IMG/VR virus record: IMGVR_UViG_3300032156_000014
Location: 1 to 52,498 of that record
Source of the DNA: a virus
Lineage: Duplodnaviria > Caudoviricetes
Direction: 5' to 3' (one strand)
DNA: 52,498 nt
Shown here: piece after piece, positions 1 through 52,498 of the stretch
Layout: each line of letters starts with the position of its first letter
Position numbering within the stretch: position 1 is the stretch's first letter
Program-made: the position numbers and the translations under genes
Notes under the pieces: model-generated
The model's database searches: none
What the model was told of the DNA's origin: nothing
The model's input: the letters and a program-made list of their open reading frames with translations, nothing else

Positions 1-206
1 GCTTTGGCAATTGAAATGATGGTCTTGTTTATCTCGCTGGTTTTCCTGGCTCTCAGTATCTTCTTTGCCTTTGCAAGCATTTCACCTGAACGGGACATGT
101 AAGACATCAGGGTAGATATTCTTTCTGACATCTCTTCCGGGTCCCCTGATACGGTTATATCAAGATAGGCCTGTATTTGCTCGGCTTCTTTCTTCAGTTC
201 GTCCAT
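1..206 (-). CDS. 5' part of a 127-aa hypothetical protein spanning the origin (MDELKKEAEQIQAYLDITVSGDPEEMSERIST...), continuing into 52254-52077
   Basis: ATG at 206; 206+178 nt = 128 codons in frame with ORF 52077..52361 when the copy-1 sequence is used. Confidence 0.8.
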   Translation of the reverse strand, partial: MDELKKEAEQIQAYLDITVSGDPEEMSERISTLMSYMSRSGEMLAKAKKILRARKTSEINKTIISIAK

Positions 207-245
207 TGGATTATTCTTTATCATATCTCCATAGAAATCCGTATG
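1..245. repeat. Terminal direct repeat / circular overlap, copy 1
   Basis: Identical to 52255-52498 except that G127 is missing in the end copy (between 52380 and 52381). Confidence 0.97.
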
Positions 246-825
246 CAGATTTTATGTCGCCCCGCGTTACCTTCCCAATGTTTCCGTGAGGGTATCCCAA
301 TTCTCTTTCAATATCAGAAAGCGATCCCCATTCTTGAATAAAATTGCCGTTTTTATCGTATTGATAAACTTTCTTAGCATACGGGCTCAATTCTCCTCGT
401 TTTGCTATCCTTTTTTGACTTTCGGACATTTTCTTCTTTGATGTGAGAGTATATCTGAACCCTTTTCTTAATTCAGATTTCCTTTGCGGAAGAGTTCCGT
501 AATTCACATTATACTTTGCCGTACACCACTCAAGATTATCAGCGGAATTGTTTAATTTATCCTCGTCTTTGTGGTTTACTTGTTTTAAGTTGTGTGGATT
601 AGGAATAAATGACAATGCGACTATTCTGTTTATTCGCCAGTCCTTGCGAGTATTCTTAGAATATAAAAGCACATGCTTATATCCCTGTTTTGAGACTGAT
701 CCTACTAAAATGCCTCCAAGCGTACCATTTCTTGGCAATGATTTAATAACGCCAAAATTGCTAACTTGATATAGCCCTTTATATCCAGGCACGTCTTTCC
801 AAATTTCTATTTCTGACTCTATCAT
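211..825 (-). CDS. NUMOD4-HNH-NUMOD1 homing endonuclease
   Basis: EIWKDVPGYKGLYQVSNFG (NUMOD4), VNHKDEDKLNNSADNLEW (HNH), VYQYDKNGNFIQEWGS...AYGFLW (NUMOD1). Confidence 0.92.
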   Translation of the reverse strand: MIESEIEIWKDVPGYKGLYQVSNFGVIKSLPRNGTLGGILVGSVSKQGYKHVLLYSKNTRKDWRINRIVALSFIPNPHNLKQVNHKDEDKLNNSADNLEWCTAKYNVNYGTLPQRKSELRKGFRYTLTSKKKMSESQKRIAKRGELSPYAKKVYQYDKNGNFIQEWGSLSDIERELGYPHGNIGKVTRGDIKSAYGFLWRYDKE

Positions 826-827
826 GA

Positions 828-2906
828 TTATTTCAAATAAAAACCCTGTGCCCGGACCACAAATAGATATTCTGGAGATTTAATTAAAAAATCTCCCCTG
901 CCATTTAAAGATTCAGCGCCGGGCTCGTCTATCACGACCATAGAATCGATATCTTTGGGCACCCTGAAGCATACTTGTACCGGGAAATTAACCTTCGCAT
1001 CACCGGTTATTACTTTTGTCGACGCCCTCTGTGTGGCAGCTATGATCCTGAATCCCGATGAACGACCTTTTTGAAGCAGGATCCTCAGGTTCTCTTCCAG
1101 TGACTTGTCAACACTCTTGACCACTCTTTTGGTCTTGGCCCTGCCGTCGCTGTATGCTCCGACAACTTCGTTAGCATAGTTTTTCAGCTTCTCTCCCTTG
1201 CGTGAATTGGCAACAGCATCAGCAAACTCATCAAAGACTATCAGCATTTTCTTAATTGATTGCGTCCTGATCCTCTTCTCCATTTCTTCAACCAGCATCA
1301 TCATCTGCAGCTCAATCTCACTGATATCGCTGACAACAGTGACCCCGTTCACAGATTTATAGCTCAGGAATTCATGCTTAGGATCAAATATGTAAACCTC
1401 ATTGACCCCCGCTGTTAATGCGTATTCGATTGTAGATCTCAGAAATACTGACTTCCCCGAACCTGTCGCCCCACAAACCAGCATGTGCGGTGTTGAGTGA
1501 TTGTCAAGGTCCCAGAATATTGTTTGCTGAAAATTGTTGATTCCAAGCGGCAGCTTGTGGTCCGCAAGCCGGGACCTGTCCCATACCAGTGTTGAAAAGC
1601 CTTTTTTACCTGACTCAACGGCCAGATACGACTTACCTTCGTAAACATAAAGGTCTTTCTGTATCCTTACATTTGAGACATTAAGTGCATTGGCGATATC
1701 CAACTTGTAACGCTGGATGGTTGATATAGGAACTCCGGCATTAATCTCAAGCAGGTATGATGCACTTGAATAACCGTCAAAGATGTGCTGTACCTTCGCG
1801 ACGATCCCGAAAGATCGAAGGATATGTTCAATTTTCTCCTGGTTTGTCATATTTTTATTGCTAAAGTCATAGGGTATAAACTGCTCTGTGAAATGCTTGA
1901 AGTTCCTGATAACGTTTGGTGTGACCGAGGTAAGGGATGCATCCCTGATCTTCCGCATACGCTCGCGCATGAGCGGTTTTTTTGATTCCTGGATATTGAA
2001 ATCCTCTACTTCTGCAATCATTGTCTTGGCCCAGAAGTCATATACCTCGGCTTTGTCGGTCAGGTTATCATTGTCATTGATCATATATACATAATCAGGA
2101 TCACCGACGGCCTCAATCATTCTTTTCAGCGGTTCATATAAAAGCGCCTCATACAACTTCCTGGTATTCTCATCCATTATTGCTTTGTGCGGAACCAGCT
2201 GGGGTGAGTTGTCTTTATTCTTTGAAAGTTTATTTTCAATGAACCAGACCTCATCAACCCTTTCGCCGTTTTCTTCTTCATACCCGAGGACATAAGTAAT
2301 TGCCTGCTTGCCAATCGAGAACTTGATCTCATCCTCATCACTAAACGACTTCTTTGATTTATGGTCAATGATTACCAGCTTGTTATCATTTGTCCTGATA
2401 ATAAGATCAATAACCAGAACGCAAGGCAGGGGAATATCCACGCCGTTTACTGTCAGCCATGCTTTTATCCTGACCTCGGTCCCAATAATCTCTTTAATCT
2501 CAGATTCATAAACCTGGATTTCCTTCATGAAGTTGTTTATGAACTGAGAGACCGACTTAACGGCTGTATTCTTGCACTCTTCAACCGTCGGTGTTGTTTT
2601 CTGGATCTTCCATGCATTTGCAGGTACCTCTTCAATATAGCTAAACGCCACCTGTTCAAGATTAACCAGGTCGGGGGTTCGTCCCTCTTTCTTATTCAGA
2701 AAATACGAACTGAGCGCTGCATGATAAGCCTGCCCGGCTACTGATGCTGATGATGACTTCTCACTGCAGCCATACAGGTATTTCATCTCGAATTCCTTCT
2801 CGTTTCGTGAAAAGGTGTTCACCCTCGAAAACGACCACGTATCTACCAAGTAATTCGAGAGCAATGTATTTAGCTGCTCCGGGGATAGCTGTTTGTATTT
2901 GTTCAT
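828..2906 (-). CDS. PD-(D/E)XK nuclease fused to an FtsK/SpoIIIE-type ATPase
   Basis: N-terminal WSFSR/GQAYHAAL/VIDLI...IIDHKS; C-terminal PHMLVCGATGSGKS, IVFDEFAD, QKGRSSG..IAATQRAS, GAESLNGRGD. Confidence 0.88.
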   Translation of the reverse strand: MNKYKQLSPEQLNTLLSNYLVDTWSFSRVNTFSRNEKEFEMKYLYGCSEKSSSASVAGQAYHAALSSYFLNKKEGRTPDLVNLEQVAFSYIEEVPANAWKIQKTTPTVEECKNTAVKSVSQFINNFMKEIQVYESEIKEIIGTEVRIKAWLTVNGVDIPLPCVLVIDLIIRTNDNKLVIIDHKSKKSFSDEDEIKFSIGKQAITYVLGYEEENGERVDEVWFIENKLSKNKDNSPQLVPHKAIMDENTRKLYEALLYEPLKRMIEAVGDPDYVYMINDNDNLTDKAEVYDFWAKTMIAEVEDFNIQESKKPLMRERMRKIRDASLTSVTPNVIRNFKHFTEQFIPYDFSNKNMTNQEKIEHILRSFGIVAKVQHIFDGYSSASYLLEINAGVPISTIQRYKLDIANALNVSNVRIQKDLYVYEGKSYLAVESGKKGFSTLVWDRSRLADHKLPLGINNFQQTIFWDLDNHSTPHMLVCGATGSGKSVFLRSTIEYALTAGVNEVYIFDPKHEFLSYKSVNGVTVVSDISEIELQMMMLVEEMEKRIRTQSIKKMLIVFDEFADAVANSRKGEKLKNYANEVVGAYSDGRAKTKRVVKSVDKSLEENLRILLQKGRSSGFRIIAATQRASTKVITGDAKVNFPVQVCFRVPKDIDSMVVIDEPGAESLNGRGDFLIKSPEYLFVVRAQGFYLK

Positions 2907-2908
2907 GA

Positions 2909-3781
2909 CTATAACAGCTTGCCCGGCTCTGCCTGTGCCTGGTTCTGTTCTGAATTCTGAACCCGGGTTGTCTCCGTCTTTTGTTTGTCTCTCAGGGTTT
3001 TCTTCTTCTCATCAATGGTTTTCCCTTTCGGGGCACCCTTATTAATGATGTCCTCCGGGGTGAGCTCCTTATCTTTAAGCGCCTGCAGATAGCCTTGCAG
3101 GTCAGCAATATGTTCGGCTCTGATCGCTGTTTTTGTTTTGAGGCCAATGCACAGGATAACAGCCTCTTCGTTTATCCCATAATCATTCTTGAATGTTTTC
3201 AATATGCGGTCGCGTTCTTTCAGTAGTTTTGCACTATCAGAAAGATCGCCAACGGCACACTTGAAGGCCTCATCATATACCTTGTCTGTGATAGACTTGG
3301 GAACTACTTTCAGAATCGCATTTCTCTCAGCTACGGCCAGAATCGCCATTGCATTTGTCTCAATTACCGAATCAGAATAACGCTTGCCGCTGCGGTCAAT
3401 GATCGACCTCCGGGCCTCTACACATACCGCATAGTTTGTCTCAAGATCAAATGCAACCGCTTCAGCCACAACTGAGCGGGCATCAATTTGTTTCACCCGC
3501 TGCTGAACGCGGATATTGCCATATTGCTGGCAGATGATCCTTGCCAGGTGAACACTTGGCCCGGTAACATTTTGTCCCCCCACCGGCTTGGCATAACGGC
3601 AGCTTTTTGCTGTCTCTTTGTCAAGGGTAGCAATGACAATACTGTTTTCAAGGACCCTCCTTAGATCCCTGGGATAACGTTTTGCCGTTGCTACCTGTAT
3701 GTCAATCGCAGCACGTTCCTGGGCTTCAAAAACTTCGAGGCCCTGTGTTTCAAATACCTGTACTTCATTTGGTTCATTCAT
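2909..3781 (-). CDS. Putative single-strand annealing/recombination protein
   Basis: 290 aa, immediately upstream of the exonuclease, helical N-domain and low-complexity tail; the call rests mainly on position. Confidence 0.5.
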   Translation of the reverse strand: MNEPNEVQVFETQGLEVFEAQERAAIDIQVATAKRYPRDLRRVLENSIVIATLDKETAKSCRYAKPVGGQNVTGPSVHLARIICQQYGNIRVQQRVKQIDARSVVAEAVAFDLETNYAVCVEARRSIIDRSGKRYSDSVIETNAMAILAVAERNAILKVVPKSITDKVYDEAFKCAVGDLSDSAKLLKERDRILKTFKNDYGINEEAVILCIGLKTKTAIRAEHIADLQGYLQALKDKELTPEDIINKGAPKGKTIDEKKKTLRDKQKTETTRVQNSEQNQAQAEPGKLL

Positions 3782-4009
3782 TTTCGTATATATTTAAGGG
3801 TTATCTGTTTTGTTCTCATCATCTTCTCCCTGGTATAAAAGAGAATCAGGATCATTTCTGTCGAGATTAGATTCTTCGACCTCAAGCAAAACCTTTGTGG
3901 CCTCTGCCCGCTTTTTGAATTTATCGTAATAATCTTGTACCAGTCCCATATTAATTAGTGATTATCAACTGTAAATGTAAAGTATTACTGTAATACTACC
4001 TAATTATTT

Positions 4010-4261
4010 TTAAAGTATTTTTGATGATATTGGCACGATAAATGTATCAGGGTCAAAAAAGTCTGCTTCCAGGATCGTCTCCCCGTACCCGTAAAGCTCC
4101 ATGACCACCTTGCCATCTGGTTGAATATTCACAATAGCAAAGTCGCATGACTTAGAAGAGGATTCTCCAAGTACGGGTTCGTCCTTTATCACCAGCTGAT
4201 AATCAAACTTGCCGTCAACAGCCGTTCTGGTTACTGATATGTCTTTCTGGAGAATGGTCAT
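4010..4261 (-). CDS. Hypothetical protein
   Basis: Co-oriented ORF abutting its neighbour. Confidence 0.55.
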   Translation of the reverse strand: MTILQKDISVTRTAVDGKFDYQLVIKDEPVLGESSSKSCDFAIVNIQPDGKVVMELYGYGETILEADFFDPDTFIVPISSKIL

Positions 4262-4265
4262 ATTA

Positions 4266-4829
4266 CTATTTTAAAAAATCCATTGTTCTGCCATTGCCTG
4301 AGCTATGCCTGAATATGTCCGGCTTCTTTCTTTCCAGCGATCCGGCCGGGGGGGGGCATTTCCAGACCCTTCCCTCTCTGCCGTCAACTATGTTTGTCGG
4401 TTTTAATAGCGGAAGATTTGTAAGCCACAAACAGGTCGCCTTTGTTTCTCCATGTCCGAACATCCAGGGCTGAATAATCTGATCCGGCTTCCGGTAAAAT
4501 CCTGACATGACTCCGATAGGATTCTCTATTGATTTTTTAGGGATATCCGATAGTGCCAGTTTTAAGAAAAATTCGGCTGCTTTTAATCTTAACCAATATC
4601 TTTCAGGATTAATTTTATAATGTTTGTTTGCACTGACAGTTAGATAAGGACAGGGCGGAAAAGCGATTAATCCCTCCCATCCATCTTCTAAGTGTCTCAA
4701 AATGTCGTCCTGAATATGATTGCCCGGAATCTCAGAAGAGAGTAAATCACAGCTCCACGCATCAACCCCATTTGTCCGGAAGGCTTCACGAACAATGCCC
4801 GAAAACTCGCAACCAATTAAAATGCTCAT
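4266..4829 (-). CDS. Small C5-cytosine DNA methyltransferase-like protein, frameshifted near the 3' end at a C9 tract
   Basis: ILIGCEFSG (motif I-like), AFPPC (catalytic), IENP; conserved tail PDRWKERSRTYSGIAQAMAEQW lies in another frame ending at 4271. Confidence 0.8.
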   Translation of the reverse strand: MSILIGCEFSGIVREAFRTNGVDAWSCDLLSSEIPGNHIQDDILRHLEDGWEGLIAFPPCPYLTVSANKHYKINPERYWLRLKAAEFFLKLALSDIPKKSIENPIGVMSGFYRKPDQIIQPWMFGHGETKATCLWLTNLPLLKPTNIVDGREGRVWKCPPPAGSLERKKPDIFRHSSGNGRTMDFLK

Positions 4830-4955
4830 ATCTTTTCTCTTACCCCTATTAATCTCAATATTCTTTCTTTCGCTCTTGCTTCTGCCAGATCTTTCTCCAT
4901 GCAGTCAATAATTTGCTGTCTTGAATAGTGAAGGCGAAAACATAATGGGCAATAT

Positions 4956-5456
4956 CTATCTGGTTTTATTTTCATCGATTTCATCTAATTGATTAATTAA
5001 ATTAATTTGTTCTTTTGCATATTCATCTCTAATCTTAATTGCCAATTCTAAATTCCTAAATGTTCCAAGGCATTTTTCTGTATTTTTTCCTCTGACCTGC
5101 CAGCCATTGCCTCGTTTTCTTATTCCAGTCATTGGAAATATTCTGCGATTTTTGGAGTTTATTTGTTGTGTTACCCACCGACAGTTATCGGGGCAATAAT
5201 CTTTATCGTTATCTATTCTATCGATGGTTAAATTATCAGAATATCCGTGAGATATCGCCCAATCTTTAAATACTGAAAAATCACGCCATTGCCCAAAAAG
5301 ACAAATACCCCTTCCTCCATAATCAGAATACCTTGTATTTGATTTATTATCAATACGGCTCTTTATATTTGTCCAGATTTTATAAATTCTTGTATAACTC
5401 ATATCATGAGTCACACAGATCCTTTCTCCAATCTGAAATCCTTTTTTGCCTTTCAT
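4956..5456 (-). CDS. HNH homing endonuclease with AP2-like C-terminus
   Basis: YSDYGGRGI, LTIDRIDNDKDYCPDNCRW, LGTF. Confidence 0.88.
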   Translation of the reverse strand: MKGKKGFQIGERICVTHDMSYTRIYKIWTNIKSRIDNKSNTRYSDYGGRGICLFGQWRDFSVFKDWAISHGYSDNLTIDRIDNDKDYCPDNCRWVTQQINSKNRRIFPMTGIRKRGNGWQVRGKNTEKCLGTFRNLELAIKIRDEYAKEQINLINQLDEIDENKTR

Positions 5457-5508
5457 TTCTTTCTTTTCTTAATTGTCATAGAGGTTGCCCGATTGAACCC
5501 ACGTCCAT

Positions 5509-5628
5509 CTATTCGGCTATCTTGGTTTCATTTACGGTCTCGTCTATTGGTCCATAAATTGCCTCCGGAGAGAATTCGTCGATCTCATCATCTTCCGGGA
5601 CGGGTGTTATAATTTCTTCCATTGTCAT
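5509..5628 (-). CDS. 39-aa highly acidic micro-protein (below the ORF-track cut-off)
   Basis: ATGA stop/start overlap with the upstream gene; 13 D/E versus 1 K. Confidence 0.5.
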   Translation of the reverse strand: MTMEEIITPVPEDDEIDEFSPEAIYGPIDETVNETKIAE

Positions 5629-5909
5629 TTATGTATTTGGTTATAAATCCTTTCAAAGCGGACAGACACACCTACCCTGATCCTCTTGAATCCCTTATCC
5701 TCCAGTTCTTCATCTGTCAGTCTATCAATGGTCTGTTGCGATACCTGGTACATCTCAGCCATCTGCTTGCGTGTGAATGATTGTTCTGACTTCATGGCCT
5801 GCAGTTTCTGTTCAGCCCTCTGGTCAATAATAGCGAGCCCTTCCGGCGACTGCAGATAGTCCCTGATCTCGTTTCTGAAAACTTCTTTTATGCTTTCCGG
5901 ACCTGGCAT
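5625..5909 (-). CDS. Excisionase/MerR-like winged-HTH DNA-binding protein
   Basis: FTRKQMAEMYQVSQQTIDRL...RIRVGVSVRF. Confidence 0.7.
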   Translation of the reverse strand: MPGPESIKEVFRNEIRDYLQSPEGLAIIDQRAEQKLQAMKSEQSFTRKQMAEMYQVSQQTIDRLTDEELEDKGFKRIRVGVSVRFERIYNQIHK

Positions 5910-5911
5910 GG

Positions 5912-6376
5912 CTATATATTTGGTATATAGTCAAAATCAATACTTTCCGTCCTGCGCCCCCCGGAGCACCTTGCCTCAGTTCTGGCCGTCTTGCTTCTGA
6001 GAGCCCTGGTTCTGATAACCTCATGTCCGGGAATAAGGTCAAAGACAAGGAAGAGCGCTATCATTGCAACGGTCATGATCTTACGCCTGCCCTCCGATAT
6101 GATCAGCGTGACATTGAATTCTTTGCACCAGAGCCATGCGGAGAACTCGGCGATGTTACGGGCTCCGACTTTGCGAAAAGCGTTTCTGAGTGTATTGGCT
6201 ATGGTCAGGGGACTGCGAAAGAAGATCGTCGCGGCTTCTCTCTGTGTATAGCCAAAAGCGACCTGCTTGCCTATCTCAAGTTCCCTGTCTGTCAGTTCTG
6301 CATCCCATTTAAGATGAAGCCCTGCCGAGGCCTCAAAAGCAGCCCTTATTGGTGATATGGTTAAGGTGTCGCTCAT
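5912..6376 (-). CDS. LuxR-type HTH protein with hydrophobic C-terminal segment
   Basis: LTDRELEIGKQVAFGYTQREAA...SPLTIANTLRNAFRKVG. Confidence 0.75.
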   Translation of the reverse strand: MSDTLTISPIRAAFEASAGLHLKWDAELTDRELEIGKQVAFGYTQREAATIFFRSPLTIANTLRNAFRKVGARNIAEFSAWLWCKEFNVTLIISEGRRKIMTVAMIALFLVFDLIPGHEVIRTRALRSKTARTEARCSGGRRTESIDFDYIPNI

Positions 6377-7179
6377 AACGGATGGGTTTTGTTGTATATG
6401 AATTTATTGACGAAATAAACCTGTCCCCTGCCGGTTACTTTTGAAGTTCTGGAAATAAGGACCTTACCGCCCGGCTGGTTTATGGTTGTCTCTTTGATCT
6501 CAAATAGCCCGAGCTCCATTGCTTTTTGTGTCGGCATGTTGTAATAATCACCCCTGACTCCCAGATAGCCCTTTTGACGGAGCCATATATAAAGCCTGTT
6601 CTGGCCTATCTCTATGTCATTCTGATTGAGTATTTTGGCAAACTCACCTATCAGGATGCTTTTATCGCTGGTTGCCACCGCATCAGCAAAAAGCACTTTT
6701 GGGGCCTGGTCCTTTGCAGTCTCCTCTAATAGTTCAACTTTCTTTTCAAGCGATTGCGCCCGCTGCCTGGATTCTTTTAGTTCTGTGAGCACCCTGATTG
6801 CATTGTCAGGATCAGCAAGAATGCTGTCGATTGTCTGTGGCATGGCGGTGATACCATGCTTTAAGAGTTCTTTAATCCTGTCATTACACCATATAGCAAA
6901 AGCAGGAGAAAGCCATCTGGCAAATTCAAGAGCGATATCTTCATGCATCCATGTTCCGAAATCAGAGCCGCCGTTTCTAACTATCACTAAATCAGGCGGT
7001 GTGCATTTCCTCACAGCGGACATGGTTTCAATAAATTCGGAAGCTGAATTAGTTCTTAAGAAATCAACCGGTCTTTTTCCGAACGGTCTTGCCATCTCGG
7101 TTGCATTGACCATAACGCTGTCACCTTCTGTCTGGAAACATATTTCAGCGCCTTTATAGACAAAAATCTGGTTATTCAT
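6373..7179 (-). CDS. ant: Phage antirepressor (KilA-N + ANT/KilAC)
   Basis: VNATEMARPFGKRP...GTWMHEDIALEFARWLSP; APKVLFADAV...GQNRL...KVTGRGQVYF. Confidence 0.93.
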   Translation of the reverse strand: MNNQIFVYKGAEICFQTEGDSVMVNATEMARPFGKRPVDFLRTNSASEFIETMSAVRKCTPPDLVIVRNGGSDFGTWMHEDIALEFARWLSPAFAIWCNDRIKELLKHGITAMPQTIDSILADPDNAIRVLTELKESRQRAQSLEKKVELLEETAKDQAPKVLFADAVATSDKSILIGEFAKILNQNDIEIGQNRLYIWLRQKGYLGVRGDYYNMPTQKAMELGLFEIKETTINQPGGKVLISRTSKVTGRGQVYFVNKFIYNKTHPL

Positions 7180-7260
7180 TATTGTTAGTTTTTTATTTGC
7201 AGCGAAAGCGCGGGTTTAAACAGTCATTTTAGACTGCCCGCGCTCCACTGCAAAGCTTCT

Positions 7261-7455
7261 TTAGTTCACTTGATATTTAAGCATAACTACCAGGTGTGCC
7301 CTTAGCGCGGCACCCACAAATTGAGAGAGTCTTAACTTCCCTGGTGCTATTGATGAATGATCTTCAATGTATTTGCGGATACATTCAGCATCTTCCCTGT
7401 CGCACCCGGTTACTTCCCGGATTACCTGTAACTGTAAATTGCTTGTTTTGGTCAT
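7261..7455 (-). CDS. Hypothetical protein
   Basis: Co-oriented ORF with shared leader motif CACTGCAAGGCC-ATG. Confidence 0.55.
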   Translation of the reverse strand: MTKTSNLQLQVIREVTGCDREDAECIRKYIEDHSSIAPGKLRLSQFVGAALRAHLVVMLKYQVN

Positions 7456-7475
7456 GGCCTTGCAGTGTTATGTGA

Positions 7476-7736
7476 TTAATTGTCAATTGATTTGGCTTTC
7501 TTCTTTGACTTCCCGGGGCCCCAGATATCAGTTATGCCGTGCTGCCTGAATATCTTCTCGAGTAATTGAGCCTCTGAAACAGTCGGCTCCACAATTCCCC
7601 TGAGCCTTTTCAACCAGGCAGCCCTTGTCTTTATATTAAGGCCCTTCATGATTTTAGCCCTTACACTTGCCTGTTCGCCTCCGGGGATCTTATCAAACCC
7701 CTTTCTGAATGGATATTTTTTATCAGCTTTTAACAT
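7476..7736 (-). CDS. Cro-like small DNA-binding protein
   Basis: First gene after the consensus promoter; basic, HTH-like (TRAAWLKRLRGIVEPTVSEA). Confidence 0.6.
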   Translation of the reverse strand: MLKADKKYPFRKGFDKIPGGEQASVRAKIMKGLNIKTRAAWLKRLRGIVEPTVSEAQLLEKIFRQHGITDIWGPGKSKKKAKSIDN

Positions 7737-7812
7737 ATTTGCGTTATTGATTTGTGTATCTTTGTAGGTTATATTTGTTCTCTGTTAGCGTTCATATTGT
7801 TTTCTGACACGA

Positions 7813-7844
7813 CAAATGTATAGTATTGCTATGTAATAAACAAA
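7813..7844 (-). promoter_or_regulatory. Bacteroidota primary-sigma promoter (-33 TTTG, 20-nt spacer, -7 TACATTTG)
   Basis: Exact match to the TTTG-N19-21-TAnnTTTG consensus upstream of the early operon. Confidence 0.8.
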
Positions 7845-8053
7845 TATTTTGCATAATATTTTTATACAAAAATCAAATTATTGTCAAACTTACAATAAAT
7901 GCCAGATATACAAAAATATAATTACCTGCAGTCATCTACGATTATCAGGGTTGGGATTCCTTCGGGATCACAAAAAGGCATTGATAATCAAACATATAAT
8001 GATTTTTAGTGCCTTTTTTGGCCTATATCTGGACGGCAGGAGCGAAAACTCGC

Positions 8054-8086
8054 AAAAAAATCCCCGGAACATTGCGGACCGGGGAT
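8054..8086 (-). terminator. Intrinsic terminator ending the late/lysis operon
   Basis: ATCCCCGG/CCGGGGAT stem followed by a T run on the minus strand. Confidence 0.8.
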
Positions 8087-8133
8087 CGATAACCCAAAAC
8101 TAACCAAACCTATGACAAATCAGCAAAAGCTAC

Positions 8134-8637
8134 TTAATAGTGTTTATGTTTTAATATTTTAAATCCATTAAGGTCAATCGTTCCATAATTAATTTTATAC
8201 ATGATTGTAGATAATTTTGAATAGCTAAATCCTATGTAGATAGATAATTCCCTTAAAGTATTAAAGACAATATTATCAACTGTGTAATCATATTTTATTA
8301 TATTATGATTCTTCTTCGATACATATTTTATGTTATTCTTCACTTCTTTGTGCTCTAAATAATGAGGATCTATTTTTATTCTTTCGAGAACTTCATGTAT
8401 CTTCTCAATGGCATATTCAGGAGAACAGTTATACCATTCATATCCATTATTTTTAATGAAATTATCAAAATAAACCTCTATGCTATAGTAATATTTCGTC
8501 TCTATAGAGAAATCTATCTTGAATTCTCTTAACGGACAATGGGTTTGATAATCATCAAGTCTGTTTTTTAGATCATTTGTTCTTCCGATCTTAACCCAAC
8601 CAGGAAATTTCGGGTGTGTTATTATATAAATATACAT
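8134..8637 (-). CDS. GIY-YIG (T5orf172/MUG113-like) endonuclease
   Basis: MYIYII...WVKIGRTNDLKNRL..YQT; very AT-rich. Confidence 0.8.
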   Translation of the reverse strand: MYIYIITHPKFPGWVKIGRTNDLKNRLDDYQTHCPLREFKIDFSIETKYYYSIEVYFDNFIKNNGYEWYNCSPEYAIEKIHEVLERIKIDPHYLEHKEVKNNIKYVSKKNHNIIKYDYTVDNIVFNTLRELSIYIGFSYSKLSTIMYKINYGTIDLNGFKILKHKHY

Positions 8638-8641
8638 AAAT

Positions 8642-9295
8642 TTATTGAAATTTCAATAGCGGTAGCCCTATTTTAAACGATCCAGTTTTAGATATTGGTG
8701 CGTAGCCAAAACCTATCTGTCCCCGCCTGAACGCAAGCAAAGCGGTAATCTCGGCATTCTCCATTTTGTAAAAAGGAAGATCCATGCCGACATACAGATA
8801 TTTGTTGTAATGCACTGAATTATCGACAGAATTATTGGTAATAGTCTGAGGCTTCAGCCATTGATAACTAAGGTCGTACACGAGCGGCTTATTCTGCGAG
8901 ATAGTCGTGTTGAGCTTAATCCTGATGCTGTCTCCGGGAGTGAACTTCTCAGGGTACTGCCAGTAATACCGGTAAGTAGTATAATATCTGGCAAGTATAG
9001 CTGCGGTATCAATGTCTGCAGGAATAGGGACGGGCTCGCCGGGCAGATAGACTATAACCGGATCGGGCTGTGGTTGGTTCTTCAATGAATCGACGATATG
9101 ATTCAGGGAATCAACTACCCGGTGCCAGGCTGTATCATGTATAATAACAGTATTGGTCGTTATCTCAGGACAAAGATGCCGGTGTTTATGATAGTTGCAC
9201 CCGGAAACAAAACATGCGACCATCACAAAGAGTGCAAGTCCTCCGAGAATGAAAGCAATGTTTTTCCGGATCCAGTCAACCACCATTTTTAGCAT
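8642..9295 (-). CDS. Putative spanin / lysis lipoprotein
   Basis: Hydrophobic N-terminus with Cys (VSGC), Pro-rich linker, C-terminal beta strands; last gene of the lysis cluster. Confidence 0.5.
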   Translation of the reverse strand: MLKMVVDWIRKNIAFILGGLALFVMVACFVSGCNYHKHRHLCPEITTNTVIIHDTAWHRVVDSLNHIVDSLKNQPQPDPVIVYLPGEPVPIPADIDTAAILARYYTTYRYYWQYPEKFTPGDSIRIKLNTTISQNKPLVYDLSYQWLKPQTITNNSVDNSVHYNKYLYVGMDLPFYKMENAEITALLAFRRGQIGFGYAPISKTGSFKIGLPLLKFQ

Positions 9296-9614
9296 TCTTT
9301 CCTTTTTTGAATGTTTTCTGGATCATCTCATAACCAATATGGCCGAACCCCAGCCCGCAGAGAGCAGAGAATATGAGCTTAGAGGGAACAACAAGACCAG
9401 CGGGCAATTTCTCTGTCAGCCACACTGTTATGTTTGTATCTGCATCCATGAGTATTATCATGGCAATCAGATCCAGAAGGAAAGTGAACAGAAGTTCCGG
9501 CCAGTTATCTTTGAACCAGAAGCTTATGCTGAAATTGCTTTTGTCCTTACGCTTCATAAAGCGAAGGTCAAAATAAGCAAGGGTGCCGATAAGAAAAAGT
9601 AACCAGGATTTCAT
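9276..9614 (-). CDS. Putative holin (three hydrophobic segments, basic C-tail); likely start MKSW
   Basis: TM segments, adjacent to the endolysin. Confidence 0.6.
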   Translation of the reverse strand: MKSWLLFLIGTLAYFDLRFMKRKDKSNFSISFWFKDNWPELLFTFLLDLIAMIILMDADTNITVWLTEKLPAGLVVPSKLIFSALCGLGFGHIGYEMIQKTFKKGKNAKNGG

Positions 9615-9714
9615 CTTTATATGTTTGAAATTATGTAAATCAAAATTGCGAGCACCAGACAAATCGCAAAGGGCCACCAGGGAAAAACGTCTTTAAAGAA
9701 CTTAATAATCCCTT

Positions 9715-10167
9715 TCATTTTCTGTTTAATACATTCATTTGTAAATAAGTAAGTCCTGCACAATGAGGCTTCTTAGTATCTACGTCAGAATGTTGCATGA
9801 CTTTTATCTCATTAAACTGAGCGCGTAACCGATTAACGAGATGATTTAGCGCCCTTAATTGTGAATCGGTAAATGTTCCGGATAGTCCGATCAGACAGAT
9901 TCCTACTGCATTATTATATCCAAACGCATGGGACCCTTTTTCATCGAGTTCCATATCTGAATCATCATCCAGAGGACGGCCTGTTTCAATATGGCCATCA
10001 AAATAAGAGTTCATCTTATAAGGACCCAACCGCCCATTAAGGATGACATAGTGATAACCTATTGCATCCCACCCCCGGCCTTTAGGATCCGGCTGTGTGT
10101 GCCATTTGCTGATTAATGCAGCATTCCCGAAGGAACTATCGCTACAATGAACAATTACATTAGTCAT
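9715..10167 (-). CDS. Endolysin, N-acetylmuramoyl-L-alanine amidase (T7-lysozyme/Amidase_2-like)
   Basis: IVHCS, GWDAIGYHYVI, GSHAFGYN, GICLIG, H...KPHC zinc ligands. Confidence 0.9.
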   Translation of the reverse strand: MTNVIVHCSDSSFGNAALISKWHTQPDPKGRGWDAIGYHYVILNGRLGPYKMNSYFDGHIETGRPLDDDSDMELDEKGSHAFGYNNAVGICLIGLSGTFTDSQLRALNHLVNRLRAQFNEIKVMQHSDVDTKKPHCAGLTYLQMNVLNRK

Positions 10168-10526
10168 TGATTCTTTTGATTACCAGGACCGCCCCCGCCT
10201 CTTTTTGACAGCGCCGCCCTGTTTAGTATCTCTCGCTGAAACTCTGTTCTTTCCTTAATCGCATCCACATAACGGGGATCATCTTTGGTCGTCTGGGAAA
10301 GAACATTCAGAATATTTATCAGCTTATCATTTGAGCCGACAATCCCTTCCATAACAAAAAGCGGAGTATAGTCATCATTGATTGTCTGAACCCGCTTCTC
10401 AAGATCATTGGCCTTCACCTCAGCCCTTATTGCACCACCGGCCAGGATCATCATGAAGGGAACCATAATTCCCAAAATCCAACGCAAGAAAGAAGCCATT
10501 TTTTTAAGTTCGCTTTCGGGGGCCAT
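10164..10526 (-). CDS. Membrane protein with one TM helix and a coiled coil (holin/antiholin candidate)
   Basis: TM helix near the N-terminus; overlaps the endolysin start. Confidence 0.5.
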   Translation of the reverse strand: MAPESELKKMASFLRWILGIMVPFMMILAGGAIRAEVKANDLEKRVQTINDDYTPLFVMEGIVGSNDKLINILNVLSQTTKDDPRYVDAIKERTEFQREILNRAALSKRGGGGPGNQKNQ

Positions 10527-10550
10527 GATCTATTGTTTAAAACCAGAACC

Positions 10551-10733
10551 CTACTTTTCCTTATCTGCCGGCTTTTCGAAGATATCAACCCCGACTTCTT
10601 TGATCATCTGGAGCTGTTCCTGTGTTGCCTCTTTCAGCTTTACCCTGTAAGAGCTGTTATTATAAGAGAAGTGAACTTCACTCTCGAGGCATTCCTGTCT
10701 GACTTTAAGTTTCTGTGCCATGATTAACTCCAT
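10551..10733 (-). CDS. Small hypothetical protein
   Basis: Co-oriented ORF after the tail-tube-like gene. Confidence 0.55.
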   Translation of the reverse strand: MELIMAQKLKVRQECLESEVHFSYNNSSYRVKLKEATQEQLQMIKEVGVDIFEKPADKEK

Positions 10734-11395
10734 TTACAAATTGTCGATGTTCCTGCAAGTACAGCGGCTGTAAGTGTTGAATCCAGTGGAAGGGCTAGTC
10801 CTGAACATTCATTTGCGAGTGCTACCGGAATTGTGTTTCCTGATGCTTCACCAAGACCCTTACCGGTCTTGCGGTCGGTCTTGTCAAGCCTCAATGGCCG
10901 TTCTCTCACATCTGTTGCATTATGGCCGACTACCCAGCATTTCCCATTGCCGTCAACAATGAGGGCAAAGAAACCACAGGGAGAGCCGTCAATAAGCGCC
11001 TGGAGAAAGGTGTTTGTGGCTTTTGCCGGAGGCATGACGTCAAAACCAACTTCATTGGCTACCTTCCAGTTATTAAGTCCAACCCTTGACCCGACTTCGT
11101 TCCAGTACACGGAATCCTGAATGGCGTCCACGCGCATAAATGGAGTAGTGCCGGTTACTGCTGAAATCTCATCAGATGTGATGGTGAAGGCCGTTGCTAC
11201 GGCTTTATCAGCAATAAAGATCTTCGAAGCTCCCGAAACGTTCTTTGAGCACGTTTGCGTAAAGATAGCGAGCGCAAAAGCGCCGGTTATCCCTGCCGGA
11301 AGAAACAGATCGGGAAAGATAAATGCTAACAGCAAGACTATCCCGATGAGATAACCGCTGTATTTAAGAATTCTTTTCATATTTCCTGATTTCAT
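10724..11395 (-). CDS. Major tail tube-like protein with an N-terminal signal/TM extension
   Basis: C..NVSGASKIFIAD, FFALIVDGNGKCWVVG, TGKGLGEASG pattern typical of Bacteroidota siphophage tube proteins; hydrophobic leader ending in AFA. Confidence 0.6.
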   Translation of the reverse strand: MKSGNMKRILKYSGYLIGIVLLLAFIFPDLFLPAGITGAFALAIFTQTCSKNVSGASKIFIADKAVATAFTITSDEISAVTGTTPFMRVDAIQDSVYWNEVGSRVGLNNWKVANEVGFDVMPPAKATNTFLQALIDGSPCGFFALIVDGNGKCWVVGHNATDVRERPLRLDKTDRKTGKGLGEASGNTIPVALANECSGLALPLDSTLTAAVLAGTSTICKWS

Positions 11396-11470
11396 TCGTT
11401 ATGTGTGTTACTATGACACATAAAATTAAACCAGAAAAATGAACGATATTCCTAAATTTCGTAGGTGACC

Positions 11471-11707
11471 TTACAAGACAATCTTTTCAATCAACTTGAC
11501 TGAGACACAATAGTTTTGGGACAACTCATTTCTTAATCTTTGTTTCCCGTTCTGCTGAACTCTTTGCTTATACTCTTCTTTTATCAGCACTTTTCTCATG
11601 ATATCTTCCCGCAGTATGCCTTTCTCAAAAAGCATCTCCGTTATCCTCTCATCGATCCGATAATCTTCTTTGAGTAGTTTGGCTGTCCGGGAACGAATGT
11701 CTATCAT
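11471..11707 (-). CDS. Small Mor-like HTH protein (possible late regulator)
   Basis: C-terminal ELSQNYCVSVKLIEKIV HTH-like segment; ATGA-coupled to the tape measure gene. Confidence 0.5.
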   Translation of the reverse strand: MIDIRSRTAKLLKEDYRIDERITEMLFEKGILREDIMRKVLIKEEYKQRVQQNGKQRLRNELSQNYCVSVKLIEKIVL

Positions 11708-13884
11708 ATCCTTTGTGCTTCGGTTATTATTTGAACCTCTTTTTGAGCAGCATTGACTTTATGAATGTTAAGGCTGACCTCGATCTGATTCATCCGTTCT
11801 CCAATTAGGTCAGCGAATTCCCTCATATTAAAAGCCGCCGAAGGTATTGAGGGGGCAATTTGCCCGACATAACCACCATTAGCATAACCAGGAACCCCTA
11901 TGTTCTTTAGAACTCCGGAACCGCCAAGCATAGCAACCTGCTTTTCGGTGAGAATAGTTTCGGATTTATTTGCAAGGATCAATGTATCATCTTTGCCACC
12001 TGTGTTGACATACATGCCATCCGTTATTCTCCCTCCATATTCATATCCAGTGACTTTTTGTTTTTGTTTATATGCACTATTGATCTCTTTGGCAGACCTT
12101 GCTGTTTCGGCAATTATACCAGCTATTGTAATACCTCCGAGAACTGAATTAAGTGTCACCCAGGGCTGCCCTGCTGTTAATGGCGAAACTGCTATTGCCT
12201 TGGCATTTGCTATACCAACATTAGCCACAACCTGCCCTATGGCCGTAGCCTTCTCTCCAATAAGAGCAGCGTATTGCATCTCCCGGTTTTCTCCTGCAAT
12301 CTGATATAAGATATTGGCAACTCCGGCAGCAATTGAGATCTTTGCATTTGCAATTTCCTGTTCGGCATTAATCTCACTCAATTTAATCTCAATCAATTCC
12401 TGGGATTGTCGCGCTGCAAGTTCTTTGTTTCTCAGATAGTTTTCCCGAGCCTTTTGCATCCCCTCCTCCCATGCCTGGTCAAGTAATTCCTGTTTTTTCT
12501 TTTCAGCTTCAACTTCAGGATATGTTTCTTCACCCGTTGGAGCCATATATTTTACAGACTTTTCGGCAGCACTCATAATATCTTCCAGAGCAGTACCTTC
12601 GTAAACTTCACCCCCTCCTTTCCCGGCCCTGCCTTGCAGCCGGTTTATTTTAAGCTGATTAGAATAATATTGCCTCTGAATACTCTCCCTTTCCCTATAG
12701 AGGCCATTGATGGCTTCTTCATGTACTTCCTGGGTAGCTGTCATCTCAGACATGGCCTCCATGTTGGTTATCTGCCTGTTGACAAACTCTGTTTTCTCCT
12801 CTGCGAGCTGATTAGCGATTATTTCTGCTTCGAGTGAAGCCTTTATCTGTTCTGTAGTTGTCGATGCCTGATCGGTGACAATGACACGCTGTTTCATTAG
12901 CTGGGCTTGCAGGGATTCCCACTCGGTCTCTTTTGCAAGCCTTTCATCATTAAGCCTTTCCTGTTCCTGTAAAAGCAGGTTGTATTTGACTTGCCAATCG
13001 AGCTTGTTCTTTGTGTGTTTACTGGTAAGATCGTATGCACTGACTTGGTTATAAAGCTCCTGCCCTGCTTTCCTTATCTCCTCCCCTCCTGCCTTTAGCC
13101 CATTCAGGAATTCTTTCTGTTCATCATTAAGGTCCTCTTGTAATGAAAGCTGACGCAAAGCATATTCAATCTGCTTCTCTCCTTCAGCTATCTGTCCCAG
13201 GGCTCTCTTCTGAGTGTCTTTCCTGGCCTTCTCGACATCAGTCTCAAAACCGGCTGCCCCATATAGAAGCTTATCTGCAGATTCGAGATATAGTTCCATA
13301 TTCTCATGGGCCTGCTTCCACGCTGTCACCAGGAGACCCACCCCTGCAGTAAACCCTCCCATCATTCCCCCTGTAGTCATAAATGATGTGAAAAGATTAC
13401 CTAACTGTCCGGTAACACCCCCTATTGCTCCCGTAACTGCATCAAACCCAGAAACCAACGAATCTTTATAATTTCCGACGTTGCGGGTATGAACACCGAT
13501 AGCCTCTTCGGATGCTTTAATCTCATCATTGAGCTTATTAACAGCGGGGGCCATTTTCTCACGCACAGCTGCACTGGCATTGGCATATTCCTGTTTGAGT
13601 TTTGAAAGTTCTACCCGCATACGACTTAATGAGTCGGGTGCAGAGTCAATGACTTTCTTTAATTCCCTCTGTCTGGATGTTTGGGTCTCAATCTCTTTAG
13701 TATATGCAGCCAGCTTCAACTTTTCTTCGTTCGAAGCTATATGGCCCGGCTGTGAAGCCTGCTTCATGAGTTCGGCACGTTCCTTCTTTAAAGCCTGTAA
13801 CTGAATCGTGAGTTTCGAAATCTCTGTGGCCTCATTACTGATTCCTTCAATACTGATACTAAATGATAATTCCTTGTCTGCCAT
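11704..13884 (-). CDS. Tape measure protein
   Basis: Long coiled coil, RNVGNY motif, Gly/Ala hydrophobic patches, C-terminal GYEYGG...LAN.SE.ILT. Confidence 0.85.
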   Translation of the reverse strand: MADKELSFSISIEGISNEATEISKLTIQLQALKKERAELMKQASQPGHIASNEEKLKLAAYTKEIETQTSRQRELKKVIDSAPDSLSRMRVELSKLKQEYANASAAVREKMAPAVNKLNDEIKASEEAIGVHTRNVGNYKDSLVSGFDAVTGAIGGVTGQLGNLFTSFMTTGGMMGGFTAGVGLLVTAWKQAHENMELYLESADKLLYGAAGFETDVEKARKDTQKRALGQIAEGEKQIEYALRQLSLQEDLNDEQKEFLNGLKAGGEEIRKAGQELYNQVSAYDLTSKHTKNKLDWQVKYNLLLQEQERLNDERLAKETEWESLQAQLMKQRVIVTDQASTTTEQIKASLEAEIIANQLAEEKTEFVNRQITNMEAMSEMTATQEVHEEAINGLYRERESIQRQYYSNQLKINRLQGRAGKGGGEVYEGTALEDIMSAAEKSVKYMAPTGEETYPEVEAEKKKQELLDQAWEEGMQKARENYLRNKELAARQSQELIEIKLSEINAEQEIANAKISIAAGVANILYQIAGENREMQYAALIGEKATAIGQVVANVGIANAKAIAVSPLTAGQPWVTLNSVLGGITIAGIIAETARSAKEINSAYKQKQKVTGYEYGGRITDGMYVNTGGKDDTLILANKSETILTEKQVAMLGGSGVLKNIGVPGYANGGYVGQIAPSIPSAAFNMREFADLIGERMNQIEVSLNIHKVNAAQKEVQIITEAQRI

Positions 13885-13902
13885 AGTGTTTTAATCTTTA
13901 TT

Positions 13903-14196
13903 CTATATTATCTCAATCTCTTGTCGCTGCGTACCGGCTCCATGTATTTCGGAATTGTTCATAGTTTATAAATTAAATGAGTTTTAAATGCACTCAAATA
14001 ATATGAATTAATCCTGCACTTCATAAAAAATGCAAGTTGATCTGATTCCGGTGCATTGGGAGTAAACCAACCGACAGGATTATAGAAATAATCATAATCT
14101 GATTCAGATAATACAACCTCTGTCCATCCAGTACTGGCTCCAACTAAATGACCCGGTTCGTGCTCCGGCTACTCCTATGCCTACACCTATTTCCAT
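13903..14196 (-). pseudogene. Fused gene fragments (MEIGVGIGV...SWSQYW head, out-of-frame 58-codon tail, 19-aa mini-ORF)
   Basis: Head ORF 14196-14104; start-less frame ending at TGA 13959 that overlaps the ATG of 13962-13903. Confidence 0.5.
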
Positions 14197-14289
14197 AATA
14201 AACCTCCTTTATTATCAAGTTGTCGTGTTTTACATAAAGAACAAAGAGGACAAAGCATGCCTCTGTCATATTTAGGCAGAGACATACCT

Positions 14290-14333
14290 ATCCCTTATCA
14301 GCTGATTACTGATCCCTTATCAGCTGAATACTG
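14290..14333. repeat. 22-bp tandem duplication (1 mismatch)
   Basis: atcccttatcagctgattactg / atcccttatcagctgaatactg. Confidence 0.9.
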
Positions 14334-14511
14334 AAATCAGGATACAAACCGCGGCAGTTAATACAGCAAACAGCACGGCTGTATTCACATCAAGATACCG
14401 TACATTCACTCTGCTGTAGGTTTTGATTCCCTTTCCCTTACAGGCTTCAACAGCCTGAAAATAATCGTTTGGTTCTACCCAAACAGCCTGACCTTTTTTT
14501 CTTTTTGCCAT
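14320..14511 (-). CDS. Short, possibly chimeric ORF
   Basis: Soluble N-terminal half joined to a hydrophobic tail, inside the relic region. Confidence 0.4.
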   Translation of the reverse strand: MAKRKKGQAVWVEPNDYFQAVEACKGKGIKTYSRVNVRYLDVNTAVLFAVLTAAVCILISVFS

Positions 14512-14521
14512 TTCAAAAAAA

Positions 14522-14728
14522 TTAAATTAAACAATAATTATTTATAGAGCATATACTCATCTGCTTTCCTGCTATGTCAACACGTGAATTGTATTCTTCA
14601 ACAATCAAAATCTTCTTGCAATTATGCTCTTCCAACAGCCCCGAATCAAACAACGAAAAAGTAATCTTCTCTTCAATGTCGTAGTTTTTCTTCAAGAGCT
14701 TAGCAGTCCGACTTCTTATGTCAATCAT
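14522..14728 (-). pseudogene. Truncated paralogue of 11471..11707
   Basis: MIDIRSRTAKLLK identical; similarity ends after GKQ and the HTH is lost. Confidence 0.8.
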
Positions 14729-15086
14729 ATTCTCTGCGTTTCAGTAATCACATTAAGCTCCCTCTGAGCTGAGCCGTACCCCTGTTGGCTGCCTCTTTCA
14801 TGGCAATCAACTTGGCTCTCATTCTCTCAAGACTGTCTTCAGCAGTACCAACGACCTTCTTAAGATTACCTTGTTCTCTCCGGTTCTCTTCAATGGCTTT
14901 GGAATACGCAGCAAGTTTCGTGGCATTCTCTTTTGACAATATGCCTTCCCTTTGTGCAAGTTTCTCCAACTCTCTCTTCTCAGCAGTGAGATTCTTCAAC
15001 TGCACATCAAGCTTAGCAAGTTCCTGCTCTTCAGCAGAAACACCCTTGACATCTATTCGCCATGTTAATACTTTTTCCTCAGCCAT
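14725..15086 (-). pseudogene. Internally deleted second tape measure gene
   Basis: About 108 N-terminal codons homologous to the TMP, joined out of frame to SAQRELNVITETQRI* (intact TMP ends AAQKEVQIITEAQRI*). Confidence 0.88.
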
Positions 15087-15097
15087 TGTAGTAATAT

Positions 15098-15427
15098 TTA
15101 TTTCTCATCCTTCGGCAATTTCACCGTTCCCTCAAGCATCTCAAATGCCTGTCCCATAACGAGTGGCGGGTGAATACGTGCAAGCCCTTTCTTAATAACA
15201 GTAATCTCTTCAGCAGAGAGTTCAACTTCTCCACCTTTTACATCACGAATCTTCTTAAAGATTTCGTACTTCTCCCACTTCTCCTTCTGTTGGTCTTTCT
15301 CATCAGGAACAAGTAAAGCACCATAAATAACATCACGGAGAGTAAGTTTCTTACCTGCTTCATCCATGTTCAGCAAGGATGTCTTGCCGTCTACACCTAT
15401 AAGGTTTACATTAATTTTGACTTTCAT
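15098..15427 (-). CDS. Conserved phage protein following the tail fibre (possible fibre chaperone)
   Basis: LTLRDVI..ALL, VELSAEEI..IK, PLVMGQ pattern; position. Confidence 0.55.
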   Translation of the reverse strand: MKVKINVNLIGVDGKTSLLNMDEAGKKLTLRDVIYGALLVPDEKDQQKEKWEKYEIFKKIRDVKGGEVELSAEEITVIKKGLARIHPPLVMGQAFEMLEGTVKLPKDEK

Positions 15428-15435
15428 AATTTTAG

Positions 15436-15705
15436 TTATTCTGTTAATACTTCAGGCACATCTGTAATATCTACCTCAACTGCCTGTGCTAAGATAGCTT
15501 TTATAAATTTACGAACGGTAGTCTTTTGCGTTGCTGTCATTTCAGCCATAAGAGCATCAAGGCTAACACTTCTGTTATAACTTTTCTCCGGAGTATGTAT
15601 CATCACAAAAGCAAGTTTTGATTCTATGTTGATAACAATATCTCCGGTTGTGTGTGCAACGGCTGTCTTAGCCGGAATATCCTTTATAAAATCCATGACA
15701 CTCAA
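15436..15705 (-). CDS. Hypothetical protein
   Basis: Co-oriented, overlapping start/stop. Confidence 0.6.
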   Translation of the reverse strand: MSVMDFIKDIPAKTAVAHTTGDIVINIESKLAFVMIHTPEKSYNRSVSLDALMAEMTATQKTTVRKFIKAILAQAVEVDITDVPEVLTE

Positions 15706-15884
15706 TTTAATGCGTTAACGATAAGGATTACAGCAATCCATCCTATACAGGTAAGCACAAATGTCAGACCGTGGAAATACAAAGCACCTACGACACCTTT
15801 GGTCGGAATCCCTGCATCATTCAGCAGTCTGTTTGCACGTACGTAATCATCGCCCGATACAAATAAAGCTCTTAATTTTTTCAT
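15702..15884 (-). CDS. Small membrane protein
   Basis: C-terminal TM helix. Confidence 0.5.
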   Translation of the reverse strand: MKKLRALFVSGDDYVRANRLLNDAGIPTKGVVGALYFHGLTFVLTCIGWIAVILIVNALN

Positions 15885-16152
15885 CTCTTTTTGTTTTTAA
15901 GTTAATACTATGACGTTGTTTGCATTCTACTTCACAAACCTCTCCGGTTATCTTAAACATTTGATACCTCAATTCATTTTCATAGTCTATTATTGAAGCT
16001 GTGGTCATTTCACACACGGTAATTACATCTGACAAACAATAAATATTCTCAGGACATTTGAACTTAGCCTGACATTCATAACAGAATGTATCTGTATGCT
16101 TCTCACACGAAAATACACTTAACAAAACTACTATAAATAATATTTTTCTCAT
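15847..16152 (-). CDS. Cys-rich lipoprotein
   Basis: MRKILFIVVLLSVFS|C lipobox; CYEC and further cysteines. Confidence 0.7.
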   Translation of the reverse strand: MRKILFIVVLLSVFSCEKHTDTFCYECQAKFKCPENIYCLSDVITVCEMTTASIIDYENELRYQMFKITGEVCEVECKQRHSINLKTKRDEKIKSFICIGR

Positions 16153-16156
16153 TATA

Positions 16157-19100
16157 CTAAGGCGTTGATATACTGCTTCCTGATGCCTCATTTACAGGAG
16201 TAATATGACTTCCACATACCCTGAAATTATAAACCTCAGCATAAGTTCCTGATGATGCAGTATAAGCATATAATTGAATGCTTTCACCTGAGCTTACACC
16301 TGTTATATCTTCAGAATATTCTGTCCCTCCTGCTGAGTTTGTACTTCTCAATGTCCCTACGGCTGTTCCATTTACATATATCTGTGCATATACATAAACA
16401 CCTGAATATACTTTTGCTTCCAATGTAAACTTAACTCTTATTGTTTTATCACCTATAAGATATGAACCCATAGTTATAGTCTTCATTTTCGTAGCAGAAG
16501 TAGCATTTGTTTCTGCCAAAGCATCATGTGAAATATAAACAGTATTGTCAACCTGATATGCGTAAATTAATGTAGTAACCTTAACTCTTCCTAATTGGTC
16601 GGCAACAAAAGAAGCAGCAGAAGTTGCTTCCCCTCCACACATAAATCCACCACTATTAAGTTCAACTCTACTACTTCCAGACCCATAGTATATTTGAGTT
16701 GCACTTAGAGAAAAACCTCCTATTGTTCCCCCTTTGGCATATAAATTTCCTCCTGTATCAATATAAAAATTATATCCATGTATAGAGGCATCAGAACCAT
16801 CAGAATAAATTGTCAAATCTCCTGCTGCCCCTGTATAAGCTGAATGGTCTTCCGTTCCTGTATAGATAGATGTGCTATTAATATTCCATGTACCTATCTT
16901 CCCTGACGAAGCCTCAATTTTCCCTTTCAAATAAACATTATCACAATACAGACCATATCCGGGCGAAGCAGGAACAATATCATACGAAGCCAACGAAGCA
17001 AGGTTGCCAAGCTGAACCCTGATTGTGGTCTTATCGGTCAAGCTCCATTTAGCCCAAGAGCTTACCCCTGAGTATATCCGCATGAACGGATTATCAGTAT
17101 CAATGGCACTGAAATAAATGCTATTCTGCAACGAAGCCGTTGAGGTATGACCGATAGTGCAGACCTCATCCCCTGCCTCAAAAACACCAACGTCACTGCC
17201 CGTAGTCCATCCGGTAGTCGTAGTCATATCAACTCTTTGGTCGCCCTGAATTGCACTTACCTGACGTACAATCTTCTTAACAACCGTTGACCTGTTAATA
17301 TCAACTCTCCACACTATAACTATCGCCCCGGCTGAAAACGGACTCATAGCAGTTCCTTCGGGAGTTTCAAAATACAACTGCTCTGAACCTACTGTTGATG
17401 AATATACAGACTTAACCTTCCCTGCTCCTGCTCCTATTACAAGCCCCCCGTTCTGATAATGCAGTTGGTTGATTATCATTTCATATACCTGCATCCCTCC
17501 CCTGACAAGAACATTATTGAACTCAGCATTACCTGATGTATCTATCATCCATCCTGAACCTGAGTTCCACCCTGACGTAAATCCATAGTTCCTTGTAAAC
17601 CCCGTACTGCCGTCAATATAAAGAATAGGATTACCCTTACCGTCCCCGATTCTTAAATCTCTGAAATTTGAATATGTATCATTATAGCCACGATGATTAA
17701 TATATATAGCTGCATCATCTACGGCAGTCCCTCTGTACCACATTTCATTACTTCCCCCAAAAGTAACCCCTACCGTACCAATTACAAATGTACTTGCAGC
17801 CCCATCAAAATAAGCAACAGCACTTCCCTTACCATTATAGACGTACAAATTTCTATACTGTGAATTACCTCCCTGATAACCATGATAATTTATATAACCG
17901 TTAGCCGTAGCGTTTGTGGTCGTATCAAATGTCAATTCATTGGAACAAGCTATATTACCATACACATCTAACACTTCATAAGCAGTAGTCTTATTAACAG
18001 CAATCCACCCATCACTCTGAATTGTAATCCTTTCTGTGTCATTTGTGTAAAAGCACATAGCAGCATTTTCCCTCTGCCTTATGTAAAATGTATAATCACC
18101 TGCTCCACCGTCATACCCCATTATTGTCCCATCGGTAGCAGCCGAACCCGTCCCTGCTTTTGTTATCTGAAAATATGAAGCACCTGAACCATGCAGTTGC
18201 ATTTGGAAATTAGGGGCAGTAGTTCCAATACTCAATCCGGCATCGCTAAGTGTCATTCTTGCAGAGCCTCCGGTTTCAAATGAAATAGCAGGAGTATTTT
18301 TCAACACTATTTTTGAACTCGTTCCCCTGTTACAAAAAAGATTCAGCCAATAGTCGTTATCAACATATAATGAACATCCACCCCGAACCCCTGTCGTATC
18401 AAAGTACAAATGATTTCCTACTCCACCGACAGCAATATCTCCTGTAACATCAAATTTATAATCAGGAACAGTAATCCCAACACCAACCCTACCACTACTA
18501 CCATCAAAGAATGCAAATATATTATGCTTACCATCACAAATCGCCAAATCTCTGAATTGTGTTATTCCATTATTATATCCGACATAATTGATATAACCTA
18601 AATGATTTGCATTATCAGCATACCCAAAGTTAAGTGTATCATCATAAAAATAAGATTGACCTTGAGAAGTACCAAATAATGACAATGCCCCTCTTACATC
18701 TAAAGCACCTCCGGGTGCAGAAGTGTTAATACCTACATAGCCTGTAGTTTTTTTGACAACTAATCTATAATCTACACCTGTCTCATAAATATAATACCCT
18801 ACAGCATTTGTCCCAACTTGCCAGTTTTGTGTATTTGTTGTATCGATGTAATTTATATCAGATTCACCCGCATTGGTTATGGTAACTGACCCCGTGAGAG
18901 TAGGAGTTGCAAACATTGTCGCTTTTGATTCATTGGTGACGTTCTCCAATGATAATGCTCCCTTAAAATTTACAGCCGATAAAGCAGAAACAGAGTTATC
19001 CGCATTAACTCTTAAAAATGTTATCGCACCCGGATTGGCAAGCATGAATAAGCTGGCCCCTGCTGTTGTGGCTCCAAGACTTGTCCTTCCTGTAGCAGCA

Positions 19101-19396
19101 ACAAGATCGGTGCTGCCCCCGTCCCATTTCAGTCTATCTGTATAAGCCGTGTTCCAATTTGCCGAGTTATTGGTTATTGAACCAAGCCACGCACCGCCAT
19201 CCGATAGGGCAATTCCTGCTGCAGGATAAGTCATCCCTGCTCCACCGTCCGTTATTCCATAACCGGCTAACGTTGTTGGTGTGTCTGTAATCGTTGACCA
19301 TGCCTGATCATGTGCAGCGACACCACCGGTAGGAAGTGCTACATATTCCTCATATCCGTTCTTGGTTACTGTCTTAATATATTGAGTGTCTGCCAT
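16157..19396 (-). CDS. Tail fibre / receptor-binding protein
   Basis: 1079 aa, G/T/S/N-rich, PTTLAGYGITD, repeated G.VGI.T..P...LDV.G units. Confidence 0.85.
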   Translation of the reverse strand: MADTQYIKTVTKNGYEEYVALPTGGVAAHDQAWSTITDTPTTLAGYGITDGGAGMTYPAAGIALSDGGAWLGSITNNSANWNTAYTDRLKWDGGSTDLVAATGRTSLGATTAGASLFMLANPGAITFLRVNADNSVSALSAVNFKGALSLENVTNESKATMFATPTLTGSVTITNAGESDINYIDTTNTQNWQVGTNAVGYYIYETGVDYRLVVKKTTGYVGINTSAPGGALDVRGALSLFGTSQGQSYFYDDTLNFGYADNANHLGYINYVGYNNGITQFRDLAICDGKHNIFAFFDGSSGRVGVGITVPDYKFDVTGDIAVGGVGNHLYFDTTGVRGGCSLYVDNDYWLNLFCNRGTSSKIVLKNTPAISFETGGSARMTLSDAGLSIGTTAPNFQMQLHGSGASYFQITKAGTGSAATDGTIMGYDGGAGDYTFYIRQRENAAMCFYTNDTERITIQSDGWIAVNKTTAYEVLDVYGNIACSNELTFDTTTNATANGYINYHGYQGGNSQYRNLYVYNGKGSAVAYFDGAASTFVIGTVGVTFGGSNEMWYRGTAVDDAAIYINHRGYNDTYSNFRDLRIGDGKGNPILYIDGSTGFTRNYGFTSGWNSGSGWMIDTSGNAEFNNVLVRGGMQVYEMIINQLHYQNGGLVIGAGAGKVKSVYSSTVGSEQLYFETPEGTAMSPFSAGAIVIVWRVDINRSTVVKKIVRQVSAIQGDQRVDMTTTTGWTTGSDVGVFEAGDEVCTIGHTSTASLQNSIYFSAIDTDNPFMRIYSGVSSWAKWSLTDKTTIRVQLGNLASLASYDIVPASPGYGLYCDNVYLKGKIEASSGKIGTWNINSTSIYTGTEDHSAYTGAAGDLTIYSDGSDASIHGYNFYIDTGGNLYAKGGTIGGFSLSATQIYYGSGSSRVELNSGGFMCGGEATSAASFVADQLGRVKVTTLIYAYQVDNTVYISHDALAETNATSATKMKTITMGSYLIGDKTIRVKFTLEAKVYSGVYVYAQIYVNGTAVGTLRSTNSAGGTEYSEDITGVSSGESIQLYAYTASSGTYAEVYNFRVCGSHITPVNEASGSSISTP

Positions 19397-19399
19397 GGG

Positions 19400-21415
19400 T
19401 TATTGCTTTAAGGGAAGTTCTAACTCAGTTTTAAAACCGTCACTGATCACTTTTTGTAAAAAGAAATAATTATCAATATCCTTAATTGTGATTTTGTATG
19501 TTGGCCTGAACCCTTCATTTGCAGCAACCGCAATGACCGTAAAAAACTGCATCAAAAACGTAGGACTTGTCTTTATCTTAGCAGTCAATATCTTTCCCTT
19601 ATCTATATAATGAAAGAACTTCATCCAATAAGTTGTGTAAAGAGTCGCGAAGTCCAGCCCCTGAATCTTTGGATAATTGGATTGAGTATCGGTATCGTAG
19701 TACCATGTAAACCCGGCTGTCAGTCCCTTCCATTCCACGATGCGGGTATTGAATCCCACCTTACGGTCAAAGATCATAAAGGGTGATACGAGTTCGGAAT
19801 TAAGTATCCGCGGAACGGCTGTTGATGTATCGCCGATAGTATGATTATAACCTGTTATAAGCGACGAGAAAGGATGTTCTCGTATATCCTCCCCTTTCTT
19901 TGTGTAAATGCTTGTGAGGGTAATATCCTTTGAGCCGGGACCAATAGAATAAAGCTTGAGATAATCTTTATAAGCCAGGTCCGAGGTATCCTCCTTCCAT
20001 TTTAACCGGATAGTCTTGTTATAATTCTGAGAAATGATCTCAGTGTTTATGCTTTCAAAGGCCACGTAAGAAGTAAGGTTAACAACCGTGGAAGAAAGAA
20101 ATGAATCCCATGGCTCAATATAGATTGTCCGTTTCATCTTATCGAACCAAAAACGAAGATTGAAAATATCCCTTATTGCAGCAAGGAAATCAATTTGTGT
20201 CATATCCGGCAGCATCTCTTCCAGACTTATATTCTTATTTAACCCCGGATATTTATTTGCATTCCCCCATGTAGTATAAAGGCGGGTAGTATCAATTGCA
20301 AAGTTCATGGTAATTGTCTTAGTCACCCCTGTATTGGTAAGATTCTGGGTCATATAGCGTGTGGCAAATACCTTATCCCCGGCTGTCAGATGAACATAAC
20401 CTGTGCTTATTGTGTAATTTGTATTAAGAAATATATTTGCAGCCACGTAATTAGTTGTTTGAGTCGCTAATGTTATCGTCGTGACGCCTGTTGTTTTTTT
20501 AATGGCAATAATCAGCTGTTGAGAATTGATTGTTATTCCTACGGGCATTGTGGTTGTTGGCCGGGCAACAAATGTAAAATGATAAGTCCCTGTTTCCGGT
20601 ACTACATACCAGTTATTAGGGCCACTATAATCTGATCCCTCATCGGTTCCTTCATTAAGATCAATATTACCATCAGTAAGAGTGAAATCTTTGGTAACTC
20701 CATTATCAATAGTGTCGCTGAATTGATTATCTGAAGCTGTCTGGACATTCATATCAAAAGCTTTGTCCTTTATAAAGTCGTCATCAGCCACGAACTCGCG
20801 GCACAGGATAAACAGATCCTTAACAAATGAAGTTGCTATCCATGCGGAACTGATAGTATAAGGGGAGAGTATCTTATTTATTAGTGTCACTATACTGACC
20901 ATTGGAATAAAATCTGTAGGATACCATTTGGCTGTCGATCCTGATTCGCCACTTTGCAACCCGCCAAAATAGATCATAGGATAACGGTATGCAGGATATG
21001 CAGCCGACCAGCTATTTTCGACGTTGGTATGGGTAAGCGCATGATCATGTGCCGATAGATCAAGAGCGGTCATTTTCAGGTCTTTCAGGGCATTGATCCA
21101 GTCATCGGAGTCTATTATAACTTTTGCGAAATAATCAGAGATACTTTGAACGGATACTGTCCCGGAGATGATAAGTTGCTCGCCTATATAAAGCCTTCCT
21201 GTTGCTGACGGTTCACTCTTGACATCTACCTGAGAAATAAATTTTAATAATTTCTTATTTGTGCGGGTCAATGGAAGGTTAAGGGTGAATGATTTATTGC
21301 AATTACCAAAGCCCATGTTCCGGATGTCGCCAATGGAAAACATGACATTGAACGGCTCGTTAAAATCAGCTTGATCCGATCCTATATATAATTTAATATT
21401 CGTATTCAATGTCAA
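19400..21415 (-). CDS. Tail tip / baseplate hub protein
   Basis: FSIGDIRN..SFTLNLP.T..N, LPDMTQIDFL..I...FNL, IEPWD patterns. Confidence 0.7.
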   Translation of the reverse strand: MTLNTNIKLYIGSDQADFNEPFNVMFSIGDIRNMGFGNCNKSFTLNLPLTRTNKKLLKFISQVDVKSEPSATGRLYIGEQLIISGTVSVQSISDYFAKVIIDSDDWINALKDLKMTALDLSAHDHALTHTNVENSWSAAYPAYRYPMIYFGGLQSGESGSTAKWYPTDFIPMVSIVTLINKILSPYTISSAWIATSFVKDLFILCREFVADDDFIKDKAFDMNVQTASDNQFSDTIDNGVTKDFTLTDGNIDLNEGTDEGSDYSGPNNWYVVPETGTYHFTFVARPTTTMPVGITINSQQLIIAIKKTTGVTTITLATQTTNYVAANIFLNTNYTISTGYVHLTAGDKVFATRYMTQNLTNTGVTKTITMNFAIDTTRLYTTWGNANKYPGLNKNISLEEMLPDMTQIDFLAAIRDIFNLRFWFDKMKRTIYIEPWDSFLSSTVVNLTSYVAFESINTEIISQNYNKTIRLKWKEDTSDLAYKDYLKLYSIGPGSKDITLTSIYTKKGEDIREHPFSSLITGYNHTIGDTSTAVPRILNSELVSPFMIFDRKVGFNTRIVEWKGLTAGFTWYYDTDTQSNYPKIQGLDFATLYTTYWMKFFHYIDKGKILTAKIKTSPTFLMQFFTVIAVAANEGFRPTYKITIKDIDNYFFLQKVISDGFKTELELPLKQ

Positions 21416-22487
21416 TCTGATTAGTAAACATATCGGAATTACTGATCTTTACAGTGTCGGTTAATACCGTCACTTCTGTCGGTGTGGCATAGGAGGCTTC
21501 CAGTTTTTTAACAGTATCAGAGATTAATAGGCTCTTTAGGTAGTCAGCATTGTTAATATCGTTAAACCTGGTTTCAAGTTTCTGACGGTTAATCCCGGTA
21601 AATGAAATTCCTTTACGATTCTTTTTTGCTGCCGTATAATATTCCCTGATGGTAGCAAACTCAATATTTTTCATCCCTTCAAATGAGAGATATTCCTTTC
21701 CCCCCAGCAATCCGTCATATTCCAATACTGTCCGCGCGTCATTTTCAGTAGTATCGACCCTTATCGTTATGATCTCTGAGATCTTTGCTCCCCCGGCTAT
21801 TCCTATCTGTATTTTCAGGTCTGTGACCACAGAAGCCATCAGCTCGTCTATGTTTATTATTATCGCTCCCCAGCAATCAGTGACGGTAAAATGCTGCGCA
21901 TGATCATACGCCCCGCTGTCTTTTGAATAGAATAGTTCAAGTTCGCCTGCCTCTGCTGTAAAAAACACGAGCCATAACTCATAAGGAACAGCGGTATAGA
22001 ATTTTGTTATATTATTTCTTAATGTCTTATTCGCGAACAGACAAGTTGAATCATGCAATACGAGTTTAGTAAATGCCGTTCCGTCACCTTTGGCGGGTAC
22101 GAACCTGTAAGTGGTGCCGAAAGCATTATTTGTGTCGCCTGTCTGAGTGGCCCCGGCTGCATCCTCATATACCTCGGTAAAAAGAATAGTATAAGCCACA
22201 AGAGGGCTGCCATCAGTGGCAGAAGTATATTTAACATAAACCCCTGTGTTTCTTGCAAACGACAAACCTGTAACCAGCGACTTGAGGATGTCTGCAAAAT
22301 CAAATATATTAAGATTTTTAGGTTTTTCAACAGTCGCAACAATAACAGCAGAAACAGTTATCTCAGCCCTCACCCTTAAATTAACTATATCGTATGGAGG
22401 GGTTATATCTTCAACCAAAGAAGTCGTGACGTTGTAGGCTCCTGAGTTAGAGATTGCTGCGGGATATGTATTACAAGTTAAGGCCAT
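21393..22487 (-). CDS. Distal tail / structural protein
   Basis: Beta-rich; C-terminal GG.EYLSF...LKSLLISD; position. Confidence 0.6.
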   Translation of the reverse strand: MALTCNTYPAAISNSGAYNVTTSLVEDITPPYDIVNLRVRAEITVSAVIVATVEKPKNLNIFDFADILKSLVTGLSFARNTGVYVKYTSATDGSPLVAYTILFTEVYEDAAGATQTGDTNNAFGTTYRFVPAKGDGTAFTKLVLHDSTCLFANKTLRNNITKFYTAVPYELWLVFFTAEAGELELFYSKDSGAYDHAQHFTVTDCWGAIIINIDELMASVVTDLKIQIGIAGGAKISEIITIRVDTTENDARTVLEYDGLLGGKEYLSFEGMKNIEFATIREYYTAAKKNRKGISFTGINRQKLETRFNDINNADYLKSLLISDTVKKLEASYATPTEVTVLTDTVKISNSDMFTNQIDIEYEY

Positions 22488-22494
22488 TTTATAA

Positions 22495-23055
22495 TTAACT
22501 TTTAGAGAGTTCTATTTGCCATTGCGCCAGAAAAACATCAAGATTCACTTTCAGAAACTCATGGGACATCCCTCTGACAGCTTCAGTGATCTTATCTTCG
22601 TTATTCTTAAATGCTTCTTCAACCCAATCTTTGCGCTTGCCACTACTGGAATACCTGTAACTTCCCGGGGTCGGCATCCCTGATCTCTTTTGAACAGTTG
22701 CTATCGCAAAGGCAACACTCAGGCTTTTTTTCGGGTCCGTTATTCCCATCTTCCACTGTGCATATCTCTGAAGGGCCTCAATGTACTTACTTACCCCACC
22801 CCTGCCCGATCGTCCTGAATACGGGATCTTGTGTTCCGGTGTTCCGGATGCAATGATATTGCCGTAAAAAGGCATATATCCTGAGAGCGTCAGGGTATCA
22901 ACGGTCTGCTTTATCTTATACTCAATCTCTTTATAGACGGCGCCAGTCATCTTATGACCCTGGGCCTCCCATTCATCCATCAGGGCTTCATTGAGTATAT
23001 TCTCAAGTTTCTCTACCTCGTTGAAAGTAATACTATCCACTGCAATAGGCTTCAA
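22495..23055 (-). CDS. Tail completion protein (HK97 gp10-like)
   Basis: TG..., SVAFAIA...G.PT motifs; position. Confidence 0.6.
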   Translation of the reverse strand: MKPIAVDSITFNEVEKLENILNEALMDEWEAQGHKMTGAVYKEIEYKIKQTVDTLTLSGYMPFYGNIIASGTPEHKIPYSGRSGRGGVSKYIEALQRYAQWKMGITDPKKSLSVAFAIATVQKRSGMPTPGSYRYSSSGKRKDWVEEAFKNNEDKITEAVRGMSHEFLKVNLDVFLAQWQIELSKS

Positions 23056-23467
23056 TTATAATCTTCGGGTACATTATTCCAATCTCTTTATCTGCAGAGT
23101 TCTCTCCTTCATGCAGATACACACCTTTTATATTGTCAATATTGACTATCTTAACATTGCTCAATGCATTGATTTTGTTCAGGTAAGTATCAAAATACCC
23201 TTCAATTGTGTCCCAAACGGTTATCCTGCTCTGCGTGTCAGGGTCAAATTTCTGAACGGCAAAGGCTGTGAGAGTCAATATCTTCTTGATCTGAATAGTC
23301 GTGCTCCGGTTATCTTTTTCAAATGGAGCCCCGTCCATAGCCCAGAGTACGTAAGGATAGGTCTTTTCACGTTGCGAGTTAAAGTACAGCGATGAGTCCA
23401 TAACTATCTTTCCGAAGCTAGTCCCGGCGATTGATTCGAGAAGTGTTTGCAGTGCAGCAAGTGTCAT
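23033..23467 (-). CDS. Tail terminator-like protein
   Basis: Size, YPYV motif, position. Confidence 0.55.
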   Translation of the reverse strand: MTLAALQTLLESIAGTSFGKIVMDSSLYFNSQREKTYPYVLWAMDGAPFEKDNRSTTIQIKKILTLTAFAVQKFDPDTQSRITVWDTIEGYFDTYLNKINALSNVKIVNIDNIKGVYLHEGENSADKEIGIMYPKIIIEAYCSG

Positions 23468-23605
23468 GTCAATTTCTTTTCAAGTTTAATCTTAAGTTTC
23501 TTAAGGAATACCCTGCCGGCATTCCTTAACTCACAGTCACAAAGAGCAATGAGCAGATGGTCAATTAATTTGATCTGGGCTCTTGTCTCAATATTCTTTT
23601 TTTCA

Positions 23606-23843
23606 TTACCTGTCATCCCTGGTTCGCTTAAAAGCTAGAAAATCGTAGAACTCATAAATACCTATCTGTTCAACCTCCTTTATTTTATCAATAGTCTCTG
23701 CCAGTTCATATATCAGCCCGCGGCTGCCATATCGCGATAAGTCCGGGCCGCCGACACGGTTTCCTGAAGTGTTTTTGGGAGGCTTCCAAATAATCGAATA
23801 GCTGTTGAATAATCTGGAAGCTGTCTCAGAGTGTAAAAAAAAA
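23606..23843 (-). CDS. -1 frameshift extension (gpGT-like) of the tail assembly chaperone
   Basis: Entered through the T9 slippery run at 23835-23843; encodes ...YGSRGLIYELA...EFYDFLAF. Confidence 0.65.
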
Positions 23844-24510
23844 CCGTCCACACTGTTGACATTGATACTCTCATGAACAGATCCTTGCGCCGGAGGACCA
23901 TCTTCTCATCATACTTCTCTTTTCGCCTCCGGCAATATATCGCCATGAAATATACCAGGCGGTTAACGTCATCACGAGAAATCTTAATGCCACGGAATAT
24001 ATCAGAGGCTTCCGAGTAAGCAACGATAGTTTCTTTTTTCAACGGTATGTCCTGCTCCATGATACGCACAGTCTCCGGCAGATAATATCTTCGGAGCCCT
24101 ATCCGGAATTCCTTAATATTCTCAGGCTGGTATTTTCTCAGCTTCCCCATGAAGCTGATTACAGGTATATGGTATATAAGGCTGGCTACGAAAGGCTTGA
24201 AATAAAAATCATACAGTTCATGCACCTGTTCCCCTGTTAATACCACACTTGCCGGGATATTTGAAAGACAGGTGATGACTTCACGGTAATAAGCAGGGAA
24301 TTCTTCATGTATCTGCTTATCTGTGAGCTTGCTGACCTCTTCTGCATATTCTTTGATATTTTCGACCGTGAACTTCCCGTCAGCAATGATATAGGCCTCA
24401 TACCCTTCAGGCATAGGAATAGCAGCGAGAGCGCAGAACTGCTTCAGGGTTATGTCTTTCCAACTATAGACACCCCTGTATTTACGTCGGTTAATCTTAA
24501 TGGTTATCAT
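23713..24510 (-). CDS. Tail assembly chaperone (gpG-like)
   Basis: SWKDITLKQF N-terminus, MAIYCR...EKYDE, VFF at the slippery site. Confidence 0.65.
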   Translation of the reverse strand: MITIKINRRKYRGVYSWKDITLKQFCALAAIPMPEGYEAYIIADGKFTVENIKEYAEEVSKLTDKQIHEEFPAYYREVITCLSNIPASVVLTGEQVHELYDFYFKPFVASLIYHIPVISFMGKLRKYQPENIKEFRIGLRRYYLPETVRIMEQDIPLKKETIVAYSEASDIFRGIKISRDDVNRLVYFMAIYCRRRKEKYDEKMVLRRKDLFMRVSMSTVWTVFFYTLRQLPDYSTAIRLFGSLPKTLQETVSAARTYRDMAAAG

Positions 24511-24707
24511 CTCAACATCCTTTCAAATTGACTGGCAAAGACCTTTAGTTCATTATGGAACACGTAAAAATGGAGATAAGGATGGCCCCTTGCCTTTGCG
24601 AAAGACTCCAACTCTGCAAGCTTATCGATGATCTTATCAGTGTCAGATATTATCTCTTCGCCTCGCTGCCGGATATCTTTCTTTATCGATAGCCGTTTTT
24701 CAGCCAT
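24507..24707 (-). CDS. Hypothetical protein
   Basis: Tightly packed co-oriented ORF. Confidence 0.55.
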   Translation of the reverse strand: MAEKRLSIKKDIRQRGEEIISDTDKIIDKLAELESFAKARGHPYLHFYVFHNELKVFASQFERMLR

Positions 24708-24708
24708 C

Positions 24709-25050
24709 TCATGACGATATCTGTGACTTAATCTTATAGCAATGCAAGGTCCCGGATGTGAGTTTTATGTTCGTGATGATATACCCATCAACCCGGTAGA
24801 ACTTTGCAAGCAGAGGATCCGTGAGTGTCGTCAATAAGATAGCTCCCAGGTCAACCTCTGCAGCTGTTATCTGTGCAAGCGTCGCCACACTGGTTTTCAA
24901 AGGAATCCCTTTCAGCACCGACAGGACCGCCCCACCAGAAGCATCAAAGCCAAAGAATTGCTTGTTTGTCACTGCCGTTGTGCCGGTAATATCAAATGTC
25001 CCTCCCCTGGCCACAATCTCATCAGTCTGACTGTCATAATTTGCATACAT
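24709..25050 (-). CDS. Small virion structural protein
   Basis: Beta-rich, ITNIKLTSG C-terminus. Confidence 0.55.
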   Translation of the reverse strand: MYANYDSQTDEIVARGGTFDITGTTAVTNKQFFGFDASGGAVLSVLKGIPLKTSVATLAQITAAEVDLGAILLTTLTDPLLAKFYRVDGYIITNIKLTSGTLHCYKIKSQISS

Positions 25051-25079
25051 AATTTCAGTTATTAATTAATGTTTCTATC

Positions 25080-25931
25080 CTAAATTACTCTCATCCATCT
25101 TAAAATTGCACCCGCCTTTGCTGTGATAGCCGAACTTGCTACTTCTGAAGCAAACCGGGCTATAACATTTCCATTTCCTGAAGGCTGAATTATGCCCCAG
25201 ATAGTCGTCACGCTACCTACTGCTAAAGACGTAGAATTACTGGCTGCCGGAATATCATAAGCATTGGAATTATTAATAGTTGTTGTTGTAGCTGCCAAAG
25301 TACATTCACTTCTATAAGCAAGTTGGGTAGGTGATCCTGGCCCGTTTATAGCCCATCTTGATCCAGTAGTGGTAGCTTGTGCCGTATAAGGTATCAAAAA
25401 CTCAAACCAATAAGTCTCTCCTGCAGTTACGGGGAATGATAATCCAGTCACGTCTGCTATTGTATTAGCAACAGCATTATTATTCACCACATCTGCCGCC
25501 AAAACAACCACATTTAGTGCATTAATGGCCGCATTATTTGCACCCAGCATCTGGCTTTGTTTGATAGCTCCGGCAATCGTAGCAACGGTAAAACCAGATT
25601 TGTCGCTATACTGGAGCATTTCACCAGTTGCTAATATCCCTTTCCAAAGAATATATTCATTTGCATTTGCATCTAACTTTAAAGTTACCGTTGCGTTGAC
25701 AGTATCCTTATTATAGATAGCCAGAAAATCAATGATCCTCTGAGTGCTGTCAGCCGGACTTCCGACAATATCCACATTAGTTGTATTGTTAGTATTTGTG
25801 AGCGTCCGTCCCGGAGTGAATGCTGTAATCGTTATATCACGCCAAAATGCAGAACATTGCAGCTGGTCAGTTGTAATATTACCAGCTAATACCGCCTGTA
25901 GTTTATCTGTTGTTTCAGTTAAGATTATCAT
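25080..25931 (-). CDS. Virion structural / fibre-like protein
   Basis: T/A/N-rich beta protein; VTGLSFPV..GETY.F C-domain. Confidence 0.6.
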   Translation of the reverse strand: MIILTETTDKLQAVLAGNITTDQLQCSAFWRDITITAFTPGRTLTNTNNTTNVDIVGSPADSTQRIIDFLAIYNKDTVNATVTLKLDANANEYILWKGILATGEMLQYSDKSGFTVATIAGAIKQSQMLGANNAAINALNVVVLAADVVNNNAVANTIADVTGLSFPVTAGETYWFEFLIPYTAQATTTGSRWAINGPGSPTQLAYRSECTLAATTTTINNSNAYDIPAASNSTSLAVGSVTTIWGIIQPSGNGNVIARFASEVASSAITAKAGAILRWMRVI

Positions 25932-26287
25932 AATTGTCTTGATAATATTTGCGCTTGCGTTAAACCTCCTGATGGATCATTCCATTTTGTATCATAATTA
26001 TCGTTTGAATTTTTTATTAATACCTGGTTAATAGTTCCACCTGTAGGTACCCCAACTCCGGGACTTCCTTGTATCCCCTGTATTCCTTGGATGCCTTGCG
26101 CCCCGTCAACATAATCCACGCCCTTAACCGGAGTTTTACCGTCAATCCCGTATTTCTCTTCGACTGTAACCGCTATATTAATGCTTTCGTCAACAACAGA
26201 TATAGAAACATCATCAATATTCTCATTGACTGAAATGGCTGTATTGTCAATAATCTCCTCAATTGTTATGTTTACAAAACCACTCAT
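25928..26287 (-). CDS. Short collagen-like fibre protein
   Basis: GKTPVKGVDY, (GIQ)n, GVPTGG..QVL.K. Confidence 0.7.
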   Translation of the reverse strand: MSGFVNITIEEIIDNTAISVNENIDDVSISVVDESINIAVTVEEKYGIDGKTPVKGVDYVDGAQGIQGIQGIQGSPGVGVPTGGTINQVLIKNSNDNYDTKWNDPSGGLTQAQILSRQL

Positions 26288-26586
26288 AGTATGTTCCAGC
26301 TACCTCGTATAAATGTTTTCACTATTCCTGTTGAACTCTTTATTGTTATGCCATAGGTAAGATTTCCTGGATTCCAATTTATAACCTGCTGGTCAATGAC
26401 AAATACCCAATTCACAGCATCGGTTATTGTTATTCCTGATCCAGACCTCAGTATGTCACCCCTGTTTGTTTTGAGTTCAACTTTTACCAGCGTCCCCGGA
26501 GGATGAGTGTTAAAAGTAAATGTCTTGGCATTTAGGGAGTCGCCTGATTTCAAGTCCGGGAAATTATATGTACCGTAATCTGCCAT
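26284..26586 (-). CDS. Ig-like/BppU-like structural protein
   Basis: KSGDS..., Y.I.I...G.VKTF..G. Confidence 0.55.
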   Translation of the reverse strand: MADYGTYNFPDLKSGDSLNAKTFTFNTHPPGTLVKVELKTNRGDILRSGSGITITDAVNWVFVIDQQVINWNPGNLTYGITIKSSTGIVKTFIRGSWNIL

Positions 26587-26589
26587 TGT

Positions 26590-27207
26590 TTATATTCCAA
26601 AAGCATTTATATTCCAAAGAGGCGTAAAAACCCATTCAGTGTAAGTGGCCTTATTCGCGTACAGGAAGTTGTAAGCCGAAGGATCCATGTTGAAAGTATC
26701 CGGTAAGTCATCAGCAAGGACAGGATGCAGAAAATAGCTTTTATACTCAGGGGGTATCTTTCCATAAAGCTCTCTCATCCGGTTCCAGACATCACATAAT
26801 TTAAACGTAGGGTTAGCTTTCTCCCAATCTTTACCCTTTGGAAGCACGGTAAGGGCTTTGCCATGTAACTCAACAAGATGACGCTCGACATATTTGTAAA
26901 AGACATAATATGCTATAAGCGAAATCTTTGCAGAGTTCTTCAGCCCTTCCCATTTAAGTGTATAGCTTTTTCCTAAGAATATATGAGTGAATTCCTTGCC
27001 GTCAACCAGGTCAATATATTTCTGGGTAACGGGTATGCCTCCCTCTCCGGTACAATCGGCAATAAGAGCCGTATAAAGCGGATACCCAAGTAATTTGACA
27101 AGCACTTCTTTCTCATACTGAGTGATTGCCTGGGATAATTGAGTATCCGTAGATGCACCAGGAATAAGGATCTCTCCTGTGAAATATGTACTGTCAATAA
27201 AGGCCAT
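26590..27207 (-). CDS. Head-tail connector / adaptor
   Basis: FIDSTYF.GE, YE..L..LLG..LY, IAYYVF; position after the capsid genes. Confidence 0.6.
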   Translation of the reverse strand: MAFIDSTYFTGEILIPGASTDTQLSQAITQYEKEVLVKLLGYPLYTALIADCTGEGGIPVTQKYIDLVDGKEFTHIFLGKSYTLKWEGLKNSAKISLIAYYVFYKYVERHLVELHGKALTVLPKGKDWEKANPTFKLCDVWNRMRELYGKIPPEYKSYFLHPVLADDLPDTFNMDPSAYNFLYANKATYTEWVFTPLWNINAFGI

Positions 27208-27212
27208 CAGCG

Positions 27213-27623
27213 TTATTTCTTAGCTTTCCGTACTGCTTTCTTCGCTGCAGGCTTTTTGCCTTTCTTAGCTTTCGACTTAATAGCACTTTTTGCCAGCTTA
27301 ACCTTTTCAAGCTCAGCCTTCTTCTCGGCTTCAAGGCGCTCCCTTTCTGCTACCCCTGCCTTCTCTTTCTCTTCTTTCTCAAGGCGTTCAGCCTCTAACC
27401 TGGCCTGTTCATCAGCATCATTCCCCTCATTTGCTCTCTGTTCATCCGTGCTTTCACCCGCAGACGCATCTCCCTGCTGTCCAGATTCGCCTGAAGTGGA
27501 TGCAGGGATTTCTCCCTGCTCCTGTTCTTCAGTATCTTCAAAGGGAGTTGCGGAACCCTTTTTTAAGAGGATCTCCGCAATCTTCCCATGAAGTCTCTTT
27601 CCTGTCTTAGAAATAACTTCCAT
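27213..27623 (-). CDS. Low-complexity protein (acidic middle, Lys/Ala-rich histone-H1-like tail)
   Basis: Composition. Confidence 0.65.
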   Translation of the reverse strand: MEVISKTGKRLHGKIAEILLKKGSATPFEDTEEQEQGEIPASTSGESGQQGDASAGESTDEQRANEGNDADEQARLEAERLEKEEKEKAGVAERERLEAEKKAELEKVKLAKSAIKSKAKKGKKPAAKKAVRKAKK

Positions 27624-27624
27624 G

Positions 27625-29358
27625 TCAGTACGTTACTAATATAGGTCCCTTATCTGCAGTAAATGTGGTGCCAGGTGTTATATCAGCCTTTGTACCCCAT
27701 GTTCCCGCAGTCGTTCCTGTAATGAACTTACTGCCAGGAATAGGATAAGCCCTGAATTTAGCAGTAGTACCATTAAACTGAAGCACTGCATAATATTTCC
27801 CGGCAACAGCCGCATAAGTAGTTGTAAATGGAACGCTTTGAAAATTTGCAGCAGTACCAACTATTGCAGCAGCTCCGCCAACAGCCCTTGATGTGGCAAC
27901 CTGAGTGCCGGCTGAATTGCATAGCTGAACAACAACCGAATCAGTTGCTCCAACAGAACCGATGAGATAAGTAATACCTGTCAGTGTTACATTATAAGGT
28001 ATATCAAGTTCCACCCACCAGCGCGCACCATTTGAACAAGCCACATCAGTACCAGAAGTAGCCAGGACAGTCGAGCCTCCTTTAGACCAGATGACTGGCG
28101 ACGGATTCGGAATGGTATAACCGCCAGTAAATGTTACATTCTTATCAAACGCATACCCGGCTGACTGAGTAGAAGTAATTCCCCATGTTGCCAGCGTTGG
28201 AGTAGCATTAGGTGTTAAAGTAACTGTCAATGCTTCCTGAGTGTCACCACCAGCGTCGCTATCTGCATCACCCTGAACTATAAGAGTAGGTTGCACGTCA
28301 TCTGCTGTCGCTGGTCCTACCCTAAGCGTTTTATCAAAACGATAACCATTTGATTGTGTTGATGTAATATCCCATACGGCGCTTGTAGGTGTAGCATTTG
28401 GAGTTAAAACAATAGCCAGGGCATCGTTTGTGTCACCTCCTGCATCACTATCCGCGTCGCCGCGTATTGAAAATACAGGTAATGTCTCATTTGTTGTGGC
28501 CAGGCCAATGGTTAATGACTTATCAAATCTGTATCCTGCGCTTTGTGTACTCGTTATGTCCCAAACCGCACTCGTCGGTGTTGCATTAGCCGTAAGATCA
28601 ATTGTAAGGGCCTCATCGGTATCACCCCCCGCATCGCTGTCAGCATCTGCAATAATAGCCAGTGCCGGAGTTGTTTCATTTGCCGAAGTCGCTCCAATAT
28701 TGACATTTGATGCTGTTATTGCAACTGTCCCGCTTGAAGTGATTGTAGTTGAACTGCCAACATCACCCAGGGTCAGGGCCCCGGTTCCTCCGGCACCGAT
28801 AGTCAGGGCAGCATCTGTATTATTATCTTTAGATGTTAAAGTGACAGTGCCTGAAGTTGCCCTGGAGAATGTTACCGTTCCTGAATTTGCTGCGATATCA
28901 TAACAATAAGAAGTCCTTACATCAAACGAGGCTATCTTAGTTTTCTGAGTGGCCCCGCTTGCAACATATTCCAGTTTAAGCCAGTTATAATTGGCCGGCG
29001 TGGTTGATGATATTGTAACGGGATTATTAGCCGAGCTGGTCCATACCACTGAATCGCTTATCTGAACCCATGAACTTGCCGAAGTCACCCGTCCATAGGC
29101 CTTTATCTTAACGCTCGGAGTCCCCGATACAGCTGTCAGCGTTGTAGTAAACGTCTGATGCTGGTAGTATTTCTGGATATTCGTAATGGTAATTGTCGAC
29201 GTGTCACTGGTTACGGTCGTGTCATTAGCTGTAAAAGCCATTGGCGCCGTCAGCATATTACCACCTGTACGAATTATCCCTGTCCGTGCTGTCTGTGCAA
29301 TGCTGACCGCTGTTAAAGCGATCAGCATTAATACAATAGTGAATAACTTTTTCATCAT
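27625..29358 (-). CDS. Secreted-type structural/decoration protein with three 63-aa repeats
   Basis: Signal peptide MMKKLF...SIA|Q; three DADSDAGGDT..ALT..LT.NATPT..W.ITSTQS.GY.FDK repeats; directly after the capsid gene. Confidence 0.7.
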   Translation of the reverse strand: MMKKLFTIVLMLIALTAVSIAQTARTGIIRTGGNMLTAPMAFTANDTTVTSDTSTITITNIQKYYQHQTFTTTLTAVSGTPSVKIKAYGRVTSASSWVQISDSVVWTSSANNPVTISSTTPANYNWLKLEYVASGATQKTKIASFDVRTSYCYDIAANSGTVTFSRATSGTVTLTSKDNNTDAALTIGAGGTGALTLGDVGSSTTITSSGTVAITASNVNIGATSANETTPALAIIADADSDAGGDTDEALTIDLTANATPTSAVWDITSTQSAGYRFDKSLTIGLATTNETLPVFSIRGDADSDAGGDTNDALAIVLTPNATPTSAVWDITSTQSNGYRFDKTLRVGPATADDVQPTLIVQGDADSDAGGDTQEALTVTLTPNATPTLATWGITSTQSAGYAFDKNVTFTGGYTIPNPSPVIWSKGGSTVLATSGTDVACSNGARWWVELDIPYNVTLTGITYLIGSVGATDSVVVQLCNSAGTQVATSRAVGGAAAIVGTAANFQSVPFTTTYAAVAGKYYAVLQFNGTTAKFRAYPIPGSKFITGTTAGTWGTKADITPGTTFTADKGPILVTY

Positions 29359-29420
29359 GTATAAGATTTTAATTGATATTATATCGATCTTTTCTCAGTT
29401 GCTGTCAATCAAAATCCTGA

Positions 29421-30761
29421 TTATGTAGTTATTGCAGCCACGGCAGCATCAAGGTCAGAGCAGTATATAACTGCAGCTTTGTCTCTCACACCAAAAGCAA
29501 GACGGACCTTGATAACAACAGTTTTTTGTCCTTCAGTAAAGTCAGTGCCGTTGTATCCTACCTCAAGGGTCATATCCTTGCGTTTCCCGATCATCAGCTG
29601 CTTGCTGTCAAGCACGACTGCTATGTTTGCTGCCATGACAGTTGAGGTCGTTTTGATGATCCTCATGCCACAAACATAAGTCGGCTCTCCCAGAACGTCA
29701 AAAACAACCCTGCGGTCAATCTTACTGTTATCCAGTTGATCTTTTTCAGAAGCCAGTTCATTAATCTCCTGTGCAGCAAGAAGAACCACATCGGGGCGAT
29801 AGTTACTTGCCTCTGCCTGTAGCTTCATTGTGGCAATACAATCTACCTTGTTTGCGTTTGCTATTGTTGATGCATAGGTCGTAGCACTTGCAAAGTTGGT
29901 CTTTTTGTTACTGGTGAGCAATCCTGCGAGTGCAGAAGAGTCATCACCTGCCGTTCCGAGCATCTGATAATCAACATTGTCGAGAATCTTGCTCGGGCCC
30001 GTGACTGCGATTTCTTCCATTGCTTCTTCCAGGTCGTCAAGAGTCTCGTCCGATAACGTGAAATATGTTGCAATGAAGAAAGCCTTGAATTCAACAGTCT
30101 TAAGCAGGAAGCTTGACTTACTAGAAGCCGAACCTTCAGTCTTAGTGCCTGCCCCCTCCTCATAGGTGTAAACAACCAATAGGCTCATATAGGGTCTGCC
30201 GATGGTTTTTGAAGGCATCCAGTCAGTAACATGCGGGTATATGGTCAGCGGGATCCCTACCCTCTGGGGATCGAGTTCGGTGAGCCGTATTGTTGCGACG
30301 TTGCTCTGGACAATGTTGCTTTCAAGCATATCGACAGCTACCTTAACAGTCATTTCCGGGCTGACTTTATTGCCTTTCTTTGAGAAGTATTCTTTCAGCG
30401 ACTTACGCTGTCCGAAATCATCATTCTTATCAGTGAGCAGTCCCGGGGCATCTTTCGAAGCTTCCATGACAGCATTGATAAGGGCCTGCTTGAACATTTC
30501 CTTGAAATTCTTGGGTTTTTCAACCTCTTTATTCCCCTGTTCTTTCAGGGCATTGATAGCTGCAGCATTGGCAGCAGCTTCGGTAACGAGCTTGTCAACA
30601 CTCTCCTTGAGAGCCTTGATATCTTCGTTAGTGAGTTTGTCTGCGATGGCTTTGTTTATTCCATCGACGCGAGTTTCAAGGTCCGTTTTCTTCACATTAT
30701 CTTTCTGTGAATCAGCGATAAGTCCCTTTATCTCTTGTAGCAAAAGTTCTTTTTCGTTCAT
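29421..30761 (-). CDS. Major capsid protein (HK97 fold with N-terminal delta domain)
   Basis: Coiled-coil N-terminus; EG..K, S.E.L.D, G.G....GL, F......IK.R....V....A motifs. Confidence 0.92.
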   Translation of the reverse strand: MNEKELLLQEIKGLIADSQKDNVKKTDLETRVDGINKAIADKLTNEDIKALKESVDKLVTEAAANAAAINALKEQGNKEVEKPKNFKEMFKQALINAVMEASKDAPGLLTDKNDDFGQRKSLKEYFSKKGNKVSPEMTVKVAVDMLESNIVQSNVATIRLTELDPQRVGIPLTIYPHVTDWMPSKTIGRPYMSLLVVYTYEEGAGTKTEGSASSKSSFLLKTVEFKAFFIATYFTLSDETLDDLEEAMEEIAVTGPSKILDNVDYQMLGTAGDDSSALAGLLTSNKKTNFASATTYASTIANANKVDCIATMKLQAEASNYRPDVVLLAAQEINELASEKDQLDNSKIDRRVVFDVLGEPTYVCGMRIIKTTSTVMAANIAVVLDSKQLMIGKRKDMTLEVGYNGTDFTEGQKTVVIKVRLAFGVRDKAAVIYCSDLDAAVAAITT

Positions 30762-30767
30762 TTTGAA

Positions 30768-31733
30768 TTAATTTTTTAAGTTTGACAATAAAAATTTGTA
30801 ATCGATCTGAGTGGGCTTATCCGGTTCAGATATAATATGAGTGCCCTGCACGGGCGGGTCATCTTGTTTTTTTCGTGATACTGGCTTGTGACATTTCGGA
30901 CAGTCGACATATCCCATACCAGCTTCAGATACAGAGTTATAGTCGAATTCATGTCCGCAAGACGGGCAAACAACCATATCTTTGCTTATCCCGTTATCAA
31001 GTGTCGGAGTGGCAGTATTGCTTCCAAGCGGTACTGCAGATCCTTCAACCAGCTTCGCTTCGAGAACATACCAGAAATAACCTCTCTCGTCAGCAACTTC
31101 CGGGTTTGCTATCTGAGGATAATATTTCTTCCAGGCTTCATATTCATTCGGGTACTCTTCATCATTGATGGCAAAATCCATCTTGACATAGTACATCCCA
31201 ACGGAATGATTTCTTACCCAGCTGTTTGCATACTGGTTGAACATATACTCATTACGCTTCTTAAGAATTTCCGATTCAAAAAGAAGTGCTTCAGTGGTTC
31301 CCTGGTAAGAATAACCAAGCTCGGACCATTTGAAGTTCTTAACATAGGCTTTCAGCTGGTCGCCGTCGGCAATGATTTTTTCAAATTCCATGTCGTGCTC
31401 CTGCAGGTGCATGATCATCTTATTGTTCTGAAGGCTTCTGTTCCAGAGGCCTGGCAAATGCAGGTCATTATGATTGTCAAGGAAATTTGTCGTGTTGATC
31501 ACACAGACAACTTTAAGCGAATCCATGTTCGGCAGGTCGGCAATAGTACTTCCTTCTGCCTTCATTGCTTTTGCTTTCTCCGGGTCCAGAACAAGGGTCG
31601 GCTTAATAATAACCGGACAGTCAGCATCCTTCTTAACAGCTTTTTTCTGAGCTATTAACTTATCCCTGTTCTCAACCAGAAATTTGAACAGATCTTTTTT
31701 GGTCGCAAATTCCATGTTACCATAATGTTCCAT
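30768..31733 (-). CDS. Prohead protease with C-terminal zinc ribbon
   Basis: HLQEH, HSVG, EGSAVPLGSN.ATP; CPSC...CPKC. Confidence 0.85.
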   Translation of the reverse strand: MEHYGNMEFATKKDLFKFLVENRDKLIAQKKAVKKDADCPVIIKPTLVLDPEKAKAMKAEGSTIADLPNMDSLKVVCVINTTNFLDNHNDLHLPGLWNRSLQNNKMIMHLQEHDMEFEKIIADGDQLKAYVKNFKWSELGYSYQGTTEALLFESEILKKRNEYMFNQYANSWVRNHSVGMYYVKMDFAINDEEYPNEYEAWKKYYPQIANPEVADERGYFWYVLEAKLVEGSAVPLGSNTATPTLDNGISKDMVVCPSCGHEFDYNSVSEAGMGYVDCPKCHKPVSRKKQDDPPVQGTHIISEPDKPTQIDYKFLLSNLKN

Positions 31734-31999
31734 TGCCTTATTCCTTTATAAGTTCTTTCTCAATCAAAAACGCCATTAGCCTCATCATGAAATAATCTTT
31801 CATGCAGTTCACTGAGCAGTACCCGAAAATCCTTGCCTTGTGCCAATTACAGAAATGACATCTCGGCATTGTTTCGTAATTAATATGTCCGTTCGATAGT
31901 GACATCCTTACTTCTTAATAAGCTCTTTATCATCAAGTTTCTTCTGCTTTAGTTCCCGGAGCTTCTTAATCTCTTCCGGGGTTAGTTTTTTCTTTGTGC

Positions 32000-33367
32000 T
32001 CATTCTGTTACTGTTTGGGTTTGTTCAACTGGTTTGTTTGCAGCATCGCGCTGATATTTATAAACATCGCCTCCGTCAACCGGATCCATATCAAGCAGTC
32101 CGAGATACTGGTTCCATGTTATGATATTGTTATTATAAGATTTTTCTGCTGTACTTGCATTAAGGGACAGGGCTGCAGCTTTCTCCTTAAATGCATCCTG
32201 AAGGGCCTCGATGTGCGAGAAGTCGGTTCTCAGTTCAAAGCCATAGTCGCGCATTTTAAGGCGCTCGGTATAATACAGGTCCTCATTCTCGACCATAGGA
32301 ATGATCGTGTCCTGGTAGAGCCGCCTTACAGCCTGTACCTGATTCTCAAAGGTTGCACCAGCGATATAGGTTTTATAAATCTCCGGGGGAATACGGAAGC
32401 CATTCGATATGATCATGGCATTGTTTGAGAAGTCACTGTAAATGCCAAGTTCGCTGGGAGACATCACGGTTCGGATGAAGTCAATGTCCGAATGGCTGAT
32501 AAGAAACTGTTTCTGCTTTGCCCTCAGTCCATATTCCGACTTGAATACCGAATCGATCTCGTCTTTCTGATCTTTCTGCAGTGGTATCTGGGTACCGGTG
32601 GCATCTTTATTGTTGGCCTTTATTATTCCCTGCATACCCCTGTGCTCCAGAAGCACATTCATTGCCTCAAATGCAAGCTGGGTATTGGTAATTGGCATTC
32701 TGAGATTTTCAAGACGAGACGTCCCGATTATTGAGTTCCCGGCATCAGATAGGTTAAGATCATTGAAATGAATAATATTGTCAGGATCAAAGTCTTTTAC
32801 CGGGTTATAATTGGTAAGGCAGTATTTCTCAATGATCCCTTTTAATTCAACCTGGTCATAAAGCTTGCCGGTTTGCCTGACAGTAACATATTCCGAAGGC
32901 AGATTAAATAATGTCCGGACAGTTGTTATGTCGGTCTGAAATGTCTTAAGGGGATTGTTGGTATAAACATAATTATTGCCAAAGGTGTAAAACATGAAAT
33001 ACCTCTCAAGATTATACTCCTTTGCACTCTGCAGGGGGTTGGGCCTTTCAACAAATAGCTTTCGTGCATTCTGAACAGCCGGTCGTTTAGAGTTCCAGGG
33101 AATCTCTTTCTCATTAAGATCCACCAGGTATTTCTTACCCCTCGCTGCACAGCTGGCGAGTATGTCTATACAACCGAACAGAACGGGATTCTCTGCCACG
33201 GCCTGCCTGTACTGATGCGAATTTGACAGCGCGAGCCATGCGGGTTTATCTACAAGGAACTGATAATTAGAGGCGTTGATAGTAGAGCGCGATACTCCTG
33301 AGAACTTCGCAAATAACTGAGATAGTGAGTAGAATGTTCTTTCAAGAACGTTACCGTCAGCCATCAA
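32000..33367 (-). CDS. Portal protein
   Basis: PNPLQS, FGNNY, IIHF.D, G.SRL, F.IP..I, ATFEN, Y..TIIP. Confidence 0.92.
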   Translation of the reverse strand: MMADGNVLERTFYSLSQLFAKFSGVSRSTINASNYQFLVDKPAWLALSNSHQYRQAVAENPVLFGCIDILASCAARGKKYLVDLNEKEIPWNSKRPAVQNARKLFVERPNPLQSAKEYNLERYFMFYTFGNNYVYTNNPLKTFQTDITTVRTLFNLPSEYVTVRQTGKLYDQVELKGIIEKYCLTNYNPVKDFDPDNIIHFNDLNLSDAGNSIIGTSRLENLRMPITNTQLAFEAMNVLLEHRGMQGIIKANNKDATGTQIPLQKDQKDEIDSVFKSEYGLRAKQKQFLISHSDIDFIRTVMSPSELGIYSDFSNNAMIISNGFRIPPEIYKTYIAGATFENQVQAVRRLYQDTIIPMVENEDLYYTERLKMRDYGFELRTDFSHIEALQDAFKEKAAALSLNASTAEKSYNNNIITWNQYLGLLDMDPVDGGDVYKYQRDAANKPVEQTQTVTE

Positions 33368-33450
33368 AAAAGCTTTCCGGTAAATTTACAAGAGTAAATC
33401 CTATTGTGCTATTCTGACACGTTAATACTGTCTGTTAAGCGGACATAATA

Positions 33451-33747
33451 TTAAACCGGGGGTATTTGAACTTTAAGGTATTCGCCTTTCTTTAGATCGA
33501 CTTCAACGACTCCTTCGTTTCCTGATCCTGCTTTGTACTGACATTTATATTCGCCTGGCTTTAATGTGATTGTTAGTATATTACCGTAATTAAAGAGATA
33601 TGTATTTATTAACTCTTCGCCCCTGTAGAGCCAGACTGTCGTGCTGTTTTCCTGAGAGCAAATTGAAATCTTTCCTATGTCGGGAATAAGGGCATTGAGG
33701 ATTAACCAGATTACTATTAAACCAATTCCGATCCAGAATAGAGTCAC
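33451..33747 (-). CDS. Small membrane-anchored protein
   Basis: N-terminal TM helix and beta domain. Confidence 0.5.
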   Translation of the reverse strand: MTLFWIGIGLIVIWLILNALIPDIGKISICSQENSTTVWLYRGEELINTYLFNYGNILTITLKPGEYKCQYKAGSGNEGVVEVDLKKGEYLKVQIPPV

Positions 33748-33978
33748 TTAGAATGATTTTACCTGAGCCAAGTTATGCAATATTTGCCAGTGTTGAAATA
33801 GCAGGAATTTGCTATCATTATTTTTCTTTTATCTCAATGGCCCATACCCCGCCGGGCAGTTTCCTTGCTTTATGGCCTCCTGGGAGCATGTTCTTCATGC
33901 ACCTGCGAATAACTGTCTTTGCAGATACCTTTTTGCCTGCTATCTTAAATGACTTGCTATATTCGTCCGGGGTGAGGA

Positions 33979-34197
33979 TCATCTGCAAAAGAATAATTGA
34001 ATCCTAAGCCACATCCTGCGGAATAGGGTTACTTTAGGATAGCGCGAATCAATCCAGAAACATCTGGGATGCTCGTCTTTGAATTGTAGGGTACAACCAT
34101 TGATGTTTTTTATGAACCATTCTCTGAGCGCAAATGATTCCAGTTTGTTTTCGGCAAACACTCTCAAGGTTCCTGATTCGTCTATTTCTGCTTTCAT
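33979..34197 (-). CDS. Hypothetical protein
   Basis: Co-oriented ORF. Confidence 0.5.
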   Translation of the reverse strand: MKAEIDESGTLRVFAENKLESFALREWFIKNINGCTLQFKDEHPRCFWIDSRYPKVTLFRRMWLRIQLFFCR

Positions 34198-34369
34198 ATA
34201 GTTAGCTTTGATCTTACTTGCTCGGCTACTGACTTACTATGAAAATACTTCGTCTCGGCTCCACAACAGTTTTTGGCCTTTCTGCCAGATCCACAACTGC
34301 AAAGCGCATTTCTTTGCTTCTTTATAGCCATTATCGGAGAGCCATTTCCTTTATAAATAGTTACTTTGC

Positions 34370-34849
34370 TCATGCGGTTTTGAAATTTAAATTTGCAAAC
34401 TGACCAAAAATCTCTTTTGCTTTACTATCATAAGCGCGTGCGGCGGCCTCTTCTGTTTTGAAATAACCAAGTCGAATGTGTTTGCCATTAATTTGTATTC
34501 CGGCTTTTATATATTCATATCTCTTGCCTCCATTAATAAATGATGCATGGCGCACTCCTTTATACTTGCGATTATCTCTTATTCTGCAATTCATTTGATT
34601 TTCGCTATTAGTGCACAAACGAAGATTACATTTTTGATTATTGAGGCCATTATGATCAACAAATTTATTGGCTGGGGCGTTTAATATTAACCTATGCATT
34701 TTTATAATTTTATTTTTATTAGGTGCCCTTCTTCCTGCATAATAAAATCTTTCAACCCCTATTACAAACCACTTCCATTGATTTAAATAATCATAATCTT
34801 CATCATCAACTAATGCAATCTGTCCTTTTGTTAATTTTATCTCTTTCAT
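34370..34849 (-). CDS. HNH-AP2 homing endonuclease (HNH motif appears shortened)
   Basis: MKEIKLTKGQIALVDDED, MHRLIL, VDHNGLNNQKCNLR, LGYFKTEEAAARAYD. Confidence 0.9.
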   Translation of the reverse strand: MKEIKLTKGQIALVDDEDYDYLNQWKWFVIGVERFYYAGRRAPNKNKIIKMHRLILNAPANKFVDHNGLNNQKCNLRLCTNSENQMNCRIRDNRKYKGVRHASFINGGKRYEYIKAGIQINGKHIRLGYFKTEEAAARAYDSKAKEIFGQFANLNFKTA

Positions 34850-34868
34850 TATATAAAATATCTAAGTA

Positions 34869-36980
34869 TTAATCTGATTCATTCCGAAACATCCCATAAT
34901 ATCTCTCCAGATAAGATGCCAGTCCGGTCAATGCGTCCGCGGCGTCATCTTCCTTCGTGCTGGTTTTCATCAGCCTGCAGGTTTGATTCATGAAAGACTG
35001 CAAAGTCGGGTTAGGGTTCTCCGGAAATAGGAAATACATCTTCACAAATCCGGCATTGGCAAGTATGCGGGCCATTTCTCTTTTATTTGATTTGGCATAT
35101 TGGCCAAAGATCTCAACGCCCTGAAGCAGCGTTCTTGTCCTGCGCATGAAATTGATTCCCTCCCTGTTTGTCTCTAAAACAAGTTTCTTAATACCGTGTT
35201 CTTTAACTTTATCCTTAAGCTGTTCTATCTGAACTGTGAGGTTATTAAGCTCAAAGATCGCATCGGTTACATAAACCCTGTTCCCGGGATAGACCCTTGT
35301 TACCGGCATGGCAAAGTAATCCATGCTTTCATCAGCTGCCCGCGCAAAGGCAATGGTGAAATAATTGATTACCGTCTCTCCCTTTTCGTTCTTCTCATCC
35401 GGGGGTAGCTCTTTATATGTTTTCAGGCTCCCTTCCGGGAATACTCTTGTCTGGCTCTGTATATACGGATAAAATGTATTTGCAAGTGAATCAAAGCGGT
35501 CTGTTGAACGGCTCAGGCGGGTCTTTATATCTTCTTTTGGTTCAATGATTATTTTGCCATTGCTCTGAATGACATACCTAACCTCAATCAGCTCCTGGGT
35601 CAGCAATTGGTCCGGAGGCAGGCATGACTCTATTTTATTGATAGGATTAAGCCAGTCCCTGACGGCCCAGAACAGATAGGCTCTCATATTGGCAAACTCA
35701 AGTTGTCCTGTAAGATCATGCAAGTTCTGAGCAGACTCAGAAAACTTGACTGAATAGACCTTGCTCTCAAATCCAAGTTCAACCAGCCGGCTGTAAACCC
35801 CGGATCCTTCGCCTATCGTATCAATGAATACCTCTTCAAGTGTCCCTATATCCTTTGTAATGTTCCCGGCAACCTGCATGTGATCAGCCTTACCCGCTGA
35901 CTGATGTACGTCAAAGCCCTTTACCACATCGCCAACCCTGTCACATGATACGGTACTGTCGCGTCCCATCCCGGCCACATCCACACCCCTGCGATATTTA
36001 CCTTTCGGTGCTTCTCCCGATTCTCTCCATTTGTTCCATCTTTCATTTGCCAGTTCAACCCATCGAAGAGGTATCAATGAATCTTCTGATACTTCCGGGA
36101 ACATCCCACGGACCTTAACCCGGAACAGGTCATTTGGTCTGTACCATCCTCTTTCAAATTCAAAATCTCCTTTGTCAAGGTCAATATCGCTGTCATGAAT
36201 AACTGTGCACCAGGTCTCTACCTTGTCTTTCACCCAATCATAATCGACCTGCCCGGGAATGATATTCTGCTTACTGATCACATTAGGCGCTGTAAGGTCG
36301 TCAAGGCGAAAGGACTTCCATCTTGGAGAGTTCATTGACCTGGCAGCATAACCGACTGATGAATTCGGGTTAAAGACTATGAGTATCTTTGAATTGGCCT
36401 GCAGGTTGCCCTCTATGGCTGCAAATGTCTCTTCGCTGATCCCTGATGCCTCAGTGACAATAAACATGGTATTGACAGCATGAAAGCCGGACCATACCTC
36501 TGTCTTGTTATCTTCAGCCTTGAATCCTGTCAGGAACCATTCTGCATAATCGGTCCTGATGTCGCACGATACAAGCCTGCCCGGCAGTACCTTCGCAGAA
36601 TTAAAGAGCCTCACAATCTCAGGGTGCATAATATTTTTTACCTGACGTCCGGTCGGAGCTGTCATTGCAACCTTCGTATTTTCAACGAGTTCCCCCTTTG
36701 AATTGAATTTCGGAGTCAGGTATAAGAAACAAAGGGCCGCGACAGCTGCAACAAAGTCTTTTCCCCTAGCTGTACCGGATGCCACCGATACCATCTTGTG
36801 TGTCTGTACTGCCCGAAGTATTTCCTGCTGTTCCGGATCCAAGTTGACACTAAAGACATCTTTTGCGAACTTGCACCAGTCCTGCTGCCAGATCTTGAAA
36901 ACATTTATCTCCCTCTCTGTTATCTCAATCTTTTTTGGAATCACCTGGTCCATCAGATGTGGCTTTTTGAATGAGTTCAA
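34869..36980 (-). CDS. terL: Terminase large subunit with an extra C-terminal nuclease-like domain
   Basis: SGTARGKD Walker A, TAPT..Q, TEASG, FNP, GVDVAGMGRD, FIDTIG.G, S.D..D.L. Confidence 0.93.
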   Translation of the reverse strand: MNSFKKPHLMDQVIPKKIEITEREINVFKIWQQDWCKFAKDVFSVNLDPEQQEILRAVQTHKMVSVASGTARGKDFVAAVAALCFLYLTPKFNSKGELVENTKVAMTAPTGRQVKNIMHPEIVRLFNSAKVLPGRLVSCDIRTDYAEWFLTGFKAEDNKTEVWSGFHAVNTMFIVTEASGISEETFAAIEGNLQANSKILIVFNPNSSVGYAARSMNSPRWKSFRLDDLTAPNVISKQNIIPGQVDYDWVKDKVETWCTVIHDSDIDLDKGDFEFERGWYRPNDLFRVKVRGMFPEVSEDSLIPLRWVELANERWNKWRESGEAPKGKYRRGVDVAGMGRDSTVSCDRVGDVVKGFDVHQSAGKADHMQVAGNITKDIGTLEEVFIDTIGEGSGVYSRLVELGFESKVYSVKFSESAQNLHDLTGQLEFANMRAYLFWAVRDWLNPINKIESCLPPDQLLTQELIEVRYVIQSNGKIIIEPKEDIKTRLSRSTDRFDSLANTFYPYIQSQTRVFPEGSLKTYKELPPDEKNEKGETVINYFTIAFARAADESMDYFAMPVTRVYPGNRVYVTDAIFELNNLTVQIEQLKDKVKEHGIKKLVLETNREGINFMRRTRTLLQGVEIFGQYAKSNKREMARILANAGFVKMYFLFPENPNPTLQSFMNQTCRLMKTSTKEDDAADALTGLASYLERYYGMFRNESD

Positions 36981-37329
36981 GGAATAGATTTAGAGAGCCG
37001 GTATGTTCTACCTCAGTTTTGTCGGCCCATTTTGCACGGTTCTTTAACCAGAATATCCTATCAATTCCACCTTTCTCAATAGAGTCTTTAAAGATCGTAC
37101 CCTCAACCAGGGCGACGCCCTCTTCTGTTTTTTGTGTGCGGTAAGCCGAAAAATCTTTTTTATATTTCCGCTTAACTGCATTATAAAGAGTGTCAGGATG
37201 ATAATTCAAGAGCCTTGCCACTGCAGCGCCATTACAACCAGCTTTAAGGTAAAAATCAACTTTCTGCCAATCAATTACGATTTTCTTCCTTCCGGATCTT
37301 CGTTTATGTTTCTTCTTGATGTAAGCCAT
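36925..37329 (-). CDS. terS: Terminase small subunit
   Basis: HTH, IFWLKNR..W.DK.EVEH; directly upstream of terL. Confidence 0.85.
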   Translation of the reverse strand: MAYIKKKHKRRSGRKKIVIDWQKVDFYLKAGCNGAAVARLLNYHPDTLYNAVKRKYKKDFSAYRTQKTEEGVALVEGTIFKDSIEKGGIDRIFWLKNRAKWADKTEVEHTGSLNLFLELIQKATSDGPGDSKKD

Positions 37330-38081
37330 TATGTATTCAGTTTCTCAAAAAACTCTTCGCCTTTGATCATAATACTATCAGGCCGGAATCCAAATGTATC
37401 AAGGAATTGGGCCTTATTCTCGTATTTATCAAAACTTAGGGTGACATAGGCCGCGCTCTGCTGGTACATCAGGCCCTTCTTCATATCTTTCTTGACCTGC
37501 TGCATTTGCTTCTTCCGATCTTCATAGCTCCTGCCAAGATCTGCAAAGTCGTTTTTAATATCGCTGGCTTCTCCGGTCAATACAGGTATTTCAATATTCA
37601 TCAGCTTCAGGTCATTATCTTCAAGGCCTGCAAGCTTATAATCTATTTCCGGAATAAGGTTCGCGAGCAGGTCCAGGTCCTGGGGCGTGTTTGTTGCCTG
37701 GGCGTCCATGAATATGTTCTGCTCAATCTCCTGCTTTCGTGTCAGGTTTATCTTTTCAACCTTCACATCATAATCGACGGGGTGATCTTTGGTATTATTG
37801 AAGATCATATCGAGTGCATACAAGCGTTTGTGCCCTGAGATCAGGTTGCCAGTGCCCTCGTTCCAGATCAGGCCTCCCAAGAAAGCCACGTTCTTAAAGT
37901 TTCTGAGCTGCTTCTGAATAGCCTCTTGTGTGTGCCTCTTCGGGTTGCCCGGCATGAAATTTATCTGCGACCGTTTTATGATCACGGTTTCGCTCTGCTT
38001 AAATTTCTCTTTCTTCTCAGGCTGTTTTTTGGCTTTCGGTGTACTCATAAAGCAAATGATTGACGGCCGGGTACTGAGCAA
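37329..38081 (-). CDS. ParB/Srx-like nuclease-domain protein
   Basis: NPKR, G.L..LIWN..TGNLISGHKRL. Confidence 0.85.
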   Translation of the reverse strand: MLSTRPSIICFMSTPKAKKQPEKKEKFKQSETVIIKRSQINFMPGNPKRHTQEAIQKQLRNFKNVAFLGGLIWNEGTGNLISGHKRLYALDMIFNNTKDHPVDYDVKVEKINLTRKQEIEQNIFMDAQATNTPQDLDLLANLIPEIDYKLAGLEDNDLKLMNIEIPVLTGEASDIKNDFADLGRSYEDRKKQMQQVKKDMKKGLMYQQSAAYVTLSFDKYENKAQFLDTFGFRPDSIMIKGEEFFEKLNT

Positions 38082-38691
38082 TTACTTTCTTAAGATCTTC
38101 AGGATACTTCTCATATAGCCAGCCGATATATTGTTTATTGTTTATTTCAACACATTGCGAATGGTCATTATTATAACTTACCGGCAGGGGTAGTTTATAA
38201 TACCTTATCAAGTCAATGACCTGCTTGTTATTAAGATTTGCCAGAGGGTAAACCCTTTTAGCTGCCCGGTTTATTGAATGATCTTCAAGCTCTTTCAGTT
38301 CAAACATGCGGTGAACAGAATCATATTTTTTCATGCCAAGACAGACCCAGCCAATTTTGACCTTTGCCCGCACCTGGTTTATGATATCTTCAAGCTGAAC
38401 ATGTTTCATGGTACGGTCCTGCTTAATGCCATAAAAGCCGGTTCTGATATGTCGCGACAAAGAAAAATGAGGTACCTGAATGAATTCTATGTTCTTATAC
38501 CTGTCAGCAAAATAAACCTGGTACTTTCGTACATGGTCCAGATCTTTAACCACGTACATGTAAACAGAGATAACACGGTCAAAGATCATGCTGCAGTAAT
38601 GAGTCATCAAAATTGAATCTTTGCCGGTCAATGAACTGAATAGTATAATACTATCAGCCTCTTGTCTTATCTTTTCGAGCGGCCCGTTCAT
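38017..38691 (-). CDS. PAPS-reductase-like (adenine nucleotide alpha-hydrolase, PP-loop) protein
   Basis: LFSSLTGKDS, GMKKYDS..R, YPLA. Confidence 0.8.
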   Translation of the reverse strand: MNGPLEKIRQEADSIILFSSLTGKDSILMTHYCSMIFDRVISVYMYVVKDLDHVRKYQVYFADRYKNIEFIQVPHFSLSRHIRTGFYGIKQDRTMKHVQLEDIINQVRAKVKIGWVCLGMKKYDSVHRMFELKELEDHSINRAAKRVYPLANLNNKQVIDLIRYYKLPLPVSYNNDHSQCVEINNKQYIGWLYEKYPEDLKKVIAQYPAVNHLLYEYTESQKTA

Positions 38692-38693
38692 AC

Positions 38694-38719
38694 AAAAAAG
38701 CCCCCGCGCCGGGGGCTTT
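38694..38719 (-). terminator. Intrinsic terminator ending 2 nt before the PAPS-reductase-like ATG
   Basis: GCCCCC-GGCGC-GGGGGC-TTTTTT. Confidence 0.75.
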
Positions 38720-38739
38720 GTTCATCTCTGGGGGTGCTT

Positions 38740-38796
38740 TTATCTTACCGGTGCATTCCAGGTTTCAGCACTTTCCCATCCGCTTTCGTCTGCCAT
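38740..38796 (-). CDS. 18-aa peptide MADESGWESAETWNAPVR
   Basis: Clean ATG..TAA with AT-rich upstream sequence, between the ASCH and PAPS-reductase-like genes. Confidence 0.5.
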   Translation of the reverse strand: MADESGWESAETWNAPVR

Positions 38797-38826
38797 GACA
38801 TTTCGTATTAAGTTCAACAATAAAAA

Positions 38827-39873
38827 TCAGGGTTTATGTTCAACAACCTTACCCAGAATTATCTCGATCGCGATATCGCCTTTCTTCAGACCCTCAGGTA
38901 TCTCATTAATGAAAGTATAACAGCCGACTTCTTTACATTCAGCAACAAGCATGGGACTGTCAGCCCTGTAGCCATTTATAAATCGAATATGGGTGATGTC
39001 TTTACGCGGCGAATATTTGCCGTTATCATCTTTGAAGCCTAAAAGCCTGGCATTGAATCTCGAAGGGGCGCGGTATTCTTTTGTCTTTTCGCCTGAGAGG
39101 ATCTGATCATAAAACTTCTTTTTGATAATCAGATTAACAATTACCGGGTATTTGCTGTTATCATGCATCACACAAAGATACTCATATTTGTTTTTCGGTG
39201 TTTCGGTAGCATCTTTATTTTTCAACTCTGCGGGCTTATTTATTAACAGGGTTTGTTTTGAGGCCCGGGCCTCAGTGGTACGCACCTGGCTCTTGAGTTT
39301 TTCGATCTCATGTTCGCGCTTATTGTCTGCGTCTGTTTTTCTGCCCCAGACAAGGCCGCGCTTATTGCCGTATAAATACCGGGCTGTCTCTTCTTTTTTC
39401 TGGATCTCTGCTTTCAGTTCAGGTATTGAGGGCCGGGGTTCTGCTGGTTTCATTGGCCTGGCTTTAATGGCTTTCTTTGTGAATGACTCGACGGCCCTGA
39501 ATGATTTTTCAACCATGTTTCTAATATGACATATTTGCTGGGGTGCGAATGTATAACCAAAGTCAGGCCCGGCTATTTCAATTAAAACCTCGTCGTTTTT
39601 ATAAACCGGGGCGCCCCATTCAAAATCTGGCTTGTCAGTATGCTTAGGGTGATCAGGATGCAACCGCTGCCCTTCAGTGGTTATATTCACCGCGCAAAAT
39701 TCAGAGCTTATCAAATCGGTGCTTTTTGCCAGCCGCTCGAGGTTGAATGTATTGAAATTCAGCAAATCATATTTGCCCGTACCGGTGTGAATAGGTGCCA
39801 AAATACTCTCGACCTGGTTAAAGGTTCTTAGTATTGCGTTCTGTCTGTCTTGGATCTGTGTCAGTGTGTTCAT
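38827..39873 (-). CDS. Multidomain protein with C-terminal ASCH domain
   Basis: LIIKKKFYDQILSGEKTKEYR...IRFINGY...I.LG.V. Confidence 0.8.
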   Translation of the reverse strand: MNTLTQIQDRQNAILRTFNQVESILAPIHTGTGKYDLLNFNTFNLERLAKSTDLISSEFCAVNITTEGQRLHPDHPKHTDKPDFEWGAPVYKNDEVLIEIAGPDFGYTFAPQQICHIRNMVEKSFRAVESFTKKAIKARPMKPAEPRPSIPELKAEIQKKEETARYLYGNKRGLVWGRKTDADNKREHEIEKLKSQVRTTEARASKQTLLINKPAELKNKDATETPKNKYEYLCVMHDNSKYPVIVNLIIKKKFYDQILSGEKTKEYRAPSRFNARLLGFKDDNGKYSPRKDITHIRFINGYRADSPMLVAECKEVGCYTFINEIPEGLKKGDIAIEIILGKVVEHKP

Positions 39874-40084
39874 TGCTTTGCAGTGTTAAATTGTTAATAA
39901 TCAGGATTGTCTTTGTGGCCTCTTCAATGTCTTGCGACAATGCGGCGACCCTTACAAGCGAGCGCCGGGGCCGTGCCGGGTGTTTATTTGCGGGTTTCAT
40001 TATATAAAATATTTAAGGGTTTCATTTTTAAAACTTTCGCCCGGGCCTTTGAAGTGATCGCCAGCCCTGGGCAAATAGTTTGAT

Positions 40085-41305
40085 TTAATTAACTATTGAT
40101 TCAAGCATTGCGCGCTTACTCTTCGGGAAGATCCAGCCCGGGACTCTTTCGCCGTTCAAAGTCAGTGCCGGGTTGAAACGACCGCCCATCTCTTTCAGGC
40201 TGTCTTTTATCGGCTTGGTATTGCCAAACAGGGCAAGGGCTTTATCTGAATAGTCAACCAGCTGCAGGCCGTCAATATTTACGGGTGCTGCCGGTTCTGG
40301 CTTGCTGTTCTTAAGTGCAAAGAAGTTGCCGCGCCCGGTCTCATAATAAAGATCTTCAAGATGCCATTTCAGGGATTGTTTACGGACTATCCAGCCTGCA
40401 TAATGCGAACGGCCTAAATAGTACCCGGCCCCCATGCTGTATTTTTCGCGGTGCTCTATAGTCTCTTCATGTATGCCAGTGGTAAAATTTACCGGGGTGT
40501 TATCGGCTGTTATCGGCTCAAGAGCGCCGAGGCCGTTAATATATTTCTGGCAGTCTTCGCGGGTTTGAAATTCTTTGTTATCTGTTAATTCACGATGCCA
40601 GGGCGACCGTTGGCCCTTGTGATAATAAGAGCCATTACTACAGAAATCGGTATCTATTAATACTAAGGGTTCAAAAATACCCTTTTCTGGACCCAGGTGC
40701 TGGGTATGTTCAAATTTAACAGCGGCCTTTCTCATTTCGCTGAATAGGTCGCGCTCATGACTGCTAAATGCAAGTATCACGGTTTTATCATCATGGCTTG
40801 CAAAATAGTCTGTCATGCTGTCACTGTCGTCGACCATGTGTTCGGCAATTATTACAGCCTTAGCATCGCCGGGCCTGTTTGCTTCAAATATTTCGCGGCC
40901 TTTTGCTATTAATGCGGTGCGCTCTTCGCTTGCTATTCTTGCAGCCTCTTTTTGCTCGCCCTCTCTTTTGTTTGCCTTACTCAGGGCCTCGACTATCTCT
41001 TCAGTCTTGCAAATGTCGCCCGGGGTGTAATATATGCCAATGCCAAATATTTCACTTCCGGGCCGTATGCCGTAAGCCTGCTCGATGCCTTTGGCTGGGT
41101 CATCAAGATTAACCCATCTGTAATTTAACCGCCCGTCAAAGTCTGAATTGTAGGTCTCATATATGGCCCGGCGGTCGTGGCTGTGGCTGTCTTGCCCGTA
41201 ACCATTAAGCCAAATTATTTGGCCTATCGGTAAAACAACATCTTTTAGCTCTTGCATGATGCCCGGCTTCATTTCGTCTTTAAAATCTGTCTTTACTGTT
41301 TTCAT
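40085..41305 (-). CDS. Multidomain polyvalent-type protein of Bacteroidota mobile elements (possible anti-defence)
   Basis: AVIIAE...DDSDSMTDYF, RDLFSEMRKAA, EHREKYSMGAGYYLG, VDYSDKALALFG.TK..K..LK..GGRFN. Confidence 0.6.
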   Translation of the reverse strand: MKTVKTDFKDEMKPGIMQELKDVVLPIGQIIWLNGYGQDSHSHDRRAIYETYNSDFDGRLNYRWVNLDDPAKGIEQAYGIRPGSEIFGIGIYYTPGDICKTEEIVEALSKANKREGEQKEAARIASEERTALIAKGREIFEANRPGDAKAVIIAEHMVDDSDSMTDYFASHDDKTVILAFSSHERDLFSEMRKAAVKFEHTQHLGPEKGIFEPLVLIDTDFCSNGSYYHKGQRSPWHRELTDNKEFQTREDCQKYINGLGALEPITADNTPVNFTTGIHEETIEHREKYSMGAGYYLGRSHYAGWIVRKQSLKWHLEDLYYETGRGNFFALKNSKPEPAAPVNIDGLQLVDYSDKALALFGNTKPIKDSLKEMGGRFNPALTLNGERVPGWIFPKSKRAMLESIVN

Positions 41306-41327
41306 TTGCTTTGCGGTTTATGATTAA

Positions 41328-41543
41328 TTACAACATAATAACACAAGTAAAAAAAGATTTACCTGCATGAATACCATGTTCAATTTTACATGTTTCTGTA
41401 ATTTCAGCGCTATAATGACGACCTGCCCTTAATGCCCCGCTTAGCGCTTTCTTAGATACTTCACAACAATCTATAGTTGTGTGCCATAGAAAAAACCTAC
41501 AGTGAGTAGTTTTTAAGATCTCTGATTTTGTTAGTGCTTTCAT
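41328..41543 (-). CDS. Hypothetical protein, first gene of the cassette
   Basis: Shared leader motif ACTGCAAAG-ATG. Confidence 0.55.
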   Translation of the reverse strand: MKALTKSEILKTTHCRFFLWHTTIDCCEVSKKALSGALRAGRHYSAEITETCKIEHGIHAGKSFFTCVIML

Positions 41544-41582
41544 CTTTGCAGTATTGGTTTATAATGTGTTACTGTGATACTG

Positions 41583-41667
41583 CAATATTACGCCGGGTTT
41601 TGGTGTAAAAACATGATTTTTGTCATGTTTTGACGTTTATTGACTATTTATAATTAGTCTAAATTAA
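41583..41667 (-). promoter_or_regulatory. Putative promoter (TAATATTG) with palindromic operator-like sites
   Basis: One-mismatch -7 element at 41583-41590; inverted repeat AAAACATGA-N6-TCATGTTTT at 41608-41631; AT-rich palindrome near 41645-41667. Confidence 0.5.
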
Positions 41668-41712
41668 TACAATATTGCCTTAACTTATTTTTTAGTTGTG
41701 CTTTTTGACATC

Positions 41713-41737
41713 AAAAAAAGCCCTGAAATGACAGGGC
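41713..41737 (-). terminator. Intrinsic terminator
   Basis: GCCCTG-N6-CAGGGC-T7. Confidence 0.8.
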
Positions 41738-41830
41738 CGGGGGTCTGGCCGGGTAGATTATACCTTTTTGGCCTTTTGACGTGTTAGGGGGGTGTTTCTT
41801 GTTGAATTCTGGCAGGTTTTCGGGCCCGGT

Positions 41831-42238
41831 TTACTTTGGGTTTATAATTATCTGGACATTTGACGGCACCAGTTTTGAAAGCTGTTTTAACAGATCTATG
41901 ATCTGGCTGCCTGGTTCTGGTCCGGGTTCGGGGGTTTCATTCTCTTTTTTACTACTATCTGCAGAATAATCAGAAAGGTTTTTTCTCATACGTTCGACTT
42001 CTCTCGGATCCGGCCTGATCCCTGCATAATTCAAATCGCTGATGTGTTTCTTTATGAAGTCCTGGACGGTACCCAAGACTGAGGGCCTGATCTTTAATTC
42101 AGCCGGGTTATCCTTAAGGAGCTTGCTGACCGTGGGTTCTGATAATCCTGTCTCAGCTATAATCTGTTTAACTGAATATTTCTTCTCTGATTTCAGGACC
42201 CCGCAGAGCTTACGGAACTTCAGAACATCTTCGTACAT
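41831..42238 (-). CDS. HTH DNA-binding protein
   Basis: SVKQIIAETGLSEPTVSKLL. Confidence 0.7.
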   Translation of the reverse strand: MYEDVLKFRKLCGVLKSEKKYSVKQIIAETGLSEPTVSKLLKDNPAELKIRPSVLGTVQDFIKKHISDLNYAGIRPDPREVERMRKNLSDYSADSSKKENETPEPGPEPGSQIIDLLKQLSKLVPSNVQIIINPK

Positions 42239-42409
42239 AACTAACTGATATATTTTGAAAAGAACCCTTTTTTACGAGTCCCGGCCGACTGACCTTCATT
42301 TGTTTCGGGTGCTTTCAGCCGGGATTAAACCAATAGCTGAAACAAAGATAAGATGTTTCTGTAACACATGTCAAATATTGTTATTAACAATATTATCAAC
42401 AATATGAAA

Positions 42410-44522
42410 TCAGAAAGGAGAGTTGGCCGGATCAAAACTCTTAATGTCGGTTCGTTTTGGCAGGTACTCAATATCGTCATTATCCCGGAGCAGGATGTAT
42501 TTACCGTCAATCTCAATAACCCTGGCGCAAAGGTTAAAGGGGGTCACTATGCCTTTCCTGCGAAGGACAAAATCAAAACGGCCATAGTCGGATGGCTTCA
42601 GATCAGTCATTTCTCTTTATCTTTATTCTCAGGCATTGCGAGCCAAAACTTATATAATTTATTGAGATTCCCAAATCTGATATATAAATCTTTTTGTAGC
42701 ATTGCCCATTCCACAAACTCCCCTTCATACATATTCTCAAAGAGGTCAGCGATTTCTTTGGCAAGCATCTTCTTGTAGGAATAAGGCAGATTCACCAAGT
42801 TTTCATGACTGCAAAGTATCTCCAGTATCTTATCTTCTTTTGTCATAGTTCTGAAATTATTATTTCCAATTTAAAATTATTCCATTCTCACATTGAAAAC
42901 ATTTCATCCTTAGAGTATCATTACTAAAACCAACACATTCTGTATGGCAAAATGGACAAATAACACTGTTCCTTGTACCTGTATAAATTGTCATAATAAC
43001 TTTTGCCTTACGTGGTTTTTTATATTTTTTATAATTTTTCATAGCTCAATGGTTAGGGGTTAATCAAATTAGGATTATAAGCATTTCCTCCGAGTCCATT
43101 TGATCCGGCTATATATAAACCATCATCGGAATCTTTTTCAAGTCCATCCACAATATCATCTGTATGGGCTGATATGTTCCATATTTTGTAAGCCGGGAAT
43201 AAAAATTCTTTTACAAGTTTTCCGTCTTTAAAAATTTCAATTAAAGCGTCACCCTTTGGTTTAATTAAATAACTTGCTCTAAAATGATAATTTCTAACAT
43301 CACCTTCAAATGCAATTTTTTCAATAATAATGTCTTTCATCTCTTTCCGTTTTAAGTTTATTTATCTTTTGCGGGTTATCTGAATTGTGGGTTAAGAATA
43401 TCACAGGTATTGCAGTTCTCGGAGTTCTGATGTCCGCACTCTCTACATTCGGCTGCCTGGTCTGCATTATTAAGGTCATGCATAGTAACTGATTTTGGTT
43501 CTATTGACTCCCTAACCACTTCAATAACACCTTCTCCATGACAAATTCTACAATTATTATTATCGTCATAATGATTAACACCAGTTCCATTACAGGTTGG
43601 GCATTTAGTATATTCTTTTTTAGGAGTCCATAAATGATGTTCCACACATTCGGGGCAAGAATCATCTAACATACAACCACTTTCTGAAAACATTTGGCAT
43701 CTATCACAGGTTTTATGTTCTTCTTTCTCTGCTTTGTCAAACCAGGTATATGCACAATCACTACACTGTTTAAATTTCTGCACACTAACCCAATTTTCAT
43801 GTTTACATTTTGTCGTCCCCTCTGCTTTGTCTGATTGCAGTGCGGAAAGTTCGGTATATAATTTTAGTCTGATATCCCATTCCTCTTTGCTAATGGGCAG
43901 CTCAACATTTAAACAGTTATCAAGATGTTCAATCAGCTCTCTCTGCTTCTCAATGATTAAGTCCCTATTGTCGGGGACGGGAAGCGTCTGGTCTCTTGCC
44001 CAACAAGCAATATCAAATAAATCTTCTCTTTCTTTTGATGTTCTGATATTAAGGGAATCCAATTTAATGCTTATCATTTCATCAGTTAGTGTTTTCATAT
44101 CTTATCTTTTATAAATGGCTATTATCTCCCGACTGGGTTCTTTGCAGTACGACAAGCTCCCTTGCTGTTTTGTCATTGTTCATCTTTGACTGGTATTTCC
44201 GCTGGATAGGATATTTCCCCATGTACTCAATGATCAGGTAGCGGTCTATCGCAAAGTGAAGCGAGTCGCAAAGCCCCCGGTTCACAAAGCTGATGATCGC
44301 CCTCTCGTGGCGGAACTCAAAGAAAGCCGTCTCCCTGATGAAATAATCCTCCGGTTTGATTATTCCTTTCTCTCTCATCTCCTCGTACAGATACATCGGT
44401 ATCTCAAGGCTGTGAATGTATTTCGCCGGGCGGATATGTCCACGCTGAACAGCCTCGGTTATGAAGCCGAAGTCATTCTTGCGGCGTTCTGTATTAATCA
44501 GTTCTTTCGTTTCGGGTTTCAT
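42410..44522 (-). other. Cluster of small hypothetical genes (42410-42610, 42607-42846, 42860-43042, 43053-43340, 43376-44098, 44109-44522), several with CxxC zinc motifs
   Basis: Tightly packed co-oriented ORFs; 43376-44098 has DnaJ-like CxxCxGxG pairs. Confidence 0.65.
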
Positions 44523-44525
44523 GAT

Positions 44526-46202
44526 TTATCCTGCTTTATGTATTAAAACATCGGGTAATAATTGTTTGATAACAGGCTCTAAAAGAGCCTTCGCCATACC
44601 GACCGGCACAGAATTGCCGACCATTTTGATTATCGCTTTTCGTGAAAGTTTTAATCCGGGCCTGCGAAAATACCCATCCGGAAATCCCATTATCGCAGAC
44701 AGCTCCCAATCATATAAAAACCTCATCTTAATGTCAAAGTCAACAATATCACCAAGCAAAGCCGTTACAAGGGCTTTTTTGTTTTCTGCGGTAAGTATTG
44801 ACCCTAACGGCTTTTCAAGACTCTGATTCTGTGATCCCGGATTACCACCTGAATTGAAGTAAGTTGTTATGAATTGGAATTTATCCTTTGTCGTCATAGA
44901 CCCAAGTGGATTATCAATGCTTTGATTGTTTATCTCAGGGTGTCCGGAGCTGTTATATACAGAACTTATAAATTGAGCCCTTGCTGTTATAAGAGAGTCG
45001 CCTCCAAAAGTGGTTATTGTAGGAGCCGGTTTTTCAAGAGGCTGGTTTGCATAATCATTCGTCAGGGGGCGAGTATAGAATTGCATCTTCGCCGTGACTA
45101 TGGCAGAGCCATCCCGGCACGTGATTGTCGGAGCGGGCTGATCAATACCCTGACAATGATTCTGTTTCCTGCCTCCTTCTTTTGTATTACTGAAATACTT
45201 TGATATAAACTTATTCTCAATAGTTATCAGTTGCTTTGTCTGTCTTGTCAGTTGTGTCTTTAATGGTTCGTCCGGCAGGTTATAACTATCCATGTGGCAA
45301 TGGTCCTGGATATATTGCATCTTTTCAACTTTTATAAGACATTGCCGGTCTTTTGTGGTGATCGTATTTAACGGTTTGTTTATTGACTGGCAGTTGTCTC
45401 CATTGCCATAGTATGACATGATATAATACACCTCCGGGGCAAACTTCCTGATCCCTCCGGCAATTCTTTTCAGGGTGTTCTCTGAAAGCGGGTGCCGTCT
45501 CTGTTTGGCTACATTTTCATTGAGGGCCCTGCCAAATATAGAATTACCCTCGTCACTTAAGTCAATATAATCCTTACAGGGCTTCCATTTCAGGAGTCCG
45601 AACATATTCTCTTTCTCTGCATGGGTGGGCTGTGGCCATATTATCGGACATGCCTCTTTTGAGAATATCCCAAAATATCGTATTCGCCGGGTCGGACAGC
45701 CATAATCAGCTGCATTCAAAAACCGTCGTCCGTAATTAGCATAACCGAGATCCTTGATCGCCTTTACCCATCTCAGGTATTCAAGGCCCTCTTTGCCCTT
45801 GACTCTCTTGCCGTTCTTAAGCTCTCCCCAGCGGATGAACTCCGTTACATTCTCGATATAGAGATAATCAGGTTGACAATGTACTAGGTAGCGCAGAAGC
45901 TCCCAGCCAAGTGTGAATGACCCCTCGTCTTTGTCCTTACCGCCCTTTGCCTTGCTGTGCTGGGTACATTCCAGCGAAGCCCAGAGAACATCAACCGGAT
46001 CAAGCTCTTTAACGTCCTGAGTCCTGATGTCTGCCTGGTAGTGTTTTGTCTCCGGGTGATTCGCTGCGTGTGTCTTGATCGCAATAGGATCGTGATTAAG
46101 GGCCCACGAGACATGCAGTCCGGGAACCATAAAAGCACCCGTCGAAGTCCCTCCTCCTCCTGCGAACAGATCTGCAAATTTTATATTATCTAAGAAGTCC
46201 AT
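44526..46202 (-). CDS. C5-cytosine DNA methyltransferase with repeated variable region
   Basis: DLFAGGGG, SLEC, IENV, AADYG.P..R.R, MRFL...EL...MGFP, GNSVP. Confidence 0.93.
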   Translation of the reverse strand: MDFLDNIKFADLFAGGGGTSTGAFMVPGLHVSWALNHDPIAIKTHAANHPETKHYQADIRTQDVKELDPVDVLWASLECTQHSKAKGGKDKDEGSFTLGWELLRYLVHCQPDYLYIENVTEFIRWGELKNGKRVKGKEGLEYLRWVKAIKDLGYANYGRRFLNAADYGCPTRRIRYFGIFSKEACPIIWPQPTHAEKENMFGLLKWKPCKDYIDLSDEGNSIFGRALNENVAKQRRHPLSENTLKRIAGGIRKFAPEVYYIMSYYGNGDNCQSINKPLNTITTKDRQCLIKVEKMQYIQDHCHMDSYNLPDEPLKTQLTRQTKQLITIENKFISKYFSNTKEGGRKQNHCQGIDQPAPTITCRDGSAIVTAKMQFYTRPLTNDYANQPLEKPAPTITTFGGDSLITARAQFISSVYNSSGHPEINNQSIDNPLGSMTTKDKFQFITTYFNSGGNPGSQNQSLEKPLGSILTAENKKALVTALLGDIVDFDIKMRFLYDWELSAIMGFPDGYFRRPGLKLSRKAIIKMVGNSVPVGMAKALLEPVIKQLLPDVLIHKAG

Positions 46203-46252
46203 ATATTTTATCTTAATAGTCTTTCAAGGTTGGTTTTTTGTTTTACCACCGT

Positions 46253-47767
46253 TTAAACAAACATTCCAAGTTCTTTACGGATTCGTCTTTCTGTAATTTT
46301 TATATATTCCGGATTCAATTCAAATCCTATATAATTTCTTTCTAATTTTCTGGCAACAATGGCAGTGGTTCCGGCCCCCATAAAAGTATCCAAAACAATA
46401 CCGCCTTCAGGACATCCTGCTTTAATCATATCAACTATTAACTTCTCAGGGAACGTGGCAAAATGAGCTTCTGAATAAGGCATAGTATTTACTGTCCATA
46501 CGCTTCGTTTGTTTCTTATAGGATAATTTTCATCAGTTTTCCCCTCTGTCCTTTTAATATGCATTGTATTTGGTTGCTGTCCATCCGATTGAAGATTTTT
46601 ATATTTCCATCTTTCATGACCCCTTGATAGCATTGTCTGTTGGTTAAATCCCTTATACTTTACACCTCCCTTAAACATTGTATCTTTTCTCCCATCATAT
46701 CCTGTTGCTATTTCCTGTATTGCTTCCGCATCAAAATAATATTTACCGGATTTACTCAATAAGAAAATATACTCATGCGCCTTAGTACATCTATCGGTAA
46801 CACTTTCCGGCATGGGATTAGGTTTGTGCCAGATAATATCCTGTCTTAGATACCATCCGTCAGCACGTAAAGCAAAGGCAACCATCCAGGGTATTCCGAT
46901 TAAGTCTTTGGGCTTTAACATGGCACGATTATTGATGGTACATTGTGGTTGAATATCTAACTTAAAGTATGACAAGATTTCGTTATAATACTCAGAAACC
47001 ATATCAATGTATTGATTGTGGTAATCCTGTTGAACGAAGGGTAATGCGATGTCCTGATTGTGCCAATATTGCATTAACTCATCGAAAGACTTATGAAAGG
47101 ACTGAGGAACATTGTAAGTTAATGAGCGACCGCACAAAAAACAAGAAGAAGAATTACCCCTCTGCAAGCACAAGGCCAGAAGTTGCTGATAAAATTCGGA
47201 AGGCATGGACTTGTAAAATGAAAGAAGATGCTCGGTTGAGAGGTATTGAGAATGCAAAAAATCCGAAATGGAGATTAGAATGTGGTTCACCTGATGAGAA
47301 AAATCCAATGTGGGAAAACGGTCGATCAAAAATTCCATATTCTCGTGGTTGGGCGAGAAAAGTGAAGCAATTAGCATGGGAGAAAGCTGGTCATGTGTGT
47401 GAGATTTGTGGCGGGAAGCCTGTTGACACACACCACAAAGATTTTCAAAAGAATAATCATGATTTAGATAATTTACAGGTTCTTTGTCGGAAGTGCCACA
47501 AGGCTTTGCACGTTGTACATTTAAAGATGGCATAGCAGATTCTTCCCTTTTTTTATTTCCAACAAAACCAGACCATTTACTTCCTTCGGGATTACCACCT
47601 TTCCCGCTACCAAAATAAGAATCTCCGAGATTTAAAAACAGCGTCCCGTCTTTTTTCAGGATGCGTTTAACTTCAGAAAATACTTTAACAAGTTTTGAAA
47701 CGTATAACTCCGGCGTTTCTTCTAATCCTATTTGTCCGGCACAACCATAGTCTCTGAGGCCGTTCAG
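46253..47767 (-). CDS. Beta-class N4C/N6A DNA methyltransferase, C-terminal part, with an in-frame insertion of about 200 codons
   Basis: GLRDYG..GQIGLE, LNLGDSY, KPKDLIGIPW, DIIWHKPNPMPES, HFATFP, VLDTFMGAGTT, GFELNPEY. Confidence 0.9.
   Translation of the reverse strand: MNGLRDYGCAGQIGLEETPELYVSKLVKVFSEVKRILKKDGTLFLNLGDSYFGSGKGGNPEGSKWSGFVGNKKREESAMPSLNVQRAKPCGTSDKEPVNYLNHDYSFENLCGVCQQASRHKSHTHDQLSPMLIASLFSPNHENMEFLIDRFPTLDFSHQVNHILISISDFLHSQYLSTEHLLSFYKSMPSEFYQQLLALCLQRGNSSSCFLCGRSLTYNVPQSFHKSFDELMQYWHNQDIALPFVQQDYHNQYIDMVSEYYNEILSYFKLDIQPQCTINNRAMLKPKDLIGIPWMVAFALRADGWYLRQDIIWHKPNPMPESVTDRCTKAHEYIFLLSKSGKYYFDAEAIQEIATGYDGRKDTMFKGGVKYKGFNQQTMLSRGHERWKYKNLQSDGQQPNTMHIKRTEGKTDENYPIRNKRSVWTVNTMPYSEAHFATFPEKLIVDMIKAGCPEGGIVLDTFMGAGTTAIVARKLERNYIGFELNPEYIKITERRIRKELGMFV
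46969..47535 (+). CDS. HNH homing endonuclease nested antisense inside the methyltransferase
   Basis: CIDC..CPDC, NPMWENG, CEICG..THHKD..KNNHDLDNLQVLCRKCH. Confidence 0.9.
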   Translation: MTRFRYNTQKPYQCIDCGNPVERRVMRCPDCANIALTHRKTYERTEEHCKLMSDRTKNKKKNYPSASTRPEVADKIRKAWTCKMKEDARLRGIENAKNPKWRLECGSPDEKNPMWENGRSKIPYSRGWARKVKQLAWEKAGHVCEICGGKPVDTHHKDFQKNNHDLDNLQVLCRKCHKALHVVHLKMA

Positions 47768-47895
47768 TAATACGGAGGTGACGTCACGACACAATCAATT
47801 ATGTCGGACGGCATCTGCCTTAATAAACTTAAGGCATCGCCACAATGAATTTTATTAATCCATCGTGCCATCTCCGTATTTAAAATGTTTTGCAT
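47764..47895 (-). CDS. Second methyltransferase N-terminus, 43 aa, ending SPPYY-stop
   Basis: MQNILNTEMARWINKIHCGDALSLLRQMPSDIIDCVVTSPPYY*; not in the ORF track. Confidence 0.85.
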   Translation of the reverse strand: MQNILNTEMARWINKIHCGDALSLLRQMPSDIIDCVVTSPPYY

Positions 47896-47919
47896 AATTA
47901 AATTAAGTTTGTATATTTA
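47889..47919 (+). promoter_or_regulatory. Putative promoter for the antisense LAGLIDADG gene
   Basis: TTTG (47889), 19-nt spacer, TATATTTA (47912), one mismatch to TAnnTTTG. Confidence 0.55.
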
Positions 47920-48553
47920 CCCCCGTAATTAAGGATATATTATTATGAAAAAAGAACTCATTGCTTATCTTGCTGGAATTATGGATGCTGATGGTTACTT
48001 TACTATCAAAAGGCAAACCTATGGTGTCAGGATTATTAAAGACGCCAAAAATCCTACTTATTATGAAAGAGTGGGCATTAAGCAAATATCTCCAATCGCA
48101 ATTGATATTATTAAAACTAATTTTGGTGGATATAGAAATATCCAAAAACCCAATACAAAAAATGGCAAACCACTCTTTGGAGTTGAACTTAGGAATAAGA
48201 TAGCGCATGAGTTTGTTAAGACCATTGCTCCATATATTCAAATTAAAAAAAGACAAGTTGAAATACTCTTGGATCTTAGAAAAGAACTTAATAAACCCAG
48301 AGAAATGAAACATATCGTCAAGCAGAAAAATCCTCATGGTTATATAAGCGATTTTATTAAATATTCTTTGAGTGATAGTCAGATAGATAAAAGAGAGAGT
48401 ATGTTGGCAGAAATTAAATCGCTCAATGATTCCAGAAACGATCTGTTTCATCAACCCAAGCCGTGGTGAAGTAACGCAACAATTAACTGACTCATCAGGT
48501 AGCCTGGTTAATCCCATTAAACAATCTTCATTATATATTACATTCAATTCCAT
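47903..48553 (-). pseudogene. First methyltransferase N-terminus (MELNVIYNEDCL...CCVTSP) fused to a stop-free antisense read-through of the LAGLIDADG gene
   Basis: First 30 codons are MTase-like; the rest is codon-aligned antisense of 47945-48469. Confidence 0.85.
47945..48469 (+). CDS. Single-motif LAGLIDADG homing endonuclease
   Basis: IAYLAGIMDADGYF, FGG, I.PY...KK.Q. Confidence 0.92.
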   Translation: MKKELIAYLAGIMDADGYFTIKRQTYGVRIIKDAKNPTYYERVGIKQISPIAIDIIKTNFGGYRNIQKPNTKNGKPLFGVELRNKIAHEFVKTIAPYIQIKKRQVEILLDLRKELNKPREMKHIVKQKNPHGYISDFIKYSLSDSQIDKRESMLAEIKSLNDSRNDLFHQPKPW

Positions 48554-49043
48554 TATTTCTTCTTCAGTCCTTTCACAAACCCCTCCAGCTCCGGGTTTGC
48601 CTTCATGTATTCTTTGGCAGCTGCCCTTATTGCTTCATCAAACATTTTATCTTCAGTAAACTTCTTTCTCCATTTTATCCTCATCTGGATTGCATCAACC
48701 GGCTGACCACAGGCCATGACTTTGATATCAGCCCTGAGCCGGCGGTTCTCTGCCTGTAATTTGGCATAGACGGAGCGGGAGACATGGGTTCCTGGTTTCA
48801 TTTCTGATCGTCGGATTGTTTGTCTGGTTCCTTTCCGGTTATCTTCTCAATCCGTACATTATTCAGATCCCTGACCACTCCTATCATCTTAATATTGATG
48901 GTGTCAAGATTCTTATTGTCTTTCATCTCGCTGTTTATTCGCTCGAGTAGGTCAACAGCATCTTCATACATTGTGCTTTCCTTTTTATCCATGTTATTTG
49001 AGATTAGCCAGACAGAAAATAAAGATTGAAATTCCAATGGCAA
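48553..49043 (-). other. Two small hypothetical genes (48553-48801, 48798-49043)
   Basis: Overlapping co-oriented ORFs. Confidence 0.55.
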
Positions 49044-49287
49044 TAATCACCATCCCGGCATAGATCACAGCTTTGAGTTCGCAAAGCTCTTTGAATGATT
49101 CAGGCTCATTTTTCATATCAATTAAATATTTGAATAAAAAAACAGATCACTCCGATAAATACCGAAAGACCGGACAGGACCACTATAATAAAGATCGCCC
49201 AGGGCTTCCATCTATAATCTTCCGTCATCTCGCTCTCGAGGTATTCGCGGGAGACAGGAATTGGATATTCATTTGTCAGTTTCATAA

Positions 49288-50022
49288 TTAAGATCTTCTA
49301 AAGTCTTTATCCCTCACAACTATAAAATTGAACAGTGAATACATCCGGCTGACAATCCTGTCGCCGTATTTTTCCTCTAAAAACCTGATAGGGTAATTTG
49401 ACGTGGCAAACGTCAGTAACCCCCGGGCCTGTCTTTCAGAAATGATATGGCTGATGACATCCAGTTTATTGCCGTAATACTTGACTTCTTCAATCTCAGT
49501 ACCGATATCGTCCATACAAAGGACATACCGGTTAGAATATATTTGGATCCCCTCAAATGCGTTATCAAGGAATCCACCAACCATATCATTTACATGAATA
49601 ACATCATAATTCATCCGATAAGTCTGCCCGTTCATAAAGTACCTGACATTATCTATTTTCTGATATATCGCCATTACCTTCATTGCAAGGGTTTTACCAC
49701 ATCCAGTAGTGCCATTAAGCATTATTCCTTTTGTCAGATCGCCAGGGAAGGCACTGTCTCCATGAAAATATTGAATCAGTTTCGTGTATAAATTAAGTGC
49801 TTCGTCGGTATATTTAAACCTTTCGTCAATGCCTTTTGCAATCCGCTCAGTGACTTCTAGGGCAAAGCTCATCTTATAAGGCACGTAACTAATTCTCTTT
49901 ATCCCAGAGGTGGTTAACTGACTTAGTTCCTTGCTGATTATTTCTGATATTGTTTTCATATTTTTCTTTAAAAAGACCACTATAATTTTTTGACATTGAA
50001 TAGTCAAGCATCTCACGACCAA
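49288..50022 (-). CDS. DnaC/IstB-like AAA+ helicase loader (probable start MKTISE near 49959)
   Basis: GTTGCGKT, LCMDDIGTE, TFATSN, YGDRIVSR. Confidence 0.88.
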   Translation of the reverse strand: MVVRCLTIQCQKIIVVFLKKNMKTISEIISKELSQLTTSGIKRISYVPYKMSFALEVTERIAKGIDERFKYTDEALNLYTKLIQYFHGDSAFPGDLTKGIMLNGTTGCGKTLAMKVMAIYQKIDNVRYFMNGQTYRMNYDVIHVNDMVGGFLDNAFEGIQIYSNRYVLCMDDIGTEIEEVKYYGNKLDVISHIISERQARGLLTFATSNYPIRFLEEKYGDRIVSRMYSLFNFIVVRDKDFRRS

Positions 50023-50692
50023 TATCCTTATTAAGTTCAGAATCTTTTAGAAATTTCTTAATGAATGATTTGAGTCCTGTCTCTTTATAAGATTGTCCCT
50101 TTTCAGATTTATATTTTAACCATTCAAAAACCAAAACTTCAAATCCCTCTGGAAGGACAATTTCATTTTCTGACAAAACTTTTGAAAGCATACCTTTATA
50201 ATTATTATCTTCATTTCCATTTCCATTTCCATTTCCAATGCTTTTTAAGCAAAGCACTAACCATTCGGTTAACCGTTCGGTTATTTCTTCTTTAGGATAT
50301 TGATAAAAATCAGTAGCTTTAAAACTCTTTTTAAGATGTATATACTGTTTGCGAGTGTACCCGCCAAAGCGTAATAGTCCTGCAAAAGTTCCTGTAATTG
50401 TGTTTATTCTCCCTTTTTCGGTGCGCTCTTCTATCAAATTCTGTAACTTTTTATTAATTAATCTTCCATTTTCATCAACAAAATGACACGAAATGACCGA
50501 CCATATCTTTAAAAAATGATCATGCGAAATTCCTACCATTTTAGCCAAGCGTTCTGTTTCTTGTGGAAGACCTTTTCTTTGTTGCTGATAACATAAAAGG
50601 TCAATATATACACCCTTTTCTTCCGGCATATATTCAGCGGTTCCTTCTAACCAGTCTTTCGAATAAAACAAAAATGCAGGATCTTTACTCAT
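49889..50692 (-). CDS. Replication initiator (YdaU/DUF1376-like N-terminus)
   Basis: PAFLFYSKDWL, EKGVYIDLL, W..YK.EK; upstream of the loader. Confidence 0.85.
   Translation of the reverse strand: MSKDPAFLFYSKDWLEGTAEYMPEEKGVYIDLLCYQQQRKGLPQETERLAKMVGISHDHFLKIWSVISCHFVDENGRLINKKLQNLIEERTEKGRINTITGTFAGLLRFGGYTRKQYIHLKKSFKATDFYQYPKEEITERLTEWLVLCLKSIGNGNGNGNEDNNYKGMLSKVLSENEIVLPEGFEVLVFEWLKYKSEKGQSYKETGLKSFIKKFLKDSELNKDIGREMLDYSMSKNYSGLFKEKYENNIRNNQQGTKSVNHLWDKEN
50212..50283. repeat. Probable replication origin iterons within the initiator gene
   Basis: (CATTTC)4 at 50212-50235; tandem quasi-palindromes AACCATTCGGTT and AACCGTTCGGTT at 50259-50282. Confidence 0.55.
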
Positions 50693-50703
50693 GGTTTAAA
50701 TAA

Positions 50704-50847
50704 AAGCCCCGCCAGTAACAAAAAAACCACCGGTCACCCTGGAGTGTAGTCTCCGACCGATGGAATTAATGCCCTGTGCGGGGTATTTTTTGTAAGTTAA
50801 TAAATCAAAATAACTCATTCTACAATTAATTTGGTACTACAAATGTA
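50704..50847 (-). promoter_or_regulatory. Promoter (-7 TACATTTG at 50840-50847) and structured leader/attenuator of the replication operon
   Basis: Nested stems; the inner stem is followed by U7. Confidence 0.55.
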
Positions 50848-50882
50848 TGATATCACTCTGACACTTCCTAATAATTTAACCA

Positions 50883-51056
50883 TTATTTTTTCTTCAGCAG
50901 TTCTTTGAGCAGATCAATCTGAATTTCAATGTGATGTATCTTTCTCTGTATCTTCCCGTCGATCTTTGGGAATGATAAAGAGCTTTCACGGACAGCCTGA
51001 AGCTCCGTGAGCCTGGCTTCACAGCGCCGACGAAGCGGTGATTTTAGAATGTTCAT
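50883..51056 (-). CDS. 57-aa hypothetical protein
   Basis: ATGA-coupled to the VRR-NUC gene. Confidence 0.5.
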   Translation of the reverse strand: MNILKSPLRRRCEARLTELQAVRESSLSFPKIDGKIQRKIHHIEIQIDLLKELLKKK

Positions 51057-51460
51057 AGTTTCATGTATTTATCAATGGTTTGTATTGCACTTTCAAGGCC
51101 GACACTGAATTCAGCCACAAATCCCCGGCTTCTAAGTCCTTTAAGCATGTTATCCTGTTCCCGGATATGATCATCTGCCGGCTCTCCGTTTTTCTTAAAT
51201 AACCTGGTTCCTTCTGCTTTAAGCTCAATGAATAAGCCGTGATATTTAAACCGCTTACCGGGTTCCGCAATAAATAGGTCCGGCCATCCTCTCTGTCCCT
51301 GGATTACCTTCATTAGCCCTGCCTGGGTTTTAGTGTGATGTAACCCGGCATAGTCGAAATGAAACTGAACATGCGGGTACTGAGCCCTGAGATAATAAGC
51401 AATCTGCCTGCAAAGAATATACTCAGGTGAATAGCCTCTTGATCTGAATGAATTAGCCAT
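51053..51460 (-). CDS. VRR-NUC nuclease (Holliday-junction resolvase-like)
   Basis: GWPDLFI, GLFIELK, Q...L..L...G. Confidence 0.88.
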   Translation of the reverse strand: MANSFRSRGYSPEYILCRQIAYYLRAQYPHVQFHFDYAGLHHTKTQAGLMKVIQGQRGWPDLFIAEPGKRFKYHGLFIELKAEGTRLFKKNGEPADDHIREQDNMLKGLRSRGFVAEFSVGLESAIQTIDKYMKL

Positions 51461-51480
51461 ATAATCAATTTTACAATTTG

Positions 51481-51687
51481 TGATCCGGGCAGGACTCGAA
51501 CCTGCAAAGATTTATTGTGACAGGGGCGCGTAAGACAAAACCTAATTTTTTCAGTTCCGGACTCAGCAAGAGCTAAATGCATTTAGCATTTATATTGCTC
51601 GGGTGCTTAGAGTCGGGTTATTCTCAGGTGCCATTCGGCTTGTAAAATCCTTACATCCTAATCGTTTACCAATTCCGCCACCGGATC
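51481..51687 (-). ncRNA. tRNA-like RNA (acceptor stem, Leu-type D loop, canonical T arm) with about 150 nt replacing the anticodon and variable arms
   Basis: GATCCGG/CCGGATC-A acceptor stem; TGGCGGAATTGGTAAACG; GCAGG-TTCGAGT-CCTGC; upstream hairpin (51693-51713) and boxA-like GTTCTTTAAA (51725-51734). Confidence 0.75.
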
Positions 51688-51758
51688 GTTTTGCCCCGGT
51701 CCTTTGCCGGGGCTGTATTTAGGGTTTAAAGAACGCACTGCCATAACCGGCAGCAGGG

Positions 51759-52031
51759 TTATCTCAGCAGGGCCTTGAATTCAGGCGACGGCTTGAAATA
51801 AGGGACCTTATGAGCAGGGACAGCAACCTGTGTTCCTGCCTTAATGTTCCGTGCCAGCTTCGCCTTTCTCAGTTTAGAACCGAGACTTCCGAAGCCTCTC
51901 AGGTGAATCGTGTCGCCTCCCTTAACAGCACCTTTGGCTGCCTCGATAAGCGCATCAATGGTTTTTTCAACATCAGCCGGTTTCATTCCCAGCTGCGATG
52001 CTGCTACGTTTGCCAATTCTTTTTTTGTCAT
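51759..52031 (-). CDS. hup: HU/IHF family DNA-binding protein
   Basis: MTKKEL, LRGFGS, R..R.ARN...G, VP.FKPS. Confidence 0.93.
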   Translation of the reverse strand: MTKKELANVAASQLGMKPADVEKTIDALIEAAKGAVKGGDTIHLRGFGSLGSKLRKAKLARNIKAGTQVAVPAHKVPYFKPSPEFKALLR

Positions 52032-52076
52032 GATTTTTCAAGTGTTAATGGTTAGTAATAATTGTTTATAACTGTG

Positions 52077-52254
52077 TTAATATCCTGTCTTCGACAATCT
52101 CATTTCCTCTTTCTCGTAAGAAAGCAGTGATCTCAGGCCGTCGATCTGATGGGTGCATGTCTTATTTATCCTTTCGGTCCAGTCAACCAGGTATGATTCT
52201 TCCTCGCATATTGAGTCCAGAAGTGCATTTTGAACGGATGCAGAAAGATGTGAG
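52077..52254 (-). CDS. 3' part of the origin-spanning hypothetical gene
   Basis: Continues the frame that starts at 206. Confidence 0.75.
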
Positions 52255-52498
52255 GCTTTGGCAATTGAAATGATGGTCTTGTTTATCTCGCTGGTTTTCC
52301 TGGCTCTCAGTATCTTCTTTGCCTTTGCAAGCATTTCACCTGAACGGGACATGTAAGACATCAGGGTAGATATTCTTTCTACATCTCTTCCGGGTCCCCT
52401 GATACGGTTATATCAAGATAGGCCTGTATTTGCTCGGCTTCTTTCTTCAGTTCGTCCATTGGATTATTCTTTATCATATCTCCATAGAAATCCGTATG
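52255..52498. repeat. Terminal direct repeat / circular overlap, copy 2
   Basis: Matches 1-245 with a 1-bp deletion. Confidence 0.97.

What the first reader, a model, noticed from the sequence alone, without database searches (positions are those of the whole stretch)
47764..48553. Antisense LAGLIDADG cassette that breaks the SPPY motif, keeps the host frame open and is followed by a replacement N-terminus
Seen: the original N-terminus is interrupted at TCA CCA C (S-P), and the endonuclease's TGA stop is the antisense of that Ser codon. The LAGLIDADG gene is AT-rich, yet none of its 12 Leu codons is TTA/CTA and none of its 8 Ser codons is TCA, exactly the codons that would be antisense stops. 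The host frame therefore runs through the whole element and stops at 47903, 7 nt before the ATG of a second, divergent MTase N-terminus. A plus-strand promoter-like sequence overlaps this junction. Inference: the element avoids polarity by carrying ribosomes across itself and coupling them to a fresh gene start. With the nested HNH, two unrelated nuclease families show the same open-antisense design in one gene, which suggests a general, little-described class of splicing-independent homing elements.
Basis: partly seen in the sequence, partly recalled or inferred. Interest (0 to 1): 0.82.

Follow-up and report, generated by a model that had tools for sequence, protein, structure and literature searches.

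The report
Antisense homing-nuclease cassette in phage methylase
A selfish nuclease gene sits backwards inside a phage DNA-methylase gene, has lost every codon that would stop ribosomes reading the host strand, and carries a spare gene start; related viruses repeat this cost-hiding design.

Summary
The 174-codon I-CreI-like LAGLIDADG gene (47945-48469, +) has no TTA, CTA or TCA. The methylase frame that starts at 48553 therefore reads through it and stops at 47903-47905, 7 nt before the ATG of a second methylase N-terminus. Codon resampling gives this in 10 of 4000 trials, or 0 of 4000 with low-GC usage.

The design recurs. In 17 distinct homologous cassettes where a methylase 5' fragment runs into the nuclease gene, 15 are fully open and 2 close 4-10 codons before the far end. 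Ten relatives in other contexts carry 2-21 stops. The stop and the new start lie within -8 to +9 nt in 12 of 13 cassettes. All 15 homologues of the nested HNH are also antisense and open inside methylase ORFs.

A 5-nt stop-first insert (TGAAC) separates it from the methylase body. Similar 4-10 nt inserts occur at this motif in 41 sequence contexts. They probably destroy the nuclease target. Whether ribosomes bypass them is open.

The closest published case, the ShiLan hidden HNH, lies on the same strand. I rate this a new variant of a known kind, of high interest.

The parts
48551..48555 (-). TAATG overlap: the stop of the upstream 82-aa gene (48553-48801) overlaps the ATG of the displaced methylase N-terminus
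   Evidence: Read from the sequence. This is a classical stop/start overlap. That ribosomes are handed on here is an inference.
48464..48553 (-). Displaced native 5' end of the methylase (N-terminus 1), 30 codons, MELNV...CCVTSP, broken inside the TSPPY motif
   Evidence: phrog_67 DNA methyltransferase, residues 1-30, E 1.8e-5; sequence.
48463..48469 (.). Left junction. TCACCAC on the host strand is shared between the TSPP codons and the reverse complement of the nuclease's last sense codon plus stop
   Evidence: That the junction arose by joining at this microhomology is an inference.
47945..48469 (+). I-CreI-like single-motif LAGLIDADG homing endonuclease gene, 174 codons, antisense to the host gene, with no TTA, CTA or TCA
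   Evidence: Motif LAGIMDADGYF, with D14 and D16 invariant in 22 homologues. The family profile hits I-CreI and I-MsoI chains at E 1e-7 to 3e-15. Pfam is below threshold (LAGLIDADG_3, E 0.076).
47903..48553 (-). Read-through ORF, 216 codons: N-terminus 1 fused to the antisense of the whole nuclease gene and its 5' leader; stop TAA at 47903-47905
   Evidence: The same arrangement occurs in 17 distinct cassettes.
47896..47902 (-). 7-nt spacer between the read-through stop and the ATG of N-terminus 2
   Evidence: The distance is -8 to +9 nt in 12 of 13 cassettes where an ATG start was found.
47767..47895 (-). Replacement N-terminus (N-terminus 2), 43 codons, MQNIL...VVTSPPYY, 39% identical to N-terminus 1
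   Evidence: phrog_67, E 1.3e-9. Its coding DNA must also hold the nuclease gene's promoter region (inference).
47762..47766 (-). Stop-first 5-nt insert TGAAC between TAC (Tyr) and GGC (Gly). It interrupts the SPPYY|GLRDYG coding DNA and shifts the frame
   Evidence: The same insert occurs in L022. Nineteen different 4-10 nt inserts lie at this site in 41 contexts.
46253..47761 (-). Body of the N6/N4 DNA methyltransferase, GLRDYG... to the stop, in the frame of ORF 46253-47794
   Evidence: PF01555, E 4.4e-46; phrog_67, E 1.4e-59.
46969..47535 (+). Nested HNH endonuclease gene, antisense inside the methylase body. The host frame stays open across it
   Evidence: PF01844, 21.6 bits against a 21.4 cut-off; phrog_333, E 2.9e-10; 0 antisense stops in the host frame. 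All 15 homologous loci show the same arrangement.

Best explanation
The region is a composite homing cassette lodged in the 5' end of a phage PF01555 DNA methyltransferase gene. In host (minus-strand) order it consists of:
1. the displaced native start of the gene, up to TSP;
2. an I-CreI-type LAGLIDADG endonuclease gene on the opposite strand;
3. a stop 7 nt before the ATG of a replacement N-terminus that again runs up to TSPPYY;
4. a 5-nt stop-first insert;
5. the methylase body.

Most likely mechanism:
- The nuclease cuts intact TSPPY|(W/Y)G-coding DNA of naive methylase genes.
- The displaced N-terminus and the gene body serve as homology arms for copying the cassette into the cut gene.
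- The short insert breaks the target that the replacement N-terminus would otherwise regenerate, so the carrier is immune.
- The nuclease gene lies against the direction of all phage transcription. It has been purged of TTA, CTA and TCA.
- Ribosomes that start at the native site (itself overlapping the upstream gene's stop, TAATG) can therefore cross the roughly 570 nt of antisense DNA without terminating. They are released next to the new start.
- This keeps the host message translated and lowers the cost of the element.

Shown: the anatomy, the codon purge and its significance, the recurrence in relatives, and the stop/start proximity.
Inferred: the cleavage site, homing, coupling, and protection from polarity or mRNA decay.
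For: Anatomy and statistics in the window.

Nuclease identity: the 22-sequence profile hits I-CreI and I-MsoI.

Recurrence of the open frame:
- Seventeen distinct cassettes have a methylase 5' fragment running into the nuclease 3' end: the window, L002, L005, L009, L010, L012, L013/14, L015, L018, L020, the L023 group, L041, L044, L045, L046, L048 and L127.
- In 15 of them the host frame has no stop across the whole nuclease gene. In L044 it closes 10 codons and in L048 4 codons before the far end.
- Ten relatives not entered by a methylase frame, or of unknown context, have 2-21 stops (L001, L004, L007, L008, L011, L016, L019, L021, L028, L029).
- Among genes with GC <= 0.41 the split is 7/7 open against 0/7 open, Fisher p = 0.0006.
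- L008 is an informative contrast. The same nuclease family lies antisense upstream of the same kind of methylase, but no N-terminal fragment enters it, and it has 16 stops.
- L001 and L019 are co-oriented with the methylase and have 6 and 4 stops.

Other support:
- At least two LAGLIDADG lineages (29-34% identical) occupy the slot, both open.
- Nuclease synonymous sites are saturated (pS 0.65-0.79). Only stop avoidance is conserved, not the antisense peptide.
- Stop-to-ATG distances are 7, -4, 9, 3, 2, 2, 2, 2, -8, 5, 9, -4, with one exception of 123. Several have GGAGG just upstream.
- Left junctions fall at TS, TSP, TSPP or TSPPY in the window, L044, L045, L046, L048 and L127. The insert sits right after SPPY(W). 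Both point to this motif as the target.
- L013 and L014 share the nuclease and N-terminus 2 but differ in N-terminus 1. L036 and L039 are 99% identical upstream and become mosaic right after the insert. This pattern is what recombination started at this site would leave.
- Fifteen of 15 HNH relatives show the parallel antisense-open design.
Against: - No expression or ribosome data exist; no RNA run holds the stretch.
- The host is unknown, so Rho-type polarity is an assumption.
- The cassettes are related by descent and by recombination, so the counts are not independent events.
- In high-GC members TTA, CTA and TCA are rare anyway.
- If the body after the 5-nt insert is not translated, about 1.5 kb of host message stays ribosome-free. 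Keeping 0.6 kb open would then gain little.
- L044 has a gap of about 100-120 nt between stop and start.
- A terminator-like hairpin lies on the host strand inside the nuclease gene (48179-48156; 10 pairs, only 3 G-C).
- The cleavage site is inferred, not tested.
- The heterogeneity of left junctions is not explained by a single origin.
Confidence: 0.65

Rival explanations
1. The stop-first insert after SPPY is a coding gap that ribosomes skip. Peptidyl-tRNA takes off from the codon before the stop (UAC here) and re-pairs on the last triplet of the insert (AAC). The unchanged protein SPPYY-GLRDYG is made while the DNA target of the nuclease is destroyed. This would be a miniature analogue of T4 gene 60 with mobA. 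It complements the best explanation rather than excluding it.
For: One search lists 41 sequence contexts and 19 different inserts of 4-10 nt.
- All inserts begin with a stop.
- Removing the insert restores the canonical spacing SPPY-x-x-LR-x-Y in every case.
- The last triplet of the insert matches the take-off codon at 2 or 3 of 3 positions in 22 of 22 take-off/insert pairs. The chance value is 0.16 each.
- Five contexts have in-frame inserts of 6 or 9 nt, one of them TGATGA. In two more the shifted frame is closed. A simple frameshift therefore cannot rescue these 7.
- The body ORF after the insert is at least 200 codons in 30 of 33 contexts not cut by a contig end.
- The fourth base of TGAN is C in 16 and T in 5 methylase contexts, and never A or G.
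- In the set found through the nuclease, and so not through a stop-containing pattern, 7 of 7 insert classes are stop-first.
- N-terminus 2 keeps its start and shows pN/pS of about 0.3-0.45.
- Keeping the antisense frame open and coupled makes sense only if translation goes on productively.
Against: - No protein or ribosome data exist.
- Nine of 21 TGAY cases are perfect 4-bp tandem duplications (AYTG). These create both the TGA and the matching last triplet automatically.
- Direct repeats at insert ends could reflect how the insertions arise.
- Two of the three pattern searches required a stop, which is ascertainment bias.
- The inserts are related, so the probabilities are nominal.
- Landing on a 2-of-3 match is usually inefficient (recalled from E. 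coli hopping work, not checked here).
- Recombination at the site and the existence of unbroken close relatives mean that intact bodies may simply be recent acquisitions.
Confidence: 0.3
2. The methylase is dead in carriers. The short insert is only a resistance scar from mis-repair of nuclease cuts, or an immunity mark spread by gene conversion. The cassette is purely selfish. The open antisense frame serves only transcription and translation of genes further downstream, or is a leftover.
For: - Perfect 4-bp duplications at the presumed cut site.
- Mosaic recombination that begins at the insert.
- Unbroken relatives exist as a possible continual source of intact bodies.
- Phage methylases are often dispensable (PMC11855218, section 4.1, read).
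- Three contexts have short bodies of 105-174 codons.
Against: - Stop-first holds in 7 of 7 nuclease-linked classes.
- Host nucleotides on both sides of the insert are retained cleanly in all 41 contexts, and 30 of 33 bodies are intact.
- N-terminus 2 keeps its start, its frame and its conserved motif in all cassettes although nuclease synonymous sites are saturated.
- A ribosome-free 1.5-kb body would defeat the purpose of an open 0.6-kb antisense stretch.
Confidence: 0.35
3. The methylase is made in two pieces: a roughly 40-aa peptide ending at SPPY(Y/W), and a body fragment started by re-initiation at the stop. The pieces assemble like other genes split by homing endonucleases.
For: An immediate stop would trim the peptide exactly. 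An ATG or GTG sits 4 to 2 nt before the end of 13 of 15 inserts that follow TGG (read by eye). Split genes created by free-standing endonucleases are known (recalled, not checked here).
Against: - That ATG or GTG is out of frame with the body in every case I checked.
- In most TGAY loci the body frame is open for only 6 codons upstream and holds no ATG, GTG or TTG.
- The catalytic loop would be cut right after its Tyr.
Confidence: 0.07
4. The stop-free antisense frame is a by-product of nuclease codon usage, or the antisense ORF itself encodes a functional protein.
For: The codon-aligned antisense frame is generally the most open one. One window gene has a 259-codon open antisense stretch.
Against: - Resampling gives 10/4000, or 0/4000 with low-GC usage.
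- The distribution is bimodal by context.
- The HNH uses a different antisense register and still has 0 stops in 15 of 15 loci.
- The antisense part has no family match.
- Nuclease synonymous sites are saturated, so the antisense peptide is not conserved.
Confidence: 0.03

Closest known systems
ShiLan domain: hidden out-of-frame HNH insertion in mycobacteriophage DNA methylases (Arsenault, Gosselin, Gogarten 2025, PMC11855218; earlier paper PMC9957025)
   Same: A homing endonuclease gene lies inside a phage methylase ORF. The host frame has no stop across it. No intron or intein features are present. Distribution is disjunct, and the insert is presumed to stay in the protein as a loop. This matches the nested HNH here especially well.
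   Different: The ShiLan nuclease is read from another frame of the same strand. Here both nucleases are on the opposite strand. The paper holds no occurrence of 'antisense', 'opposite strand', 'reverse complement' or 'reverse strand'. The window's HNH family has no match in GenBank phages at E <= 1e-8. The LAGLIDADG cassette is not an in-frame loop: its read-through product ends, and a duplicated N-terminus follows.
Fungal mitochondrial mobile endonuclease ORFs that carry a foreign gene terminus (Allomyces atp6; Glomus atp6, atp9, cox2, nad3; Beaudet et al. 2013, PMC3630166, passages read)
   Same: The endonuclease ORF travels with a replacement copy of the end of the invaded gene. The displaced native end remains beside it as a remnant. 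The two copies are divergent.
   Different: Those elements replace the C-terminus and are co-oriented, often in phase with the host gene. Here the N-terminus is replaced and the nuclease is antisense. The displaced fragment is still translated and is used to carry ribosomes across. The regenerated target is broken by a short insert rather than by synonymous changes.
T4 mobA plus the gene 60 50-nt bypass cassette (recalled: Bonocora et al. 2011; listing and abstract of bioRxiv 10.1101/2022.08.31.505936 seen)
   Same: A free-standing homing endonuclease lies next to its target gene. A non-coding insert, starting with a stop right after a take-off codon, interrupts a conserved coding site and would protect the carrier.
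   Different: The inserts here are 4-10 nt, not 50 nt. No stem-loop or nascent-peptide signal was sought or is evident. Bypassing is untested here.
I-CreI / I-MsoI family of homodimeric LAGLIDADG endonucleases
   Same: One LAGLIDADG motif in about 170 aa. The profile matches solved I-CreI and I-MsoI chains.
   Different: Those enzymes are encoded in group I introns and are co-oriented with the host gene. Here no intron is detected and the gene is antisense.

Membership tests
LAGLIDADG homing endonuclease (I-CreI-like, single motif) | LAGLIDADG motif with a conserved acidic residue | tested here: met
   LAGIMDADGYF at residues 9-19. M13, D14, D16 and G17 are invariant in 22 homologues.
LAGLIDADG homing endonuclease (I-CreI-like, single motif) | Sequence-profile similarity to solved family members | tested here: met
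   The profile of alignment A1 hits I-CreI, I-MsoI and I-CvuI chains, with E from 3e-15 (single-chain I-CreI derivative) to 1e-4.
LAGLIDADG homing endonuclease (I-CreI-like, single motif) | Passes the Pfam gathering score | tested here: not met
   LAGLIDADG_3 scores 13.7 bits against a 22.5 cut-off; LAGLIDADG_1 scores 11.3 against 23.1. The second lineage at the same slot (L041) passes LAGLIDADG_1 at 28.5 bits.
LAGLIDADG homing endonuclease (I-CreI-like, single motif) | Site-specific cleavage and homing | not testable with these tools
   Only indirect signs: L013 and L014 differ in their left arm, and recombination mosaics start at the site.
Group I or group II intron | Ribozyme core detectable by covariance model | tested here: not met
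   0 Rfam matches at E <= 1 on both strands of 45800-49000.
Intein | Insert translated in frame on the host strand, with splicing blocks and the nuclease as a domain of the same polypeptide | tested here: not met
   The nuclease is on the opposite strand. The host-frame peptide has no family match and ends in a stop.
ShiLan-type hidden endonuclease insertion | Host methylase frame has no stop across the inserted nuclease gene | tested here: met
   HNH; LAGLIDADG.
ShiLan-type hidden endonuclease insertion | Nuclease read from another frame of the same strand, with the insert flanked in frame by both halves of the host protein | tested here: not met
   Both nucleases are antisense. The HNH is flanked in frame by both halves. 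The LAGLIDADG read-through ends at 47903 and a duplicated N-terminus follows.
Programmed translational bypass (gene 60 type) | Stop codon directly after the take-off codon | tested here: met
   TAC TGA in the window. All 19 insert sequences begin with a stop, though two of the three searches required one.
Programmed translational bypass (gene 60 type) | Matching take-off and landing codons | tested here: inconclusive
   The window has UAC against AAC, a 2-of-3 match. Perfect UGG/UGG pairs occur with 5 of the 19 inserts, and at least 2 of 3 positions match in 22 of 22 pairs. Duplication-type origins could produce this without any function.
Programmed translational bypass (gene 60 type) | Full-length protein made across the gap | not testable with these tools
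   No protein, ribosome or RNA data.

The most novel reading that the evidence does not exclude
Phage PF01555 methylase genes carry a widespread family of miniature coding gaps: 4-10 nt, stop-first, with a last triplet that resembles the take-off codon. They sit exactly at the catalytic SPPY(W)|G site. Ribosomes hop over them, so the protein is unchanged while the DNA target of the adjacent LAGLIDADG or HNH homing endonucleases is destroyed. Together with antisense nuclease genes purged of antisense stops and coupled replacement N-termini, this would be a complete toolkit by which intron-less, intein-less homing elements make themselves phenotypically silent at the level of translation.
Probability: 0.3. 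Interest if true: 0.92.

Novelty: new variant of a known kind. Interest (0 to 1): 0.82.

Why it matters
Homing endonuclease genes are thought to persist inside genes only if an intron or an intein removes them from the product. The alternative is to sit between genes.

These data show a third route, used repeatedly by two LAGLIDADG lineages and one HNH family in environmental phages. The nuclease gene lies backwards inside the host ORF and keeps the host frame readable.
- In the HNH case the methylase apparently carries the antisense-encoded filler as a loop.
- In the LAGLIDADG case the open frame ferries ribosomes to a spare gene start that the element brings along.

This has three consequences.
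- It extends the recently described same-strand 'hidden HNH' (ShiLan) elements to the opposite strand.
- It gives a simple sequence signature for finding such elements: nuclease codon usage without antisense stops in one register.
- It warns annotators that long ORFs may hide antisense nuclease genes.

The stop-first mini-inserts at the catalytic motif make a long-standing question directly testable. That question is whether short translational hops are used in nature, and whether recoding evolves as immunity against homing endonucleases. Dozens of natural variants are available for the test.

Tried and rejected
- Group I/II intron or other known RNA: 0 Rfam matches at E <= 1.
- Single-sequence locus search with the LAGLIDADG protein found nothing. 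The alignment-based searches did.
- GenBank phages:
  - DNA similarity covers only about 200 nt of the methylase core.
  - The LAGLIDADG protein gives 5 records at 27-29% identity.
  - The HNH gives none at E <= 1e-8.
  - No cultured carrier was therefore found.
- Promoter scan: hits are not above shuffles.
- Sequencing runs:
  - No RNA holder is listed, and only contigs were available.
  - One run is probably the source of this DNA, so the 5-nt insert could not be checked against raw reads.
  - One 284-nt contig joins 46909 to 47604, as an HNH-free relative would, but only 29 nt lie on one side.
- Using pN/pS to prove selection after the break: the ratios are below 1, but recombination at the site and unbroken relatives confound the dating. 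I do not count this as proof of function.
- Association of inserts with an upstream nuclease:
  - 11 of 30 pattern-found distinct insert-bearing methylases have a LAGLIDADG or HNH ORF directly upstream.
  - 1 of 8 unbroken controls does, by eye.
  - This is suggestive only.
- Alternative genetic codes with TGA as sense do not join the frames, and TAA inserts also exist.
- No supplementary files of papers were consulted.


Full report
**What is there**

The window is a whole 52,498-nt virus record, rated 86% complete. Almost all of its genes lie on the minus strand.

Between 46253 and 48553 lies one PF01555 N6/N4 DNA methyltransferase gene in pieces. In host orientation the pieces are as follows.
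- An ATG at 48553-48551 overlaps the TAA of the upstream 82-aa gene (TAATG).
- Thirty methylase codons follow, MELNV...CCVTSP.
- The frame then continues without a stop through the reverse complement of a plus-strand gene (47945-48469, 174 codons) to TAA at 47903-47905.
- Seven nt later a second ATG (47895) opens 43 codons of a different methylase N-terminus, MQNIL...VVTSPPYY. It is 11/28 identical to the first. It ends at TGA 47764-47766.
- The rest of the enzyme (GLRDYGCAGQIGLE...) follows in another frame (ORF 46253-47794). That ORF in turn reads through the reverse complement of an HNH gene (46969-47535, +).

**The plus-strand gene**

It has a LAGIMDADGYF motif. Pfam misses it (best hit LAGLIDADG_3, E 0.076). 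A profile of it and 21 homologues matches solved I-CreI and I-MsoI chains at E 1e-7 to 3e-15. It is therefore a single-motif, I-CreI-like LAGLIDADG endonuclease. Only one copy exists in the record.

**Check of the observation**

- Twelve Leu and 8 Ser codons include no TTA, CTA or TCA. GC is 0.33.
- The codon-aligned antisense frame has 0 stops, against 11 and 23 in the other two.

The result is more than chance.
- In 52 minus-strand ORFs these three codons make up 3.7% of 13,907 codons. They account for 24% of Leu and 28% of Ser codons.
- Only one ORF, of 90 codons, has a stop-free antisense frame.
- Resampling synonymous codons gave a stop-free frame in 10/4000 trials. With the usage of the window's low-GC genes it gave 0/4000.
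- Three co-oriented HNH genes of the same phage have 13, 6 and 7 such codons.
- The HNH gene uses a different antisense register and also has 0 stops there, against 9 and 9 in the other registers. Resampling matched this in 1/4000 trials, and permuting its own codons in 1/4000.

The promoter-like sequence is not better than chance.

**Relatives of the LAGLIDADG cassette**

Alignment-based searches of viral, metagenome and genome collections found the relatives. So did a pattern search scanned with an HMM of the family. In 17 distinct cassettes a methylase 5' fragment runs on the opposite strand into the 3' end of the nuclease gene.
- In 15 of them the host frame has no stop over the whole nuclease gene. 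GC ranges from 0.29 to 0.61.
- In L044 and L048 it closes 10 and 4 codons before the far end.

Ten relatives in other settings carry 2-21 stops. L001 and L019 are co-oriented with the methylase. L008 is antisense but not entered by any fragment and has 16 stops. The rest are of unknown context.
- For genes with GC <= 0.41 the split is 7/7 against 0/7, Fisher p = 0.0006.
- These counts are not independent events.

Other features of the cassettes:
- Two LAGLIDADG lineages only 29-34% identical occupy the same slot, and both are open.
- Nuclease synonymous sites are saturated (pS 0.65-0.79). What is conserved is the absence of stops, not an antisense protein.
- The read-through stop lies -8 to +9 nt from the ATG of the second N-terminus in 12 of 13 cassettes where the script found an ATG start. 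Three of these are ATGA overlaps. L044 is the exception at about 120 nt.
- For four further cassettes no ATG start was found.

**Relatives of the HNH**

All 15 close homologues in viral contigs (13 distinct) lie antisense inside a methylase ORF at the same place, between LNLGDSY and LKPKDLxGIPW. Each has 0 stops in the host frame and 1-12 in the other antisense frames. The host ORF spans each of them. There the methylase presumably carries the antisense-encoded filler as an internal loop.

The replacement N-terminus is cut off from the body by TGAAC (47762-47766), which lies between TAC and GGC. Every related cassette but L005 and the L023 group has such a break directly after SPP, SPPY or SPPYW.

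Pattern searches found many more, most without this nuclease nearby. tabulates 41 contexts with 19 different inserts of 4-10 nt.
- All inserts begin with TGA or TAA.
- Removing the insert restores SPPY-x-x-LR-x-Y exactly in every case.
- The body ORF is at least 200 codons in 30 of 33 contexts not cut by a contig end.
- Five inserts are in frame (6 or 9 nt, one of them TGATGA). In two more the shifted frame is closed. A plain frameshift cannot rescue these seven.
- The last triplet of each insert matches the preceding codon at 2-3 of 3 positions in 22 of 22 pairs.

There are caveats.
- Two of the three searches required a stop.
- Nine of 21 TGAY cases are perfect 4-bp duplications of AYTG, which produce the stop and the match automatically.
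- The inserts are related to one another.
- In the unbiased nuclease-linked set, 7 of 7 insert classes are stop-first.

Some insert-bearing methylases have an HNH gene directly upstream instead (L031, L033, L111, L117).

**Interpretation**

The motif-IV coding DNA is the likely nuclease target.
- Left junctions fall at TS, TSP, TSPP or TSPPY.
- The inserts sit at its centre.
- A recombination mosaic starts there (L036 against L039).
- L013 and L014 share the nuclease and N-terminus 2 but not N-terminus 1.

The cassette therefore looks like a mirror image of the fungal mitochondrial endonuclease elements that bring a foreign C-terminus (PMC3630166). Here the element brings a new N-terminus, and the old one stays upstream.

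The old start still captures ribosomes, and the element lies against transcription. Selection has therefore removed antisense stops and placed the stop beside the new start. I hold it at about 0.65.

The insert most simply serves as self-immunity, as the bypass sequence does for mobA in T4 (recalled). Three readings remain open:
- the methylase is rescued by a short hop (0.3);
- it is made in two pieces (0.07);
- it is dead (0.35).

The effort spent on keeping translation flowing argues against a dead end. The duplication signature and the recombination argue for scars.

**Comparison with what is known**

The ShiLan domain is the nearest described case (PMC11855218, sections 1, 3.6 and 4 read; PMC9957025, passages read). 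It is an endonuclease hidden in a methylase ORF that stays open, but on the same strand. Neither paper mentions an antisense arrangement.
- Searches for antisense in-frame homing endonucleases found nothing relevant.
- A search for frameshifted SPPY methylases found no paper.
- A search for partial duplication with free-standing endonucleases found nothing relevant.

These searches cover open-access full text only.

**Verdict**

This is a new variant of a known kind, with a more novel possibility (natural mini-hops) left open.

Noticed in passing
window 46969-47535 (+) inside 46253-47794 (-); loci L049-L063: An HNH endonuclease family is always found antisense inside PF01555 methylase ORFs at one site (after LNLGDSY, before LKPKDLxGIPW), with the host frame open. 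This holds in 15 of 15 viral-contig relatives. The family is absent from GenBank phages at E <= 1e-8.
   Followed up: partly
L030-L048, L101-L123 and others (table): Stop-first inserts of 4-10 nt lie exactly after SPPY or SPPYW in phage methylases, mostly with no LAGLIDADG gene nearby. Several have an HNH gene directly upstream on the same strand (L031, L033, L111, L117).
   Followed up: partly
L036 vs L039; L013 vs L014: L036 and L039 are 99% identical for 300 nt upstream of the insert and become mosaic (pS 0 to 0.78 per 60 codons) right after it. L013 and L014 share the nuclease and second N-terminus but have different first N-termini. Both look like recombination started at the motif.
   Followed up: partly
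window 46909/47604 (run X1): A 284-nt contig of a related organism in the probable source metagenome joins 46909 to 47604, as an HNH-free methylase allele would. Only 29 nt lie on one side, so this is weak.
   Followed up: no
window 30768-31733 (-): This 321-codon gene has only 5 TTA/CTA/TCA codons and a 259-codon open antisense stretch (plus-strand ORF 30888-31658, 256 aa). I did not examine whether this is chance or another overlapping arrangement.
   Followed up: no
window 44526-46202 (-): The neighbouring C-5 cytosine methylase is 558 aa. Its Pfam match stretches a 324-position profile over residues 7-544, so it probably holds large insertions. No long antisense ORF lies in it.
   Followed up: no
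window 211-825, 4956-5456, 34370-34849 (-); 4266-4829 (-): Three co-oriented HNH endonuclease genes and a third methyltransferase (phrog_757) make this phage unusually rich in nucleases and methylases.
   Followed up: partly
window 48179-48156 (-): A terminator-like hairpin lies on the host strand inside the antisense nuclease gene (10 pairs, 3 G-C, then a T-rich tail). It is a weak consensus match; the region holds 3 such hits against 1.1 +/- 1.1 in shuffles.
   Followed up: no
L005; L023-L027: These cassette variants lack the break. L005 has a DPPYF methylase continuous with its second N-terminus. In L023-L027 the duplicated part is about 170 aa of a methylase of different motif order (motif I before ADHIIC), again cut just before the PPY-type motif.
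   Followed up: partly

What the first reader, a model, noticed from the sequence alone, without database searches (positions are those of the whole stretch)
46920..47540. Homing endonuclease hidden antisense and fully in-frame inside a DNA methyltransferase, with no intron or intein
Seen: an intact 188-aa HNH gene on the plus strand lies wholly inside the minus-strand MTase ORF. Its antisense gives about 200 stop-free codons inserted between GDSY...REES and LKPKDLIGIPW, and all downstream MTase motifs are intact. In this register stops would arise from common xTT-A, xCT-A and xTC-A junctions, yet none occur. I see no intein termini or group I core. Known: homing endonucleases usually spare host genes through self-splicing introns or inteins, or by being free-standing. 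Inference: a further strategy, in which the element keeps its antisense strand open and is tolerated as a large loop in a variable surface region, creating a fully dual-coding segment.
Basis: partly seen in the sequence, partly recalled or inferred. Interest (0 to 1): 0.85.

Follow-up and report, generated by a model that had tools for sequence, protein, structure and literature searches.

The report
Homing endonuclease hidden antisense in methyltransferase
A selfish DNA-cutting-enzyme gene sits backwards inside a phage DNA-methylase gene and keeps the methylase's reading frame open through itself, a splicing-free way of sparing the host gene that recurs in dozens of divergent viral sequences.

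Summary
The 188-aa HNH ORF (+, 46969-47535) lies inside the minus-strand N4/N6 methyltransferase ORF. The 618-nt insert reads as 206 stop-free codons in the methyltransferase frame. Synonymous shuffles are stop-free in 1-2.5 per 10,000. That antisense register is the most stop-rich in the window's other 33 genes. In 60 of 61 distinct related loci (HNH 40-82% identical) the insert is antisense, at the same site, a multiple of three and stop-free. Two non-embedded homologues carry stops. The HNH frame is under purifying selection; the antisense peptide is only kept open and is modelled as unstructured. The element looks mobile. The closest methyltransferases lack it. One identical cassette sits in two alleles whose C parts are 62% identical in protein. 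No intron or intein signal was found. Seven literature searches found no description. Caveat: in this window the methyltransferase also carries a stop-led 5-nt micro-insert at motif IV and an upstream antisense LAGLIDADG cassette, so its full-length expression is uncertain. Translation and cleavage are untested.

The parts
46969..47535 (+). HNH endonuclease gene (188 aa), the embedded element
   Evidence: ORF. Pfam HNH (16 of 17 family members). Invariant HH, N and two CxxC pairs. The AF2 model matches HNH domains. Codon-position diversity is 0.31/0.30/0.57 across 59 loci.
46919..47536 (-). The insert as read in the methyltransferase frame: 206 stop-free codons, antisense to the HNH gene plus 50 nt upstream of its ATG and 1 nt after its stop
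   Evidence: Shuffles, background. pLDDT is below 50 over residues 65-291 of the 513-aa ORF.
46253..46918 (-). Methyltransferase C part (LKPKDLIGIPW... to the stop), motifs intact
   Evidence: Pfam PF01555. 80% identical to insert-less proteins of 337-345 aa. Coding signature in HNH-bearing alleles: 0.37/0.32/0.63.
47537..47761 (-). Methyltransferase N part after motif IV (GLRDYG...GDSY...REES)
   Evidence: Coding signature 0.30/0.19/0.60.
47762..47766 (-). 5-nt micro-insert (begins with TGA) between ..SPPYY and GLRDYG; breaks the frame at motif IV
   Evidence: The same site carries stop-led inserts of 3-8 nt in many HEG-associated loci, but 72 of 74 ordinary relatives have normal spacing. Reproduced by a second assembler.
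47767..47895 (-). Methyltransferase N-terminus 'B' (43 codons, ATG 47895, ends ..VVTSPPYY)
   Evidence: with coordinates recomputed.
47945..48469 (+). LAGLIDADG-type endonuclease gene (174 aa), antisense, second embedded or adjacent element
   Evidence: ORF. Motif residues invariant among relatives. PHROG 5046 at E 6e-11. Pfam LAGLIDADG only weakly, in 3 of 13 relatives. No TTA, CTA or TCA codon, p 0.0018 by resampling.
47903..48553 (-). ORF made of a 30-codon methyltransferase N-terminus 'A' (48464..48553, ends ..CCVTSP) and the open antisense of the LAGLIDADG gene; its TAA (47905-47903) lies 7 nt before ATG 47895
   Evidence: The same layout occurs in L159, L161, L141/142 and L209.
46915..46944 (+). 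Sigma-70-like promoter match (TTAACA-18-TACATT, with TG) 25 nt upstream of the HNH ATG; weak
   Evidence: Nine sites were found in the region against 8.7 +/- 3.2 in shuffles, so this is not evidence on its own.

Best explanation
The insert is a mobile HNH homing-endonuclease gene that has entered a variable linker of a phage beta-class N4/N6 DNA methyltransferase gene in the antisense orientation. It has no intron or intein. It spares the host gene by being 'frame-transparent': its length is a multiple of three, and its sequence avoids every codon junction (xTT|A, xCT|A, xTC|A) that would read as a stop on the other strand. Ribosomes translating the methyltransferase mRNA therefore run through about 200 codons of meaningless, probably disordered peptide, looped out between the GDSY strand and the LKPKDLIGIPW helix. 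The HNH protein is made from the opposite strand with its own start and stop. Shown: the arrangement, its non-random openness, its conservation across deep divergence, selection on the HNH frame, selection on both methyltransferase halves, and patchy, horizontally transferred distribution. Inferred: that the methyltransferase is translated through and stays active, that the HNH protein cleaves insert-less alleles, and that spread is by homing.
For: (1) Openness is not chance. There are 0 stops in 206 codons against 6-10 expected, and the stop-free shuffle fraction is 1e-4 to 2.5e-4. This register has the highest stop density in the window's other 33 genes, with P(206 open) about 4e-7 from that density.

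(2) Conservation. Of 82 loci with a long HNH match and both methyltransferase flanks, 1 lacked usable flanks and 20 were duplicates. Of the 61 distinct loci, 60 have both flanks in one frame, inserts of 477-675 nt that are all multiples of three, and 0 stops. The other two registers have 1-17 stops. All are in the same relative register, and per-locus synonymous permutation gave 1.7-9.7 expected stops, with the stop-free fraction under 0.02 in 43 of 48 loci tested. All 15 partial loci were also open.

(3) Natural controls. The two homologues that are not embedded, L126 (free-standing upstream of a methyltransferase on the same strand) and L082, have 5 and 2 stops in that register.

(4) Which frame is selected. 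HNH codon-position diversity is 0.309/0.304/0.570. Amino-acid diversity is 0.41 in the HNH frame against 0.68 in the methyltransferase register, the least conserved of the three antisense registers.

(5) The host gene stays functional-looking. The flanks keep a coding signature. In 29 of 46 complete loci, one ORF runs from an N-terminus with the SPPY/F motif through the antisense HNH to the C-terminal end.

(6) Mobility. The closest methyltransferases (80, 78 and 75% identical in the C part) are insert-less, 337-345 aa. None of the 79 closest viral relatives carries the insert. On a methyltransferase tree, HNH presence needs 21 changes, at least 3 of them forced by well-supported branches, and the window's nearest rows are all empty. 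HNH and methyltransferase identity correlate weakly (Spearman 0.25, 1176 pairs). L048 and L049 share a cassette 100% identical over about 750 nt (HNH plus about 15 and 70-100 nt of flank), while the rest falls to about 70% and below.

(7) Site and fold. The insert sits in a linker that varies among insert-less alleles. In the AF2 model the methyltransferase core reaches pLDDT 85-93 and residues 65-291 stay below 50.

(8) Generality. A second HNH family (L054, L093) and LAGLIDADG genes (L075, L148, L150, L151, L154, L155, L158, L162) are also antisense and read through, in ORFs of 454-850 aa. By contrast, 51 of 51 non-spanning LAGLIDADG relatives contain 1-24 stop-complement codons.
Against: No protein, RNA or activity data exist. 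No RNA run holds the stretch. In this window the methyltransferase body is out of frame with its own motif IV because of a 5-nt stop-led insert, so here a full-length active enzyme needs recoding or is not made. The open insert could then be inherited rather than currently selected. One locus of 61 (L120, HNH 39%) has flanks in different frames and stops in the insert. The loci are related by descent, so 60 of 61 is not 60 independent trials. The Pfam HNH score of the window's own protein is barely above its cut-off, and Foldseek E-values are weak, 8e-3 at best. The methyltransferase tree is a FastTree tree with only 17 of 116 well-supported branches. The promoter-like site is not above background. 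No cultured phage carries the family, so nothing can be checked against an annotated isolate.
Confidence: 0.75

Rival explanations
1. A stable nested gene pair rather than a selfish homing element. The HNH nuclease and the methyltransferase work together (restriction-modification-like or an addiction module), and nesting the nuclease inside the methylase ensures they are inherited together. The frame is kept open for the same reason as in the best explanation, namely methylase function.
For: The HNH family is found almost only with this methyltransferase family: 90 of 123 loci had an N-part hit and 87 a C-part hit. Even the free-standing L126 copy lies next to one. The same site and register hold in all embedded copies.
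Against: The closest methyltransferases lack the nuclease and its distribution on the methyltransferase tree is patchy. An identical cassette sits in two diverged alleles, with identity decaying in the flanks. L097 has a stop in the HNH frame while the methyltransferase frame stays open. Unrelated endonuclease families (LAGLIDADG, a second and a third HNH family) and true inteins invade the same gene. NUMOD3 motifs occur in 3 of 17 relatives.
Confidence: 0.1
2. The insert is removed after all, by an unrecognised self-splicing RNA or protein element that overlaps the HNH gene. The open frame would then be incidental or serve only to keep ribosomes on the message until splicing.
For: Introns and inteins are the textbook way for such genes to live inside coding sequence (PMC3943268, abstract passage). 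True inteins occur in this methyltransferase family: PF14890 in P0039, P0132 and P0133.
Against: Rfam gave 0 matches at gathering score in the whole window, and only three chance-level, non-intron matches at E up to 10. Only 50 + 1 nt of the insert lie outside the HNH ORF. Pfam finds no Hint or intein domain in the 513-aa ORF. The residue after the insert is Leu, not Cys, Ser or Thr. An intron would need neither a length divisible by three nor freedom from stops, yet 60 of 61 loci have both. The antisense peptide is not conserved, as a splicing domain would be.
Confidence: 0.04
3. The methyltransferase is split or dead, and the open antisense frame is a by-product of HNH sequence and codon usage, or serves only to prevent polarity on the downstream C5-methyltransferase gene.
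For: In this window the methyltransferase is already interrupted at motif IV. Five other antisense ORFs of 150-256 aa exist in the window without any Pfam family.
Against: Synonymous shuffles keep the protein and codon usage, yet are stop-free in at most 2.5 per 10,000. Non-embedded homologues have stops. Both methyltransferase halves keep coding signatures and stay in one frame. In 29 of 46 complete loci the whole enzyme, motif IV included, is one ORF. The window's long antisense shadows lie in the two less stop-rich registers; in the HNH register the longest run is 110 codons.
Confidence: 0.05

Closest known systems
Free-standing homing endonuclease genes that land inside a host ORF and split it (MobE in nrdA of phage Aeh1; MobA in the T4 topoisomerase gene 39/60)
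   Same: An intron-less, intein-less HNH-type endonuclease gene inside a conserved phage gene, where host function is rescued by a trick carried with the element. As described in the preprint 10.1101/2022.08.31.505936, section 12 (read).
   Different: There the host protein is made in two pieces with added tails, and the endonuclease gene is read on the same strand. Here the host ORF stays single and runs through the element on its antisense strand.
Homing endonuclease genes in group I introns and inteins
   Same: Invasion of conserved coding sequence without loss of the product, and a patchy, horizontally spread distribution.
   Different: No splicing element: Rfam found none and there is no Hint domain. 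The insert stays in the mRNA and presumably in the protein. Inteins are fused on the sense strand; this gene is antisense with its own start and stop.
Antisense-oriented endonuclease genes in nuclear rDNA group I introns (recalled, not from a call)
   Same: An endonuclease gene on the strand opposite to its host gene.
   Different: Those sit in spliced introns of an RNA gene, so there is no reading frame to keep open.
Antiparallel overlapping (overprinted) genes of viruses and bacteria (for example the review PMC8227390, seen only in the listing)
   Same: One stretch of DNA open on both strands, about 190 codons each.
   Different: Here the overlap arose by insertion of a ready-made gene, not by overprinting. 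Only one of the two frames is conserved as protein.
T4 gene 60 translational bypass cassette linked to MobA
   Same: This applies to the 5-nt micro-insert at 47762-47766, not to the HNH insert. It is a short non-coding insert that starts with a stop codon, lies in a conserved motif that is a likely endonuclease target, and travels with an endonuclease gene. In T4 the insert protects against self-cleavage.
   Different: 3-8 nt instead of 50 nt. No evidence for the RNA structures or nascent-peptide signal. Bypass is unproven here.

Membership tests
HNH (His-Me finger) endonuclease, Pfam PF01844 | HNH motif with flanking CxxC zinc ligands | tested here: met
   Pfam E 2.4e-4, 21.6 bits against a 21.4 cut-off, for the window protein, and 16 of 17 family members. 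Invariant C144, C147, H155, H156, N168, C173, C176, H177, H181.
HNH (His-Me finger) endonuclease, Pfam PF01844 | beta-beta-alpha-metal fold | tested here: inconclusive
   AF2 mean pLDDT is 76, and 86-94 over the HNH part. The best Foldseek matches are HNH domains (Cas5-HNH, McrA, phage GVE2 HNH with TM 0.60 on the target, rmsd 1.9 over 71 columns), but E is only 8e-3 to 4e-2.
Homing endonuclease gene (functional class) | Present or absent among otherwise close alleles of one host gene | tested here: met
   The closest proteins are insert-less. 0 of 79 closest viral loci carry it. 21 changes on the tree, at least 3 forced by well-supported branches.
Homing endonuclease gene (functional class) | Horizontal spread with co-conversion of flanks | tested here: met
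   L048/L049: HNH 99% and C part 62% identical in protein. The DNA is 100% identical over the cassette plus short flanks, then decays. This is one clear pair only.
Homing endonuclease gene (functional class) | Site-specific cleavage of the empty allele | not testable with these tools
   Needs purified protein and insert-less target DNA.
Group I intron | Ribozyme core | tested here: not met
   No Rfam match at gathering score in 52,498 bases. Nothing intron-like at E up to 10 in 46000-48800. Only 51 nt of the insert lie outside the ORF.
Intein | Hint domain; Cys/Ser/Thr after the insert | tested here: not met
   Pfam finds only PF01555 in the 513-aa ORF. The residue after the insert is Leu. The insert peptide is the least conserved frame.
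Beta-class N4/N6 DNA methyltransferase, Pfam PF01555 | Family profile and AdoMet motif (FxGxG) | tested here: met
   E 4.4e-46. D469, F471, G473 and T476 are invariant. PDB relatives include CcrM, M.MboIIA and M.PvuII.
Beta-class N4/N6 DNA methyltransferase, Pfam PF01555 | Catalytic motif IV (S/D-PP-Y/F) in frame with the body | tested here: not met
   In the window, SPPYY is followed by TGA and a 5-nt shift. It is met in 29 of 46 related HNH-bearing loci.
Dual-coding (overlapping) gene pair | Both frames kept open by selection | tested here: met
Dual-coding (overlapping) gene pair | Both frames conserved as protein | tested here: not met
   Amino-acid diversity is 0.41 in the HNH frame against 0.68 in the methyltransferase frame. 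Nucleotide diversity peaks at the HNH third position.
LAGLIDADG endonuclease (second element, 47945-48469) | LAGLIDADG motif or profile | tested here: inconclusive
   The motif residues G11, D14, D16 and G17 are invariant in 13 relatives. Pfam gives no hit for the window protein and weak hits in 3 of 13 relatives.
Programmed translational bypass or frameshift (micro-insert, 47762-47766) | Stop codon right after the take-off codon; landing codon that matches | tested here: inconclusive
   A stop leads the insert in 15 distinct insert sequences. The landing codon is identical in L141/142, L145/146 and L157, and matches 2 of 3 bases in most others, including the window (TAC then AAC), by my reading. 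No product data.

The most novel reading that the evidence does not exclude
Antisense, frame-transparent embedding may be a general, so far undescribed fourth way for homing endonuclease genes to live inside protein-coding genes, beside introns, inteins and gene splitting. At least three endonuclease families use it at three or more sites of this methyltransferase family, and possibly in other, unidentified host ORFs. It comes with a companion trick. Stop-led micro-inserts of 3-8 nt in the catalytic motif IV, the likely target of the neighbouring LAGLIDADG and sense-strand HNH elements, would make the carrier immune to cleavage and be passed by short ribosomal hops or shifts. That would be a natural short-range counterpart of the T4 gene 60 bypass.
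Probability: 0.35. Interest if true: 0.95.

Novelty: new variant of a known kind. Interest (0 to 1): 0.85.

Why it matters
Homing endonuclease genes are thought to enter conserved coding sequence only with a splicing partner (intron or intein), or else at the cost of splitting the gene. That is how the review abstract and the preprint section put it. This finding shows a third solution: the element is written so that its reverse strand is an open reading frame in phase with the host gene.

- It gives a natural, replicated case (60 divergent loci) of selection acting purely on the 'openness' of a frame, separable from selection on the protein.
- It shows that an enzyme can carry a roughly 200-residue meaningless loop.
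- Gene callers will systematically miss such endonuclease genes, or mis-size their hosts. The 513-aa ORF is on record as one protein (P0025).
- It makes several questions directly testable: how such elements are expressed against convergent transcription, how much junk insertion a methyltransferase tolerates, and whether frame-transparent cassettes could serve as a design principle for insertions into essential genes.

Tried and rejected
**RNA and protein family searches**
- Rfam on the whole window at gathering score, and on 46000-48800 at E up to 10, found no intron.
- There are no tRNA genes in the window.
- Pfam on seven long antisense ORFs spanning other LAGLIDADG genes (plus a near-spanning one, L213) found no family, so their hosts remain unknown.
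- Pfam on five other long antisense ORFs of the window found none; I treat them as shadows.

**Searches for relatives**
- A single-sequence locus search in viral contigs found no relative. It was replaced by alignment-based searches.
- Cultured-phage records (50,697) hold no relative of the HNH or the LAGLIDADG protein.

**Signals and reads**
- The promoter and terminator scan was not above shuffles.
- Sequencing runs: no RNA holder is listed, so there is no evidence on expression.
- The runs are contigs only. One 284-nt contig of X1 joins 46909 to 47604, skipping 694 nt. It has only 29 letters on its shorter side and under 95% likeness, so it is probably another organism's insert-less methyltransferase. 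I do not use it as evidence.

**Scripts and tools**
- The per-locus permutation script stopped at L097 after 48 loci because that HNH frame holds a stop. L097 was then excluded from the codon analysis.
- Synonymous permutation says nothing about elements in the codon-complement register (the LAGLIDADG genes and the second HNH family), because it keeps codon content. For these I used resampling and the embedded versus non-embedded comparison.

**Literature**
- Seven full-text searches found no paper describing an antisense, in-frame endonuclease gene.
- PMC4351075 (passages) describes an HNH gene before a tape-measure gene, not this arrangement.
- PMC12707154 (passages) holds nothing relevant.
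- Supplementary files were not opened. Table S2 of the preprint 10.1101/2022.08.31.505936 could list related cassettes.
Full report
**Setting**

The window is one virus record of 52,498 bases, 86% complete by CheckV. All 33 long genes I take as real, including a capsid protein and an antirepressor, lie on the minus strand. The only plus-strand ORFs with recognisable content are two endonuclease genes, both inside or against one methyltransferase gene.

**The observation**

The plus-strand ORF 46969..47535 (188 aa) carries an HNH signature (Pfam E 2.4e-4). Across 17 relatives the HH, N and two CxxC pairs are invariant, and Pfam HNH matches 16 of 17. An AF2 model has pLDDT 86-94 over the HNH part, and its best structural matches are HNH domains, though with weak E-values.

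This ORF lies wholly inside the minus-strand ORF 46253..47794 (513 aa, Pfam N6_N4_Mtase, E 4.4e-46). The stretch between ...NKKREES and LKPKDLIGIPW... is 46919..47536, 618 nt. In the methyltransferase frame it reads as 206 codons without a stop; the other two antisense registers have 9 stops each.

**Is it chance?**

No.
- With 20,000 shuffles each, synonymous permutation of the HNH codons gave a mean of 6.06 stops and a stop-free fraction of 0.0001.
- Resampling synonymous codons from the window's usage gave 6.25 and 0.00025.
- Permuting codon order gave 10.0 and 0.
- In the 33 other genes of the window, this register (antisense codon over sense positions 2, 3 and the next 1) is the most stop-rich: 811 stops in 11,695 codons, with a longest open run of 110 codons. 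The window's long antisense 'shadow' ORFs fall in the other two registers.

**Relatives**

The HNH protein has 24 relatives at E up to 1e-3 (53-82% identical) in the large protein collection. With their alignment I fetched 43 viral, 80 metagenomic (the best of 147) and 15 genome loci.

Local tblastn with the HNH protein and with the methyltransferase parts on either side of the insert showed the same picture almost everywhere: the HNH gene is antisense, between the two methyltransferase parts. I kept the 82 loci with a long HNH match and both flanks, then dropped 1 without usable flanks and 20 with identical inserts. That left 61 distinct loci, the window included.
- In 60 of the 61, the two flanks are in one frame, the insert (477-675 nt) is a multiple of three, and it has no stop in that frame. 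The other registers have 1-17 stops.
- The exception, L120, has the most distant HNH (39%).
- All 15 loci cut by contig ends were also open in that register.
- The relative register is the same in all. Per-locus synonymous permutation (2,000 each, 48 loci before the script stopped) expected 1.7-9.7 stops, with the stop-free fraction under 0.02 in 43 of 48.
- Two homologues are not embedded: L126, free-standing upstream of a methyltransferase on the same strand, and L082. They have 5 and 2 stops in that register. These serve as natural controls.

**Which frame is selected?**

Across 59 loci (L097 left out), nucleotide diversity at HNH codon positions 1, 2 and 3 is 0.309, 0.304 and 0.570. Amino-acid diversity is 0.41 in the HNH frame and 0.68 in the methyltransferase register, the least conserved of the three antisense registers. 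So the HNH protein is conserved, while the antisense peptide is free to vary and is only kept open.

The methyltransferase parts on either side keep their own coding signature: 0.34/0.28/0.61 and 0.30/0.19/0.60. In 29 of 46 complete loci, a single ORF runs from an N-terminus with the SPPY/F motif through the antisense HNH to the C-terminal end. In L097 the HNH frame has acquired a stop while the methyltransferase frame is still open. That is what a decaying element inside a still-needed host gene should look like.

**Where the insert sits**

Insert-less relatives have a linker of variable length and sequence between GDSYxGSG and LKPKDLIGIPW. Among 79 viral relatives, this linker is 0-153 nt beyond the matched parts.

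An AF2 model of the 513-aa ORF, built with 29 aligned sequences, folds the methyltransferase core with block means of 85-93. It leaves residues 65-291 below pLDDT 50 and mostly as coil. Sequence relatives with solved structures are beta-class N4/N6 enzymes such as CcrM, M.MboIIA and M.PvuII.

**Mobility**

- The proteins closest to the window's C part (80, 78 and 75% identical) are 337-345 aa and insert-less.
- None of the 79 closest viral loci carries the insert.
- On a tree of 122 C parts (42 with the insert, 80 empty), presence needs 21 changes against about 35 for shuffled labels. At least 3 changes are forced by well-supported branches, and the window's nearest rows are all empty. This is a FastTree tree, with only 17 of 116 branches well supported.
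- HNH and methyltransferase identities correlate weakly (Spearman 0.25 over 1,176 pairs).
- L048 and L049 share HNH proteins 99% identical inside methyltransferases whose C parts are 62% identical in protein. Their DNA is 100% identical from about 15 nt inside the C part, through the HNH gene, to 70-100 nt into the N part. It then falls to about 70% and lower. This is the pattern expected from homing with co-conversion.
- NUMOD3 motifs, which I recall as typical of homing endonucleases, occur in 3 of 17 relatives.
- No cultured phage among 50,697 records has a relative.

**What it is not**

- Not an intron by Rfam. The whole window gives no match at gathering score, and only three chance-level, non-intron matches appear at E up to 10 around the gene. 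Only 51 nt of the insert lie outside the HNH ORF.
- Not an intein by the tests available. Pfam finds no Hint domain, the residue after the insert is Leu, and the insert peptide is not conserved.
- An intron would need neither phase nor openness, yet both are kept in 60 of 61 loci.

**Generality**

The same methyltransferase family carries other endonuclease genes in the same manner.
- A second HNH family sits at another site in L054 and L093 (ORFs of 823 and 850 aa read through).
- LAGLIDADG genes are embedded in L075, L148, L150, L151, L154, L155, L158 and L162.
- These use the codon-complement register, so they must avoid TTA, CTA and TCA codons. All 7 embedded LAGLIDADG genes counted have none, while all 51 non-spanning relatives have 1-24.
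- True inteins also occur in the family: PF14890 in P0039, P0132 and P0133.

**The rest of this window's gene**

Read on the minus strand, the locus runs as follows.
1. A 30-codon methyltransferase N-terminus 'A' (48553..48464, ending ..CCVTSP).
2. The open antisense of a LAGLIDADG gene (plus strand 47945..48469). It has no TTA, CTA or TCA codon, p 0.0018 by resampling.
3. A TAA at 47905-47903.
4. A 7-nt spacer.
5. A second N-terminus 'B' from ATG 47895 (43 codons, ending ..VVTSPPYY).
6. A 5-nt insert that starts with TGA (47766..47762).
7. The methyltransferase body with the antisense HNH insert.

The 513-aa ORF therefore lacks its own motif IV. A second assembler's contig, from what may be the same sample, reproduces 46200-48600 exactly, so this is not one assembler's slip.

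The interruption at motif IV is recurrent.
- At exactly this site, loci fetched with the LAGLIDADG protein carry inserts of 3-8 nt that begin with a stop codon: L140, L141/142, L145/146, L148, L149, L157, L159, L161 and L162.
- So do 11 of 64 distinct motif IV sites in the HNH loci.
- In contrast, 72 of 74 distinct sites in the closest ordinary relatives have normal spacing.
- Upstream of several such sites lies a third HNH family on the sense strand, fused in frame to an N-terminus 'A' in L075 and L078.
- The short N-terminal segments upstream of the micro-inserts remain intact in all these divergent loci.

I therefore suspect that the micro-insert protects the carrier from the neighbouring endonuclease and is passed by a short ribosomal hop or shift at the stop. 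This would be in the manner of the T4 gene 60 cassette, whose insert protects against MobA (preprint 10.1101/2022.08.31.505936, abstract and section 12). It is inference only, and the alternative is that these methyltransferases are dead. Either way, it limits what can be said about the window's own enzyme.

**Comparison with what is known**

A review abstract states that splicing is what lets such genes invade coding sequence without disrupting the product (PMC3943268, passages). The preprint names introns, inteins, and split genes with added tails as the strategies. Seven full-text searches found no description of an antisense, in-frame endonuclease gene. The library does not hold most subscription journals, and I opened no supplements.

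**Verdict**

Translation through the insert, methyltransferase activity and endonuclease cleavage remain to be shown.

Noticed in passing
window 47762-47766 (minus strand); also L140, L141/142, L145/146, L148, L149, L157, L159, L161, L162, L054, L062, L067, L075, L078, L079, L081, L105, L116, L121, L123: Micro-inserts of 3-8 nt, each beginning with a stop codon, sit exactly between ..SPPY(W/Y/F) and GLRDY of methyltransferase motif IV in endonuclease-associated loci. Among ordinary relatives, 72 of 74 sites have normal spacing. The codon after the hop distance equals the take-off codon in three distinct inserts, and matches 2 of 3 bases in most others. This may be short-range translational bypass serving as endonuclease immunity, or recurrent inactivation.
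   Followed up: partly
window 47903-48553 (minus) and 47945-48469 (plus); L141/142, L159, L161, L209: A LAGLIDADG gene lies antisense between a 30-codon methyltransferase N-terminus 'A' and a complete second N-terminus 'B'. The antisense of the LAGLIDADG gene is open in the frame of 'A' and ends 7 nt before the ATG of 'B', which suggests translational coupling. The cassette seems to carry a replacement 5' end for the gene it interrupts.
   Followed up: partly
L075, L078 (also L054, L081, L116), upstream of the methyltransferase: A third HNH family lies on the same strand as the methyltransferase. In L075 and L078 it is fused in frame to a methyltransferase N-terminus ending in SPPYYG or SPPYWGL, and is followed by a second N-terminus with a micro-insert.
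   Followed up: partly
L054 1856-2413 (+), L093 2147-2725 (+): A second, unrelated HNH family is embedded antisense at another site of the methyltransferase C part. It has no TTA, CTA or TCA codons, and host ORFs of 823 and 850 aa read through two endonuclease genes.
   Followed up: partly
L167, L180, L199, L200, L206, L208, L212: These LAGLIDADG genes, most at low GC (0.32-0.42; L206 0.60), have no TTA, CTA or TCA codon. Each is spanned by an antisense ORF of 159-456 aa with no Pfam family where tested (five of the seven). The same trick may be in use in unknown host genes.
   Followed up: partly
L077, L097, L100 (after ..NPMPESV) and L052: Further in-frame inserts of about 620-930 nt in the methyltransferase have no convincing plus-strand ORF. 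They may be inteins, since PF14890 inteins occur in P0039, P0132 and P0133 of the same family.
   Followed up: no
L097: The HNH frame has an internal stop while the methyltransferase frame through it stays open. This looks like a decaying endonuclease gene in a maintained host ORF.
   Followed up: no
window 44526-46202 (minus): The neighbouring C5-cytosine methyltransferase (558 aa, PF00145 spanning residues 7-544) contains about five repeated segments of the ..P(L/A)xTITTKD.. type. This recalls multi-specific phage methyltransferases with several target-recognising domains (recalled).
   Followed up: no
window 47804-47958: Contigs of two other studies (X2, salt marsh; X3, wetland) match this 151- and 136-nt stretch (LAGLIDADG start and methyltransferase N-terminus 'B') with 0 differences. 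The rest of the gene is absent or diverged there.
   Followed up: no
window 6626-7159, 27139-27591, 28430-28903, 30202-30771, 30888-31658 (plus): Five antisense ORFs of 150-256 aa lie inside ordinary minus-strand genes, with no Pfam family. I take them as chance shadows in the two less stop-rich antisense registers.
   Followed up: partly
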